Source: a virus
Taxonomy: Duplodnaviria > Heunggongvirae > Uroviricota > Caudoviricetes
IMG/VR virus record: IMGVR_UViG_2740892230_000037
Reading direction: 5' to 3' (one strand)
DNA length: 7,979 nt
Shown here: one piece after another, positions 1-7,979 of the stretch
Layout of the letters: every line of letters starts with the position of its first letter
Position numbering within the stretch: position 1 is the first letter of the stretch
Position numbers and translations under genes: made by a program
Notes under the pieces: generated by a model
What the model was told of the DNA's origin: nothing
The model's input: only the letters and a program-made list of their open reading frames with translations
Databases searched by the model: none

Positions 1-1020
1 CTACTTGCTAACCACGAGCGGCAAATCCAGTGTTGGTGTGATTTTTGTTTTACGATCGTAAATCAACACCTGATTTTCTGTTTTATGCCCGCTGAAAATT
101 TGTTTGTCGCGACTGCTGCCTTCGTAATCTGAGATCCCCTTGGCTTTTATGTCGTGAAAATTGCACCCGAACGGAACGCCAACTTTTTGCTCGGCTGCGC
201 GTTTAGCCTGATTCCACCAGTTATTCAGCGTTTTAGCTATGACTTTCCCGCCTTTGGTTGTATTGATCACATATTCGCATGTACAGGAAGATACATTTCG
301 GGCTAACTGGATCGCTGTACGTAATCGCGGTGACCATTCCTTGATTTGTTTGGTGCCGGTTTTGTTTTGCTCAATGTAGATCCCTTTATCCATAATATCC
401 TGCCATTTCAACTCAAGCACATCACCGAGTCTTGCCGCACAGAGATAGGAAATCTCCATTGCAATGCGTAACTGTGGAATTGCTTCCGCATATATCGCCG
501 CATACTGTTCATCGGTGATGTAAACAGTGCGGGCTTTAAGAGAGAATTTTCTGACTCCTTTGCATGGGTTATTCTTCACATACCCACGCTCATATCCCCA
601 CCCGTATACTCGACTCAGGCTTGCCAGTTCATGATTTGCCTGGGTCTTGCTCTCAAGCCCTCGTTTATCCATGAAAATTCTTACCTGCTCAGTTTTGACA
701 TTATCAGCAAGCACTTTTCCGAATACCATCAGCAACGCCTTCTGATGTTGTCGATAATCTTTTTGGGTTCGGGGGGCCAGTTCTGTAAATGCAGGGGAGT
801 CCATAAACATGTGCCATAATTTAGCTACGGTCATTATGTTGTGGAGTTTTGCTTTTTCCAGTTCATAATTTTGCCAGACTTTAGCTACGCTGGTTTTCCG
901 CACTCTTCCTAGCCCTATACTTCTTGTACTTCCTTCGGGTTTCCACACGTAACTGTAACCATTCGATCTAACCCGCGGTGGCAGTACATTATCTTTTTTA
1001 TTTTTTCTTGGTCTTCCCAT
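1..1020 (-). CDS. int: Tyrosine site-specific integrase, lambda Int family (complete, 339 aa)
   Basis: Uninterrupted minus-strand ORF with ATG at 1018-1020 and TAG at 1-3. Basic N-terminal segment (MGRPRKNKKDNVLPPRVRSNGYSY) and C-terminal FHDIKAKG...SGHKTENQVLIYDRK tail follow the layout of lambda Int, including a Tyr in the expected catalytic position. Its start is overlapped by the upstream small ORF, as in lambda xis-int. Confidence 0.92.
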   Translation of the reverse strand: MGRPRKNKKDNVLPPRVRSNGYSYVWKPEGSTRSIGLGRVRKTSVAKVWQNYELEKAKLHNIMTVAKLWHMFMDSPAFTELAPRTQKDYRQHQKALLMVFGKVLADNVKTEQVRIFMDKRGLESKTQANHELASLSRVYGWGYERGYVKNNPCKGVRKFSLKARTVYITDEQYAAIYAEAIPQLRIAMEISYLCAARLGDVLELKWQDIMDKGIYIEQNKTGTKQIKEWSPRLRTAIQLARNVSSCTCEYVINTTKGGKVIAKTLNNWWNQAKRAAEQKVGVPFGCNFHDIKAKGISDYEGSSRDKQIFSGHKTENQVLIYDRKTKITPTLDLPLVVSK

Positions 1021-1330
1021 TGTTCAGCGCCTCAAAATCGGGTTCAGCAGAAACCAGTTCAGATGTTTTTGGCATCGTTGTCAGACCGTGTGGAATATCC
1101 CTGCGGAGAACTATGGGTTCGTTTTTAGGGCCGATTACAAATGGGATGCCGTGCAGTCTTAACTNNNNNNNNNNTCCGTGTGGAATATCCCTGCGTAGAA
1201 CTATTGGTTCGTTTTTAGGACCGATTACAAATGGGATGCCGTGCAGTCTTAACTGGTGTTGCTGTTTTGTGTATCGCTCGTATTTCGTGATCTCTTTAAT
1301 CTCTGCTGGAGATAGAGTTAATTCGTACAT
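998..1330 (-). CDS. xis: Excisionase-like small protein; the true product is probably about 80 aa because the ORF crosses gap 1165-1174 and contains a duplicated block
   Basis: ATG at 1328-1330 (MYELTLSPAEIK...) and a lysine-rich C-terminus (NNGKTKKK) that overlaps the int start by 23 nt. Position, size and overlap match lambda-type xis. The 26-aa block LRLHGIPFVIGPKNEPIVLRRDIPHG is encoded twice, on either side of the N run. Confidence 0.55.
   Translation of the reverse strand: MYELTLSPAEIKEITKYERYTKQQHQLRLHGIPFVIGPKNEPIVLRRDIPHGXXXXLRLHGIPFVIGPKNEPIVLRRDIPHGLTTMPKTSELVSAEPDFEALNNGKTKKK
1081..1258. repeat. Two copies of an 84-bp xis segment separated by N10 (1165-1174)
   Basis: 1081-1164 and 1175-1258 align base for base with 3 substitutions, all synonymous in the minus-strand xis frame (ctc/cta, ccc/cca, ggc/ggt). 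Confidence 0.9.
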
Positions 1331-1397
1331 GTGGTCACGTGCCTTTACAGCATGACCGCCGCCACTATAGCTGGTGGGCGGCGATATGGGTTGAACA

Positions 1398-1570
1398 TTA
1401 AAAATCAGCCTGACTCGGGATCAGTTTTTGCCAGATAGCTGAAACGTATTTTGCCTGATAACGGGCGTCATCAAGTGCATTATGGCGCTCACCTTCGAAT
1501 GGGATAGCAGTTCTGGCATCGAAGTCTATGGCTTTCCCCAGCTCAACGATTGTGCGTACATCGCGATCGT
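1398..1570 (-). CDS. DEDDh 3'-5' exonuclease, C-terminal fragment with stop (allele 1)
   Basis: Minus-frame translation DRDVRTIVELGKAIDFDARTAIPFEGERHNALDDARYQAKYVSAIWQKLIPSQADF ending at the stop at 1398-1400. Contains the Exo III motif H-x-A-x-x-D-A (HNALDDA). Truncated upstream by gap 1571-1580. Confidence 0.7.
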
Positions 1571-1580
1571 NNNNNNNNNN

Positions 1581-1843
1581 GCAGTTTTTGCCAGATGGCT
1601 GAAACGTATTTCGCCTGGTAACGTGCATCGTTCAGAGCGTTATGGCGTTCACCTTCGAATGGAATAGTCGTTCTTGCGTCGAAATCCATCACCAGTCCCA
1701 GAGCAACCATCGTTCTTACATCGCGATCATTGGTGTAACGCCACGGGCAGGGGATCCCCTGCCGTTCATATGAACGGCGTAAAATCACGTTGTCGAAAGT
1801 TGCACCGTCACCCCAGACCTGAACAAAAAATTCACCGGAGTTT
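1581..1843 (-). CDS. DEDDh 3'-5' exonuclease, internal to C-terminal fragment (allele 2)
   Basis: In-frame translation NSGEFFVQVWGDGATFDNVILRRSYERQGIPCPWRYTNDRDVRTMVALGLVMDFDARTTIPFEGERHNALNDARYQAKYVSAIWQKL. Carries an Exo II-like FD motif (GATFDNVIL) and Exo III (HNALNDA). Bounded by N runs on both sides. Confidence 0.7.
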
Positions 1844-1853
1844 NNNNNNNNNN

Positions 1854-2192
1854 CTGCGCTTCACGTGATTGCTTCAGCCACCATTTAATGACGTCACGAT
1901 CAATGACTCCGCCAGCAGTATCCAGATCGATGGTCTTGCTAAATTCTGGTCCCATATCTCCGGTTTGCGGATCGAAAAATATTGCGCCTATTGAGATAAT
2001 CGGGGCATCGGGATTTTTTCCCATGGTTTCAAGGTCGATCATCAGATGAATCCCCGCTCTGCTGGTGGATGTGAGCTTATGATGACCATTCACCTTAATT
2101 AAGGGATCTGTCGCCTCGCCAGTTTTATTATCGCTGGCGTGATGCTGATTGCCGCCAGGGTTCTCCTTGTGTGGATGTTCAGCGCCTTCCAT
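1854..2192 (-). CDS. DEDDh 3'-5' exonuclease, N-terminal fragment with His-rich leader (allele A)
   Basis: ATG at 2190-2192; [21 protein letters not shown]...NGHHKLTSTSRAGIHLMIDLETMGKNPDAPIISIGAIFFDPQTGDMGPEFSKTIDLDTAGGVIDRDVIKWWLKQSREAQ. Exo I motif D-x-E (MIDLETMG). Truncated downstream by gap 1844-1853. Confidence 0.7.
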
Positions 2193-2203
2193 TNNNNNNN
2201 NNN

Positions 2204-2527
2204 TTGCGCTTCGCGTGATTGCTTAAGCCACCATTTAATGGTGTCCCGATCAATGACTCCGCCAGCAGTTTCCAGATCGATAGTCTTACTAAATTCCGGT
2301 CCCATATCTCCGGTTTGCGGATCGAAAAATATTGCGCCTATTGAGATAATCGGGGCATCGGGATTTTTTCCCATGGTTTCAAGGTCGATCATCAGATGAA
2401 TCCCCGCTCTGCTGGTGGATGTGAGATTATGATGACCGTTCGCCTTAATTAAGGGATCTGACGCCTCGCCAGTTTCACTATCGCTGGCATGATGCTGATT
2501 GCCGCCAGTGTTCTCCTTGTGCTGATG
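2204..2527 (-). CDS. DEDDh exonuclease N-terminal fragment (allele B, about 95 percent nucleotide identity to 1854-2192)
   Basis: Same frame and motifs (…[99 protein letters not shown]). Bounded by N runs. Confidence 0.65.
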
Positions 2528-2537
2528 NNNNNNNNNN

Positions 2538-2732
2538 GATCGGGGCATCAGGATTTTTTCCCATGGTTTCAAGGTCGATCATTAGATGGTTACACGTCCT
2601 GCTGGTGGATGTGATTTCTTGATGACCGTTCACCTTAATTGAGTGATCTGCCGTCTCGCCAGTTTCATTATCGCTATCGTGATGCTGATTGCCGCCAGTG
2701 TTCTCCTTGTGTGGATGTTCAGCGCCTTCCAT
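2538..2732 (-). CDS. DEDDh exonuclease N-terminal fragment (allele C)
   Basis: ATG at 2730-2732; [65 protein letters not shown]. The 33 nt preceding gap 2734-2743 are identical to the 33 nt preceding gap 2194-2203. Confidence 0.6.
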
Positions 2733-2744
2733 TNNNNNNNNNNC

Positions 2745-2885
2745 ACACGTCCTGCTGGTGGATGTGATAACGTGATGACCGTTCACCGTAATTAAGGGAT
2801 CTGCCGTCTCGCCAGTTTCACTATCGCTGGCGTGATCCTGAGCGCTACCAGCATTCTCCTTGTGTGGATGTTCAGCGCCTTCCAT
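2745..2885 (-). CDS. DEDDh exonuclease N-terminal leader fragment (allele D)
   Basis: ATG at 2883-2885; [47 protein letters not shown]. It is in the same frame as, and 57 nt downstream of, the amber stop of the zinc-ribbon ORF at 2940-2942. Confidence 0.6.
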
Positions 2886-2939
2886 TTCCTTCGGATCATC
2901 TTCCTGAACTTCAACCTGATACTCTTCATCGAATGTTTC

Positions 2940-3085
2940 CTAGTATGTTGCGTCGCCCATCACCGCGCCACAATCAGGGCAGTTGCCGCCGCCGGTCTGA
3001 CCGCAGGCGGTGCAGACTTTTTCCACTTCCTGTTGCGCCACTGGTTCAGGCTGTTTCGTTTCTGGCTCGTTTTGTAACGCATTTG
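2940..3085 (-). CDS. C-terminal end of zinc-ribbon protein (Q/E/P linker plus CxxC-x9-CxxC), ending in TAG
   Basis: In-frame translation ...[47 protein letters not shown] then the TAG stop at 2940-2942. 5' side truncated by gap 3086-3095. Confidence 0.65.
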
Positions 3086-3095
3086 NNNNNNNNNN

Positions 3096-3284
3096 CCATC
3101 GAATATTTCCTGGTATGTTGCGTCACCCATCACCGCACCACAATCAGGGCAGTTGCCGCCACCGCTCTGACCGCAGGCGGTGCAGATCTTTTCCGGTTCC
3201 TGTTGCACTACTGGTTCAGGTTGTTTCGTTTCTGGCTCGTTTTGTTGCGTATTTGGGCTGTTTTGTTCCGCTTTCTGGTCGTTC
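3096..3284 (-). CDS. Zinc-ribbon module, allele with CAG (Gln) in place of the amber stop, reading through toward the exonuclease leader
   Basis: [63 protein letters not shown], with no stop before gap 3086-3095. The CAG codon at 3110-3112 aligns to the TAG at 2940-2942. Confidence 0.6.
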
Positions 3285-3294
3285 NNNNNNNNNN

Positions 3295-3450
3295 AGTTCC
3301 GTTCCGATTCATGCTGGTTCTGGTTTACAGAATCGCGGGTCTGGATCCCCTTAACCCATTTCGGATCATTCGGGTCGCTAATCCCTGCAACAAATTCTCC
3401 GCGAGAGGCAGCAAGCAACTTATCGGCGTCAGGCTGGCTGATATTGGCTG
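3295..3450 (-). CDS. Shared module fragment ([51 protein letters not shown])
   Basis: In-frame minus-strand translation. The same module, with substitutions, sits at the C-terminal end of the 4609-6133 ORF and in 3461-3712. Confidence 0.6.
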
Positions 3451-3460
3451 NNNNNNNNNN

Positions 3461-4405
3461 TCAACAAATTCACCACGTGATACTGCAAGCAGTTCATCGG
3501 CGTCAGGCTGGCTGATATTGGCTGCCTGCATAATTTTCTTTACTTCGTCAGCGGTAACTTTTACCGGTTCTGGTTGTTCAGAATTTTGTGCGGTATTTGC
3601 ATTTTGCGGTAAGCCTGTGTATGTGCCATTTTTTCGGGCAAAATATTCTTCTTTTGTGATTTCAGTAGCCCCGGCAGCCAGCGCCTTATCCAGACCAGAA
3701 AGTTTGTTTGCGNNNNNNNNNNACGTGCGAAGTATTCCTCTTTTGTGATTTCCGTAGCTCCCAGGGCCAGTGCTTTTTCCAGACCAGAAAATTTGTTTGC
3801 GCGACCGTATTTTTCGCCATCCTTGTCGGTGAAGAGGAAGTAGAACGGCCCCTCACGCTCTACAGATGGTTCGACTTCCACTTTGCATTCGGTTTTTTCG
3901 TTGTCCGGAATTGCCGTTTCCACTGCATCAGTTTCTGGTACTGNNNNNNNNNNAGCTTCCGGCGCGGTTTCATTTTTTGGGATATCAGATACCTCAGTTT
4001 CCACTGCATCAGTTTGTGTTTCTGATGACTGGAGAACATCAACAGTGCCCAGGTCTGTTTCTTCATTCTCAAACACGCCCTTTGTCGTCAGGTATTCGCA
4101 GATATATTTGTTCAGTGCTACGGGATCTTTGTGAATGTNNNNNNNNNNTGACGGGAGAGTACCAGCTGTGCCCTGATTTGTTCCTTCGTCATCTTCAAAC
4201 ACGCCCTTGGTAGTCAGGTATTCAGTGATGTATTTGTTCAGTGCTACGGGATCTTTGTGAATGTCGATCGGACGCTCACGGACAAGGCCAAAAATAGTCT
4301 GACGGTCGTAGCGAACGGCATCGGGTTGTTTGCGCATTGATGCGGAAATGCGCTTCCAGTCTTCGCGATCTTTGTCGATAACTTCATTTTTTGCCCAGCG
4401 ATGGA
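3461..4405 (-). CDS. Four gap-separated fragments (3461-3712, 3723-3943, 3954-4138, 4149-4405) of one or more paralogues with a different N-terminal domain joined to the same shared module
   Basis: Translations: (4149-4405) ...HRWAKNEVIDKDREDWKRISASMRKQPDAVRYDRQTIFGLVRERPIDIHKDPVALNKYITEYLTTKGVFEDDEG...; (3954-4138) IHKDPVALNKYICEYLTTKGVFENEETDLG...; (3723-3943) ...VEREGPFYFLFTDKDGEKYGRANKFSGLEKALALGATEITKEEYFAR; (3461-3712) [83 protein letters not shown]. Adjacent fragments overlap as divergent alleles. Confidence 0.55.
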
Positions 4406-4415
4406 NNNNNNNNNN

Positions 4416-4598
4416 CTTTTTCCGGTTCCTGTTGCGCTACTGGCTCAGGTTGTTTCGTTTCTGGCTCGTTTTGTAACGCATTTGGGCTGTTTTGTTCCGC
4501 TTTCTGGCTGTTTTGTTCCGCTTTCTGGCCGTTCTGTTCCGTTTCTTGCTGGTTCTGATTCACTGAATCGCGGGTTTCAATCCCCTTCACCCATTTCG
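4416..4598 (-). CDS. Linker fragment of the shared module, containing a 21-bp tandem repeat
   Basis: [60 protein letters not shown], bounded by gaps on both sides. Confidence 0.55.
4464..4548. repeat. 21-bp tandem repeat (unit gctgttttgttccgctttctg, 2 perfect plus 2 degenerate copies) encoding QKAEQNS heptads
   Basis: Perfect units at 4486-4506 and 4507-4527, degenerate units on either side. Further copies of the unit lie at 3256-3276 and near 3061-3085, next to gaps. Confidence 0.85.
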
Positions 4599-4608
4599 NN
4601 NNNNNNNN

Positions 4609-6133
4609 CGTTCCGTTCCGATTCATGCTGGTTCTGGTTCACAGAATCGCGAGTCTGGATCCCCTTGACCCATTTCGGATCATTAGGGTCGCTAATCCCC
4701 TCAACAAATTCACCACGCGATACAGCAAGTAACTTATCGGCGTCAGGCTGGCTGATATTGGCTGCCTGCATAATTTTGTTTACTTCGTCAGCGGTGACTT
4801 TTACTTGGTTAGCGGAACTCACTTGCGACTGAGCATCCAGCGACTGCGCGTTCTGGCCATGTTCAGTTGTATCCGGTTCCATTGTTTCAGTTGTTGCCTG
4901 TTCACCTGCCATTGCGTCAGATGGTTGTGGTTTTTCTTCTTCTGTTTCACGCTCAGTAACCACCTCGCGGTTAATTTCTTCCAGGATATCTTTTTCCGGC
5001 GTATGCCGGGCAGCTGTGAGAGTTTCCTTGCTGGGGTTCTCGTGATCAGTTTCCGTCAAATAGGCGTTGATATACCCCTGAAGGCGTCCCGGGTAGTGAT
5101 AAAATTCAGGGTGTGCGCTTCGGATAAGTGCAAAAATAGCGGCGCGGGAATAGTCCAGAATACCCGGGGTTGCACGAAGTGCTGCGGACCATTCTTTGAA
5201 CGGACTTTCTTTGTTCAGGACTACTTCTTTTGCGCGACGATAAACGCTGCCCGGAATTTCATAAATATTAAAATCCATCGGAAGTGTGGCTGCTGCAATC
5301 TCCACATCCAGTGTGTCGAGGGTGTGTACTAAATTCGGATTGCGATCGGTTTTGTTCCCACCGCCAGCATTAGCACCGGAAGCCGTGCGGGTGATGCGTG
5401 AAACACGATTTCCTTTCATCCACTCTTTTGTCAGCAGACCCCGATCAGTGTAGTCAGTGTCCAGGTATGCTTCGAAAAAAGCAGTTATTAGTCCCAGGTC
5501 TGAATTACCAGGATTAGGGAAAACTTTGTCAGTGTCACGAACCAGTTTGTGGAGGTCGCGAATCTCCAGCGAGTCGAGCAGACTGGTTTTATGCGAAATA
5601 GCCAGGGCAGTAACAGCCGGTAGTTCTTCAGCCCGTGCAATGTGTAATGCCTGGAGTTCGTCGCGTGAAACGTGCGTTACTGATTTTTCGCTGCCGTGTT
5701 GAGCAAGCCAACGAATGGGCAGTTCCTGACCGGAGACAGGCAGAAGCATGCTCTCCTCAATCTCAGTCATGTCTTCGCCGTTGATGTTGGTATTGTCAGT
5801 GCTGGCTGGTTTGTCCTGAACAGAGGGGGAAGGGCCGATAAATGTCATTGTGATGCCATCTTTCCCGCCTTTTTCATAGCGGTTGCAGAATTCAGTATCA
5901 AACACGCCTTCTGGCGGAAGGTCGTCAACAACGGGCAAATTGACGCGGACGGGTTTTTTAAAGTCGTCTTCATCATAATCGTTGTCATCCATTGCGGTAA
6001 TGCAGCGGGAGATTGCAACAGATAATTTTTTTGCTGTAGTCCAGTAAAAACCACCTTTAATTCCTAGGCGTTTTCTTACTTTGTCATTTTTTGCTTCGCA
6101 ATATAGTGCAAATTCTTCTTTATCAGTGCTCAT
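4609..6133 (-). CDS. Large early-left protein, N-terminal 508 aa (5' complete, 3' cut by gap 4599-4608); tentatively RecE-N-terminal-like, possibly an intact counterpart of Qin-prophage ydfE
   Basis: ATG at 6131-6133 with a GAGG about 10 nt upstream; long protein-like ORF with an acidic TE-rich region. It ends in ...[56 protein letters not shown], the module that elsewhere continues into linker and zinc ribbon. The resemblance of its central region to the RecE N-terminal half is from memory only. Confidence 0.8.
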
Positions 6134-6226
6134 TATTGGTAAACCTCATCACAGATTTAAGGGTGAACAAATCTCTGCCATTGCTGACATATAAGAATGA
6201 AACTGGATATTTATTACGGTGCTGTT

Positions 6227-6418
6227 TTAAAATCCTGCCGGGATTTCGTTATTATCCTGGTGAATAACTTTATCGACCGGGTAACAGTTACCGGGAATTT
6301 TCTGTTCGGTTGCTGCAGTCACACACTCCTGCATTGTCCTGTGAACACTGACTGCAATATCAACTGGCTCTCCGGAAACAAGAAAAACTGTCAGAACAAG
6401 TGCAAATGCTGTATTCAT
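6227..6418 (-). CDS. ydfD: YdfD-like small lysis protein with a hydrophobic N-terminus (63 aa)
   Basis: ATG at 6416-6418 overlaps the dicB stop as ATGA; MNTAFALVLTVFLVSGEPVDIAVSVHRTMQECVTAATEQKIPGNCYPVDKVIHQDNNEIPAGF. It sits immediately downstream of dicB, as in the Qin prophage of E. coli K-12. Confidence 0.7.
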   Translation of the reverse strand: MNTAFALVLTVFLVSGEPVDIAVSVHRTMQECVTAATEQKIPGNCYPVDKVIHQDNNEIPAGF

Positions 6419-6569
6419 TGCCAGCATCCTTTTTGTATCGGACGTAAACGGGCCAGCATTGAAAGAATGCATATTTTATTTAATAGCTCCCGTTCGTGTT
6501 TTCTCTTGTTAATGGCATCTTCAGTAAATACAGGGTTACTGATAGTGACACCAATTTCAAAACAACCTT
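6415..6569 (-). CDS. dicB: dicB allele 1, C-terminal fragment (5' cut by gap 6570-6579)
   Basis: ...GCFEIGVTISNPVFTEDAINKRKHERELLNKICILSMLARLRPIQKGCWQ with stop at 6415-6417. About 90 percent nucleotide identity to 6606-6760. Confidence 0.7.
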
Positions 6570-6605
6570 NNNNNNNNNNCGTCAGAATAAGTGCAAATAC
6601 TGGAT

Positions 6606-6794
6606 TCATTGTGCACATCCTTTTGGCATCAGACGTAAACGGGCCAGCATTGAAACAATGCATACTTTATTTAATAACTCCCGTTCGTGTTTTCTTTTGT
6701 TAATGGCATCTTCAGTAAATACAGGATTACTGATAGTGACACCAATTTCAAAACAACCTTCAGACGTATTAACGTTTGGTAATAACGTTTCCAT
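6606..6794 (-). CDS. dicB: DicB cell-division inhibitor (complete, 62 aa)
   Basis: ATG at 6792-6794 with GAGGA 7 nt upstream; METLLPNVNTSEGCFEIGVTISNPVFTEDAINKRKHERELLNKVCIVSMLARLRLMPKGCAQ. The stop overlaps the ATG of a second ydfD allele (6580-6609, cut by the gap). DicF lies 180 nt upstream on the same strand. Confidence 0.8.
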   Translation of the reverse strand: METLLPNVNTSEGCFEIGVTISNPVFTEDAINKRKHERELLNKVCIVSMLARLRLMPKGCAQ

Positions 6795-6812
6795 TATCGC
6801 GTCCTCAACAAT

Positions 6813-6964
6813 GAATTTTGTGATGCGGTGCCTGGTGCCTCCAGGTGACGTTAACCAGTTAACAATTAACGCCGGATACAGAGCATTCCCGTTACGCCCG
6901 TAAAAGACCGCTTGTTTTAACTGTTCCGCGTGCGCTTAGCCGCATTCACCGCATCACAAAATTC
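6813..6964 (-). promoter_or_regulatory. Perfect 18-bp inverted repeat (6813-6830 and 6947-6964) bracketing the dicF-dicB spacer; candidate long-range RNA duplex and RNase III site
   Basis: Plus 6813-6830 gaattttgtgatgcggtg is the exact reverse complement of plus 6947-6964 caccgcatcacaaaattc. One arm is just 3' of the DicF terminator, the other about 20 nt upstream of the dicB start. Confidence 0.5.
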
Positions 6965-6969
6965 ACTTT

Positions 6970-7012
6970 AAAAAGGGCGGCAGAGCAGTCACGGAGTAAA
7001 ACTGATACCGCC
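6970..7012 (-). terminator. Intrinsic terminator forming the DicF 3' end
   Basis: GC-rich stem (GGCGGUA...UGCCGCC) followed by five U on the minus-strand transcript (A run at plus 6970-6974). Confidence 0.65.
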
Positions 7013-7027
7013 AAACGTCACCAGAAA
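6975..7027 (-). ncRNA. dicF: DicF small RNA (ftsZ-targeting sRNA of the dicB operon)
   Basis: Reverse complement of 6975-7027 reads TTTCTGGTGACGTTTGGCGGTATCAGTTTTACTCCGTGACTGCTCTGCCGCCC followed by TTTTT, which matches the 53-nt DicF sequence as I recall it, and it lies directly upstream of dicB. Confidence 0.8.
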
Positions 7028-7360
7028 ATTGATAACAGAGGGCGTTGCAGCGGGGTTGTCACTTAAGCGTATGGTCAACCTGACAACCCGGTGTCCTCAA
7101 CGGGGAAGGAATAACCCCGCCATACTTACCGCCGCGCCATTTCGCGGATTGCCACAACCGGAAGCGCACGGTCGACGAAAATTTAACGACAGGCTATCTA
7201 TGAACCAGCTACCTCGCCGTGCGCTTTCGCTTTATGCCCTAACTTTTCAGGGACATATCCTTTCAGTAAACTGTCAGTGCCGGATGTTCACCCGTGTCCG
7301 GCGCACGCACTCCACTTCACCCGTGGAGAACTCCTTAATTACCAACCCTCAGGAGGGTGA

Positions 7361-7594
7361 ATGTTAAAATCAACTCTTATTGCTAAATGCCTTTATCAAA
7401 ATCGCATGGTAAGCAGCATTTCAATAGGCGAGTCTGCAGTTAAAAGTATTTTCGAAGAGTACTTTCCCGGGCATGATTTTAATAAATGGAATACCAAATT
7501 ACCGCCAGCAGTTTCAACGCGTATTCTGAAAGCAACCGAAAGAGCAAGTACAATTCGCGTTAACTATTTCATTAAAGATTTGTGGGATCTTTGA
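7361..7594 (+). CDS. Hypothetical 77-aa protein (AT-rich island, unknown family)
   Basis: ATG at 7361 preceded by AGGAGG at 7351-7356; protein-like composition (MLKSTLIAKCLYQNRMVSSISIGESAVKSIFEEYFPGHDFNKWNTKLPPAVSTRILKATERASTIRVNYFIKDLWDL). Base composition turns visibly AT-rich at about 7357. The 3' end overlaps the convergent 135-aa gene by 23 nt. Confidence 0.55.
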   Translation: MLKSTLIAKCLYQNRMVSSISIGESAVKSIFEEYFPGHDFNKWNTKLPPAVSTRILKATERASTIRVNYFIKDLWDL

Positions 7595-7979
7595 TATCCA
7601 CAGAGCCTAAAGTATGTGCATATGGATGTGCTATTATGCGCCCTCGCAGATTTGCATCATTTTCTAAATTCACTGAACGAAACAGGGCATCAACAAGGCT
7701 CTGTACAATGCAAAGGCAATCGAAGACTGTCGCCGTTTCTGTTTTGATTGATGAAAGAACATGGCCATTCACGCAAACAGAAATTACCCGTTTATTAACA
7801 TCGCTTTCCTGCTTTTGATTATCAGAACCATATAGCCCAGAAAAAGCATTGCGCACATTACGAACCATATTATCGATGGTTTCTTTTTCTGCGGTACTAA
7901 GGTCAAGAGTAGCCAGTTGTGAACGAACTATATTCGATGCCATTTCCTGTAATGGCGTTGGTAAATCTTTAAATTCCAT
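7572..7979 (-). CDS. Hypothetical 135-aa protein (AT-rich island, unknown family); start codon is the last three bases of the window
   Basis: ATG at 7977-7979, TAA at 7572-7574; balanced, soluble-looking composition (MEFKDLPTPLQEMASNIVRSQLATLDLSTAEKETIDNMVRNVRNAFSGLYGSDNQ...). The plus-strand ORF antisense to it (7582-7818) is R/S/C-rich and junk-like. Upstream signals are outside the window. Confidence 0.6.
   Translation of the reverse strand: MEFKDLPTPLQEMASNIVRSQLATLDLSTAEKETIDNMVRNVRNAFSGLYGSDNQKQESDVNKRVISVCVNGHVLSSIKTETATVFDCLCIVQSLVDALFRSVNLENDANLRGRIIAHPYAHTLGSVDIKDPTNL

Follow-up and report, generated by a model that had tools for sequence, protein, structure and literature searches.

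The window, by which we mean the entire 7,979-nt stretch of DNA that was analyzed, carries an integrase, a DUF4224 gene, an exonuclease with Exonuc_VIII and Rv2179c-like domains, DUF1482, DicB and DicF in a conserved order. It is interrupted by 15 runs of N, each exactly 10 nt long when counted over the whole window, which agree in number, length and position with those reported in the preliminary description of this sequence. The runs delimit 16 stretches, referred to below as segments S0-S15, across which the features are distributed as follows:

1..1020, minus strand: tyrosine integrase, a 339-aa ORF (Pfam PF00589); lies in S0 and is reliable
998..1330, minus strand: DUF4224 gene at the excisionase position; broken by the gap at 1165-1174 and a false 80-nt duplication
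1398..6133, minus strand: recE-like exonuclease, present as fragments of several alleles in series; one gene of about 2.45 kb in intact prophages
6227..6472, minus strand: DUF1482 (ydfD-like; PF07358, E = 7.8e-25); lies in S14
6606..6794, minus strand: dicB (PF05358, E = 3.7e-40); lies in S15
6975..7026, minus strand: DicF small RNA gene (Rfam RF00039, 76.7 bits versus a gathering score of 48)

For comparison, a reference set of 165 fetched loci (L001 and so forth) was used together with the places inspected in closed genomes. Many closed STEC/B1 genomes, that of O103:H2 12009 among them, match S0 (1-1164) at 100% identity, and the homologue of the DUF4224 gene in L001 (12998-13240) matches PF13986. 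Segments S1-S14 are all in-frame pieces of an exonuclease protein of 813-816 aa, the allele in S14 matching PF06630 in its N-terminal and PF16473 in its C-terminal part. The allele in S6 contains an amber stop. Intact loci have a single recE-like exonuclease gene of 2.44-2.49 kb, and every IMG/VR locus fetched, like the loci inspected in closed genomes, has only one such gene. The true content of the window is an ordinary int / DUF4224 / recE-like exonuclease / ydfD / dicB / dicF lambdoid prophage arm. The early-left arm of the Rac/Qin-type lambdoid prophages of E. coli has the same gene content and order in closed genomes; the biology is the same, and only the serial layout of alleles in the window is unusual.

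Of the 15 gaps, 12 have before the N run a diverged copy of the sequence that comes after it. The pattern is far beyond chance. The paralogous flanks noted in the preliminary description are present at these 12 gaps, but the identity range of 85-95% given for them is too narrow, the actual values being 65-96%. The three remaining gaps are unlike the others in that sequence is missing at 1844, the flanks are near-contiguous at 3285, and there is a backward jump at 4406. Arrays of 21-bp repeats occupy 3221-3283 and 4450-4551, and the placement of several gaps inside such an array was an overstatement: only the gap at 3285 adjoins one, with those at 3086, 4406 and 4599 lying 34-135 nt away. At 11 of the 15 junctions, the base that follows the gap differs from that of the paralogue. 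The individual gaps are:

Gap 1, 1165..1174: offset -80 nt; two arms of a simple bubble in series
Gap 2, 1571..1580: offset -150 nt; S1 tail (1421-1570) and S2 head are different alleles, 79% identical
Gap 3, 1844..1853: true hole, with 68 nt (2 x 34) missing
Gap 4, 2194..2203: offset -340 nt; S4 and S3 start at the same homologous base
Gap 5, 2528..2537: offset -180 nt; S4 tail versus S5 head 87%, first base mismatched
Gap 6, 2734..2743: offset -143 nt; S5 tail versus S6 head 88%
Gap 7, 3086..3095: offset -160 nt; S6 tail versus S7 head 89%
Gap 8, 3285..3294: offset about -5 nt, near-contiguous; at the end of the 21-bp repeat array 3221-3283
Gap 9, 3451..3460: offset -64 nt; S8 tail versus S9 head 84%
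Gap 10, 3713..3722: offset -79 nt; S9 tail versus S10 head 81%
Gap 11, 3944..3953: offset about -71 nt; weak homology, 65% ungapped and 89% over 28 nt
Gap 12, 4139..4148: offset about -116 nt; S11 tail versus S12 head 83% in a gapped alignment
Gap 13, 4406..4415: backward jump of about 0.86 kb, at which a second tiling path, S13-S15, begins
Gap 14, 4599..4608: offset -69 nt; S13 tail versus S14 head 86%
Gap 15, 6570..6579: offset -181 nt; simple bubble in series, with the ydfD/dicB junction falsely duplicated

The arms at gap 1 (1085-1164 and 1175-1254) are identical at 76 of 80 positions (95%) and both finish in one 34-mer, the variant being the first base after the gap, and those at gap 15 (6389-6569 and 6580-6760) are identical at 165 of 181 positions (91%), again with a variant first base and with the last 34 nt in common. 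Both gaps are bypassed in intact sequences: the gap-free L003 passes from S0 to S1:47 with a 34-nt overlap, and 45 reference loci pass with such an overlap from the end of S14 to S15:148. S8 likewise represents a complete bubble arm, the partner of which is S14:1-156, with a terminal 34-mer common to both. At gap 2, L003 goes directly from S1:246 to S2:1, and the tail of S1 matches L004, L002 and L060, not L003. The 68 nt missing at gap 3 correspond to L003 1594-1661, between S2 and S4; in the coordinates of L001, the last base of S2 is 13593, with S3/S4 beginning at 13662-13663. Over 323 nt, S3 has 94% identity to S4; their first bases differ (C versus T), and the terminal 34-mer of S3 is also that of S5. 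The identical stretch preceding the gaps at 2194 and 2734, earlier given as 33 nt, is 34 nt long, with a mismatch just upstream. Direct passage from S5:53 to S6:1 is seen in 18 reference loci. The final 34 nt of S6 are identical to S13:36-69, with 19 reference loci going on from S6 along S13. For gap 8, the end of S7 maps to L002 6005 and the start of S8 to about 6001; for gap 11, the end of S10 maps to L001 14689, with the alignable part of S11 (from S11:44) beginning at 14662. The last 34 nt of S11 recur as S12:83-116. At gap 13, S12 corresponds to L004 2847-3103 at 100% identity, and S13 lies upstream of it (about L004 2246-2428; L003 2132-2314 at 100%). The continuation of S12 is absent from the window; this absence and the backward jump count against the graph-based explanation given below.

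The recurrence of the length of 34 nt is also evident when all segments are compared with each other. There are 18 exact matches of at least 25 nt between segments, of which six are exactly 34 nt long, each reaching the last base of a segment, and only two are longer. Among comparable matches of intact paralogues 70% exceed 34 nt and 2% equal it, the window differing from them with P of about 1e-6 for the share above 34 nt and 3e-7 for the share of exactly 34 nt. Furthermore, the two kinds of segment end behave differently: within the window, a suffix of exactly 34 nt is common to another segment at 7 of 15 right ends, and the longest stretch so shared is at most 17 nt at all 15 left ends. When the 165 reference loci are considered, a variant base followed by 34 common nt is found at 14 of 15 right ends (background 7.6%, P about 3e-15), and 13 of 15 left ends fall on a branch or variant base (background 7.7%). 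The right end of S4 and the left ends of S10 and S11 have no match to this signature in the reference set, and the corresponding alleles may be missing from it. From the sequence alone, these features indicate that the segment boundaries are branch points of a de Bruijn graph with k = 35, the reason why the breakpoints recur and one that the preliminary description did not identify. The asymmetry of the ends, with a 34-nt overlap on the right and none on the left, points to the assembler's own scaffolder, with nodes concatenated internally.

The proposed segment-by-segment comparison with complete prophages placed different segments in different prophages at 99-100% identity. L003 matches S0, S2 and S13 at 100%, L060 matches S8 (100%), S1 (99.7%) and S5 (99.5%), L007/L009 match S7 (100%) and S9 (99.6%), L004 matches S12 (100%), and L002/L090 match S14 (99.7%), with a maximum of 4 of the 16 segments per intact locus at 99% identity or more. 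S14, S15, S3, S6, S10 and S11 have no 100% match among the loci fetched. A 71-mer of S13 matches three IMG/VR contigs, all of which are gap-free relatives. The path of L003 through the window runs along S0, S1:47-246, S2, the 68 nt absent from the window, S4:1-128, S5:1-53, S6:1-156 and S13, with an overlap of 34 nt on leaving right ends and 0 nt on entering left ends. Such matches of segments to different intact prophages, and the threading of the window by real, gap-free prophage contigs that switch between segments exactly at the branch points, bear out the earlier view that this is a short-read assembly involving several related lambdoid prophages, in which gene order and linkage between 1081 and 6760 are not established.

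Segments S3, S4, S5 and S6 represent the same homologous stretch, and therefore at least four copies are present. Among E. coli genomes, places matching the region number 2 per genome in the median and 9 at the maximum; copies within single isolates are 88-99% identical to one another, and direct examples of isolates having two diverged copies were encountered. A single closed genome with all the alleles was not found in a search that gave one place per record. The sum of the offsets yields 7829 - 2428 = 5401 nt, and the same region in the closed genome NZ_CP015229 measures 5,400 bp.

Given the above, the window is very probably a scaffold made by de Bruijn graph assembly (k = 35) of short reads, in which pieces of at least four diverged copies of a prophage arm were written in series. 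The source would be an E. coli genome (less likely a mixed sample) with at least four copies of a lambdoid prophage arm. Copies identical over at least 35 nt would have entered one common node of the graph, and differing copies would have formed a branch. With the tangle left unresolved, the scaffolder would have written the alternative branches one after the other, with no single path per prophage, and the estimated distances, being negative or tiny, would have led to the insertion of the minimum gap of 10 N every time. For a piece following a gap, the first k-1 = 34 bases would be omitted from the output, and it would start on the first base distinguishing it from its paralogue, and a piece preceding a gap would finish with the last distinguishing base and 34 common bases. 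The real locus would be about 5.4 kb in size, with the remaining alleles coming from other prophages elsewhere in the genome.

Velvet writes gaps estimated at less than 10 bp as 10 N, and its nodes store one base per k-mer. Both patterns are encountered in the window, where all gaps are of 10 N and the pieces after the gaps lack their first k-1 bases, and the right ends with 34 common bases are likewise as in Velvet-style scaffolding. A Velvet-like assembler is a candidate on account of the 10-N minimum gap and the absent k-1 prefix. A literature search did not recover a published statement of the 10-N rule, and other graph assemblers may behave like Velvet in this regard. Default bubble popping in Velvet might have merged the 80-nt bubble with its four mismatches; the settings or the program may differ.

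In the preliminary description the contigs were taken to have been ordered against a reference. Under this reading, an external tool would have arranged independent short-read contigs of several prophages along a reference genome, with 10 N as the linker. The starts of S0-S12 do rise almost monotonically on the O103 prophage, with overlapping extents, as sorting by position gives. However, stand-alone de Bruijn contigs carry the k-1 overlap at both ends, whereas here it is found at 7 of 15 right and 0 of 15 left ends, with the left ends starting exactly on a variant base. Moreover, S13 is about 0.86 kb out of order and S3 (start 13663) is placed before S4 (start 13662). This asymmetry and the non-monotonic position of S13 contradict the attribution and render such an origin improbable. 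Some sequences in the collection are N-masked, and the runs could in principle be masks that a curator or the database set on ten real bases, but the flanks would then be exactly 10 nt apart on a reference; the values observed range from -858 to -64, apart from one of about -5 and one of +68, with +10 at no gap, and masking was rejected as having a negligible probability.

The same artefact could also have acted on alleles from a mixed culture or strain mixture, as opposed to paralogous prophages of one genome. Sequence by itself cannot distinguish paralogues from co-sequenced strains, and every allele is a natural variant present in other isolates. Nevertheless, the common multi-copy carriage and the isolates with two diverged copies described above suffice for the data, and S0, the long S14 and S15 assemble cleanly, making a mixture quite improbable. 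Genuine chromosomal tandem partial duplications of the exonuclease region, separated by small sequencing gaps, would account for the order in which the window is printed, and this order is the sole observation in their favor. Against them, the block edges fall on k = 35 branch points, stretches identical over more than 34 nt hardly occur, in contrast to real paralogues, and pieces in series would break the single exonuclease ORF. Neither a tandem layout nor 10-N runs occur in the 165 fetched loci, all of which are one-copy; no tandem layout was found at the closed-genome places inspected, and the only such place covering at least 80% of the query is a normal 5.4-kb locus with 89% identity. Genuine duplication is thus extremely improbable, and was rejected because of the k-mer signature and because intact genomes lack it. 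A layout that is partly real, in which exonuclease fragments form a short but genuine tandem repeat in one prophage, e.g. a cassette-like array arising through recombination between co-resident prophages, with the assembler only breaking it at k-mer branch points, is highly improbable. A milder version is that at least four co-resident prophages of the strain have distinct recE-like alleles, one of them with the amber stop (S6).

On the whole, the observed feature is an assembly artefact and not biology: an ordinary region of about 5.4 kb appears as 8 kb of tandem copies. The apparent tandem duplications, which were doubted from the outset, do not exist in the real chromosome, as none of the intact loci compared has this layout and the window comes down to the canonical 5.4 kb once the overlaps are removed. 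Its value is only that of a data-quality flag. For 1081-6760, the gene calls, copy numbers, repeat arrays and seeming duplications are unfit for use, and the numerous truncated exonuclease ORFs of this part are artefacts.

A comparable situation is that of false segmental duplications due to mis-assembly (Kelley and Salzberg 2010, PMC2864568), described as "duplicated overlapping contigs" and "duplicated contained contigs", in which two diverged versions of a region form separate contigs that are both linked to one and the same neighborhood, become adjacent across a gap and give an illusory duplication. The overlapping type is represented in the window (e.g. gaps 1165 and 6570), and so is the contained type (S8, which falls inside the extent of S14; S3 versus S4). 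The published cases involve two versions, the haplotypes of diploid vertebrates, whereas the window involves at least four versions from paralogous prophages in a haploid bacterium, and is further distinguished by its short pieces (156-396 nt) and explicit k-mer signature. This k-1 signature, namely a spike of exact matches of one length at right ends along with a variant first base after gaps, provides a quick sequence-only test, with which further draft genomes might be screened for this artefact and the k of their assembly recovered.

The layout of the window is an artefact. The stretch contains exactly 15 runs of N, all of 10 nt and each where the preliminary description had located it, which divide it into 16 segments (S0 to S15). 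In closed E. coli genomes the order is integrase, DUF4224, a single exonuclease gene of ~2.45 kb, DUF1482 (ydfD) and dicB; in the window, S1 to S14 are all in-frame fragments of one and the same exonuclease gene. The features are as follows:

1-1020, minus strand: integrase (PF00589)
1398-6133, minus strand: fragments of a recE-like exonuclease (PF06630 N-terminal part and PF16473 C-terminal domain)
2161-2193 and 2701-2733: 33-mer at the ends of S3 and S5, also the contig end of L005
3221-3283: 21-bp array in S7, about 3 copies
4450-4551: 21-bp array in S13, about 4.9 copies
6227-6472, minus strand: DUF1482 (ydfD; PF07358)
6606-6794, minus strand: DicB (PF05358)
6975-7026, minus strand: full-length DicF small RNA gene (Rfam RF00039, 76.7 bits)
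7361-7594, plus strand: ORF of 77 aa, no Pfam match
7572-7979, minus strand: ORF of 135 aa reaching the window edge, no Pfam match

The DicF gene lies upstream of dicB on the minus strand, as is usual in Qin-type prophage arms. S0 is 100% identical to prophages of many closed O103, O26 and other B1-type genomes, and S15 past ~7360 aligns poorly with the fetched references.

The exonuclease gene is modular (window 1398-6133, minus strand; L001:13308-15758 and L002:5084-7525 in two intact reference prophage loci). Its N-terminal half occurs in two types, the L001 type and the Exonuc_VIII type present in S14, which are little alike (~41% amino-acid identity where alignable) and are followed by the same linker and C-terminal domain. 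The shared linker combines 7-aa QKAEQNS-like repeats, coded by the 21-bp array, with a CxxC...CxxC motif, and the C-terminal domain common to both types is an Rv2179c-like 3'-5' exonuclease. Among the references, too, the array varies in copy number, and such variation in linker length probably makes the assembly tangle worse.

At 12 gaps a segment ends in a diverged version (65-96% identity) of the start of the segment that follows, and at gap 2194 (gaps are named by their start coordinates) the entire preceding segment recurs in diverged form as the following one. Two gaps, 1165 and 6570, are simple bubbles, with paired arms of equal length (80 nt and 181 nt, respectively) written in succession. 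The flanks of gap 3285 are almost contiguous, the sequence jumps back by ~0.86 kb at gap 4406, and gap 1844 (1844-1853) conceals 68 nt of absent sequence (2 x 34; positions 1594-1661 of L003, a gap-free IMG/VR contig), probably a short shared repeat node skipped by the scaffolder. S13-S15 come after S12, the continuation of which (~1.2 kb, from the N-terminal half of the L001/L004 type) is absent from the window. The two unrelated N-terminal allele classes may behave as a single large bubble. The identity preceding gaps 2194 and 2734, earlier put at 33 nt, actually extends over 34 nt, and of the several gaps that had been placed inside the 21-bp array, what stands is that only one of the two arrays adjoins a gap.

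The lengths of shared sequence point to a specific origin of these breakpoints. Among the 18 exact matches of >=25 nt between segments, 6 (33%) are exactly 34 nt long, all running up to the last base of a segment, and only 2 (11%) are longer; the corresponding figures for 686 such matches among 11 intact copies of the same region are 14 (2%) and 481 (70%). Under the intact-copy rates, so many matches of exactly 34 nt would have a probability of ~1e-6, and so few longer ones a probability of 3e-7. An exactly 34-nt suffix is held in common with another segment by 7/15 right ends, no left end has more than 17 nt in common with another segment, and the first base after the gap mismatches the paralogue at 11/15 junctions. 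In the comparison with the 165 fetched reference loci, 14/15 right ends are matched by some allele over their final 34 nt but not at the base just before (7.6% at internal positions; P ~3e-15), and 13/15 left ends lie directly after a 34-mer continued by another base in some allele (background 7.7%). The ends of S9 and S13, which have only 10 nt in common with any window segment, also display the 34-nt signature against the references. These tests indicate that pieces end with the last distinguishing base plus k-1 shared bases and start at the first distinguishing base, the k-1 prefix of each piece not being printed. Judged from sequence comparison, the breakpoints are branch points of a de Bruijn graph with k = 35. 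An independent draft contig, L005 (IMGVR_UViG_2579778812_000004), stops at its position 6341, exactly on the 33-mer that ends S3 and S5, so other assemblies also break at that branch point.

Real prophages thread through the segments of the window. L003, which matches S0, S2 and S13 at 100%, can be followed by exact 35-mers from S0 through positions 47-246 of S1, S2, the 68 nt absent from the window, positions 1-128 of S4, 1-53 of S5 and 1-156 of S6 to S13, bypassing the segment tails that stand between those pieces in the window. In a tally over 85 reference loci, right-end exits overlap their continuation by 34 nt (S0 to S1:47, S6 to S13:36, S8 to S14:123 and S14 to S15:148), or by 33 nt for S3/S5 to S6:111, where S6 has an adjacent variant; left-end entries abut internal positions of other segments with zero overlap (S0:1084 to S1, S1:246 to S2, S5:53 to S6, S8:92 to S9 and S14:1780 to S15).

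Other segments are matched by different intact loci: S8 (100%), S1 (99.7%) and S5 (99.5%) in L060; S7 (100%) and S9 (99.6%) in L007/L009; S7 (100%) and S4 (99.4%) in L013; S12 (100%) in L004; S14 (99.7%) in L002/L090; and S3 (99.4%) in L121/L109. No single fetched locus matches more than four segments at >=99%. One homologous stretch is represented in each of S3, S4, S5 and S6, which means that there are at least four copies. Multi-copy carriage is normal, with a median of 2 and a maximum of 9 matching places per genome, and copies within single isolates are 88-99% identical, a range overlapping the divergence across the gaps of the window. A strain mixture, an unlikely alternative on sequence evidence, is not needed as the source of the alleles.

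Taken together, the comparisons show, as read from sequence, that the pieces are nodes or paths of a graph with k = 35 to which several alleles contributed, written serially. They would have been joined by the assembler's own scaffolder, which would have put in its minimum gap of 10 N because it estimated the distances as negative or tiny. Gaps of constant size (10 N) and the absence of the k-1 prefix would fit Velvet output; a literature search on this attribution gave no support for or against it. The preliminary description, while right to warn of uncertain linkage and false duplications, had the contigs ordered against a reference. Such ordering agrees with start coordinates that mostly rise, but it is at odds with the different behavior of left and right ends and with the out-of-order S13, which favor scaffolding within a k = 35 graph. 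Two further explanations, a real tandem duplication and masking as the origin of the Ns, were rejected. False duplications in which two versions of a region are placed side by side across a gap have been described (Kelley and Salzberg, PMC2864568); the present case belongs to the same general class, although the versions here are paralogous prophages rather than haplotypes.

The per-gap offsets (distances between gap flanks on homologous sequence, negative for overlap) total -2428 nt, reducing the 7829 non-N bases to ~5401 nt, and the whole query spans 5,400 bp in the closed genome NZ_CP015229. Neither a 10-N run nor a tandem layout is seen in any of the fetched loci (0/165). Redundancy accounts for the extra length of the window. 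The k-1 signature of the segment ends could be used as a sequence-only screen for artefacts of this kind. At a finer scale, S6 carries an in-frame TAG at 2941-2943 (minus-strand reading) in place of the CAG (Gln) of other alleles; on the plus strand, position 2942 is A in S6 and G in S7, L004 and L005. The TAG is either a genuine nonsense allele in one of the prophage copies or an erroneous base.

Follow-up and report, generated by a model that had tools for sequence, protein, structure and literature searches.

A rare amber codon at a Dcm site in one of several prophage copies of a DEDDh exonuclease gene

On the minus strand of a 7,979-nt stretch of viral DNA (hereafter the window, meaning the stretch at its full length), a reading frame for a zinc-ribbon protein ends at a TAG, and the same frame stays open beyond it into the leader of a DEDDh exonuclease. 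In a neighbouring piece the aligned codon is CAG. Does this locus encode two proteins that a single base can split or fuse, or one protein whose gene has suffered a nonsense mutation, and how did the TAG arise? The first-pass annotation favoured a single-base polymorphism, and considered amber suppression and reinitiation as routes of expression.

Paralogous prophage copies in the window

Sixteen contig pieces make up the window, with 15 spacers, each of exactly 10 N, set between them to form a scaffold. Its relevant genes all lie on the minus strand and comprise an integrase, an excisionase, fragments of a large gene, a DUF1482 (ydfD-like) gene, dicB and the DicF sRNA. The main features are as follows.

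1-1020, minus strand: integrase
1398-1843, minus strand: C-terminal end of the DEDDh domain, two paralogous fragments; stop codon at 1398-1400
1854-2193, 2204-2527 and 2538-2733, minus strand: spacer and start of the DEDDh domain, three further paralogous fragments, differing from one another and from the piece 2744-3085
3295-4598, minus strand: middle of the gene from several copies (RecE-like, YdfE-type), with a 21-nt tandem-repeat linker
4609-6133, minus strand: N-terminal 508 codons of one copy, of the MSTDKEEF... type; ATG at 6131-6133; 99.7% identical to an 813-aa intact gene (L007)
6227-6472 and 6415-6663, minus strand: DUF1482/ydfD-like gene, two variants
6606-6794, minus strand: dicB
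6975-7026, minus strand: DicF antisense sRNA, upstream of dicB (Rfam RF00039, 76.7 bits)
1165, 1571, 1844, 2194, 2528, 2734, 3086, 3285, 3451, 3713, 3944, 4139, 4406, 4599 and 6570: spacer gaps

Each piece was mapped onto two complete reference genes. Neighbouring pieces were found to be overlapping fragments of the same gene from different copies: four mutually different pieces span the spacer and the beginning of the DEDDh domain, and three the zinc-ribbon region, with differences between pairs of pieces ranging from 5 in 69 nt up to 24 in 180 nt. Such a set of different, overlapping pieces of one gene indicates that the source genome carries at least four paralogous prophage copies of the large exonuclease gene. 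The assembler broke these copies at branch points, and open reading frames that run across gaps, as well as ATG 'starts' at the ends of pieces, are artefacts of the scaffold layout. The MEGAEH 'start' that the first-pass annotation had seen in pieces 1854-2193 and 2538-2733 is of this kind, since contig ends happen to fall there. The window thus carries a warning: apparent 'alleles' and piece-end ATG 'starts' in stacked paralogous contig fragments are products of the assembly.

The 21-nt tandem repeat in the linker encodes (Q)KAEQNS. It is present in 3.0 copies at 3221-3283 and in 4.9 copies at 4450-4551, so that linker length varies among the paralogous copies with the number of repeats. Note also that the DicF, dicB and DUF1482 genes are arranged in the window as in the Qin prophage of E. 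coli K-12.

The intact gene and the interrupted copy

The sequence around the two codons in question is laid out as follows.

2744-2885, minus strand: His-rich spacer leading into the DEDDh domain (a 10-residue start, running on to TSTSRTC); the ATG at 2883-2885 is the internal Met593 of the intact protein
2886-2939, minus strand: 18 in-frame sense codons after the amber, ordinary acidic spacer in the intact protein
2939-2943, minus strand: CTAGG, the deaminated form of the Dcm site CCAGG, with T at the former 5-methylcytosine position
2940-2942, minus strand: amber codon TAG, replacing the CAG of Gln575 (823-aa numbering) of the intact gene
2970-3014, minus strand: four-cysteine zinc-ribbon motif of 15 residues, TAG copy
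3109-3113, minus strand: intact Dcm site CCAGG around the CAG codon at 3110-3112 of the paralogous copy
3140-3184, minus strand: zinc-ribbon motif of 15 residues, CAG copy

Upstream of the TAG, the piece 2744-3085 encodes 47 residues (the last part is also given as a 25-residue sequence). Across the interruption the frame reads the last 13 residues before the stop, the 18 residues after it and then the 10 residues that open the His-rich spacer; from the ATG at 2883-2885 it continues with an 18-residue sequence and stays open to the contig end. The piece 3096-3284 (minus strand) reads a 29-residue sequence followed by (G), with CAG at 3110-3112 and QEIFD(G) onward, and is open as far as this 189-nt piece reaches. 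At the level of sequence, the TAG, the 18-codon open frame and the CAG in the paralogous piece were therefore described correctly in the first-pass annotation, as was the content of the segment that it placed at 2745-3085; only the start of that segment needs correction, to 2744. However, with 17 differences over the 160 positions that they share, the two pieces are paralogues from separate prophage copies rather than alleles that a single base sets apart. The nearest CAG relatives of the TAG piece sit in other genomes, at 98.2% identity with 5 other differences.

We asked what the gene looks like where it is contiguous. The 342-nt TAG piece falls inside one annotated CDS in complete E. coli genomes and phage records, under the names 'exonuclease', '3'-5' exonuclease', '3'-5' exoribonuclease domain-containing protein' and 'exodeoxyribonuclease VIII'. 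In complete E. coli genomes the intact gene is a single uninterrupted open reading frame of 813-823 aa. Four of the intact examples that we fetched measure 2472 bp (823 aa) and a fifth, with another N-terminus, 2442 bp (813 aa); all five read without interruption through a 20-residue sequence, (Y/N)QVEVQE(D/N)DP(E/K)(K/E) and a further 10 residues. The frame after the TAG matches this uninterrupted gene residue for residue (over a 34-residue sequence), and the in-frame continuation is therefore not due to chance. The aligned codon is CAG in the loci L001-L004 and L007-L010. Within the 813-823 aa family, the copy 2744-3085 stands apart in that its reading frame is broken, by the TAG at codon 575.

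The modules of the intact protein follow in the order variable N-terminus, RecE-like middle, 21-nt-repeat linker, CxxC...CxxC zinc ribbon, acidic His-rich spacer and Rv2179c-like DEDDh 3'-5' exonuclease. PF16473 (Rv2179c-like) matches residues 642-813 of a full-length homologue (E=1.5e-67, 227 bits, cut-off 27), and precomputed Pfam matches also place YdfE_N and YdfE_C in the gene. The window pieces 1175-2733 align to the Rv2179c-like DEDDh part at 84-98% identity, and the zinc-ribbon motif is kept throughout the homologues as well as in RecE. A search of solved structures with the DEDDh domain gave only weak matches to an exodeoxyribonuclease (8kel, 8ken; E about 1e-6), no advance on the Pfam assignment. 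The gene lies between the DUF1482 gene/dicB and xis/int at the left end of the prophage, in the same order in the window and in complete genomes.

These data support the view that a single polypeptide with the module order given in the first-pass annotation was ancestral, that in the intact gene the in-frame relation extends beyond the 18 codons through the DEDDh domain, and that in one copy a nonsense mutation has replaced the CAG of an intact gene. They do not point to a new gene system that is split or fused; the fused form is already annotated as a single CDS of 2442-2472 bp in thousands of genomes.

The closest known relatives are the E. coli lambdoid-prophage exonucleases of 813-823 aa (WP_272795841.1, WP_137442536.1 and WP_042631013.1; YdfE_N, YdfE_C and Rv2179c-like), to which the window fragments are 91-99.7% identical. 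They share the order of modules and the neighbours dicF, dicB, the ydfD-like DUF1482 gene, xis and int with the window. The window differs in that it holds fragments of several copies, one of them with an amber at codon 575. The ydfE pseudogene of the K-12 Qin prophage (b1577), after which Pfam's N-terminal and middle families of this gene are named, occupies the same place, after dicF, dicB and ydfD and before the integrase. However, K-12 ydfE was cut by IS2E rather than by a nonsense codon, with loss of the zinc ribbon and the nuclease domain. The prophage exonuclease gene is the intact form of this pseudogene.

Frequency, recurrence and context of the amber codon

To determine how common the amber is, we used 55-nt queries with the variable base in the centre, so that the 28-nt exact word of megablast must span the codon. 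The sample consisted of 5426 complete genomes.

CAG form: 7207 places in 4274 of the 5426 genomes (55-mer match)
TAG form: 2 places in 2 of the 5426 genomes (55-mer match)

The two carriers have the identical codon, in a 3'-5' exonuclease gene in rl0044 and in recE in UTAK-6, and in RefSeq both genes carry the pseudogene flag for an internal stop. In IMG/VR a scan brought up a single further TAG copy, UViG_2541047728_000012 (L011), which differs in sequence from the window (95% identical); its gene is contiguous and, apart from the amber, intact through to the normal stop. The TAG 26-mer was not found in the GTDB species-representative genomes. The amber thus occurs in ~3 in 10,000 copies. Counting fused against split versions among homologues, as the first-pass annotation had proposed, shows that the fused gene is the norm, and lends no support to its picture of a balanced polymorphism that 'splits or fuses' two proteins, given the rarity of the TAG and the pseudogene status of both TAG genes in the complete genomes.

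The sequence context of the codon suggests how the stop arose. Codon 575 lies in TAC CAG GAA, which contains the Dcm site CCAGG with the C of CAG as the inner cytosine, and CCAGG is present at this codon in all CAG homologues compared. In lacI, the hot spots at which amber mutations arise spontaneously are due to GC-to-AT changes that hit the second C of Dcm sites (CCAGG), as recounted in a review (PMC12606429) of the work of Coulondre et al. (1978). Vsr very-short-patch (VSP) repair, which acts on T:G mismatches in CTWGG/CCWGG, normally counteracts the deamination of 5-methylcytosine at Dcm sites (PMC2715241). We consider it very probable that the TAG of the window is a spontaneous C-to-T nonsense mutation at such a hot spot, in one of the at least four prophage copies. 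Dcm would methylate the inner cytosine of CCAGG at TAC CAG GAA, the 5-methylcytosine would deaminate to thymine, and where very-short-patch repair missed the T:G mismatch the site would become CTAGG and the codon amber. The cytosine of codon 575 was presumably methylated in the source strain.

Recurrence fits this origin. The four TAG copies (window, rl0044, UTAK-6 recE and the IMG/VR copy L011) differ from one another at 16-51 of about 340 positions. Among the fetched loci, the closest CAG copy differs at 5 positions for the window, at 10 for rl0044 (L005) and at 11 for L011, and the copy in UTAK-6 lies in a different gene, recE. The differing backgrounds, together with the closer CAG copies, speak for separate events rather than one inherited allele. 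By this comparison of sequences, the same CAG-to-TAG change has arisen independently at least four times, once in recE.

As a measure of site preference, we scanned with a query of 4795 nt in which every in-frame CAG-to-TAG change was represented as a 55-mer, covering 39 codon sites (3 of them Dcm) with up to six variants each. Five genomes matched, corresponding to 4 events. The Dcm codon 575 accounted for two of them, and the Dcm codon 805 (TAC CAG GCA) and the non-Dcm codon 140 for one each. The two codon-805 genomes were counted as one event because truncated protein and insertion site are the same in both. Three of the 4 events thus fell on 3 of 39 codons (P about 0.002 for at least 3 of 4 under uniform targeting), a figure that comprises 4 events only and codons of unequal detection power, although the neighbouring non-Dcm codon 587, where one sequence variant matched 3709 places, offered similar power. 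Since events were few, the scan supports the Dcm mechanism rather than proving it. An apparent codon-556 TAG match of a 55-mer was rejected; the alignment had run on from the codon-575 seed, and L005 has Gln at 556.

In the window, the second in-frame Dcm codon, Gln805 (TAC CAG GC-), is intact in piece 1581-1843 (Dcm site at 1613-1617, minus strand), while piece 1175-1570 has TAT CAG at codon 805, which is not a Dcm site. The codon-805 TAG is found in the Japanese isolates JKHS016 and AST198 (L008 and L009, locus position about 3528), where the resulting 804-aa protein (WP_001575619.1) is annotated as a normal CDS.

The parallel with the lacI amber hot spots (Coulondre, Miller, Farabaugh & Gilbert 1978), as presented in the review PMC12606429, lies in these points: C-to-T at the second C of CCAGG, CAG to TAG, recurring independently. 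The difference lies in the material, which in lacI was a laboratory collection of mutants and here is a prophage gene in natural genome collections, read from sequence alone.

We also considered that the T might be a sequencing or assembly artefact, either a consensus error or a chimera of collapsed near-identical prophage copies, with the real copy reading CAG. The window, a heavily fragmented and repeat-rich assembly, lends itself to such an error, with its 10-N spacers between 16 pieces and at least four paralogous copies stacked upon one another, and the 342-nt TAG piece has no exact match in complete genomes (best match 98.2%). On the other hand, a collapsed consensus would show T only if some reads had T, the T sits in a known mutational hot-spot context, and the identical change is present in three independent contiguous assemblies. 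We therefore regard an artefact as unlikely.

Consequences of the stop codon and the link to RecE

If the TAG is a spontaneous mutation, the copy that carries it would give only a 574-residue N-terminal fragment, with the zinc ribbon but without the nuclease, and would be a recent pseudogene. Could the split nevertheless be functional, with the 574-aa zinc-ribbon protein and a separate DEDDh exonuclease made by reinitiation at Met593 or by readthrough through amber suppression? The frame is open, an ATG lies 54 nt past the stop (18 codons downstream) and is preceded by AAGGA, and the DEDDh domain is otherwise intact in the contiguous TAG copies. However, an intact downstream domain is equally expected of a recent pseudogene. 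The AAGGA (-5.7 kcal/mol), the sole Shine-Dalgarno-like match before Met593, abuts the ATG and so lacks usable spacing, which argues against the reinitiation proposed in the first-pass annotation. Its suggestion of amber suppression fares no better: a search for tRNA genes in the window found none, so no suppressor tRNA is encoded within it, and the stop, which occurs in no more than 2 of about 7200 copies and has not spread past single genomes, is not conserved among homologues. Wild E. coli are, as a rule, free of amber suppressors. A functional split is thus very unlikely.

Recurrent mutation at one site could also suggest a reversible switch, in which C-to-T change through Dcm and T-to-C change through Vsr at CTAGG would turn expression of the nuclease domain on and off, much as at a contingency locus. 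VSP repair does favour CCWGG over CTWGG (PMC2715241). However, the observed frequency of the TAG fits rare mutation and not a switch, the second in-frame Dcm codon behaves alike, which points to a general effect of sequence context, and no phenotype is known; we consider a switch of this kind exceedingly improbable. We give barely more credence to a low-frequency form of it, in which a reversible Dcm/Vsr change would uncouple the zinc-ribbon protein from the DEDDh nuclease, while reinitiation at Met593 might still supply a little of the nuclease. Neither the functional-split reading nor the reversible-switch reading is favoured by the evidence.

The TAG copy is thus most probably an ordinary, rare pseudogene allele, and the phenomenon is already explained by a long-known mutational mechanism. 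Its modest value is that it illustrates cleanly, in natural sequences, the Dcm hot spot originally described in lacI. Beyond housekeeping it matters little, the 'fusion' being the normal annotated gene and the 'split' a rare nonsense allele of a kind that annotation pipelines already flag as pseudogenes. RefSeq is uneven on the ambers of this gene: genes stopped at codons 575 and 140 are recorded as pseudogenes with an internal stop, and those that end at codon 805 as a regular 'exonuclease' CDS of reduced length (L005, L008-L010).

The occurrence of the same Dcm codon, and of the same amber, in UTAK-6 recE (L006, 1905-4505) is one of several likenesses to RecE (exodeoxyribonuclease VIII of the Rac prophage), whose middle module, zinc ribbon and acidic His-rich spacer recur in the prophage exonuclease. 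The two differ at the C-terminus, where RecE has its own exonuclease domain and the prophage exonuclease the Rv2179c-like DEDDh domain. NCBIfam PRK09709 (NF007259) aligns residues 246-626 to model positions 271-603 only. Membership of the RecE family was rejected on the score for NF007259 (276 bits where the cut-off is 1269) and the Rv2179c-like C-terminus, and the label 'exodeoxyribonuclease VIII' in some phage records is loose. In RecE and the DEDDh exonuclease, the zinc-ribbon/spacer module (2886-3014 in the window) is thus joined to two unrelated nuclease domains, and the mosaic junction between the two genes lies just after the MEGAEHPH spacer.

Follow-up and report, generated by a model that had tools for sequence, protein, structure and literature searches.

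Copy-number variation of an in-frame 21-nt repeat in the inter-domain spacer of a mosaic prophage exonuclease gene

A prophage locus holding several versions of one exonuclease gene

The stretch of viral DNA analysed here (hereafter the window; 7,979 bases) consists of 16 pieces connected by 15 joins of exactly ten N, and those between 1175 and 6569 overlap as fragments of differing versions of a single minus-strand gene. When mapped on the 830-codon gene of Escherichia coli 55989, the window pieces covered the same codons repeatedly, at 79–100% identity. The gene lies in the order dicF-dicB-DUF1482-[gene]-xis-int and is found in lambdoid prophages at several integration sites; in complete genomes it is annotated as 'exonuclease' or '3'-5' exoribonuclease domain-containing protein', with a length of 814–830 aa. 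The features of the locus outside the repeat tract are as follows.

Low end of the window: integrase
1581..2733, minus strand: four overlapping allele fragments of the C-terminal part
2967..3014, minus strand: zinc ribbon of a third allele fragment
3137..3184, minus strand: four-Cys zinc ribbon of the one-copy fragment, directly downstream of the linker
4610..6133, minus strand: N-terminal 508 codons, RecE-like, with PF06630 (Exonuc_VIII) at aa 57-189
4610-4660, minus strand: 17-residue stretch after the conserved module, where the contig then stops one codon before the repeat unit
4661..4801, minus strand: conserved module, at the end of the large N-terminal fragment
6227-6472: DUF1482
6606-6794: dicB
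6975-7026: DicF RNA

The N-terminal part of the encoded protein is of the RecE type, as the open reading frame 4610-6133 matched PF06630 at 5.1e-36 (124.9 bits, cut-off 25) and was 58% identical to residues 50-497 of K-12 RecE; the N-terminus of the 55989 allele differs from this open reading frame. The C-terminal part is not the PD-(D/E)XK 5'-3' nuclease of RecE. Instead, the fragments 1581-1843, 1854-2193 and 2204-2527 matched the Rv2179c-like or DexA-like 3'-5' exonuclease family PF16473 with 84–101 bits (cut-off 27), and the full-length 55989 protein matched it at 5.5e-65 (218.8 bits). The fragment at 2538-2733, which lay outside the profile scan, carries an acidic spacer and the first residues of the PF16473 domain (…LMIDLETMGKNPDAPI). 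By sequence, the sole solved relative of this C-terminal domain is T4 DexA (PDB 8KEL, E=8e-8). The zinc ribbon of the one-copy fragment gave a weak DZR match; in alignment A1, C313, C316 and C327 of the ribbon are invariant and C324 is kept in at least 90% of the rows. A PADLOC scan returned a weak generic DEDDh match alone, and we claim no membership of a defence system.

The pieces of the window vary in how well they match complete genomes. Those at 1-1164, 1581-1843 and 4416-4598 are 100% identical to E. coli 55989, the last of them also to E. coli O111:H21 15A, and the fragment at 3096-3284 occurs at 100% identity in many complete genomes, while 2744-3085 and 4609-6569 have no exact match among 5,426 complete E. 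coli genomes (best matches 98.2% and 99.7%, respectively). The region is present in 4,729 of these 5,426 genomes, and the mosaic gene region reaches up to 7–9 paralogous copies per E. coli genome; strain 55989 has two further paralogs. Since any one complete genome matches at most some of the pieces at 100% identity, the 'alleles' of the window represent different paralogs or mosaic versions, lying side by side as fragments and not as a contiguous locus.

The 21-nt unit and the tract of heptads

Between the conserved module (KVTADEV...) and the CxxCG...CxxCG zinc ribbon of this mosaic lambdoid-prophage 'exonuclease' lies a tract of 21-nt periodicity. Its best-preserved unit, gctgttttgttccgctttctg, occurs exactly at 3257-3277, 4486-4506 and 4507-4527; read on the minus strand it is CAGAAAGCGGAACAAAACAGC, which encodes QKAEQNS in the sole open minus-strand frame of the fragments 4416-4598 and 3096-3284. 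The initial annotation had described an intragenic, in-frame 21-bp unit encoding QKAEQNS, situated in the linker between the shared module and the zinc ribbon, and both parts of that description hold. It had also put the unit copies in the right places, with two of its positions (3256-3276 and 4464) each one base off, and had taken 3061-3085 for a partial copy, which proved to be PNALQNE, the unit beside QKAEQNS (3066-3083 and a truncated codon), and not QKAEQNS itself. The elements of the tract, all on the minus strand, are listed below.

4582..4596: KWVKG, with which the conserved upstream module of the two-copy fragment ends (linker start 4581)
4423..4569: complete 21-nt-periodic tract of the two-copy allele, DSVNQNQ/QETEQNG/QKAEQNS x2/PNALQNE/PETKQPE/PVAQQEP
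4528-4548: degenerate unit QETEQNG, 16/21 identical to the QKAEQNS unit
4486..4527: two perfect tandem 21-nt units, QKAEQNS QKAEQNS (exact lag-21 tract of 45 nt)
4465-4485: degenerate unit PNALQNE, 13/21 identical to the QKAEQNS unit
4444-4464: degenerate unit PETKQPE
4423-4443: degenerate unit PVAQQEP
3257..3277: single exact QKAEQNS of the second allele fragment, preceded by ...ND (3278-3283) and thus exactly one copy
3194..3256: degenerate heptads PNTQQNE / PETKQPE / PVVQQEP of the one-copy fragment
3024..3083: third allele fragment, beginning inside PNALQNE, with NALQNE / PETKQPE / PVAQQEV (contig end 3085)

The window thus contains one fragment with two copies of the exact unit (4416-4598) and one with exactly one copy (3096-3284); in the third fragment the contig stops 2 nt before a QKAEQNS unit could begin. 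The tract as a whole comprises six to seven degenerate heptads with a period of 21 nt, arranged head to tail within an open reading frame and with a unit length that is a multiple of 3. A tandem-repeat search returned a period of 21 with 4.9 copies and a score of 118 at 4450-4551, and 3.0 copies at 3221-3283 (Tandem Repeats Finder). Self-identity at lag 21 was 0.67 (about 0.3 at other in-frame lags), well above chance, as 5,000 codon shuffles never produced so high a value; the units are pairwise identical at 10–16 of 21 DNA positions. Because the lag-21 signal survived the removal of one exact copy (0.61, likewise unattained by the shuffles), even the one-copy allele is already an old 21-nt array.

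A further proposal, that the array probably underlies several of the contig breaks, found no support. The contig ends at 3085, 3284, 3295 and 4609 do lie within about 7 nt of the unit, but the two-copy array is whole within one contig, flanked by 70–71 nt on either side, and of the 15 gaps, 11 fall elsewhere in the gene. Among public draft assemblies there was no pile-up of contig ends in the linker, the cut ends of partial proteins being spread over residues ~300-755. With up to 7–9 paralogous copies per genome, breaks where multi-copy mosaic paralogs converge and diverge would explain the fragmentation more economically than the array does. Partial BLAST matches that start inside the array had looked like a mosaic junction, a reading that we rejected: three such loci turned out to be ordinary one-copy alleles with homologous upstream modules.

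Copy number among alleles and the frequency of each form

Comparison of alleles with near-identical linker DNA revealed a series of zero, one and two copies, corresponding to linkers of 42 aa (allele L096), 49 aa (L006) and 56 aa (L005, 55989 and the window). These otherwise alike alleles differ in copy number, and the zero-copy member is a 65-kb NCBI contig. Across protein clusters linker lengths span 21–56 aa, 49 aa being the commonest. The claim that copy number varies and alters the length of the linker is borne out by both the same-background series and this range, and finished genomes do not share a single repeat number: 55989 and O111:H21 15A carry two copies, most others carry one, and the linker of K-12 RecE measures 35 aa.

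Changes of this kind have occurred repeatedly and independently, with duplications in four registers or units and at least six deletion junctions. In one allele (L015) another 21-nt string, GAACGGAACTACCAAAAAGCG, is perfectly duplicated to give NYQKAER-NYQKAEQ, and SPNALQN x2 and PNALQNE x2 are perfect 21-nt duplications in other protein clusters. In-frame deletions with varied junctions have produced linkers of 21, 35 and 42 aa, and a few linkers depart from 49 aa by something other than a multiple of 7 (24, 43 and 50 aa). All variants from 21 to 56 aa stay in frame through the zinc ribbon. Given that 21 = 3×7 and every change is in frame, this is a length polymorphism and not phase variation. 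In one-copy alleles the unit is flanked by a 7-nt direct repeat, CGGAACA, at a spacing of 21 nt, a microhomology suited to slippage. The two-copy allele was found in three differing flanking contexts, which fits recombination around a single duplication, with recurrence as a possible alternative.

The one-copy length predominates. Of the best 120 protein clusters, 109 had a linker of 49 aa, as against 9 with 56 aa and 2 with 42 aa; the linker was likewise 49 aa in 77 of 81 IMG/VR and other loci, and in an even sample of 51 complete genomes the best place of every one showed the one-copy length (51/51). The exact two-copy allele is rare, being present in 2 of 5,426 complete E. coli genomes (55989 and O111:H21 15A), in 3 IMG/VR viral contigs and in 1 metagenome contig; a cluster of 127 partial protein sequences also carries it. 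Exact pattern scans detected it in none of the GTDB species representatives, and it was absent from all 30 phage records (0/30). Exact pattern scans for three copies likewise found no viral contig, and the sole two-copy metagenome contig holds just two. We found no allele with three or more copies, and nothing resembling the long tract of identical units of a contingency locus. A search of 1.84 billion 50%-identity representatives gave 64 matches, with linkers of 29, 35, 49 and 51 aa and none expanded beyond 51 aa.

At equal synonymous diversity, the linker was somewhat more diverse in amino acids (0.096) than the zinc ribbon (0.068) and the module (0.059), which is consistent with a constraint on the linker that is relaxed but not absent. 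Among close alleles QKAEQNS itself is near-invariant in amino acids, and given this the tract may do more than act as a passive spacer.

Interpretation and known systems

We consider it probable, at roughly 80%, that an old degenerate 21-nt array encodes an inter-domain spacer whose length changes by in-frame slippage, and that the window allele is a recent duplication. The spacer joins the conserved module to the four-Cys zinc ribbon, which is in turn followed by the C-terminal nuclease domain. Direct repeats 21 nt apart, such as CGGAACA, would permit slipped-strand mispairing or unequal exchange between units, and exchange might also take place between the several prophage paralogs of one genome. 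Events of this type would lengthen or shorten the tract by exact multiples of 21 nt, so that the frame is kept and spacer length alone is altered, and the resulting length changes would be nearly neutral. The window allele would then have arisen by a recent perfect duplication of QKAEQNS from a one-copy '…EQNG-QKAEQNS' allele.

The strong dominance of 49 aa could nevertheless reflect selection on length instead of neutrality, and an unlikely alternative is that selection tunes the length of the linker, with the heptad tract serving as an adjustable spacer fitted to the nuclease head or the oligomeric state. This would agree with the single dominant length, with the frequency of 35 aa in RecE-type alleles, with the sharing of module, linker and zinc ribbon between two unrelated nucleases (RecE PD-(D/E)XK and PF16473 DEDD), and with the fact that all surviving indels are in frame and mostly of whole heptads. 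In-frame survival is, however, expected of any coding repeat, and length is not strictly tied to nuclease type, as there are PF16473-type proteins with linkers of 35 and 42 aa (P0152 and P0148). Length variants are moreover rare, many of them in decaying prophages with stop codons or lost Cys. In a broader version, which we regard as quite improbable, the tract would be a selected adjustable spacer, and possibly a preferred exchange zone, coupling a RecE-type scaffold and zinc ribbon to interchangeable nuclease heads. If that were true, slippage in steps of 7 residues would retune the geometry of the protein or its oligomerisation, and through these the choice of substrate, for instance in prophage defence against modified-DNA phages.

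It is very unlikely that the difference in copy number is an artefact of short-read assembly across a tandem repeat. The window is indeed pieced together from short contigs, with 15 N10 gaps between them, and many database proteins over this region are partial and derive from 250–750-bp contigs. Yet the two-copy allele is present in RefSeq records of 'complete genome' level (55989 and O111:H21 15A) as well as in independent viral and metagenome contigs and in the 127-member protein cluster, the zero-copy allele resides on a 65-kb contig, and the exact repeat tract of just 45 nt is shorter than an ordinary read.

Equally hard to sustain is the view that the 21-bp repeats act as DNA, either as protein-binding iterons or as a hotspot for the exchange of nuclease modules, with coding being secondary. 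A length of 21 bp corresponds to two helical turns, the tract lies at the edge of a stretch in which recE and the PF16473-type gene are 87.6% identical, and domain swaps occur exactly at …DPNDPKW (L094, P0280 and P0294). These swaps at KW are, however, upstream of the tract and remove it entirely, the units are only 10–16/21 identical as DNA, no inverted repeats or known binding motifs were noticed, and conservation at the codon level fits a protein constraint.

The composition of the tract points to a flexible, probably unstructured Q/E/N/P/K-rich spacer, as the preferred reading would have it. The 56-aa linker is 79% Q/E/N/P/K/S/T, with a mean hydropathy of -1.96 and a net charge of -6, and its bulky hydrophobic residues number just 5 (I, L and three V), with none falling within QETEQNG or QKAEQNS; three of the six unit sequences start with Pro. 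That the heptads form an alpha-helical coiled coil, a structural repeat rather than a spacer, is suggested by the strict 7-residue periodicity over 6–7 units, but the Pro-initial units, the scarcity of bulky hydrophobics (5 in 56 aa), the low hydropathy and the lack in any unit of hydrophobics at two fixed positions, as a coiled coil has at a and d, make this scarcely credible. An AlphaFold2 model computed from a 35-sequence alignment also had no helix in the tract, although the model is itself unreliable (mean pLDDT 41.5, poor throughout, including the exonuclease-domain control).

As far as we found, the polymorphism has not been described; literature searches on Rv2179c with prophage, and on exonuclease VIII with tandem repeat, returned nothing relevant. 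It has modest practical value as a length marker, precise and in frame, in a prophage gene that is very common in E. coli, and it reveals no new mechanism. The region between module and zinc ribbon tolerates 21–56 residues, which is useful for dissecting the uncharacterised N-terminal two-thirds of RecE or DexA-like prophage exonucleases. Caution is warranted with draft assemblies, which fragment and mix paralogs here, so that 'alleles' derived from scaffolds need confirmation by long reads.

Among characterised proteins, RecE (exonuclease VIII) of the K-12 Rac prophage shares with the window allele the PF06630 N-terminal region, the module, the heptad linker, the zinc ribbon and the acidic tail. 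Its linker, in contrast, is 35 aa long and lacks the QKAEQNS unit before the zinc ribbon CNACGQTGGDNCPDCG, and its C-terminus is the PD-(D/E)XK 5'-3' nuclease PF12684, whereas that of the window fragments is PF16473. Module, heptad linker and zinc ribbon are thus common to proteins with two unrelated nuclease heads. The N-terminal part of RecE that holds the module and the linker is described as 'of unknown function' (2023 review, PMC11611040).

On the C-terminal side, the likeness is to the T4 DexA / Rv2179c-like DEDD 3'-5' exonucleases, the domain matching PF16473 (5.5e-65) and DexA (E=8e-8). DexA, a 227-residue chain in 8KEL, has neither the RecE-like N-terminus nor the zinc ribbon and heptad linker. 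Its E. coli homologue EcD (HAK9828821.1) is reported to break down 5hmC DNA and to confer protection against T4 (2025 paper, PMC12153337). EcD is presumably short too, since its Ala78 is equated with DexA Asp90, and would likewise lack the RecE-like N-terminus, linker and zinc ribbon; at the position of DexA D90 the prophage protein has Asp, and EcD has Ala.

Phase-variable simple-sequence contingency loci resemble the present case in that repeat-mediated slippage alters copy number. They differ from it in that the unit here is 21 nt (3x7), with one or two identical units and no frameshift or ON/OFF switching. The closest parallels are in-frame coding repeats of the minisatellite type, which likewise have head-to-tail units of a multiple of three, copy variation on the same background, independent recurrence and a low-complexity tract between domains; we came across no report in which this locus serves for typing. 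Compared with such repeats, copy number is very low here (0–2, with at most two identical units), the remaining array is old and degenerate, and the protein is not surface-exposed or antigenic. Regardless of these differences, the variation is an ordinary in-frame tandem-repeat polymorphism, neither a switch nor a new kind of element.

Composition of the window and the dic neighbourhood

Sixteen pieces, linked by runs of N10, make up the scaffold that is the window, and the exonuclease gene is covered several times over by the pieces in 1175-6569, which represent differing paralog or allele versions. Only three window pieces are 100% identical to E. coli strain 55989. The order of the genes, dicF-dicB-ydfD-exonuclease-xis-int, is the usual Qin-type arrangement.

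Features of the window
1165, 1571, 1844, 2194, 2528, 2734, 3086, 3285, 3451, 3713, 3944, 4139, 4406, 4599, 6570: N10 gaps, whole window
6975-7026, minus strand: DicF sRNA (RF00039, 76.7 bits)
6606-6794, minus strand: dicB, downstream of DicF
6227-6472, minus strand: DUF1482/ydfD ORF, downstream of DicF

Altered versions, some apparently decayed or fused

One of these versions, the fragment at 2744-3085, is a pseudogene: it carries an in-frame minus-strand TAG at 2940-2942 (...GDATY*ETFDEE), at a position where a sister fragment has CAG (Gln). No exact match to this fragment was found among 5,426 complete E. coli genomes, the best being 98.2%. In several alleles that are otherwise intact, namely the Shigella/E. 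coli protein clusters P0033 and P0035-P0042 and the CDS of database locus L004, zinc-ribbon cysteines are replaced by Y or S, which suggests that the ribbon is decaying in some lineages.

In P0260 (703 aa), the RecE N-terminal region reaches halfway into the zinc ribbon (to ...ACNACGQTGGD), after which comes unrelated sequence (SALGHAYLLPFGNKNEK...) that seems to resemble RecT; this protein looks like the product of an internal deletion joining recE to the next gene. In P0183, P0204 and P0294, a short hydrophobic C-terminus (...VVIAAVYGLCANPAGIASAPLIPGIAMMIANKLENFG...) stands in place of the nuclease domain, after an acidic tail that itself lies behind the zinc ribbon (or behind KW).

Linker variation, domain exchange and relation to DexA

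The 51-aa linker of protein P0241 has NQNQ expanded to NQNQNQ (6 nt) immediately upstream of the heptads, a small slippage separate from the heptad changes within the same linker. In L094 1118-4102 (MAG CTSoil_132), P0280 and P0283, the N-terminal modules are those of the window gene family and a RecE-type PD-(D/E)XK nuclease follows directly after ...DPNDPKW, with neither heptad linker nor zinc ribbon. This architecture is a domain swap exactly where the linker begins.

The C-terminal nuclease domain, as judged by comparing L001 6399-7004 with the T4 DexA structure (PDB 8KEL), is related to T4 DexA. An E. coli DexA homologue, EcD, was described in 2025 as an anti-T4 defence exonuclease (PMC12153337). 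The residue equivalent to DexA D90 is Asp in the L001 domain, whereas EcD has Ala.

Follow-up and report, generated by a model that had tools for sequence, protein, structure and literature searches.

RecE, the product of the Rac prophage of E. coli K-12 (b1350), comprises a PF06630 head, a helical middle domain, a tether motif and a putative zinc knuckle (CNACGQTGGDNCPDC) within its N-terminal ~590 aa, followed by a PD-(D/E)XK 5'-3' exonuclease domain (PF12684) at residues 615-850. The N-terminal 600 aa are dispensable for recombineering, and Fu et al. reportedly found in 2012 that this region enhances linear-linear recombination. The gene lies in the early-left operon, and in K-12 Rac recT comes after recE. 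K-12 also carries ydfE (b1577), a pseudogene of the Qin prophage that was truncated by IS2 to a remnant of 255 aa and lies in the order dicB-ydfD-ydfE; a DicA-repressed dicB promoter drives dicB-ydfD-ydfE-...-intQ transcription (bioRxiv 10.1101/2024.09.21.614188). Among DEDDh 3'-5' exonucleases, T4 DexA (8KEL/8KEN) has the motifs IDxETMG, GxxFD and RD(I/V)RT, and its stand-alone E. coli homologue EcD cleaves DNA with 5hmC and confers protection against T4 (PMC12153337). Finally, Table 1 of PMC12315714 gives phage Tritos as the prototype of a class with a nuclease only, no single-strand annealing protein (SAP) and many Chi sites; Tritos is listed there without SAP, SSB or anti-RecBCD, and DnaQ-type nuclease genes near int are noted in that paper as well.

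The window analyzed here is a stretch of 7,979 nucleotides (IMG/VR record IMGVR_UViG_2740892230_000037), on which all the features described below lie on the minus strand. It consists of 16 contigs chained into one scaffold through 15 gaps of exactly 10 N, five of which fall inside the region covered by the original prediction (3461-6133). At six contig ends, exactly 34 nt are common to another contig before the sequences part ways; for example, the first 34 nt of the piece at 3954-4138 are identical to part of the piece at 4149-4405, and those of the piece at 3295-3450 to the contig at 4609-6569. This is the signature of de Bruijn branch points, and the pieces are assembly-graph unitigs. When mapped onto one gene, the pieces between 1175 and 4598 are redundant in-frame fragments of at least four paralogous copies of a single lambdoid-prophage gene, with 90-93% nucleotide identity over 100-200 nt, far above chance. 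The pieces also derive from different prophages. On the contig at 1-1164 lie the integrase gene (1-1020) and the first part of a gene for a DUF4224 excisionase. This contig matches, with 100% identity, the prophage next to yccA in STEC O103 RM8385, where the neighboring exonuclease is type B-headed; by this comparison, the int contig was not derived from the same prophage as the type A head. A tandem gene array was rejected, since the contig ends overlap by exactly 34 nt and more than one prophage contributed the pieces. The odd gene layout of the window is largely an assembly artifact: a scaffolder set fragments of at least four paralogous early-left-operon gene copies side by side with 10-N spacers.

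The original prediction had described two unrelated N-terminal domains attached to one C-terminal module. All the peptides it quoted are found on the minus strand of the window, and both N-terminal regions do run into one module, gap-free within the contigs at 4609-6569 (type A) and 3461-3712 (type B-like). Codons 1-508 of the type A exonuclease gene occupy 4609-6133 (start ATG at 6131-6133) on a contig (4609-6569) that holds the type A head and the first part of the shared tether, contiguous with ydfD and a partial dicB. The 508-aa region is thus genuine contiguous coding sequence, but the listed open reading frame, 4577-6133, crosses a gap. Beyond the residues NQHESERN, the sequence continues on other contigs, as it does all around the supposed short domain. 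On that contig the exonuclease gene is directly preceded by ydfD (6227-6418), for a DUF1482 lysis protein (PF07358, E=7.8e-25). The next contig carries dicB (6606-6794; PF05358, E=3.7e-40) and the DicF sRNA (6975-7026; Rfam RF00039, 76.7 bits), an early-left operon context. The type A piece has 99.7% nucleotide identity to the locus of E. coli PEC148 (L001), where the CDS is 813 aa long and the ydfD-exonuclease order is the same, and its head has ~100% amino acid identity to hundreds of complete 813-aa proteins with PF06630 and PF16473.

The suggestion that the large domain resembles RecE proved correct, the similarity being significant. By BLASTP, residues 58-615 of type A align with residues 50-591 of K-12 RecE at 59% identity (E reported as 0), and positions 1-602 of the NCBIfam RecE model NF007259 are matched with 943 bits. 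The Pfam Exonuc_VIII match (RecE N-terminal; PF06630, E=1.7e-35, 123 bits with the cutoff at 25) covers residues 57-189 (5567-5965), a block whose nucleotide identity to K-12 recE is 92% over aa 114-264. It is followed by the helical middle domain (residues 265-375, 5009-5341), which is common to type B (residues 245-343) and RecE and was modeled by AF2 with pLDDT values of 80-93 in type A and 74-88 in type B.

No similarity to RecE was found past RecE residue 591 in type A or in a Rac-like allele (L008), the latter being 92.4% identical in nucleotides to recE over aa 1-590 before it switches to the DEDDh tail. PF12684 found no match in type A or type B. In its place, PF16473 matches the full-length type A and type B proteins with 227.6 and 222.8 bits (cutoff 27; 176 of 177 profile positions; E=1e-67), the domain covering residues 632-803 of the 813-aa type A protein. 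The proposed nuclease-domain swap is real: a DEDDh domain stands where RecE carries PD-(D/E)XK, and the expected polarity of degradation would be opposite. The zinc ribbon and the shared module are not part of the swap, since K-12 RecE carries both tether and knuckle itself. Four family representatives (P0123, P0129, P0180 and P0182) have the PF06630 head and the tether with no recognizable nuclease domain, in agreement with the "RecE-2" proteins of PMC12315714; the window alleles differ from these in keeping an intact DEDDh domain.

The shorter domain was taken to be N-terminal and separate. It is instead an internal fragment of a second, type B protein of 816-823 aa, of which the window holds only residues 272-488, in four separate contigs between 3461 and 4405 with 79-99% nucleotide identity; the window lacks the first 271 aa. 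The contig at 4149-4405 encodes residues 272-356, in the middle domain, in frame from its first base (89.8% nucleotide identity to reference locus L003), and the listed start at 4337 (MRKQPD) is internal and no true start. A divergent allele at 3954-4138 (79% identity to L003) spans residues 319 to ~380. Residues 357-431 are encoded at 3723-3943, with 98.6% identity to L003:5001-5221 inside the 823-aa CDS, and this piece includes FYFLFTDKDGEKYGRANK at 3792-3845 on the minus strand, the stretch that the original prediction read as an N-terminal domain. Finally, a type B-like allele at 3461-3712 (residues 405-488) is 90.9% identical in nucleotides to its type B counterpart in STEC O103 RM8385, and in this piece the end of the type B insert runs uninterrupted into the shared module.

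The 823-aa type B CDS has 87% identity to K-12 ydfE over aa 1-255 and matches phrog_2082 along all 823 positions. By these alignments, its head region of ~450 aa is of the YdfE type and type B is the intact form of the K-12 pseudogene. The two heads are indeed distinct types, but they are not wholly unrelated: residues 245-335 of type B align with residues 270-360 of type A at ~30% identity by BLASTP, and residues 242-626 match positions 267-603 of the RecE model. Both proteins score below the curated NF007259 cutoff of 1269 bits, type A with 943 and type B with 263. The AF2 model of type B has a mean pLDDT of 40.7, with values of 35-53 in the FYFLF stretch.

Both heads join a near-identical tail (93.5% nucleotide identity), in which a disordered tether and a CxxC-x7-CxxC knuckle precede a DEDDh 3'-5' exonuclease domain of the Rv2179c/DexA-like kind. 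In the type A model, residues 378-463, 490-539 and 554-630 have pLDDT below 50, and the tether, ~250 aa long, is predicted to be largely disordered. The core tether motif (RGE(F/Y)...) lies at residues 470-488 of type A (4670-4726), with a second allele at 3356-3403 and a truncated copy at 3463-3480; the RGEFV(E/A) peptide itself is found at 4670-4717 and 3356-3403. The shared-module peptide quoted earlier is at 4736-4777 and 3496-3537, with ANISQPDAD also at 3422-3448. The contig at 3295-3450 carries a tether allele ending in ERN (type A residues 457-509) that is redundant with 4609-4762, and another tether allele (KWVKGIETRD...QQEPEK) on the contig at 4416-4598 corresponds to residues 486-540 plus 21 extra nt. 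Only in this last allele is QKAEQNS found in tandem (two copies, 4486-4527); in all the others the predicted repeat is a single copy, including the contig at 3096-3284 (residues 508-570), where it is followed by the putative zinc knuckle (3140-3184). A second knuckle allele (2970-3014) with its linker is on the contig at 2744-3085 (residues 517-631). The spacing of the cysteines had been given as CxxC-x9-CxxC and is in fact CxxC-x7-CxxC.

Across 19 divergent representatives of the family, which carry nucleases of either type, the core tether motif was the sole element kept in 80% or more; K-12 RecE has it too. The two CxxC pairs of CTACGQ(S/T)GGGNCPDC, found in two window alleles and in RecE, are missing from 8 of the 19. 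The knuckle region was modeled with pLDDT of ~54. In our survey the module was joined to either a PF16473 or a PF12684 tail, some proteins having a PF06630 head and others none. These architectures were taken from the representative search and Pfam rather than from the module-only search of a 90%-clustered database, in which nearly all matches were short partial proteins, a sign of assembly breakage. Database matches were mostly annotated "exonuclease, partial" on contigs of 300-900 bp. Short-read assemblies probably break in the tether and tail because the copies are so similar there.

The nuclease domain itself is spread over several contigs. Three of these (1854-2193, 2204-2527 and 2538-2733) hold different alleles of the linker and the start of the DEDDh domain (residues 584-697), so that, together with the piece at 2744-3085, the segment HPHKEN...TSTSR is represented by four alleles. 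Two contigs within 1398-1843 hold the C-terminal part (residues 720-813; stop codon at 1398-1400), the piece at 1581-1843 being 99.6% identical to the STEC O103 RM8385 gene. The Exo I, II and III motifs are intact in the window alleles: IDLETMG three times (2019-2039, 2369-2389 and 2559-2579), GDGATFDN once (1789-1812), and HNAL(D/N)DA twice with the second Asp retained (HNALNDA at 1624-1644 and HNALDDA at 1464-1484). With phmmer, residues 10-143 of the domain align with residues 4-162 of T4 DexA (E=5.9e-8), catalytic motifs included, and IDxETMG, GxxFD and RD(I/V)RT are conserved between the two. The AF2 pLDDT of the DEDDh domain is below 50 in both models, the first alignment having mixed nuclease types and the second being shallow, and a fold search gave no significant matches; the order of secondary structure elements is compatible. 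The DEDDh fold is therefore an assignment by sequence profile only.

In finished genomes the gene is a single CDS of 813-823 aa between ydfD and xis-int, and the fusions of both heads to the module, whose absence would have refuted the original prediction, are single CDSs in finished chromosomes and in virion-derived phage genomes. The 813-aa type A form is found in E. coli PEC148 and phage vB_EcoS-640R1, and the 823-aa form in DA33137, mEp460 and Tritos, the last carrying it intact between ydfD and xis. Over the full size range of 805-823 aa, the gene order is dicF-dicB-ydfD-exo-xis-int, or kilR-ydaE-exo-xis-int in Rac-like prophages, and the early-left operon position is shared with recE. 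No recT or other SAP gene was found beside the gene in the five contexts examined (L001, L003, L006, L007 and L008); whereas recT follows recE in Rac, here xis-int follows directly. The gene was present in 4768 of 5426 E. coli genomes, in up to nine places per genome. The protein is already well annotated (RefSeq, PHROGs, Pfam), with its architecture precomputed in public databases, and the domain swap is real but, as a sequence object, ordinary. Our literature search found neither a paper on this architecture nor any biochemical or genetic study of the protein, and neither the head types nor the fusion of a RecE scaffold to a DEDDh domain is described in the main text of PMC12315714. The identity of the gene, its architecture and the assembly artifact can, taken jointly, be regarded as almost certain.

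The explanation that we favor, which as a whole we consider very probable, is a four-part RecE-family scaffold: a folded head of at least two types, a helical middle domain, a largely disordered tether, which in many members includes the putative zinc knuckle, and a C-terminal DEDDh exonuclease. The nucleotide mosaic suggests that prophages residing in one host recombine homologously in the conserved tether and tail and so shuffle heads and nuclease tails. Upon induction or infection, the repressor-controlled early-left promoter would drive the gene together with dicB-ydfD. The head and tether may place the nuclease on a partner or on DNA ends, where the DEDDh domain would strip nucleotides off 3' ends by two-metal catalysis, and the protein would work without a phage SAP. 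From homology, 3'-5' exonuclease activity is highly likely; DNA is the favored substrate with a good deal less assurance, as the Pfam and RefSeq names, taken from the exoribonuclease Rv2179c, make RNA possible.

RecBCD requires near-blunt ends, and the role we prefer, put forward only tentatively since we judge it possible but not probable, is that trimming of the 3' tails of linear phage DNA opens the way for host RecBCD and Chi. This would fit the occurrence of the gene in lambdoid phages of the Tritos class, which are SAP-less and Chi-rich; the idea draws on co-occurrence in four phages of one paper and on general knowledge of RecBCD ends. A broader and rather improbable version is that the head and tether of the RecE family act as a general platform for nuclease delivery, whose invariant RGE(F/Y)... 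motif would serve for docking and recruit interchangeable nucleases of opposite polarity (PD-(D/E)XK 5'-3' or DEDDh 3'-5') to a common partner or DNA end. The DEDDh version would then be the sole phage-encoded recombination function in SAP-less, Chi-rich lambdoids (Tritos, mEp460 and many E. coli prophages), blunting 3' tails for RecBCD-Chi recombination-dependent replication. If true, this would be a kind of phage Rec module not recognized before, and it would help in approaching the long-unexplained function of the RecE N-terminal 600 aa.

The domain could instead be a 3'-5' exoribonuclease acting in lytic growth, in the turnover of host or phage transcripts or in the 3' processing of the DicF sRNA. 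The best Pfam family is indeed the Rv2179c-like exoribonuclease family, the RefSeq product name is "3'-5' exoribonuclease" and DicF lies in the same operon. DicF processing is, however, ascribed to host RNases, the closest solved relative by sequence is the DNA exonuclease DexA, and it is the scaffold of a DNA recombination exonuclease that carries the domain here, in the place of a DNA nuclease. We consider this reading unlikely.

Marginally less likely still is a prophage defense nuclease of the DexA/EcD ("HREX") kind, which would degrade modified (e.g. 5hmC) T-even DNA and shield the lysogen. DexA is the only solved relative found by sequence (E=6e-8), EcD offers a precedent for such protection, and the gene is widespread in E. 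coli, where it occurs in multiple copies. EcD is, however, a different protein: DexA and EcD are stand-alone and ~200-227 aa long, whereas here the domain is the C-terminal fifth of 813-823 aa, and EcD (HAK9828821.1), as read from its primers only, starts with MIDTET and ends with TIPETYD, a different open reading frame. Moreover, the 5hmC-contacting W152 of DexA aligns with Tyr (PWRYYNDRD versus PCKFWNQRD) and D169 is outside the aligned stretch. A gene in a repressor-controlled early-left operon should be silent in a stable lysogen, and this one is also found on free-living phages. No PADLOC match was obtained, PADLOC being older than HREX.

A true RecE-type recombination exonuclease, whose RecT or other SAP is encoded elsewhere, e.g., by another prophage, is very unlikely. 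The RecE scaffold is present, phage records annotate the protein as exodeoxyribonuclease VIII, and the Tritos nuclease is placed in a Rec-module class in Table 1 of PMC12315714. Against this, the PD-(D/E)XK domain is absent, the score is under the NCBIfam RecE cutoff and no adjacent recT was seen in the five contexts. A 3'-5' nuclease leaves 5' overhangs, not the 3' tails annealed by an SAP in the RecE/lambda Exo mechanism, and 3'-5' DnaQ-like nucleases usually inhibit recombination, as stated in PMC12315714. Finally, that the modular pattern is purely a scaffolding chimera whose heads are never joined to the shared tail is extremely improbable: the window does string together unitigs of several prophages and most of the tail is not read through from either head within it, but both junctions lie inside single contigs and both full-length CDSs occur in finished chromosomes and phage genomes.

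One of the commonest E. coli prophage genes combines a RecE scaffold with a nuclease of predicted opposite polarity, with no annealing partner beside it in the contexts examined. The swap junction at RecE residue ~590 and the invariant tether motif offer starting points for the function of the RecE N-terminal 600 aa. More generally, 10-N scaffolds of short-read E. coli assemblies stack alleles of multi-copy prophage genes and can mimic exotic gene families. Among the alleles, one from a finished genome has Ser for the third Cys of the knuckle (GGGNSPDC), and the piece at 2744-3085 carries an in-frame TAG (2940-2942). Since ydfE is a pseudogene in K-12, cut by IS2, and one window allele carries this TAG, the gene is dispensable for the host.

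The exonuclease gene is a single CDS in finished chromosomes and phage genomes, located between ydfD (DUF1482) and xis-int. Type A, which carries a RecE-like head, encodes 813 aa in PEC148 (WP_042631013.1, "3'-5' exonuclease") and in phage vB_EcoS-640R1. Type B, with a YdfE-like head, encodes 816-823 aa and was found in DA33137 (WP_110074596.1), in the phages mEp460, Tritos, Evi, HannyBb and PhiR42_1, and in EHEC PPompW prophages. Over the 508 codons at 4609-6133 (minus strand, like all features below unless marked), identity to the corresponding N-terminal stretch is ~100% in hundreds of intact 813-aa proteins encoded on long contigs. The fusion of head and tail in one gene, as originally predicted, was thus confirmed. 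Types A and B share 93.5% nucleotide identity from aa 444/454 through the stop codon, and no blastn alignment of the two was obtained upstream of that point; at the protein level, A 270-360 and B 245-335 are ~30% identical.

The "short N-terminal domain" of the original prediction is an internal fragment: the pieces at 3461-4405 map to aa 272-488 of type B, with the FYFLFTDKDGEKYGRANK stretch at aa ~394-411. Residues 1-271 of type B are missing from the window and correspond to the IS2-truncated Qin pseudogene ydfE of K-12 (87% identity over 255 aa). In PHROGs, type B is phrog_2082 (full-length match) and the RecE-like head is phrog_607, while precomputed Pfam annotations place two recent families, PF27430 and PF27432, on the type B head. 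The gene is already abundantly annotated; no experimental characterisation of the protein was found in the searchable literature.

The proposed resemblance of the large head to RecE was verified by similarity searches. Pfam places PF06630 (Exonuc_VIII) at aa 57-189 of type A, and BLASTP aligns A 58-615 with aa 50-591 of K-12 RecE at 59% identity. The NCBIfam RecE equivalog model (877 positions) is matched over positions 1-602 by type A and 267-603 by type B, both with scores below the cutoff of the family. No BLASTP similarity between type A and K-12 RecE was detected past RecE aa 591; the PD-(D/E)XK domain of RecE (PF12684) lies at 615-850. Instead, type A (aa 632-803) and type B (aa 642-813) carry PF16473, the Rv2179c-like 3'-5' exoribonuclease family of DEDDh nucleases. 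A Rac-like allele (protein P0122), found in the context sieB-kilR-ydaE-exo-xis-int, has 92.4% nucleotide identity to K-12 recE over recE aa 1-590 and then continues into a DEDDh tail, which shares 90-91% identity with the tails of types A and B. This allele provides the cleanest evidence for the swap. As RecE homology stops at aa 591 and P0122 switches from recE to the DEDDh tail, the predicted nuclease-domain swap is real.

The zinc motif had been predicted to belong to the swapped part, but the BLASTP alignment with RecE takes in the shared module itself as well as the zinc motif (RecE CNACGQTGGDNCPDC). Tether and zinc knuckle are thus part of the RecE scaffold and lie outside the swap. The spacing of the knuckle is CxxC-x7-CxxC and not, as first read, CxxC-x9-CxxC. 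The most likely origin of the mosaic is homologous recombination in the conserved tether and tail, between prophages residing in the same host. The QKAEQNS repeat count had also been misread: the 21-nt unit is present as two tandem copies at 4486-4527 and as one copy at 3257-3277, a small copy-number polymorphism within the disordered tether.

That two different upstream regions enter one shared module was upheld, but the layout drawn for the window is an assembly artifact. Fifteen runs of exactly 10 N divide the 7,979 bases into 16 pieces, and five of these gaps interrupt the region 3461-6133, where the modular family had been described. All pieces within 1175-4598 are 156-396 bp long. When their minus strands were mapped to contiguous reference loci, the pieces within 1175-6133 all proved to be in-frame fragments from one gene family, with the same gene segment covered by many pieces; the linker HPHKEN...TSTSR, for example, is present as four different alleles (1854-2193, 2204-2527, 2538-2733 and 2744-3085). 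At six piece ends, exactly 34 nt are identical to a stretch of another piece before the sequences diverge (p15/p16, p12/p13, p09/p15, p07/p14, p06/p04 and p01/p02, within 1165-6579, which holds all 15 gaps). Such k-1 overlaps are what a k=35 de Bruijn assembler leaves where a repeat branches, so the pieces represent repeat unitigs, presumably ordered later against a reference and joined with fixed N10 spacers. Overall, the observation was partly confirmed and its interpretation partly supported.

The pieces also derive from different prophages. The contig with the integrase (1-1164) matches the yccA-adjacent prophage of STEC O103 RM8385 and of several CDC isolates at 100% identity, which suggests that the source was an E. 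coli of the Shiga-toxin type harbouring many lambdoid prophages. In the RM8385 prophage, the exonuclease is type B-headed, with a tail 99.6% identical to the piece at 1581-1843. The contig at 4609-6569, which carries the 508-aa head, is 99.7% identical to the potC-adjacent prophage of PEC148, where the integrase is different. Breakage of this kind recurs on a large scale in public databases: a search with the shared module returned almost only "exonuclease, partial" entries, which come from contigs of 300-900 bp and form clusters as large as 1,680 members, and proteins matched by the type B head end abruptly inside the shared region. In the excisionase (DUF4224) ORF at 998-1330, LRLHGIPFVIGPKNEPIVLRRDIPHG occurs on either side of the gap at 1165-1174; the two contigs that meet there share content, which makes the seeming internal duplication an artifact. 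In the tether allele of the piece at 2744-3085, GDATY is followed at 2940-2942 by an in-frame TAG instead of the CAG (Gln) of all other alleles, pointing either to pseudogenisation of this copy or to a read error.

The module is rare, with 74 clusters at 50% identity among 1.84 billion proteins. Pfam scans, limited to long representatives, found it with DEDDh, PD-(D/E)XK or no nuclease and with PF06630 or other heads. A PF06630 head is combined with DEDDh in P0122, P0150 and P0157 and with PD-(D/E)XK (canonical RecE types) in P0141, P0175, P0181, P0189 and P0190. A YdfE-type or short head precedes DEDDh in P0121 and P0124, and a short head precedes PD-(D/E)XK in P0154 and P0185. Head and tether without a nuclease domain were found in P0123, P0129, P0180 and P0182, which match the "RecE-2" proteins as presented in PMC12315714. 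The single head-RecT fusion, P0143 (703 aa), has a PF06630 head (aa 2-178) and tether joined directly to a RecT domain (PF03837, aa 528-678); it resembles the product of a deletion in which the RecE nuclease was lost and recE became joined to recT.

In the AF2 model of a type A protein, the head (aa 5-375) is confidently predicted as three blocks (pLDDT about 80-93) and the tether (aa 378-630) is mostly disordered, with two weakly ordered islands, the core motif (pLDDT ~67) and the zinc knuckle (~54). The core motif, LAAxRGE(F/Y)..., is the only module element kept in at least 80% of 19 divergent representatives, and it occurs with either nuclease type. It is found at 4670-4726 and 3356-3403 in the window and at aa ~458-480 in K-12 RecE, and is nearly invariant across RecE-family proteins whatever their nuclease. 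As this motif lies in an otherwise disordered region, its conservation suggests a putative docking site for a partner. The zinc knuckle is absent from 8 of the 19 representatives, and in the DA33137 type B gene (L003:3932-6403) Ser replaces the third zinc-ligand Cys; together, these findings suggest that the zinc site may be dispensable.

Within the early-left operon, the gene follows dicF-dicB-ydfD; the Qin version of this unit is driven by the dicB promoter, under repression by DicA (bioRxiv 10.1101/2024.09.21.614188). Phage Tritos, which carries an intact type B gene, serves in Table 1 of PMC12315714 as prototype for a class of lambdoid phages that have a nuclease and abundant Chi sites but lack SAP, SSB and anti-RecBCD. 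The same source describes DnaQ-type nuclease genes near int and such 3'-5' nucleases as usually inhibiting recombination. The protein is probably a RecE-type scaffold with a tethered 3'-5' exonuclease, which would act on the 3' ends of DNA once the phage has been induced or has infected a cell. Our preferred role, tentative and itself rather doubtful, is the trimming of 3' tails, which would let RecBCD-Chi process linear phage DNA. Action on RNA, the activity for which PF16473 is named, is unlikely. The DEDDh domain matches T4 DexA (8KEL, E=6e-8), sharing IDxETMG, GxxFD and RD(I/V)RT, and the window alleles preserve its Exo I, II and III motifs; a DexA/EcD-like defence nuclease directed against phages with modified DNA (PMC12153337) is nevertheless quite improbable. 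No recT or other SSAP gene was found beside the exonuclease gene in five contiguous contexts, and RecE-like recombination with a remote SSAP is highly improbable.

Around the gap at 6570-6579, dicB and the beginning of ydfD each occur twice, as different alleles (6415-6794). A partial dicB (6415-6569) lies on the type A contig, and the contig after the gap carries a complete dicB (6606-6794) and the opening codons of a different ydfD allele (6580-6663). This join, too, therefore links two different prophages. Further upstream, a 135-aa ORF (MEFKDLPTPLQEM...) at 7572-7979 and two plus-strand ORFs within 7029-7594 have no Pfam match. These lie upstream of the DicF sRNA, which is full-length at 6975-7026 (Rfam RF00039, 76.7 bits) and precedes dicB, the arrangement expected of a Qin-like early-left operon.

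Follow-up and report, generated by a model that had tools for sequence, protein, structure and literature searches.

What is the segment at positions 6227-7027 of the 7,979-nt stretch of viral DNA analysed here (the window), and does it truly occur as two alleles within one continuous prophage arm? The reading in which we have high confidence is that it represents an ordinary dicBF segment from the early leftward operon of a Qin-like E. coli prophage, and that the "two alleles" are contig ends derived from several prophages of the source. Eight relatives were used for comparison, namely seven complete-genome prophage loci (L001 from PEC148, L002 from 2014C-3061, L003 from K-12, L004 and L006 from O103:H2 12009, L007 and L008 from 2013C-3264) and phage Tritos (L005).

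On the minus strand, positions 6975-7026 match the DicF covariance model (Rfam RF00039) with a score of 76.7 bits (gathering threshold 48, E = 4.5e-16), covering the model in full from position 1 to 52. The 53-nt dicF gene (6975-7027, minus strand) is identical to K-12 dicF at 53/53 positions, both target-pairing ends included, and the DicF identification proposed in the preliminary description therefore stands. Its 3' end folds into a Rho-independent terminator hairpin of -15.9 kcal/mol followed by UUUUU, which a simple terminator scan missed on account of a bulged stem and a 9-nt loop. The window holds one copy of dicF, located within a long untranslated region upstream of dicB, the start of which lies 180 nt downstream of dicF. 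K-12 DicF represses ftsZ, xylR and pykA (PMC5069750) and, given the identity of the two RNAs, an Hfq-dependent repression of ftsZ, xylR and pykA would be expected for the window DicF as well.

Upstream of dicF, the untranslated leader (7028-7347, minus strand) aligns to the K-12 ydfC-dicF spacer with ~94% identity, and the whole of positions 6581-7347 shows 93.9% identity to K-12 (L003 3063-3823). Two imperfect hairpins can be seen in the leader, at 7050-7120 (15 nt, 80% complementarity) and 7156-7232 (16 nt, 88%), and a 112-aa ORF with a TTG start running across it on the plus strand (7029-7367) is probably spurious. Between ydfC and the leader, the window displays a 77-aa ORF with a strong AGGAGG ribosome-binding site on the strand opposite to the operon (7361-7594, plus strand, phrog_10348) and a 135-aa ORF on the operon strand (7572-7979, minus strand, phrog_1363), both of which K-12 Qin lacks. 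Their ends overlap by 23 nt; the two PHROGs families are of unknown function, and searches of both ORFs against Pfam and NCBIfam gave no match. L002 has annotations for both of these ORFs (234 and 408 nt, L002 7775-8393), and L001 for a shorter pair at the corresponding place (222 and 375 nt).

Downstream of dicF, the identification of dicB and ydfD was borne out as well. Indeed, the complete dicB (6606-6794, minus strand), which has a K-12-like C-terminus and belongs to the junction allele named B here, encodes a 62-aa product matching, over its full length, Pfam PF05358 with 135.9 bits (cut-off 27) and NCBIfam NF049927 with 135.2 bits (cut-off 100), and identical to K-12 DicB at 59/62 residues. 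The complete ydfD (6227-6418, minus strand) encodes a 63-aa DUF1482 protein matching PF07358 with 88 bits (cut-off 25) and identical at 58/63 residues to K-12 YdfD, which is annotated as a lysis protein. As in K-12, the ydfD start overlaps the dicB stop by 4 nt (ATGA, 6415-6418).

A second dicB is represented by its 3' 155 nt only (allele A, 6415-6569, minus strand, C-terminus ...RLRPIQKGCWQ), being truncated by a contig end, and translation also reveals the first 10 codons of an allele B ydfD (MNPVFALILT, 6580-6609, minus strand), truncated by a contig start. The junction copies at 6415-6569 and 6606-6760 are identical at 143/155 positions (92.3%), and their full overlap, 6390-6569 against 6581-6760, at 165/180 (91.7%). 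Hence the two alleles of roughly 90% identity described previously are real; all the features named in that description sit at the coordinates given there, and chance accounts for none of them. What occurs in two copies is limited to the 3' 155 nt of dicB plus the initial 25-30 nt of ydfD, and each of the two genes is complete once in the window. The two copies flank a run of N at 6570-6579, which has no strand and is a contig join rather than real sequence. This join is one of 15, each a run of exactly 10 N, which together with 16 contigs make up the whole window. Numbering the contigs from 0 to 15 along the window, allele A closes contig 14 (4609-6569) and allele B opens contig 15 (6580-7979). 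In 12 cases out of 15, the contig on the left of a join ends in a stretch of 28-323 nt with homology (80-96% identity) to the beginning of the contig on its right, as would be expected if a scaffolder had set short contigs of several related repeats next to one another. The apparent two alleles are thus the diverged ends of two separate contigs set next to each other with a 10-N spacer.

The region towards the integrase gene is built in the same way. Positions 1398-6133 are overlapping allelic pieces, up to four alleles deep, of one exonuclease gene of ~815 aa, as mapped by tblastn, so that the "exonuclease genes" previously mentioned in the plural turn out to be an artefact. The N-terminal 508 codons, homologous to the K-12 ydfE pseudogene, are present once, as a single allele in contig 14 (4609-6133, minus strand). 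Their product shares 99.6% identity with the L001 exonuclease over residues 1-508 and carries the Pfam Exonuc_VIII N-terminal domain (PF06630, 124.9 bits), a RecE-like region of the contig-14 type. The middle and C-terminal parts (1398-4598, minus strand), located by tblastn and PF16473, are spread over 13 short contigs, 1 to 13, with overlapping alleles. Contigs 8-12 correspond to a second, divergent type of middle region, while contigs 3-6 carry the first part of the DEDDh domain (about residues 587-650) in four alleles, with a pairwise identity of 82-92% over a common 127-nt core. Residues ~697-719, about 20 codons, are absent from the window. Contig 6 (2744-3085) displays an in-frame TAG at 2940-2942 (minus strand) where the other alleles have CAG (Gln), which reflects either a pseudogene among the source exonuclease copies or a sequencing error in the contig. 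A 21-nt tandem repeat, GTTTTGTTCCGCTTTCTGGCT-like and encoding repeats of the QKAEQNS type, is also found in the exonuclease gene, at 4490-4560 (contig 13) and 3255-3284, with a copy number that varies between alleles. The contig-13 allele has an exact match only in a metagenome contig (ERZ507791 NODE-941, L010), where the exonuclease ORF is intact and of 819 aa.

The C-terminal domain of the exonuclease is a DEDDh 3'-5' exonuclease domain (PF16473), and the protein scores 260 bits with the RecE equivalog model NF007259, well under the cut-off of 1269. Furthermore, no gene other than the exonuclease was found between xis and ydfD in L001, L002 and L004-L008, and none of the complete relatives has a RecT, Bet or Gam partner. 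A recombination module of the Red or RecET type is ruled out by the DEDDh domain, the NF007259 score and the lack of an annealing-protein gene. At the far end of the window lie a gene for a 339-aa tyrosine integrase (1-1020, minus strand, PF00589) and an excisionase-like DUF4224 gene (998-1330, minus strand, PF13986). The first 1164 nt of the window recur at 100% identity in several STEC genomes, O103:H2 12009 among them. The DUF4224 gene consists of two allelic fragments lying across the N run at 1165-1174, with a 79-nt overlap at 96% identity, and is annotated in L004 as an 80-aa gene.

Given the 15 N-joins and the end-to-start overlaps, the window is not one continuous piece of a genome. 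The int stop and the dicB start are about 4.2 kb apart in L004 versus 6.8 kb in the window, because 1398-6133 holds overlapping allelic pieces of a single exonuclease gene, and the linkage of int (1-1020) to dicF (6975-7027) rests only on N-joins. Moreover, the contigs come from different lineages. The best matches are L004 for contigs 0 and 2 (99.6-100%), L008 for contig 3 (99.4%), L006 and L007 for contigs 4, 7 and 11 (99.7-100%) and L001 for contig 14 (99.7%), so that the 15 contigs of positions 1-6569 have best matches spread over at least four or five prophage lineages. Pieces of the window are 97-100% identical to STEC/EHEC lambdoid prophages and induced phages. An intact recombination arm, as had been claimed, would be continuous, with complete ORFs and from one element; with its joins, its missing exonuclease residues, its allele interrupted by a stop codon and its mixed lineages, the window is not such an arm.

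One alternative is a genuine tandem repeat of part of the dicB-ydfD junction inside a single prophage, in favour of which the two copies lie 191 nt apart on the same strand. However, a 10-N placeholder separates them and the same pattern recurs at 12 of the 15 N runs, no such duplication is present in any of the eight relatives, and a divergence of 8% with intact frames fits alleles rather than a recent duplication. On the strength of the 10-N join and of the overlap pattern across the window this reading was rejected, and we hold it to be extremely improbable. One could also suppose that allele B, or contig 15 altogether, is no real allele but a chimera of the assembly or a consensus full of errors. 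Indeed, no match to contig 15 over its full length exceeds 97.2%, and its junction is of the L008 type but its spacer of the L007 type. Yet both halves are real sequences: many complete genomes contain positions 6581-6720 unchanged, 663 records reaching 99% identity or more, the entire junction of allele B (6581-6760) recurs at 100% in L008, and the spacer is 99.2% identical to L006 and L007. Mosaicism is moreover the norm among such prophages, and the combination seen in contig 15 may be either a natural mosaic or an assembly switch within a stretch identical in all copies. An error in allele B was rejected in view of these identical genomes, and the chimera as a whole appears very unlikely.

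If the two alleles are real, they could still come from different strains, as in a mixed sample, a metagenome or a pooled or pan-genome construct, instead of from two prophages of one genome. In favour of this possibility, the rare contig-13 allele is closest to the human-associated metagenome contig L010, and four to five lineages are a lot for one window of 8 kb. On the other hand, single complete E. coli genomes hold the module at many places: of the 5426 complete E. coli genomes searched, 4739 contain matches to contig 15 (with a median of 2 places and a maximum of 10) and 4553 are found by a dicB-plus-spacer query (median 2, maximum 9), the module arrangement being thus present in 84-87% of them. 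Allele A (6390-6569) matches L002, L006 and L007 at 100% identity, and both alleles are present at 100% in a single genome, CP027544.1 of 2013C-3264, where the two prophages that carry them lie 4.5 Mb from each other. Strains of EHEC having dicF in four copies are also on record (PMC7873438). Taken together, these genomes indicate that one STEC-like isolate suffices to explain the window, and an origin from several strains seems rather improbable. Returning to the reading of several prophages in one source, the shared stretches of these related prophages would have broken the short-read assembly. The earlier conclusion that at least two prophages of the source carry the module is a reasonable one in the light of CP027544.1, provided that the source is a single isolate, but the number was set too low, given that the four overlapping exonuclease alleles argue for at least four copies of the module.

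The arrangement of the window was next set against known systems. With the dicBF operon of the K-12 Qin (Kim) prophage (ydfABC-dicF-dicB-ydfD-ydfE) it shares the order and spacing of dicF, the spacer, dicB and ydfD, the leader and spacer being ~94% identical. In K-12 Qin an IS2 interrupts the ydfE exonuclease and intQ has become a pseudogene, whereas no IS is found in the window and the first 508 codons of the exonuclease are open. The arm order of the window is identical to that of STEC/EHEC prophages with multiple dicBF copies (CP-933M/O/P, Sakai Sp, O103:H2 12009, O26 and O111), without any difference of substance except that the window is a fragmented mix of several such arms. In L001, L002 and L004-L008, one strand reads in turn int, a small gene resembling xis, a single exonuclease gene (2.44-2.47 kb), ydfD, dicB, DicF, ydfC-type genes and cI/cro. 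The same order, int-xis-exonuclease (~815 aa)-ydfD-dicB-DicF-(ydfC...)-cI/cro, is displayed by the induced phages Tritos, vB_EcoS-640R1 and mEp460. Of the records in the phage collection searched, 59 have the module, including induced phages and Tritos, where DicF is annotated; hence intact relatives of Qin carrying the module are already on record. Multiple dicBF copies in different lambdoid prophages of O157:H7 were reported in 2016, in a study that found neither DicB nor DicF in the phage genome databases then available (PMC5069750), and the rise in EHEC from one dicF copy to four has been covered in a review (PMC7873438). Earlier work thus already documents the module, the place it occupies, intact phages that carry it and pathogenic E. 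coli with several copies of it.

The placement of the module at the position of lambda kil, also put forward in the preliminary description, agrees with the gene orders. The lambda order is cI-N-...-cIII-kil-gam-bet-exo-...-xis-int, with kil immediately promoter-proximal to gam-bet-exo, and that of the complete relatives is cI-like-ydfA/B/C-dicF-dicB-ydfD-exonuclease-xis-int. Like lambda kil and Rac kilR, the module thus occupies the early leftward operon on the promoter-proximal side of the exonuclease or recombination genes, xis and int. Kil and DicB both block FtsZ-ring function. The likeness is positional and functional only: no BLASTP alignment between DicB and lambda Kil was obtained at E <= 100, so that no sequence similarity was found, and DicB acts via MinC and not on FtsZ directly. 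In contrast to kil, the dicBF module adds an sRNA and a lysis protein, and its neighbouring nuclease, one protein with a DEDDh domain, is not accompanied by Bet or Gam.

Between dicF and dicB, the inverted repeat and the consensus fold of the eight loci define a closed branched hairpin (6795-6974, minus strand). The entire dicF-dicB spacer is enclosed by the outer helix, a perfect one of 19 bp with arms at 6947-6965 and 6812-6830. This helix is kept in 8/8 loci compared, K-12 included, with four one-sided changes compatible with wobble pairing and one broken pair. The end of the published RNase III-dependent DicF form of 72 nt (53 + 19) would fall near 6956, halfway along the 5' arm, which makes the helix a probable RNase III substrate.

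The spacer also resembles the STnc100 family (RF02076). Indeed, it aligns to the full 206-position Rfam model with 39.1 bits, below the gathering score of 47, and similar sub-threshold matches are given by K-12 (34.4 bits, L003 3433-3642) and O103 (37.7 bits, L004 12194-12403). The canonical STnc100 of phage 933W, located 75 nt downstream of stxB2 (L011 22777-22982), scores 207.7 bits. The spacer shares with STnc100 the closing helix, a GGUGAAU block, a UCACC-hairpin-GCACC block and one compensatory change from G-C to U-A. It differs by its location in the early left instead of the late operon, by the lack of the STnc100 terminator and by a score under the gathering cut-off, on account of which it was not accepted as a family member. 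A distant common origin of the two is possible. That the spacer is a diverged RNA of the STnc100/PasD family, and that the dicBF operon, in K-12 too, releases a second stable functional RNA, is a bolder proposal that we consider unlikely. A 2026 preprint relates STnc100 to the PasD sRNA and mentions neither dicF nor dicB. Kinship of the spacer and STnc100 to the HK022 put antiterminator RNA was also considered and rejected, as the HK022 immunity region gave no STnc100 match in the Rfam search at E <= 10. Relatives of the spacer occur elsewhere. The Shigella Stx phages 75/02 and POCJ13 have, in the early left region (~6407-6659), a spacer-plus-DicF relative of ~79% identity to window 6810-7074, with no dicB annotated below the match. 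Aeromonas phage AP1 (MT713136.1, a 254-kb jumbo phage) contains 247 nt (249906-250152) that are 92% identical to the E. coli DicF-plus-spacer; this unannotated stretch lies near the end of the record and is probably a contamination or misassembly of that record.

The near-identity with K-12 suggests how such a segment may work. The operon would be transcribed from a repressor-controlled promoter located beyond position 7979, and DicA, which represses the dicBF promoter in K-12, would presumably do so for the copy in the window. As in K-12, RNase E would cut the 5' end of DicF out of the leader (PMC5069750), and the DicF hairpin with its U run would terminate most transcripts to give the 53-nt sRNA, which may then pair with ftsZ and other mRNAs. 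Transcripts that read through would fold into the 19-bp spacer helix, where a cut by RNase III would yield the 72-nt DicF form and separate the dicB-ydfD-exonuclease-xis-int message from it. Processing by RNase III and also by RNase E, as well as control by DicA and Rem, has been described (PMC10448788). Of the proteins encoded, DicB would block division through MinC and YdfD would be a lysis protein. Published work describes a MinC-dependent division block by DicB (PMC6832061, PMC4967827), inhibition of ManYZ by DicB (PMC6832061) and YdfD as a lysis protein (PMC8835842).

As a discovery the module matters little, being already documented. The make-up of the window carries a more general lesson, since allelic contigs joined by N in draft genomes mimic duplications or several adjacent genes, and N runs should be checked before repeats are interpreted. 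Furthermore, the copy number of dicF is relevant to the regulation of EHEC virulence and, in this context, a source with at least four such arms is probably a multi-prophage STEC-like strain.

Follow-up and report, generated by a model that had tools for sequence, protein, structure and literature searches.

What is a long and perfect inverted repeat doing between the gene for the small RNA DicF and the start of dicB? The question is raised by a stretch of 7,979 nucleotides of DNA from a virus of the Caudoviricetes (IMG/VR record IMGVR_UViG_2740892230_000037), which at its full length is referred to here as the window. A sequence-only reading of this DNA had pointed to two exactly complementary arms of 18 nt at 6813–6830 and 6947–6964, and had suggested that their duplex may be the RNase III processing site of DicF and could also couple the release of DicF to the translation of dicB.

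The inverted repeat and its RNA helix

A repeat search confirmed the inverted repeat and lengthened each arm by one base, to 19 nt (6812–6830 and 6947–6965), the arms being 100% complementary and 116 nt apart. It is the sole perfect inverted repeat in the 7979-nt window, with no other above 88% complementarity, and the segment 6580–7979, which includes it, is free of N runs. By our own arithmetic, the number of perfect 19-nt inverted repeats within 400 nt expected by chance anywhere in 8 kb is ~1e-5. The region is 99.6% identical to the annotated dicB locus of strain 2014C-3061 and was found in 4634 of 5426 complete E. coli genomes.

In the transcript of the minus strand, on which all features described here are located, the order is DicF, a U-run, the 5′ arm, 116 nt, the 3′ arm, 17 nt with GAGGA and the AUG, in agreement with the placement suggested previously, i.e. 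between DicF and dicB with one arm about 20 nt before the dicB start. The DicF sRNA in its 53-nt form, with the terminator hairpin at its end, occupies positions 6975–7027, as judged from a match to Rfam family RF00039 (76.7 bits at 7026..6975) and from the DicF annotation of K-12 (1883–1935 of the K-12 locus, L001), which aligns to 7027..6975. The U-run follows at 6974..6970. The 5′ arm begins 10 nt (9 intervening) beyond the DicF 3′ end and thus lies outside the 52–53-nt DicF model of RF00039; half of this arm is included only in the reported 72-nt form of DicF. On the other side of the repeat, the dicB ribosome-binding region (6792–6806), as read from the sequence and the list of open reading frames, consists of GAGGA (6806..6802), a 7-nt spacer and the AUG (6794..6792), the GAGGA being located 3 nt past the end of the helix described below. 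The dicB coding sequence of 62 amino acids (6606–6794) was taken from the same list and corresponds to the annotated dicB of strain 2014C-3061. The repeat search also returned a separate stem upstream (7156–7232), the 16-nt arms of which (7156–7171 and 7217–7232) are 88% complementary.

Folding of the minus-strand transcript of 6780–7030 demonstrated that the proposed duplex forms in both the minimum free energy (MFE) and the centroid structure, the fold having an energy of −94.7 kcal/mol (z = −4.99), a stability reached by none of 200 shuffled sequences. The RNA helix comprises 21 bp (6967..6947 with 6830..6810), a basal G·U and an A-U pair being added to the 19 Watson-Crick pairs of the perfect arms, and accordingly its two 21-nt strands are found at 6947–6967 (5′) and 6810–6830 (3′). 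With 21 bp it has the size of an E. coli RNase III site (about two turns, roughly 20 bp or more).

The conservation of the helix was followed in ~200 loci, gathered from IMG/VR by searching with a DicF pattern and with the DicB protein, by a one-genome-per-species scan and from K-12; the DicF scan of genome contigs gave 8 loci only, and the comparison rests mainly on IMG/VR and the phage collection. Absence of the repeat from other dicF-dicB loci, which the sequence-only reading had named as one of the results that would speak against it, was not observed. The repeat is present in essentially all of the sampled loci, and both arms are kept in 83 of 83 unique DicF-plus-spacer sequences. Nine types of pair-preserving variant, in which G-C or A-U pairs have become G·U or, in one type, G·U has become G-C, were counted in the helix among these 83 unique sequences, most loci being closely related E. 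coli prophages, so that such counts show patterns of tolerance and not independent events. The nine also include a two-step change at 6951/6826, from C-G through U·G to U-A. Five types of variant are disruptive, four of them singletons; the fifth, an A·C at 6962/6815, is one common allele (20 of the 83 unique sequences) and shortens the uninterrupted helix to 15 bp. Counted over loci, the helix is an uninterrupted 21 bp in ~69%, carries the single A·C mismatch in ~22% and has a 1-nt bulge in ~6%.

In the dicF-dicB spacer of the K-12 Qin prophage both arms are present and the pairing is kept. This allele, from which the RNA-end data discussed below originate, is 92–94% identical to the window over 261 nt; it differs in the variable cassette of the spacer and in two adjacent positions of the helix, both C>U in K-12 and both giving G·U pairs. 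Conservation in the 3′ half of the spacer exceeds that of DicF, and this gave the first indication of something more than a plain spacer.

An STnc100-like RNA between the arms

What the sequence-only reading missed is a conserved structured RNA formed by the 116 nt between the arms, recognised by a match to RF02076 and by covariation. In a permissive Rfam scan, positions 6762–6977 of the window (minus strand) matched RF02076 (STnc100) with 39.1 bits (E = 3e-7), which is below the gathering cut-off of 47 bits. The RF02076 consensus has an outer closing helix, to which the arms of the window align, and the consensus helices (outer closing helix, P4 and P5) as well as the conserved junction motifs are present in the window element. 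The 3′ third of the family model, which contains the family's own terminator (model positions about 155–206), is absent here and aligns poorly over the dicB start region. Within 6700–7300, a scan for a promoter or an extra terminator gave no consensus match, the same scan also missing the DicF terminator.

Equivalent sub-threshold RF02076 matches of 34–44 bits were found in eight related loci. Their contexts are the K-12 Qin prophage, Rac-type prophages upstream of kilR, a DicF locus with a Rha-family gene next, the C1-controlled ban operon of P1, P7 and D6 between tRNA genes and tciA/terB, and a Klebsiella phage. Canonical STnc100 copies score 57–208 bits and either follow stx genes or form tandem arrays that repeat every ~253 nt and have a terminator in each unit. 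In the reciprocal comparison, a covariance model made from 12 dicF/kil/P1-type elements matches every canonical copy tested, with E = 1e-10 to 1e-16 and at the Rfam coordinates. The inner domain (6831–6946, minus strand) is on these grounds, i.e. RF02076, RNAalifold and the reciprocal covariance-model matches, predicted to be an STnc100-like structured RNA. Since the 47-bit cut-off is missed and the terminator of the family is absent, the 116 nt between the arms are, by sequence comparison, to be classified as a divergent relative of STnc100 and not as a full member. The arms themselves are accordingly assigned, as a prediction, to the closing helix (P1) of a structured RNA of ~160 nt located between the DicF terminator and the dicB ribosome-binding site.

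STnc100 is known from the literature as an sRNA of prophages and a relative of PasD, with no function assigned to it. No link between STnc100 and the dicF-dicB spacer was found in the literature searched, where there also seems to be no precedent for regarding the dicF-dicB and KilS-kilR "spacers" as divergent RNAs of the STnc100 family whose closing helix has been lengthened to a size suited to RNase III. A small ORF in the spacer (MRLSARGTVK...) was judged probably non-coding; it has 17 codons here and 26 in K-12, and enters the variable cassette, where several differences between alleles are not multiples of three.

An RNAalifold analysis of 12 diverse members of the subgroup gave five helices, P1 (20 pairs), P2, P3, P4 (10 pairs) and P5. 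In the window, the inner domain contains a junction AAU, followed on the minus strand by P2 (6943–6939/6933–6928), P3 (6927–6925/6876–6874), which encloses the replaceable variable cassette, P4 (6873–6864/6856–6847) and P5 (6845–6841/6835–6831), the latter with the sequence CCUGG-AGGCA-CCAGG (CCNGG-AGGCA-CCNGG in the subgroup). The idea that this last sequence could be a nut-like (boxA/boxB) or put-like antitermination site was set aside, as it is without a boxA-like sequence and is positioned downstream of the terminator.

Two-sided change occurs in 18 of the 43 pairs of the 12-sequence alignment overall and in 10 of the 20 pairs of P1. With the structure taken from that same alignment, 95.9% of the cells are paired compared with 86.7% for shuffled partners (0 of 500 shuffles reach the observed value), and the covariation score is 0.337 compared with 0.160 for shuffled partners, pairing falling to 33–42% when the partners are slid. 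In a larger set of 127 unique flank pairs, drawn from all STnc100-like elements fetched, P1 pairs 5–8 are paired in 86%, compared with 66% when shuffled (maximum 71%) and 7–43% when slid. Pair types are mixed, pair 6 being G-C in 68 and A-U in 41 cases, and pair 7 being U-A in 52 and C-G in 37. From the covariation and the mixed pair types across the 127 flank pairs, the pairing of P1 is evidently constrained at the level of RNA.

As far as its length is concerned, the closing helix has 6–10 bp in most copies, 8–9 bp in the phage P1 type and 10–14 bp in the Klebsiella phage, and reaches 20–22 bp in two subgroups only, namely the dicF/kil type and the loci L240, L243 and L276. In the latter, CAACAGACCUUGCAAUGCAGUG pairs with CACUGCAUUGCAAGGUCUGUUG to form a lower stem unrelated in sequence, and small ORFs also follow the element. 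That an equal length has been reached by two unrelated lower-stem sequences argues that the length of the helix itself, about two helical turns, is under selection.

RNase III and the RNA ends of the K-12 operon

Processing by RNase III at this place is already present in the literature, the locus studied here being another allele of a classic operon. According to Balasubramanian 2016 and Ponath 2022, both citing Faubladier 1990, RNase III makes the 72-nt DicF from the full-length mRNA. Counted from the DicF 5′ end at L001:1883, the 3′ end of this form is placed at L001:1954, i.e. nt 12 of the 21-nt 5′ strand of the helix (1943–1963), a position that is arithmetic from the RefSeq coordinates of DicF and may be 1–4 nt off, still inside the arm. 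The partner strand carries an end of its own. In the Term-seq data of Adams 2021 for MG1655, a 3′ end is listed at 1649584(+), with means of 1035 and 753 reads under the two conditions given. Its scores, 0.95 ('No') for Rho dependence and 1.2 for intrinsic termination (threshold 3), place it in neither class of terminator, and it is taken to be of the processing type. In the K-12 genome the helix strands correspond to 1649442–62 (5′) and 1649573–93 (3′), and position 1649584 (L001:2085) falls on nt 12 of the 3′ strand, 25 nt upstream of the dicB start.

Superposition of these positions on the helix demonstrated that L001:1954 pairs with 2083, so that the two 3′ ends face each other with an overhang of 3 nt, or of 2 nt if either of them is off by one. 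The canonical RNase III stagger is 2 nt, the 3 nt computed here being obtained from 3′ ends alone. Facing ends with a 3′ overhang of 2–3 nt would fit an RNase III cut made in the middle of the helix. Furthermore, Gordon 2017 reported 0 and 0 reads in the wild type versus 26 in the rnc deletion at position 1649470, which is flagged there as a known site and is located seven nt inside the enclosed loop. From these data we infer that the published K-12 ends probably are two RNase III cuts in this helix; the equivalent cuts in the window would be after 6956 in the 5′ strand and after 6819 in the 3′ strand. The duplex is thus very probably an RNase III site in the formation of the DicF 3′ end.

The proposal of the duplex as an RNase III site is supported, the K-12 RNA ends and the rnc-dependent coverage coinciding with the helix, but this site is not the sole one. 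Ragunathan 2023 described a better-documented RNase III cut upstream of DicF that makes the 5′ end of a 190-nt DicF species, and the 5′ end expected for this species, 190 nt back from the terminator, falls in the upstream stem 7156–7171/7217–7232. The contrary idea that the wrong RNase III site had been picked, Ragunathan 2023 having the upstream cut only, was dropped, as the 72-nt species together with the Term-seq end show both.

Proposed processing, alternatives and known systems

The explanation that we consider probable as a whole is that the arms are P1 of an STnc100-like RNA, and that cutting of this helix by RNase III splits a read-through transcript in three; the present comparisons provide the helix, with its conservation and covariation, and the kinship with STnc100, and the K-12 literature provides the dependence on RNase III and the RNA ends. 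Transcripts ending at the DicF terminator would never include the arms. When the terminator is read through, the arms would pair into the 21-bp helix once the 3′ arm has been made, closing the five-helix domain, and RNase III would cut both strands of the helix near its centre. Three pieces would be expected, namely an upstream RNA ending as 72-nt DicF, the STnc100-like RNA, excised with a closing stem of 9–10 bp and measuring ~131 nt in K-12 (137 nt here), and the dicB-ydfD mRNA, which would begin with a 5′ monophosphate and ~25 nt of leader. The 9–10 bp kept on the proposed excised RNA correspond to the closing-stem length of free-standing members of the family.

We infer that the excised RNA would be a product of this processing; that it accumulates and has a function is speculative. 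The Term-seq 3′ end speaks for some stable RNA with this terminus. In Gordon 2017 there are no wild-type reads inside the module, which fits degradation equally with a loss of small RNAs in library preparation, and the list of Hfq RIL-seq candidates contains nothing from between dicF and dicB; the zero wild-type reads and the absence from the RIL-seq list argue against an abundant Hfq-bound species. It can be proposed only tentatively, and we regard it as rather doubtful, that the dicBF operon and, in parallel, Rac KilS-kilR make a third product, a ~130-nt STnc100-family RNA that is excised by RNase III and acts with the flanking division inhibitors, the longer helix replacing a private promoter and terminator. 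If true, the recurring site of the module upstream of dicB, kilR, P1 tciA and small membrane ORFs would be functional and not accidental.

Several other explanations of the helix have to be weighed. It could be an architectural closing stem only, for example one insulating the fold of the domain from the mRNA, cutting by RNase III being incidental or marginal here. The closing helix is indeed found family-wide, with covariation even at 6–10 bp, which is too short for RNase III, and the operon-embedded copies of P1/P7/D6 and of the Klebsiella phage do with 8–14 bp; however, such a stem would leave unexplained both the more-than-doubling to ~21 bp in two sub-types with unrelated lower stems and the coincidence of two published K-12 3′ ends and of an rnc-dependent change in coverage with the helix, and we consider this explanation unlikely. 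Even less can be said for a feature of the DNA without any RNA role, such as the terminal repeats of a mobile insertion or a boundary of recombination or of a module, although homology between prophage mosaics breaks off repeatedly at the 3′ arm or within it (query positions 221–231) and the module occurs in unrelated phage backgrounds, P1-like plasmids included. The flanks, AAAG and TTGT, show no target-site duplication. Most of the variation is G·U-compatible on the transcribed strand and would be A·C on the other strand, which is meaningless for symmetry of DNA; two-sided covariation is extensive, the lower stem has been swapped for an unrelated yet complementary sequence, and RNA ends are located inside the arms. 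These observations make a DNA-level feature highly improbable. No empty site lacking the segment from arm to arm was seen among the ~200 loci, truncations taking the 5′ half irregularly, and a miniature inverted-repeat mobile element is contradicted by the missing target duplication, the missing empty sites and variation that preserves RNA pairs. As for a chance palindrome, nothing speaks for it, and it is already refuted by the expectation calculated above, by the uniqueness of the perfect repeat in the window and by its retention, as part of this region, in 4634 of the 5426 complete E. coli genomes.

The remaining alternative is control of dicB translation, the intact helix hindering the loading of ribosomes and the RNase III cut relieving or changing this, which would link the release of DicF to the synthesis of DicB, as in the lambda N leader. 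In favour of it, only 3 nt separate the helix from GAGGA, a leader of 25 nt would be left by the proposed cut, and the 3′ strand ends 16–35 nt ahead of the next start codon in all contexts. Nevertheless, opening of the segment that begins 3 nt ahead of GAGGA and ends at AUG+5 requires 9.4–10.1 kcal/mol in all four constructs (the read-through transcript, the transcript with the 190-nt start, a transcript without the 5′ arm, and the cut product), as calculated by thermodynamic folding, a method with steric and kinetic effects outside its scope. According to folding, the dicB start codon is held in a small hairpin of its own that is independent of the long helix. Furthermore, the helix travels with the enclosed module and not with dicB, as kilR, a Rha-family gene and others also follow it, and dicB is also found without it, directly after a Rha-family gene; what is left there is no more than the leader to the Shine-Dalgarno (SD) sequence and the final ~9 nt of the 3′ arm (AAAAUUCA). 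No report of an rnc effect on the synthesis of DicB was found in the literature searched. The coupling to dicB translation envisaged from the sequence thus found no support, given the equal opening energies and a helix that follows the module, and we regard translational control as quite improbable; steric or kinetic effects on dicB, or effects on mRNA stability through the 5′-monophosphate leader, may play a part.

If the helix is P1 of an STnc100-like RNA cut by RNase III, two published RNA ends gain a structural explanation, a single helix with two facing cuts. The long "untranslated spacer" of a much-studied operon emerges from the comparison as a conserved five-helix RNA, kin to STnc100/PasD, a widespread prophage family of unknown function, and this module recurs in Qin, Rac and P1-type phages just ahead of genes for division inhibitors or of the kil type. 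The K-12 locus offers a tractable place to ask what the role of an STnc100-type RNA may be, and whether its processing sets the level of the toxic DicB or KilR. The advance is incremental and at the level of annotation, the RNase III part mostly confirming old biochemistry.

Excision of a folded RNA by RNase III through a long stem formed by its flanks is well known from the 16S and 23S rRNA precursors and from the early mRNA of phage T7. The comparison extends to a helix of about two turns made from distant flanks, staggered cuts that release the RNA, and the separation of cistrons; the difference is that the released RNA is here the proposed product, one without a known function. In the lambda N leader, an RNase III-sensitive structure involves the ribosome-binding region, and its cleavage raises N translation. 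An RNase III-sensitive structure near a ribosome-binding site in the leader of an early-left operon is common to both cases, whereas at dicB the ribosome-binding site is located outside the helix and no change in its accessibility is predicted.

The window element has its closing helix and the GGUGAAU junction in common with the STnc100/PasD prophage sRNAs, as well as two hairpins, namely P4 and UCACC-NGG-AGGCA-CCN-GG-CACC. In contrast to them, it belongs to the 34–44-bit class, is without its own terminator or an evident promoter, has a closing helix of 21 bp rather than 6–10, and is embedded in an early operon before a kil-type gene instead of being located downstream of stx or in arrays. 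The RNase III processing of dicBF in K-12 Qin is alike in operon, position and near-identical sequence, and in a reported RNase III-made 72-nt DicF 3′ end within the 5′ arm; it differs in having two G·U pairs where the window has G-C, and another variable cassette. Neither a helix nor a partner cut is described in the accessible K-12 dicBF papers, and the RNA between the arms is not treated in them either. In the Rac KilS-kilR region, the 3′ arm differs by a 1-nt bulge and a G·U pair, and no Term-seq end is listed upstream of kilR for Rac of K-12. The arrangement is nevertheless alike, as a small RNA ending at a DicF-like terminator (KilS) is followed by an STnc100-like module with the same arms and by a gene for an FtsZ inhibitor.

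The module and the start of dicB

The stretch enclosed by helix P3 at the centre of the STnc100-like module between DicF and dicB (positions 6875–6925 of the window), together with its equivalents in other loci, is a replaceable cassette. Among the DicF-spacer loci compared, at least five unrelated versions of it are found in spacers that are otherwise near-identical, and in the same loci the helices flanking the cassette are nearly invariant. Downstream of the module, the start codon of dicB is predicted to lie inside a small hairpin on the minus strand (GAUAAUG-GAAA-CGUUAUU, 6781–6798). According to the predicted folding, most of the cost of approximately 9–10 kcal/mol for opening the dicB ribosome-binding region is due to this hairpin, whose contribution is independent of the long helix that closes the module.

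RNA ends and a second stem upstream of DicF

Upstream of DicF, the minus-strand transcript contains another inverted repeat, an imperfect one whose 16-nt arms (7156–7171 and 7217–7232) are 88% complementary. Counting back from the terminator places the 5′ terminus of the 190-nt, RNase III-dependent DicF species in the 3′ arm of this repeat. At the Qin locus of K-12 (L001), a strong Term-seq 3′ end has been reported on the plus strand at K-12 positions 1649368/9 (Adams 2021), which correspond to L001 1869–1870. It is situated 13–14 nt 5′ of the 5′ end of DicF and probably corresponds to the upstream fragment, after trimming, of the RNase E cleavage that generates DicF.

Composition of the window and of two phage records

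The window contains 15 runs of exactly 10 N each between 1165 and 6579, starting at positions 1165, 1571, 1844, 2194, 2528, 2734, 3086, 3285, 3451, 3713, 3944, 4139, 4406, 4599 and 6570. Downstream of every run, a renewed copy of the preceding sequence is found with 80–96% identity; for example, across the run at 6570, segment 6390–6569 shows 91.7% identity to segment 6581–6760, the latter being the 3′ part of dicB. The window has the appearance of a scaffold built by joining variants of multi-copy prophage genes end to end, so that ORFs spanning the N runs are not real. Near-identical copies of the E. coli dicF-dicB spacer (85–89%) also occur in the records of two phages of non-enterobacterial hosts, Aeromonas phage AP1 (MT713136) and Actinobacillus phage vB_Apl-pPE4, and these look like contamination or chimeric assembly, not true distribution.

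Related RNAs in other loci and the parallel in Rac

Canonical STnc100 forms tandem arrays of 3–5 units each in four of the compared loci (L237 342–1038, L248 1702–2340, L281 4349–5513 and L231 2265–3380); L237, L248 and most of L281 have a period of approximately 253 nt. Direct reading of the L237 array shows a separate terminator in every unit and a tRNA gene after the array, and the L231 array has tRNA genes on its flanks. Module copies with a closing helix of 8–9 bp are found in the P1-like plasmid pEP91B-2 (L212 2501–2621), phage D6 (L214 1501–1621) and phage P7 (L215 1501–1616), in each case within the ban operon controlled by C1, with tRNA genes on one side and tciA/terB on the other, a gene whose annotation links it to tellurite or colicin resistance or to cell-division inhibition. 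In L213, the DicF locus in which a Rha-family gene precedes dicB, Rfam matches to isrK (67.7 bits) and C4 antisense RNA (81.9 bits) at 2806–2994 lie within or adjoin that gene and indicate that an immI-like antirepressor control region of the P1/P22 type has been inserted downstream of the module.

In the Rac prophage of K-12 (L345 1747–2003, minus strand), the annotated sRNA KilS, which terminates at a DicF-like hairpin terminator, is followed by the same STnc100-like module with its long helix, in this copy carrying point changes in P2 and P5, and then by kilR. Given this order, KilS/kilR of Rac and DicF/dicB of Qin are parallel three-part architectures.

Follow-up and report, generated by a model that had tools for sequence, protein, structure and literature searches.

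Among the prophage defences, BstA with aba and SieB with Esc (of P22 and lambda) are provided with cognate self-immunity. For BstA the antidote consists of a DNA element that lies within the gene; Esc is an internal product of sieB. Genes that lie antisense to lytic ones typically represent accessory loci driven by promoters of their own; one such locus, STMMW_20121 of ST64B, is discussed in a study that also mentions bstA and describes OOP and its BTP1 counterpart (PMC7067206). In the Qin prophage, the dicBF operon is arranged in the order ydfA-ydfB-ydfC, an extended untranslated stretch that includes dicF, and finally dicB-ydfD, and dicB and dicF both give early products of known toxicity (PMC5069750).

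The DNA analysed here (7,979 nt at its full length, hereafter the window) represents the left arm of a lambdoid prophage found integrated beside ompW; in O157:H7 and non-O157 STEC, paa is carried by the same prophage. The minus-strand early-left genes are arranged in the order of cI/DicA-type repressor, a 99-aa gene, ydfC, gene B (135 aa), leader, dicF and dicB, followed by DUF1482, exonuclease, xis and int, which is the dicBF layout described for Qin. Gene B is found on the operon strand 22 nt after ydfC and is separated from dicF by a 320-nt untranslated leader; gene A is encoded on the opposite strand and converges on gene B (Table 1). Although the two genes reside inside a well-studied operon, both proteins lack a name and a Pfam family, and no relative of either has a solved structure. 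The locus is real and widespread, and none of the libraries searched describes it. We propose, with a probability of roughly one in three, that A is a lysogen-expressed accessory or exclusion protein and B its early-expressed partner or antidote, the two being made mutually exclusive by convergent transcription.

Table 1. Features of the locus in the window (positions counted from the first nucleotide of the window)
Feature	Position	Strand	Basis or remark
dicB	6606-6794	-	62-aa ORF; named dicB in homologous records
dicF small RNA	6975-7026	-	Rfam RF00039, 76.7 bits, E 1e-16
dicF leader, GC-rich, long untranslated part of the dicBF operon	7029-7347	-	94% identity to K-12; kept in all alleles
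AT-rich cassette	7348-7979 (true end 7981, 2 nt past the window)		gene A with its RBS, and gene B
Gene A ribosome-binding site, AGGAGG	7351-7356	+	read in the sequence; 4 nt 5' of the ATG at 7361
Gene A, 77 aa, WP_000920491.1, phrog_10348	7361-7594	+	ORF; annotated hypothetical
Overlap of the 3' ends of genes A and B, 23 nt, TTAAAGATTTGTGGGATCTTTGA	7572-7594		read in the sequence
Gene B, whole, 135 aa, WP_000394552.1	7572-7979	-	ORF and annotation; start codon 7979-7977
Gene B, C-terminal "B domain", residues 58-135	7572-7808	-	part travelling with A
Gene B, N-terminal domain, residues 1-57, MEFKDLP...	7809-7979	-	common to many early-left genes

When the window was compared with K-12 Qin by blastn, positions 7348-7981 appeared as a clean 634-bp indel (K-12 positions 2562 and 2563 correspond to 7981 and 7347 of the window), inserted, relative to K-12, between the 20 nt trailing ydfC and the dicF leader. 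The cassette is thus a discrete insertion of the kind that marks a moron or prophage accessory locus. Its base composition also differs from that of the left flank, as in morons: the GC content falls from 0.539 (7029-7347) to 0.392 (7348-7979), and the cassette ranks 23rd lowest among 735 windows of 632 nt (lowest 3%), with the nearby dicB/DUF1482 stretch (6000-6800, GC 0.36) being equally AT-rich. The cassette was found in 659 of the 5426 complete E. coli genomes (12%), in 599 of them at no less than 99% identity, and its carriers include many STEC strains of serotypes O157:H7, O26, O103, O111 and O145.

A first-pass annotation, made from the letters of the window, had put the ribosome-binding site, the two genes, their overlap, dicF and dicB exactly at the positions in Table 1, and the AT-rich shift and the discrete insertion that it had described are borne out by the computed GC profile (boundary at 7348) and by the indel. 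It had taken the GC-rich stretch before the cassette to be free of ORFs, where there is in fact a 112-aa ORF with a TTG start (7029-7367, plus strand); this ORF was rejected as a gene, as the frame is broken in other alleles and matches no family. The AT-rich island had been expected to continue beyond the window, whereas the start of gene B is at 7979 and the indel extends only to 7981. Of the two genes, only A is directed against the early-left operon; B runs with it, directly after ydfC.

The A protein matches phrog_10348 with an E value of 1e-47. Its homologues form 33 clusters, mostly of 77 aa and some called with longer N-termini, and occur in Klebsiella, Raoultella, Dickeya, Xenorhabdus, Photorhabdus, Proteus, Morganella, Salmonella, Yersinia and Serratia, with 55-72% identity across Enterobacterales, or 39-72% when metagenomic phages are included. 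The N-terminal sequence MLKSTLIAKCL is almost invariant while its codons vary at synonymous sites, and the mean pN is 0.22 against a mean pS of 0.74; gene A is under strong protein-level purifying selection. AlphaFold2 predicts a five-helix domain with high confidence (pLDDT 96.8, pTM 0.86). The model found only its own family in a BFVD search and the fold had no match in the PDB. A profile search of 1.84 billion representatives detected 163 clusters, nearly all of 74-80 aa, which places A in a broad family of ~75-aa proteins absent from Pfam and NCBIfam. The A protein is better conserved than B (57-72% versus 28-43% identity) and its N-terminal helix is invariant, which would suit an effector acting on a conserved target and is a point in favour of our proposal.

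When A and B were searched against Pfam, NCBIfam, PADLOC and PDB sequence profiles, no match was obtained; the sole Pfam hint was ROS_MUCR with an E value of 0.088, far under the cut-off. PHROGs files both proteins under families of unknown function, none of the defence models in PADLOC-DB v2 was matched by A, B, YdfC or the proteins of the other alleles, and a literature search found nothing on either protein. The lack of any PADLOC, Pfam or NCBIfam match for either protein counts against an exclusion role for A with B as its partner.

Gene B is composed of two parts with different distributions. The N-terminal domain (residues 1-63 match phrog_6937, 2151, 9419 and 33007) is widespread in early-left proteins of E. 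coli and Stx phages that have unrelated C-termini, and it is also present in the 133-, 201- and 208-aa E. coli alleles and in PA2 gp25. Stx2a-phage proteins, e.g., PA2 gp25, were considered as carriers of the B domain without A and were rejected, as PA2 gp25 gives only E 0.16 with the B-domain HMM and shares the N-domain alone. The B protein matches phrog_1363 (E 5e-47), and residues 55-128 match phrog_23433 (E 1.7e-8). The B domain aligns with standalone convergent partners of 77-79 aa in Dickeya and Serratia at 35-43% identity (E 1e-14 to 1e-18); in the B-domain alignments A2 and A5 the residues T, A, D, LE, A, G and H are invariant and N is nearly so. Beyond E. coli, the domain is encoded by a standalone gene of ~78-90 aa in some loci, is fused to a YdfC-like coiled coil in locus L092, and is fused to a segment like the ClpX zinc ribbon in L085, while in Proteus and E. 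coli a ydfC-like gene is located immediately upstream of B instead of being fused to it. The B domain keeps A as its neighbour while its N-terminal fusion partner changes among the YdfC-like coiled coil, the zinc-ribbon-like segment and the E. coli N-domain. The structure model of B (pLDDT 41) is unusable for fold or interface, which may merely reflect a shallow alignment.

The two genes meet in much the same way at most loci. The overlap is imperfectly palindromic, with ...KD..L* encoded on either strand. At every enterobacterial locus examined outside E. coli with an intact pair, A converges on a gene whose final ~75 residues are homologous to the B domain (35-43% identity, E 1e-14 to 1e-18), with an overlap of 23 nt, or 26 nt where A has an extra codon. 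A search with the B domain gave 80 loci on viral contigs, at 72 of which A was present in this arrangement (67 with a 23-nt and five with a 26-nt overlap); the other eight consist of one broken A, five copies of the 201-aa allele, one genuine B-only locus and one locus at a contig edge. Two metagenomic A homologues of ~40% identity, at L099 and L188, also face B-domain genes, which are detected by the B-domain HMM and overlap A by 23 nt and 75 nt, respectively. In L099 the module as a whole is turned round with respect to the YfdP/DUF2303 early genes, and A and B are still convergent, which makes convergence an invariant feature of the pair. The polarity of L099 is a weak argument that rests on a 161-aa gene at the repressor position, and the search for the identity of the genes flanking L099 and L188 gave no result.

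The co-occurrence of the two genes in other genomes, whose absence would have refuted the first-pass annotation, is thus extensive, and its impression that neither protein resembles a characterised phage gene was confirmed in the family searches and, for A, in the fold search. As A and B stay together across many genera, they probably form one functional, uncharacterised unit; judged from its distribution, the cassette is a conserved and apparently mobile two-gene module of temperate-phage early regions. A tie of the module to dicF was considered and rejected, since dicF is found in E. coli loci only.

Could two independent small phage genes be co-inherited simply through their physical overlap, with the 23 nt frozen by double coding and serving no regulation? 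We consider this unlikely, though several observations would agree with it. An overlap is hard to change once both frames use it, and the overlaps of 41 and 0 nt in other alleles of the E. coli slot indicate that its length is not universal. Each gene can occur without the other. In E. coli, moreover, one A allele is paired with B-domain alleles that are only 74-76% identical, and synonymous divergence in the same comparison differs (pS 0.06 versus 0.31); from this mismatch A and B are not tightly co-inherited in E. coli, and the recombination of their alleles weighs against a cognate pair as well. Adjacency that persists down to ~40% A identity, across genera, with varied flanks and in both orientations would nevertheless be unusual for independent genes in mosaic phages, and so would the retention of A by a B domain whose N-terminal fusions change. 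That the pairing persists through deep divergence and the mosaicism of phage genomes, whichever way it faces relative to the operon, supports our proposal of an accessory protein with an early partner, as does the behaviour of the module as a unit, i.e., a clean indel in one case and an inversion as a whole in L099.

The incomplete loci differ in kind. A is broken and B is intact in L012, L093 and L160, and B occurs without A in L180 and in the 201-aa allele; among the phage loci examined, no intact A was found beside a broken B domain. The loss of A with B retained, and never the reverse in phages, fits an A that is dispensable and a B that is harmless alone. The persistence of the B domain without A in the 201-aa allele and L180 is a point against an antidote role for B. 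Genes for A without B were seen only outside phage early regions: at a chromosomal locus (L013) and on a plasmid-like contig (L096-98), while one further copy, located upstream of a small terminase gene, comes from a contig that at 1.2 kb is too short to judge. On the plasmid-like contig, A is located beside PDC-S15, a PADLOC candidate defence gene (E 6.5e-72); this neighbour represents a single locus type, and the match is that of the neighbour and not of A. It is the sole hint obtained for the exclusion, abortive-infection or toxin-like functions suggested in the first-pass annotation. The confinement of B-less A to such places, one of them by a candidate defence gene, is consistent with our proposal.

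In E. coli, the cassette occupies a site with several alternative contents. The other alleles keep the N-domain of B and the antisense leader, and their C-termini and antisense small genes are unrelated. In the 201-aa allele, the B domain carries a 72-aa extension and faces, across a 23-nt overlap, an antisense gene of 63 aa that is unrelated and replaces exactly positions 7362-7595; the 133-aa allele is paired with antisense ORFs of 27 and 64 aa, and the 208-aa allele with a 69-aa antisense gene that has its own leader and SD. On comparison of these alleles, the cassette is best described as one allele of a polymorphic slot and not as a one-off insertion, and the polymorphism is as would be expected of a locus under diversifying conflict. 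Such allelic diversity also lends support to the proposed exclusion function.

The plus strand of the dicF leader is the conserved region upstream of the antisense cargo genes. The leader sequence ...ccctcAGGAGGgtgaa with its SD precedes unrelated antisense small ORFs in L101 and L104, and in L105 the leader diverges upstream of the SD of that locus. In K-12 the leader is present and the cargo is absent. It is conceivable, if improbable, that the locus acts in cis, with an antisense transcription unit starting from the dicF leader and damping leaky early-left read-through into dicF-dicB in the lysogen, and with A and the other small ORFs being interchangeable cargo of little consequence. A common leader and SD before unrelated cargo, the retention of the leader in cargo-less K-12, and a plus-strand transcript that would run antisense through B and ydfC as no terminator-like site follows A are what such a function would predict. 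Conservation of the leader in all alleles may, however, be due simply to what it contributes to the sense dicF precursor, and one leader substitution preserves pairing on the minus strand only; moreover, protein-level selection on A, its confidently predicted fold and the occurrence of A with B in phages without dicF are difficult to reconcile with inconsequential cargo. A hairpin sequestering the SD in the leader of A was also considered and is not supported (z = -2.2 in the window and only -0.1 to -0.9 in homologues), being at most a lead.

The transcription signals of A differ between E. coli and the other genera. When the E. coli window was scanned, neither a sigma-70-type promoter upstream of A nor a terminator-like site reached the threshold, and this result weighs against an A gene expressed from its own promoter; a weak candidate, TTTTCA-17-TAAACT at 7244-7272 on the plus strand, agrees at 8 of 12 positions and is below the level reported by the scan. 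Loci outside E. coli possess a conserved promoter-like block upstream of A, missing in E. coli, with a -35 element TTCACC, a 16-nt spacer and an extended -10 element TGGTATCTT, and a promoter-proximal inverted repeat CCACC-N9-GGTGG is conserved in the same loci. The promoter-like block agrees with expression of A in the lysogen.

The inverted repeat might be an autoregulatory operator, as would be expected if A and B were a toxin-antitoxin-like addiction or kill-antikill pair in which a protein harmful to the cell is neutralised by its partner and the proportion of the two is set by the antisense overlap. Either A or B could be the harmful one, B then being an early protein for host takeover in the manner of Kil or DicB. 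Two small proteins whose pairing is conserved, a B that is poorly predicted alone, as labile antitoxins often are, and the toxicity of the neighbouring dicB and dicF products are in line with such a pair, but the genes are convergent instead of being co-transcribed, no toxin or antitoxin family was matched in Pfam, NCBIfam or PADLOC, and the existence of A-only and B-only loci means that A and B are not strictly dependent on each other. For the low pLDDT of B, a shallow alignment may be explanation enough. On balance we judge an addiction pair to be rather unlikely.

How an exclusion protein and its early partner might work together can be outlined as follows. In the repressed prophage, a promoter belonging to A would drive its synthesis as an accessory factor that acts in exclusion or defence, and its transcription would run antisense into B. 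Upon induction, the C-terminal domain of B would be made from the early-left operon as a cognate partner or antidote of A, possibly by contact with it, and would let the A-carrying phage grow lytically. Given the convergence and the 3' overlap, vigorous transcription of the early operon would be expected to silence A through collision of polymerases and antisense pairing, so with transcription opposed in the lysogen and on induction the expression of A and B would be mutually exclusive. The site, in or next to the immunity region and just downstream of the cI-type repressor, is favourable to this scheme, as is the known association of antisense genes with accessory loci (PMC7067206).

A bolder claim, that A and the B domain represent a new family of prophage defence effector with a protein antidote, or a convergent, mutually exclusive two-protein switch, is doubtful at present. 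If it were true, the fold would be that of a family without a solved relative, the ydfC-dicF stretch would represent a polymorphic conflict locus in E. coli prophages, among them those of O157:H7, and the variable C-termini of one early protein would be matched to cognate small proteins on the opposite strand in a phage-internal analogue of polymorphic toxin-immunity cassettes. A conserved convergent protein-coding pair with a fixed 3' overlap is an uncommon architecture that predicts reciprocal expression. A defence-plus-antidote function would add a new prophage immunity module and a polymorphic hotspot for finding more; should that function fail, the locus would still offer a clean model of how convergent genes are controlled in the early operons of phages.

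Among the known systems, the accessory or moron loci share with A a discrete, AT-richer insertion that opposes the early operon near the immunity region. The first-pass annotation had read the island as a moron, and this reading stands for the insertion and its composition; it does not extend to an in-operon B of which only the C-terminal ~78 residues belong with A, to an A gene without a promoter or terminator of its own above the scan threshold in E. coli, or to a cassette that is one allele of a polymorphic slot. In addition, the module has two genes, and it is the pair that is conserved rather than a single gene.

Type II toxin-antitoxin systems are likewise two small paired proteins on mobile elements, and the inverted repeat upstream of A outside E. 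coli may be operator-like. Here the genes are convergent and not co-directional or co-transcribed, neither A nor B is homologous to a type II superfamily, and the two genes occur separately (A alone in L013 and L096-98, B alone in L180 and the 201-aa allele), which a toxin never found without its antitoxin would not do. The type I systems, with a hydrophobic toxin peptide of under 60 aa overlapped by a non-coding antisense RNA, are also a poor fit, as A is a predicted soluble five-helix protein of 77 aa and its antisense partner encodes a conserved protein. In the CDI and Rhs toxin-immunity cassettes, as in the E. coli slot, a constant N-domain is joined to unrelated C-termini, each with a different small neighbour; the slot proteins differ in being cytoplasmic phage early proteins of 133-208 aa without a secretion or delivery domain, with the small genes on the opposite strand.

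By analogy, the closest systems in logic appear to be BstA/aba, SieB/Esc and convergent antisense pairs such as cII/OOP. The cII/OOP pair of lambda has convergent units with overlapping 3' ends inside a lambdoid early operon, an arrangement that can give RNase III-dependent or collision-dependent reciprocal control. It is related to A and B neither in sequence nor in fold, and both partners here encode conserved proteins, unlike OOP, a 77-nt non-coding RNA. With BstA/aba and SieB/Esc, A and B have no sequence or fold similarity; they would share the proposed logic of a lysogen factor, encoded near the repressor, that blocks its own carrier unless an escape function is induced, and the candidate antidote in our proposal is a separate, convergently encoded protein.

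The window looks like an assembly in which paralogous copies of a prophage have been flattened into one sequence, because the 16 pieces lying between its 15 N runs (each exactly 10 N, positions 1165-6579) are mutually overlapping variant copies of the exonuclease and early-left region, with 80-96% identity. The piece that carries the convergent gene pair A and B, 6580-7979, is contiguous.

In E. coli prophages, A and B form one allele of the polymorphic slot between ydfC and the dicF leader, the long untranslated part of the dicBF operon. In the alternative alleles the B N-terminal domain (residues 1-57) is joined to unrelated C-termini (see table). The antisense small ORFs of these alleles are unrelated and lie behind the same conserved upstream region as A; the L101 and L104 ORFs also have the SD of A, and that of L105 has its own. 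The L101 antisense gene overlaps its partner by 23 nt, as in A/B. The B domain (residues 58-135), the part of B that travels with A, is also found with other N-terminal partners, and in Proteus a separate YdfC-like gene precedes B.

Coordinates of alternative slot alleles and of B-domain partners in related loci
Feature	Locus	Coordinates	Products
B N-terminal domain with unrelated C-terminus	L101	3001-3775	201 aa; antisense ORF 63 aa
B N-terminal domain with unrelated C-terminus	L104	2501-3152	133 aa; antisense ORFs 27 and 64 aa
B N-terminal domain with unrelated C-terminus	L105	2501-3337	208 aa; antisense ORF 69 aa
YdfC-like coiled coil fused to B domain	L092	5212-5793 (-)	
Separate YdfC-like gene upstream of B, Proteus	L010	5480-5707 (-)	
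B domain with N-terminal CxxC...CxxC segment	L085	5212-5685 (-)	

The dicF leader contains a long-range stem, GGAAGCGCACGG / CCGTGCGCTTTC (window 7159-7229), which is kept in all alleles and in the related Klebsiella- and Salmonella-type loci. One substitution, in L101, retains pairing solely as G.U on the minus strand, as would fit a stem that forms in the sense dicBF RNA. Between dicF and dicB, an Rfam STnc100 match (6762-6977, minus strand; 39.1 bits, E 1.7e-6) falls below the gathering score of 47.

The same early-left operon has another variable accessory slot: in some dicB-type E. coli prophages (L102 and L105, about 1440-2170), a PaaA2/ParE toxin-antitoxin pair separates the repressor gene from ydfA.

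One Serratia prophage (L007) has a further predicted ORF of 77 aa immediately before A (5548-5781, plus strand); it is probably not a gene, because its product is unlike A and rich in Arg/Pro/Gly. The distant A-family proteins P0163, P0174 and P0202 have a low-complexity linker and a common C-terminal tail ending in (K/R)(I/F)NGRT, and one tailed A-family gene overlaps, from directly upstream, a Terminase_4 small terminase gene (L187, 187-973).

The CxxC...CxxC segment of L085 resembles, by eye only, the ClpX zinc ribbon. P0171, an A homologue without B, lies on Rep3/ParA/Tn3 plasmid-like contigs (L096-L098, 4001-5100), and the gene that follows it encodes an FRG-domain protein with a match to PDC-S15, a candidate defence family in PADLOC (E 6.5e-72).

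Follow-up and report, generated by a model that had tools for sequence, protein, structure and literature searches.

A structured, non-coding spacer upstream of dicF in a Caudoviricetes prophage region: probable leader of the DicF precursor, with a candidate pseudoknotted RNA domain

The window, a stretch of 7,979 nucleotides from a Caudoviricetes genome (IMG/VR record IMGVR_UViG_2740892230_000037), carries the DicF small RNA on its minus strand at 6975-7027, with seed and intrinsic terminator hairpin (Rfam RF00039, 76.7 bits, match 6975-7026). Position 7027 aligns with the 5' end of dicF in Escherichia coli K-12, where the gene is annotated as 53 nt. DicB is encoded on the same strand at 6606-6794 and is 95% identical to its K-12 counterpart (tblastn match 6609-6794). 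The 320 nt upstream of DicF have a GC content of 53.9% in comparison to 39-42% in the flanks, which bears out the description of this stretch (7028-7350) as GC-rich in the original prediction. Beyond it lie two genes which are absent from K-12, namely a 77-aa gene on the plus strand (7361-7594, within a segment at 7348-7594) preceded by the ribosome-binding site (RBS) AGGAGG at 7351-7356, and a 135-aa gene on the minus strand (7572-7979). The 77-aa product belongs to phrog_10348, a family without assigned function, and searches with Pfam and PADLOC returned nothing significant for either neighbour.

A three-way alignment with K-12 and O26 revealed that positions 7028-7347 (minus strand) share ~97% identity with the intergenic spacer between ydfC and dicF of E. 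coli K-12. In strain MG1655 the gap between the end of ydfC and dicF measures 340 nt and aligns base for base with window positions 7347-7028, the homology starting 21 nt past the ydfC stop codon; moreover, the gene order spacer-dicF-dicB is common to the window and K-12. K-12 had been thought to carry ydfA, ydfB and ydfC at this place, but it has the same spacer of ~340 nt, with ydfC upstream. The absence of ydfABC-like genes from the window was itself correctly noted, since tblastn with the K-12 proteins YdfA, YdfB and YdfC found nothing in 7000-7400 nor elsewhere in the window. Prophages of O26, O145 and O103 are 99.3% identical to the window over 6975-7979, and O26 strain 11368 has, in this order, a DicA-like repressor (HTH), a hypothetical gene, ydfC, the 135-aa gene, the 77-aa gene, the spacer, dicF and dicB. 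In this near-identical O26 prophage the 135-aa and 77-aa genes are inserted between ydfC and the spacer, and ydfC adjoins the 135-aa gene upstream, just beyond the position matching the end of the window at 7979. The alignments thus indicate that the difference from K-12 is a two-gene insertion upstream of the spacer, rather than a replacement of ydfABC by the spacer, and the contrast of missing ydfABC genes is corrected here as an artefact of a mistaken K-12 gene order.

The coding potential of the spacer was assessed on both strands. The statement that the minus strand holds no open reading frame longer than about 10 codons is valid for ATG starts and fails when GTG and TTG starts are admitted, as these open frames of 36 aa (7059-7169), 29 aa (6989-7078) and 23 aa (7274-7345). 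It is extremely unlikely that the region encodes small proteins, whether the 36-aa GTG frame or a 112-aa plus-strand frame. Such a reading draws on a match of phrog_8854 to residues 1-25 of the 36-aa frame (E=6e-13) and on the hypothetical proteins annotated over the stretch in some phage records; against it, only 32 of 81 distinct homologues preserve this frame, and indels, mostly +1 or +4 and mostly not multiples of three, occur over it in 42 of them. Furthermore, no Shine-Dalgarno-like sequence is seen upstream of the GTG at 7169, and the frame overlaps helices which covary as RNA. PHROG 8854 itself most probably gathers spurious gene calls made on conserved DNA that encodes RNA. The plus-strand frame (7029-7367) exists and is spurious, as originally proposed: it starts with TTG, has no match to a PHROG family and spans a hypervariable hairpin tip whose length differs between variants (77-84 nt). 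Conserved small reading frames, named beforehand as evidence that would count against a non-coding leader, were looked for in the homologues, and none is kept as a frame. Coding readings were rejected for lack of frame conservation among the 81 homologues, and the region 7028-7347 is non-coding.

An Rfam scan over 6900-7450 at E<=10 matched DicF alone and nothing within 7028-7350. The match to the RF00039 covariance model falls just outside this interval, which is the leader of DicF and not the DicF RNA proper. A search for tRNA and tmRNA genes with ARAGORN over 6900-7450 found none, and a tRNA-like cloverleaf in the DicF-proximal part was discarded on this ground. Comparison across 245 related loci, drawn from E. 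coli genomes, phages, plasmids and IMG/VR, revealed that the spacer is built of three modules, named M1, M2 and M3 from its upstream end towards DicF. Taken together, there is good reason for confidence that the region is the already-described spacer, transcribed but not translated, of a Qin-type dicBF (pL-like) prophage operon, serving on the minus strand as the leader of the DicF precursor. The initial suggestion of a structured leader was correct in substance, as this is a non-coding, structured and probably transcribed spacer on the dicF strand.

The central module, M2 (7162-7226, minus strand), is a long hairpin and a probable RNase III substrate. It is built on a 16-nt inverted repeat (7156-7171 and 7217-7232), which had been overlooked in the first inspection of the sequence. 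An invariant stem of 10 bp (AAGCGCACGG/CCGUGCGCUU) is followed by a bulged A and an extension of 3-6 bp, and the tip (7176-7213) is hypervariable; despite their unrelated tips, all 27 distinct variants form the stem. The lower stem measures only 13-16 bp, is bulged and is invariant, hence it offers no covariation.

In K-12, DicF is processed from the polycistronic transcript of dicBp (Ragunathan et al. 2023). RNase III cuts between +813 and +814, about 137 nt upstream of DicF, making the 5' end of a 190-nt species which was located by primer extension and is lost in an rnc mutant, and the 53-nt DicF is produced by RNase E; the dicBF region yielded no internal promoter, and no transcript reaching past dicF was detected (Ragunathan et al. 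2023). This confirmed the processing of DicF reported by Faubladier et al. 1990. The literature on the K-12 dicBF spacer includes Faubladier et al. 1990, Balasubramanian et al. 2016 and Ragunathan et al. 2023, and the main text of two global RNase III mapping papers only cites Faubladier 1990. The K-12 promoter hexamers (TTGACC, 17 nt, TAATCT) place the transcription start near L002:1938 and, therefore, the RNase III cut at ~L002:2751, a place which corresponds in the alignment to window positions ~7158-7165 (minus strand). The cut would thus map to the 3' base of the M2 stem within about 5 nt, a placement which combines the alignment with the gel estimate of 190 nt, so that the 190-nt species would consist of exactly M3 and DicF. 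In this way an experimentally known RNase III cut is now placed, by alignment, at the base of a conserved stem. Between the closing helix of M3 and the 5' end of DicF runs a linker, CGCCCUCUGUUAUCAAU (7028-7043, minus strand), which is AU-rich at its 3' end, is identical to that of K-12 and, by analogy, would be the zone of RNase E cleavage.

These data also bear on the proposal of an undescribed noncoding RNA with its own gene. A small RNA gene transcribed independently from a minus-strand promoter inside the spacer could account for a stretch so strongly conserved and structured that has no Rfam family, and an additional promoter of the dicB operon was suggested by an older study, as cited in Ragunathan et al. 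2023. Such a gene is nonetheless very unlikely: the 5' end of the 190-nt K-12 species is an RNase III cut, and a scan of the minus strand over 6800-7979 found no promoter-like site. The idea of an independent gene is not supported, as in K-12 the corresponding stretch belongs to the dicBF polycistronic RNA, from which it is processed, and no promoter was found inside it.

M3 (7044-7158, minus strand) is a conserved RNA domain of ~115 nt for which covariation among 81 distinct homologues suggests four helices and a pseudoknot. Helix P1 joins 7151-7158 to 7044-7051, P2 joins 7143-7147 to 7132-7136, P3 joins 7115-7119 to 7101-7105, and P4 joins 7081-7089 to 7053-7061, while the pseudoknot is formed by GUAUGG (7120-7125) with CCAUAC (7069-7074), which lies in the loop of P4, and can be extended to 7128-7130/7066-7068. 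Across the 81 homologues, standard pairs occupy 94.7% of the M3 cells, in comparison to 32-61% when the partners are slid. Eleven pairs are altered on both sides, a count matched in 2 of 500 shuffles, as are 50 cells, a count which no shuffle (0/500) matched; a set of 35 sequences gave the same picture. Individual exchanges include a U-A to C-G change of the pseudoknot in the group of phage P1, with U-G intermediates present, and a U-A/C-G exchange of P4 in ten sequences. The P1 helix of the window contains tandem U-G/G-U pairs, and therefore 93% of the cells of this helix are paired on the dicF strand, in comparison to only 74.5% on the opposite one; M3 folds on the dicF strand only.

RNAalifold independently picked the pseudoknot helix, extended to 9 bp, together with P2 and P3. 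This program cannot draw pseudoknots, and it missed P1 and P4, each of which forms a pseudoknot with the helix selected. The fold was deduced on the window sequence itself, and most of the homologues are close relatives; therefore, the covariation, which comes from few lineages (P1/P7-type, cdtI-type, F1055-type and L150), is supportive rather than decisive of the four-helix pseudoknotted fold. M3 is absent from Rfam, without a match at E<=10. The first inspection had missed the 9-bp stem at 7053-7061/7081-7089, and with it the best-supported elements of the region, that is, the RNase III stem and the four-helix pseudoknotted domain beside DicF. A structural model is hereby supplied for the non-DicF part of the 190-nt DicF precursor.

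M3 is not confined to dicBF operons. It recurs at 77-82% identity in the leader of the ban operon of phages P1 and P7 and in P1-like plasmids, and the annotation of phage P1 (NC_005856) labels part of its copy as a "dicF-like region". It is present in phages cdtI and 2H10, ~280 nt downstream of an apparent pL promoter, and in Salmonella phage F1055. A hairpin with a U-run follows 26-83 nt downstream of M3 in all 90 distinct copies with enough flank (90/90). The small-RNA body between M3 and the terminator is of at least 10 unrelated types, DicF being one, and gathering-threshold Rfam scans of L015, L003/P1, L139 and L140 detected the tRNAs of P1 only. Conversely, M3 is missing from phiSTEC1589-Stx1c and similar loci, where another terminator small RNA comes directly after M1 and M2. 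It is tentatively proposed, at less than even chances, that M3 is an undescribed autonomous structured-RNA module which lambdoid prophages and P1-like phages set directly before interchangeable terminator-type small RNAs, actively steering either RNase III/RNase E maturation and the stability of the 190-nt form or the balance between termination and read-through into downstream early genes. The fold of M3 and its tie to interchangeable phage small RNAs are the sole new element here.

An improbable version of M3 function would make it a cis-acting antiterminator of the put type, or a riboswitch-like attenuator, choosing between termination at DicF and read-through into dicB and the early genes. 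The constant position of M3, always 26-83 nt upstream of an intrinsic terminator, is in its favour, and downstream genes need expression through that terminator in three contexts (dicBF, the pL leader of cdtI/2H10 and the ban leader of phage P1). No N gene is annotated in cdtI, and a nuclease site would not require so elaborate a fold. Moreover, in the minimum-energy fold of the 195-nt precursor, the motif GGCGGUA of M3, which duplicates the 5' arm of the DicF terminator, pairs with the 3' arm of that terminator. This competing pairing is absent in the P1-type copies, and therefore the idea was kept only as a minor rival. In cdtI a separate putL-like motif near pL is able to account for antitermination, and the K-12 data, with no transcript past dicF, also speak against read-through. 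A comparison with phage HK022, in which putL was located at ~28312 (minus strand), gave no match between the M3 region and the genome with blastn at word size 7; homology with put was rejected for lack of sequence similarity and because M3 is built differently from the two-stem put RNA.

At the upstream end of the spacer, M1 (7277-7347, no strand assigned) consists of two GC-rich hairpins whose stems are nearly invariant and whose loops are variable across 41 distinct copies; these copies are flanked by sharp recombination boundaries on both sides. Hairpin 2 (7279-7302) is the GCCGGA/TCCGGC stem with a 12-nt loop already singled out in the original prediction, and it is present as described, a lone 6-bp hairpin of this kind being unremarkable. 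Hairpin 1 (7310-7328, CTCCAC/GTGGAG) had been overlooked. Both loops carry the repeat TTCACCC(GTG). The direct repeat TTCACCCGTG, given before at 7288-7297 and 7317-7326, is real and sits one base away from those coordinates, at 7287-7296 and 7316-7325, and it does not go beyond chance, with two or more matches (>=2) in 22 of 200 shuffles of the window. The two elements chosen for attention do exist, but they lie in the least conserved module. M1 offers no covariation, because its stems are invariant. Hairpin 2 alone recurs in intergenic gaps of the Stx phages P13374, TL-2011c and phi191, and ~600 nt are inserted right after it in L110, L060 and L122. A scan of viral contigs with a loose two-loop pattern yielded mostly chance matches from unrelated environments, and the loci used here are those confirmed by blastn.

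M1 and M2 are connected by a joining segment (7227-7276, minus strand; CACUGACAGUUUACUGAAAGGAUAU...CCCUGAAAAGU...) which is conserved in K-12, in O26 and in the ~80% identical loci. In this part of the spacer, a reading of the CCCUGAAAAG hairpin as a lambda nut boxB was discarded: GUCCCUGAAAAGUUAGGGC (~7236-7254, minus strand) resembles boxB but has an 8-nt loop, not a GAAAA-type pentaloop, and its 3' arm is absent in K-12 and O26 (TCAGAC).

The joining segment also holds a promoter-like pair on the plus strand, TTTTCA (7244-7249) and TAAACT (7267-7272) at a distance of 17 nt, and this introduces a reading which is possible, if rather unlikely, and which is compatible with the DicF-leader interpretation: positions ~7244-7360 would be the promoter and 5' UTR of the 77-aa gene. 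A weak sigma-70 promoter would start transcription near 7279, and the mRNA would open with hairpin 2, followed by hairpin 1, whose common loop motif UUCACCC could pair with GGGUGAA at the RBS and start codon. In line with this, GGGTGAA at 7355-7361 is complementary to both M1 loops, the putative start falls on the 3' boundary of M1, and the sequence of several loci diverges right after hairpin 2. In the ~80% identical locus L015 the promoter-like hexamers are unchanged while the spacer between them varies. Furthermore, at least seven different coding sequences of the opposite strand, with unrelated N-termini, follow the same junction (...CAT/TTCACCCTCCTGAGGGTTGG...) and RBS in homologous loci, with M1 constant across them. 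On the other hand, the pair scores 8/12, below the threshold of the scan, and was not called; the commonest loci, of the K-12 type, keep M1 without any opposite-strand gene, and the Stx-phage copies of hairpin 2 have no such gene start adjoining. One G-U variant of hairpin 2 (L165) favours the minus strand, and there is no covariation between the M1 loops and the RBS. An operator region for the plus-strand gene, as first suggested, is thus possible for 7277-7360 only, with the same junction and RBS before at least seven different genes. M1 borders an exchangeable gene of the opposite strand, for which it may additionally serve as the 5' region.

Within the preferred interpretation of the spacer as the DicF precursor leader, the following sequence of events can be proposed. 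By homology, transcription would begin at a DicA-repressed promoter far upstream, outside the window. RNase III, as shown in K-12 and here suggested by the alignment, would cut M2 at ~7158-7165, parting the upstream mRNA from an RNA of ~190 nt composed of M3 and DicF. M3 would fold compactly, leaving the short AU-rich linker (7028-7043) as the sole single-stranded part between M3 and the DicF terminator hairpin. RNase E, on which maturation depends in K-12, would cut at the 5' end of DicF and free the 53-nt RNA. M3 may thereby delimit the RNase E site and stabilise the 190-nt intermediate. The M1 hairpins, as a separate module, would most likely form a stable 3' end of the upstream fragment, a 5' UTR of the 77-aa gene, or both. 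The two extra genes between ydfC and the spacer, one of them convergent, could affect read-through.

If the reading of M3 as an autonomous module is true, this domain would merit an RNA family of its own. Should it control maturation or read-through of the terminator, this would account for the way in which prophages adjust the amounts of DicF and DicB, both toxic division inhibitors, and the domain would be a simple signature by which further phage small RNAs could be found.

The closest known counterpart is the ydfC-dicF spacer of the Qin cryptic prophage of K-12, which resembles that of the window in its strand, in its position directly 5' of dicF and dicB and in the arms of the RNase III stem, the linker and the 5' end of DicF being identical. 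The two differ in what precedes them, which is directly ydfC in K-12 and, in the window, two genes that K-12 lacks (the 135-aa gene on the same strand and the convergent 77-aa gene). Moreover, substitutions in the window create a small extra hairpin near 7234-7256, which the K-12 spacer does not have.

The leader of the ban operon in P1 and P7 shares M3, in which P3, P4 and the pseudoknot show compensatory changes, and it is likewise followed by an intrinsic terminator hairpin. However, this hairpin is unrelated to DicF and stays below the Rfam threshold for it, and the P1 leader has neither M1 nor M2, nor a recognisable P1 closing helix. Its M3 copy lies ~35 nt from the estimated start of the primary transcript, whereas that of the window is mid-operon.

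Like M3, the put RNA of HK022 is structured and belongs to an early (pL-type) operon in a lambdoid element with no N gene close by; put acts by suppressing termination through the zinc-binding domain of the beta-prime subunit of RNA polymerase. It measures ~70 nt and has two stem-loops, with a triplex in stem I (PMC9378689), in contrast to the ~115 nt, four helices and pseudoknot of M3. In cdtI-type phages and in P1, M3 belongs to a promoter-proximal leader upstream of a terminator, as put does, whereas the M3 of the window is far from any promoter. A preprint on the Pas small RNA concerns late-region small RNAs and is not relevant here.

As regards maturation, DicF can be compared with the small RNAs released from polycistronic transcripts by RNase III and/or RNase E (PMC9438474; eLife 2021, PMC8687705), which, like DicF, share the internal terminator of their operon and acquire their 5' end by endonuclease cleavage of a longer RNA. 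DicF differs from them in the large conserved folded domain which lies between its RNase III and RNase E sites and which is common to unrelated small-RNA bodies.

The position held by the DicF small RNA is occupied by at least ten different small-RNA bodies across loci, and their seed regions are unrelated. Alternative bodies lie at 710-775 in phage cdtI (L144), at 2600-2645 in phage P1 (L003) and at 2700-2765 in L015, a locus about 80% identical to the window, and further ones occur in loci L139, L140, L151, L162, L168, L175 and L214. A terminator design of the form GGCGG...CCGCC followed by a U-run is common to many of the bodies from lambdoid loci. Since DicF is the only one among the occupants of this position that Rfam includes, the remaining bodies may be small RNAs of phages that have yet to be named.

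M1, the pair of GC-rich hairpins at 7277-7347, adjoins an opposite-strand gene slot at 7348-7594 (+). The slot junction, ...CAT|TTCACCCTCCTGAGGGTTGG, is kept together with the ribosome-binding site (RBS), while the coding sequence behind it differs in at least seven loci. Copies of the slot were located in L015 (about 2300-2482), L016 (2267-2488), L053, L054, L066 and L092. In the window it holds a 77-aa gene assigned to phrog_10348, for which Pfam and PADLOC returned no match. The slot looks like a swappable, lysogen-expressed cassette within a pL-type operon. Convergent with the 77-aa gene, and overlapping it by 23 nt, is a 135-aa gene (7572-7979, minus strand; phrog_1363, unknown function), which has its start codon at the last base of the window and is absent from K-12; its match to Ros/MucR is weak and sub-threshold (E=0.088).

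M1 also takes part in complementarities beyond its own hairpins. The original prediction described a direct repeat in two copies; the TTCACCC at 7287-7293 and 7316-7322 (+), one in each M1 loop, has its reverse complement, GGGTGAA, at 7355-7361 (+), which bridges the interval from the RBS to the start codon (ATG) of the 77-aa gene. The motif thus occurs three times, twice as a direct copy and once inverted. A long-range inverted repeat of 15 nt, 80% complementary (7334-7348 versus 7053-7067), links the 5' edge of M1 (GGGUUGGUAAUUAAG, minus strand) to the 3' strand and loop of helix P4 (7081-7089/7053-7061) in M3, the predicted four-helix and pseudoknot RNA domain at 7044-7158 (-). As this edge is similar to the P4 5' strand, it could pair in an alternative way, or the match could be due to chance.

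Within M3, the junction sequence GGCGGUA (7128-7134, minus strand) is a second copy of the DicF terminator's 5' arm (7006-7012, minus strand). When the 195-nt precursor, comprising M3 and DicF RNA, is folded to minimum energy, GGCGCGGCGGUAAGUAUGGCGGGG of M3 pairs with the terminator 3' arm; such a pairing would break up the terminator as well as M3, and it is not kept in P1-type copies. A 36-aa ORF at 7059-7169 (-), matched by PHROG 8854 (unknown function), overlies the M3 helices, which covary, and its frame is shifted in most homologues; the family was probably assembled from false gene predictions made on DNA that encodes RNA.

The E. coli-type DicF leader was also recovered, at 93-98% identity, in MAGs labelled as unrelated taxa, namely Veillonella parvula (L010), Proteobacteria (L011) and Collinsella sp. 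(L012), which are probably mis-binned E. coli prophage contigs. Regarding the window itself, 15 runs of 10 N lie within 1165-6579, flanked on both sides by near-duplicate segments, among which exonuclease-like fragments are repeated. A second, partial dicB copy (6418-6567, 88% to K-12 DicB) adjoins the full dicB, where 6415-6663 and 6606-6794 form a near-duplicate pair. The window gives the impression of variant segments that were masked or concatenated, not of a single natural contiguous sequence.

No N gene is annotated in phage cdtI. Just 3' of a pL-like promoter, its pL leader carries a motif (ACGGCG...CAUGCGUCG, L144 about 355-400) which resembles HK022 putL (ACGGCGCGUCU...CAUGCGUCGGG, L005 about 28312-28240, minus strand) and, on this resemblance, may represent an antiterminator of the put type that precedes M3.
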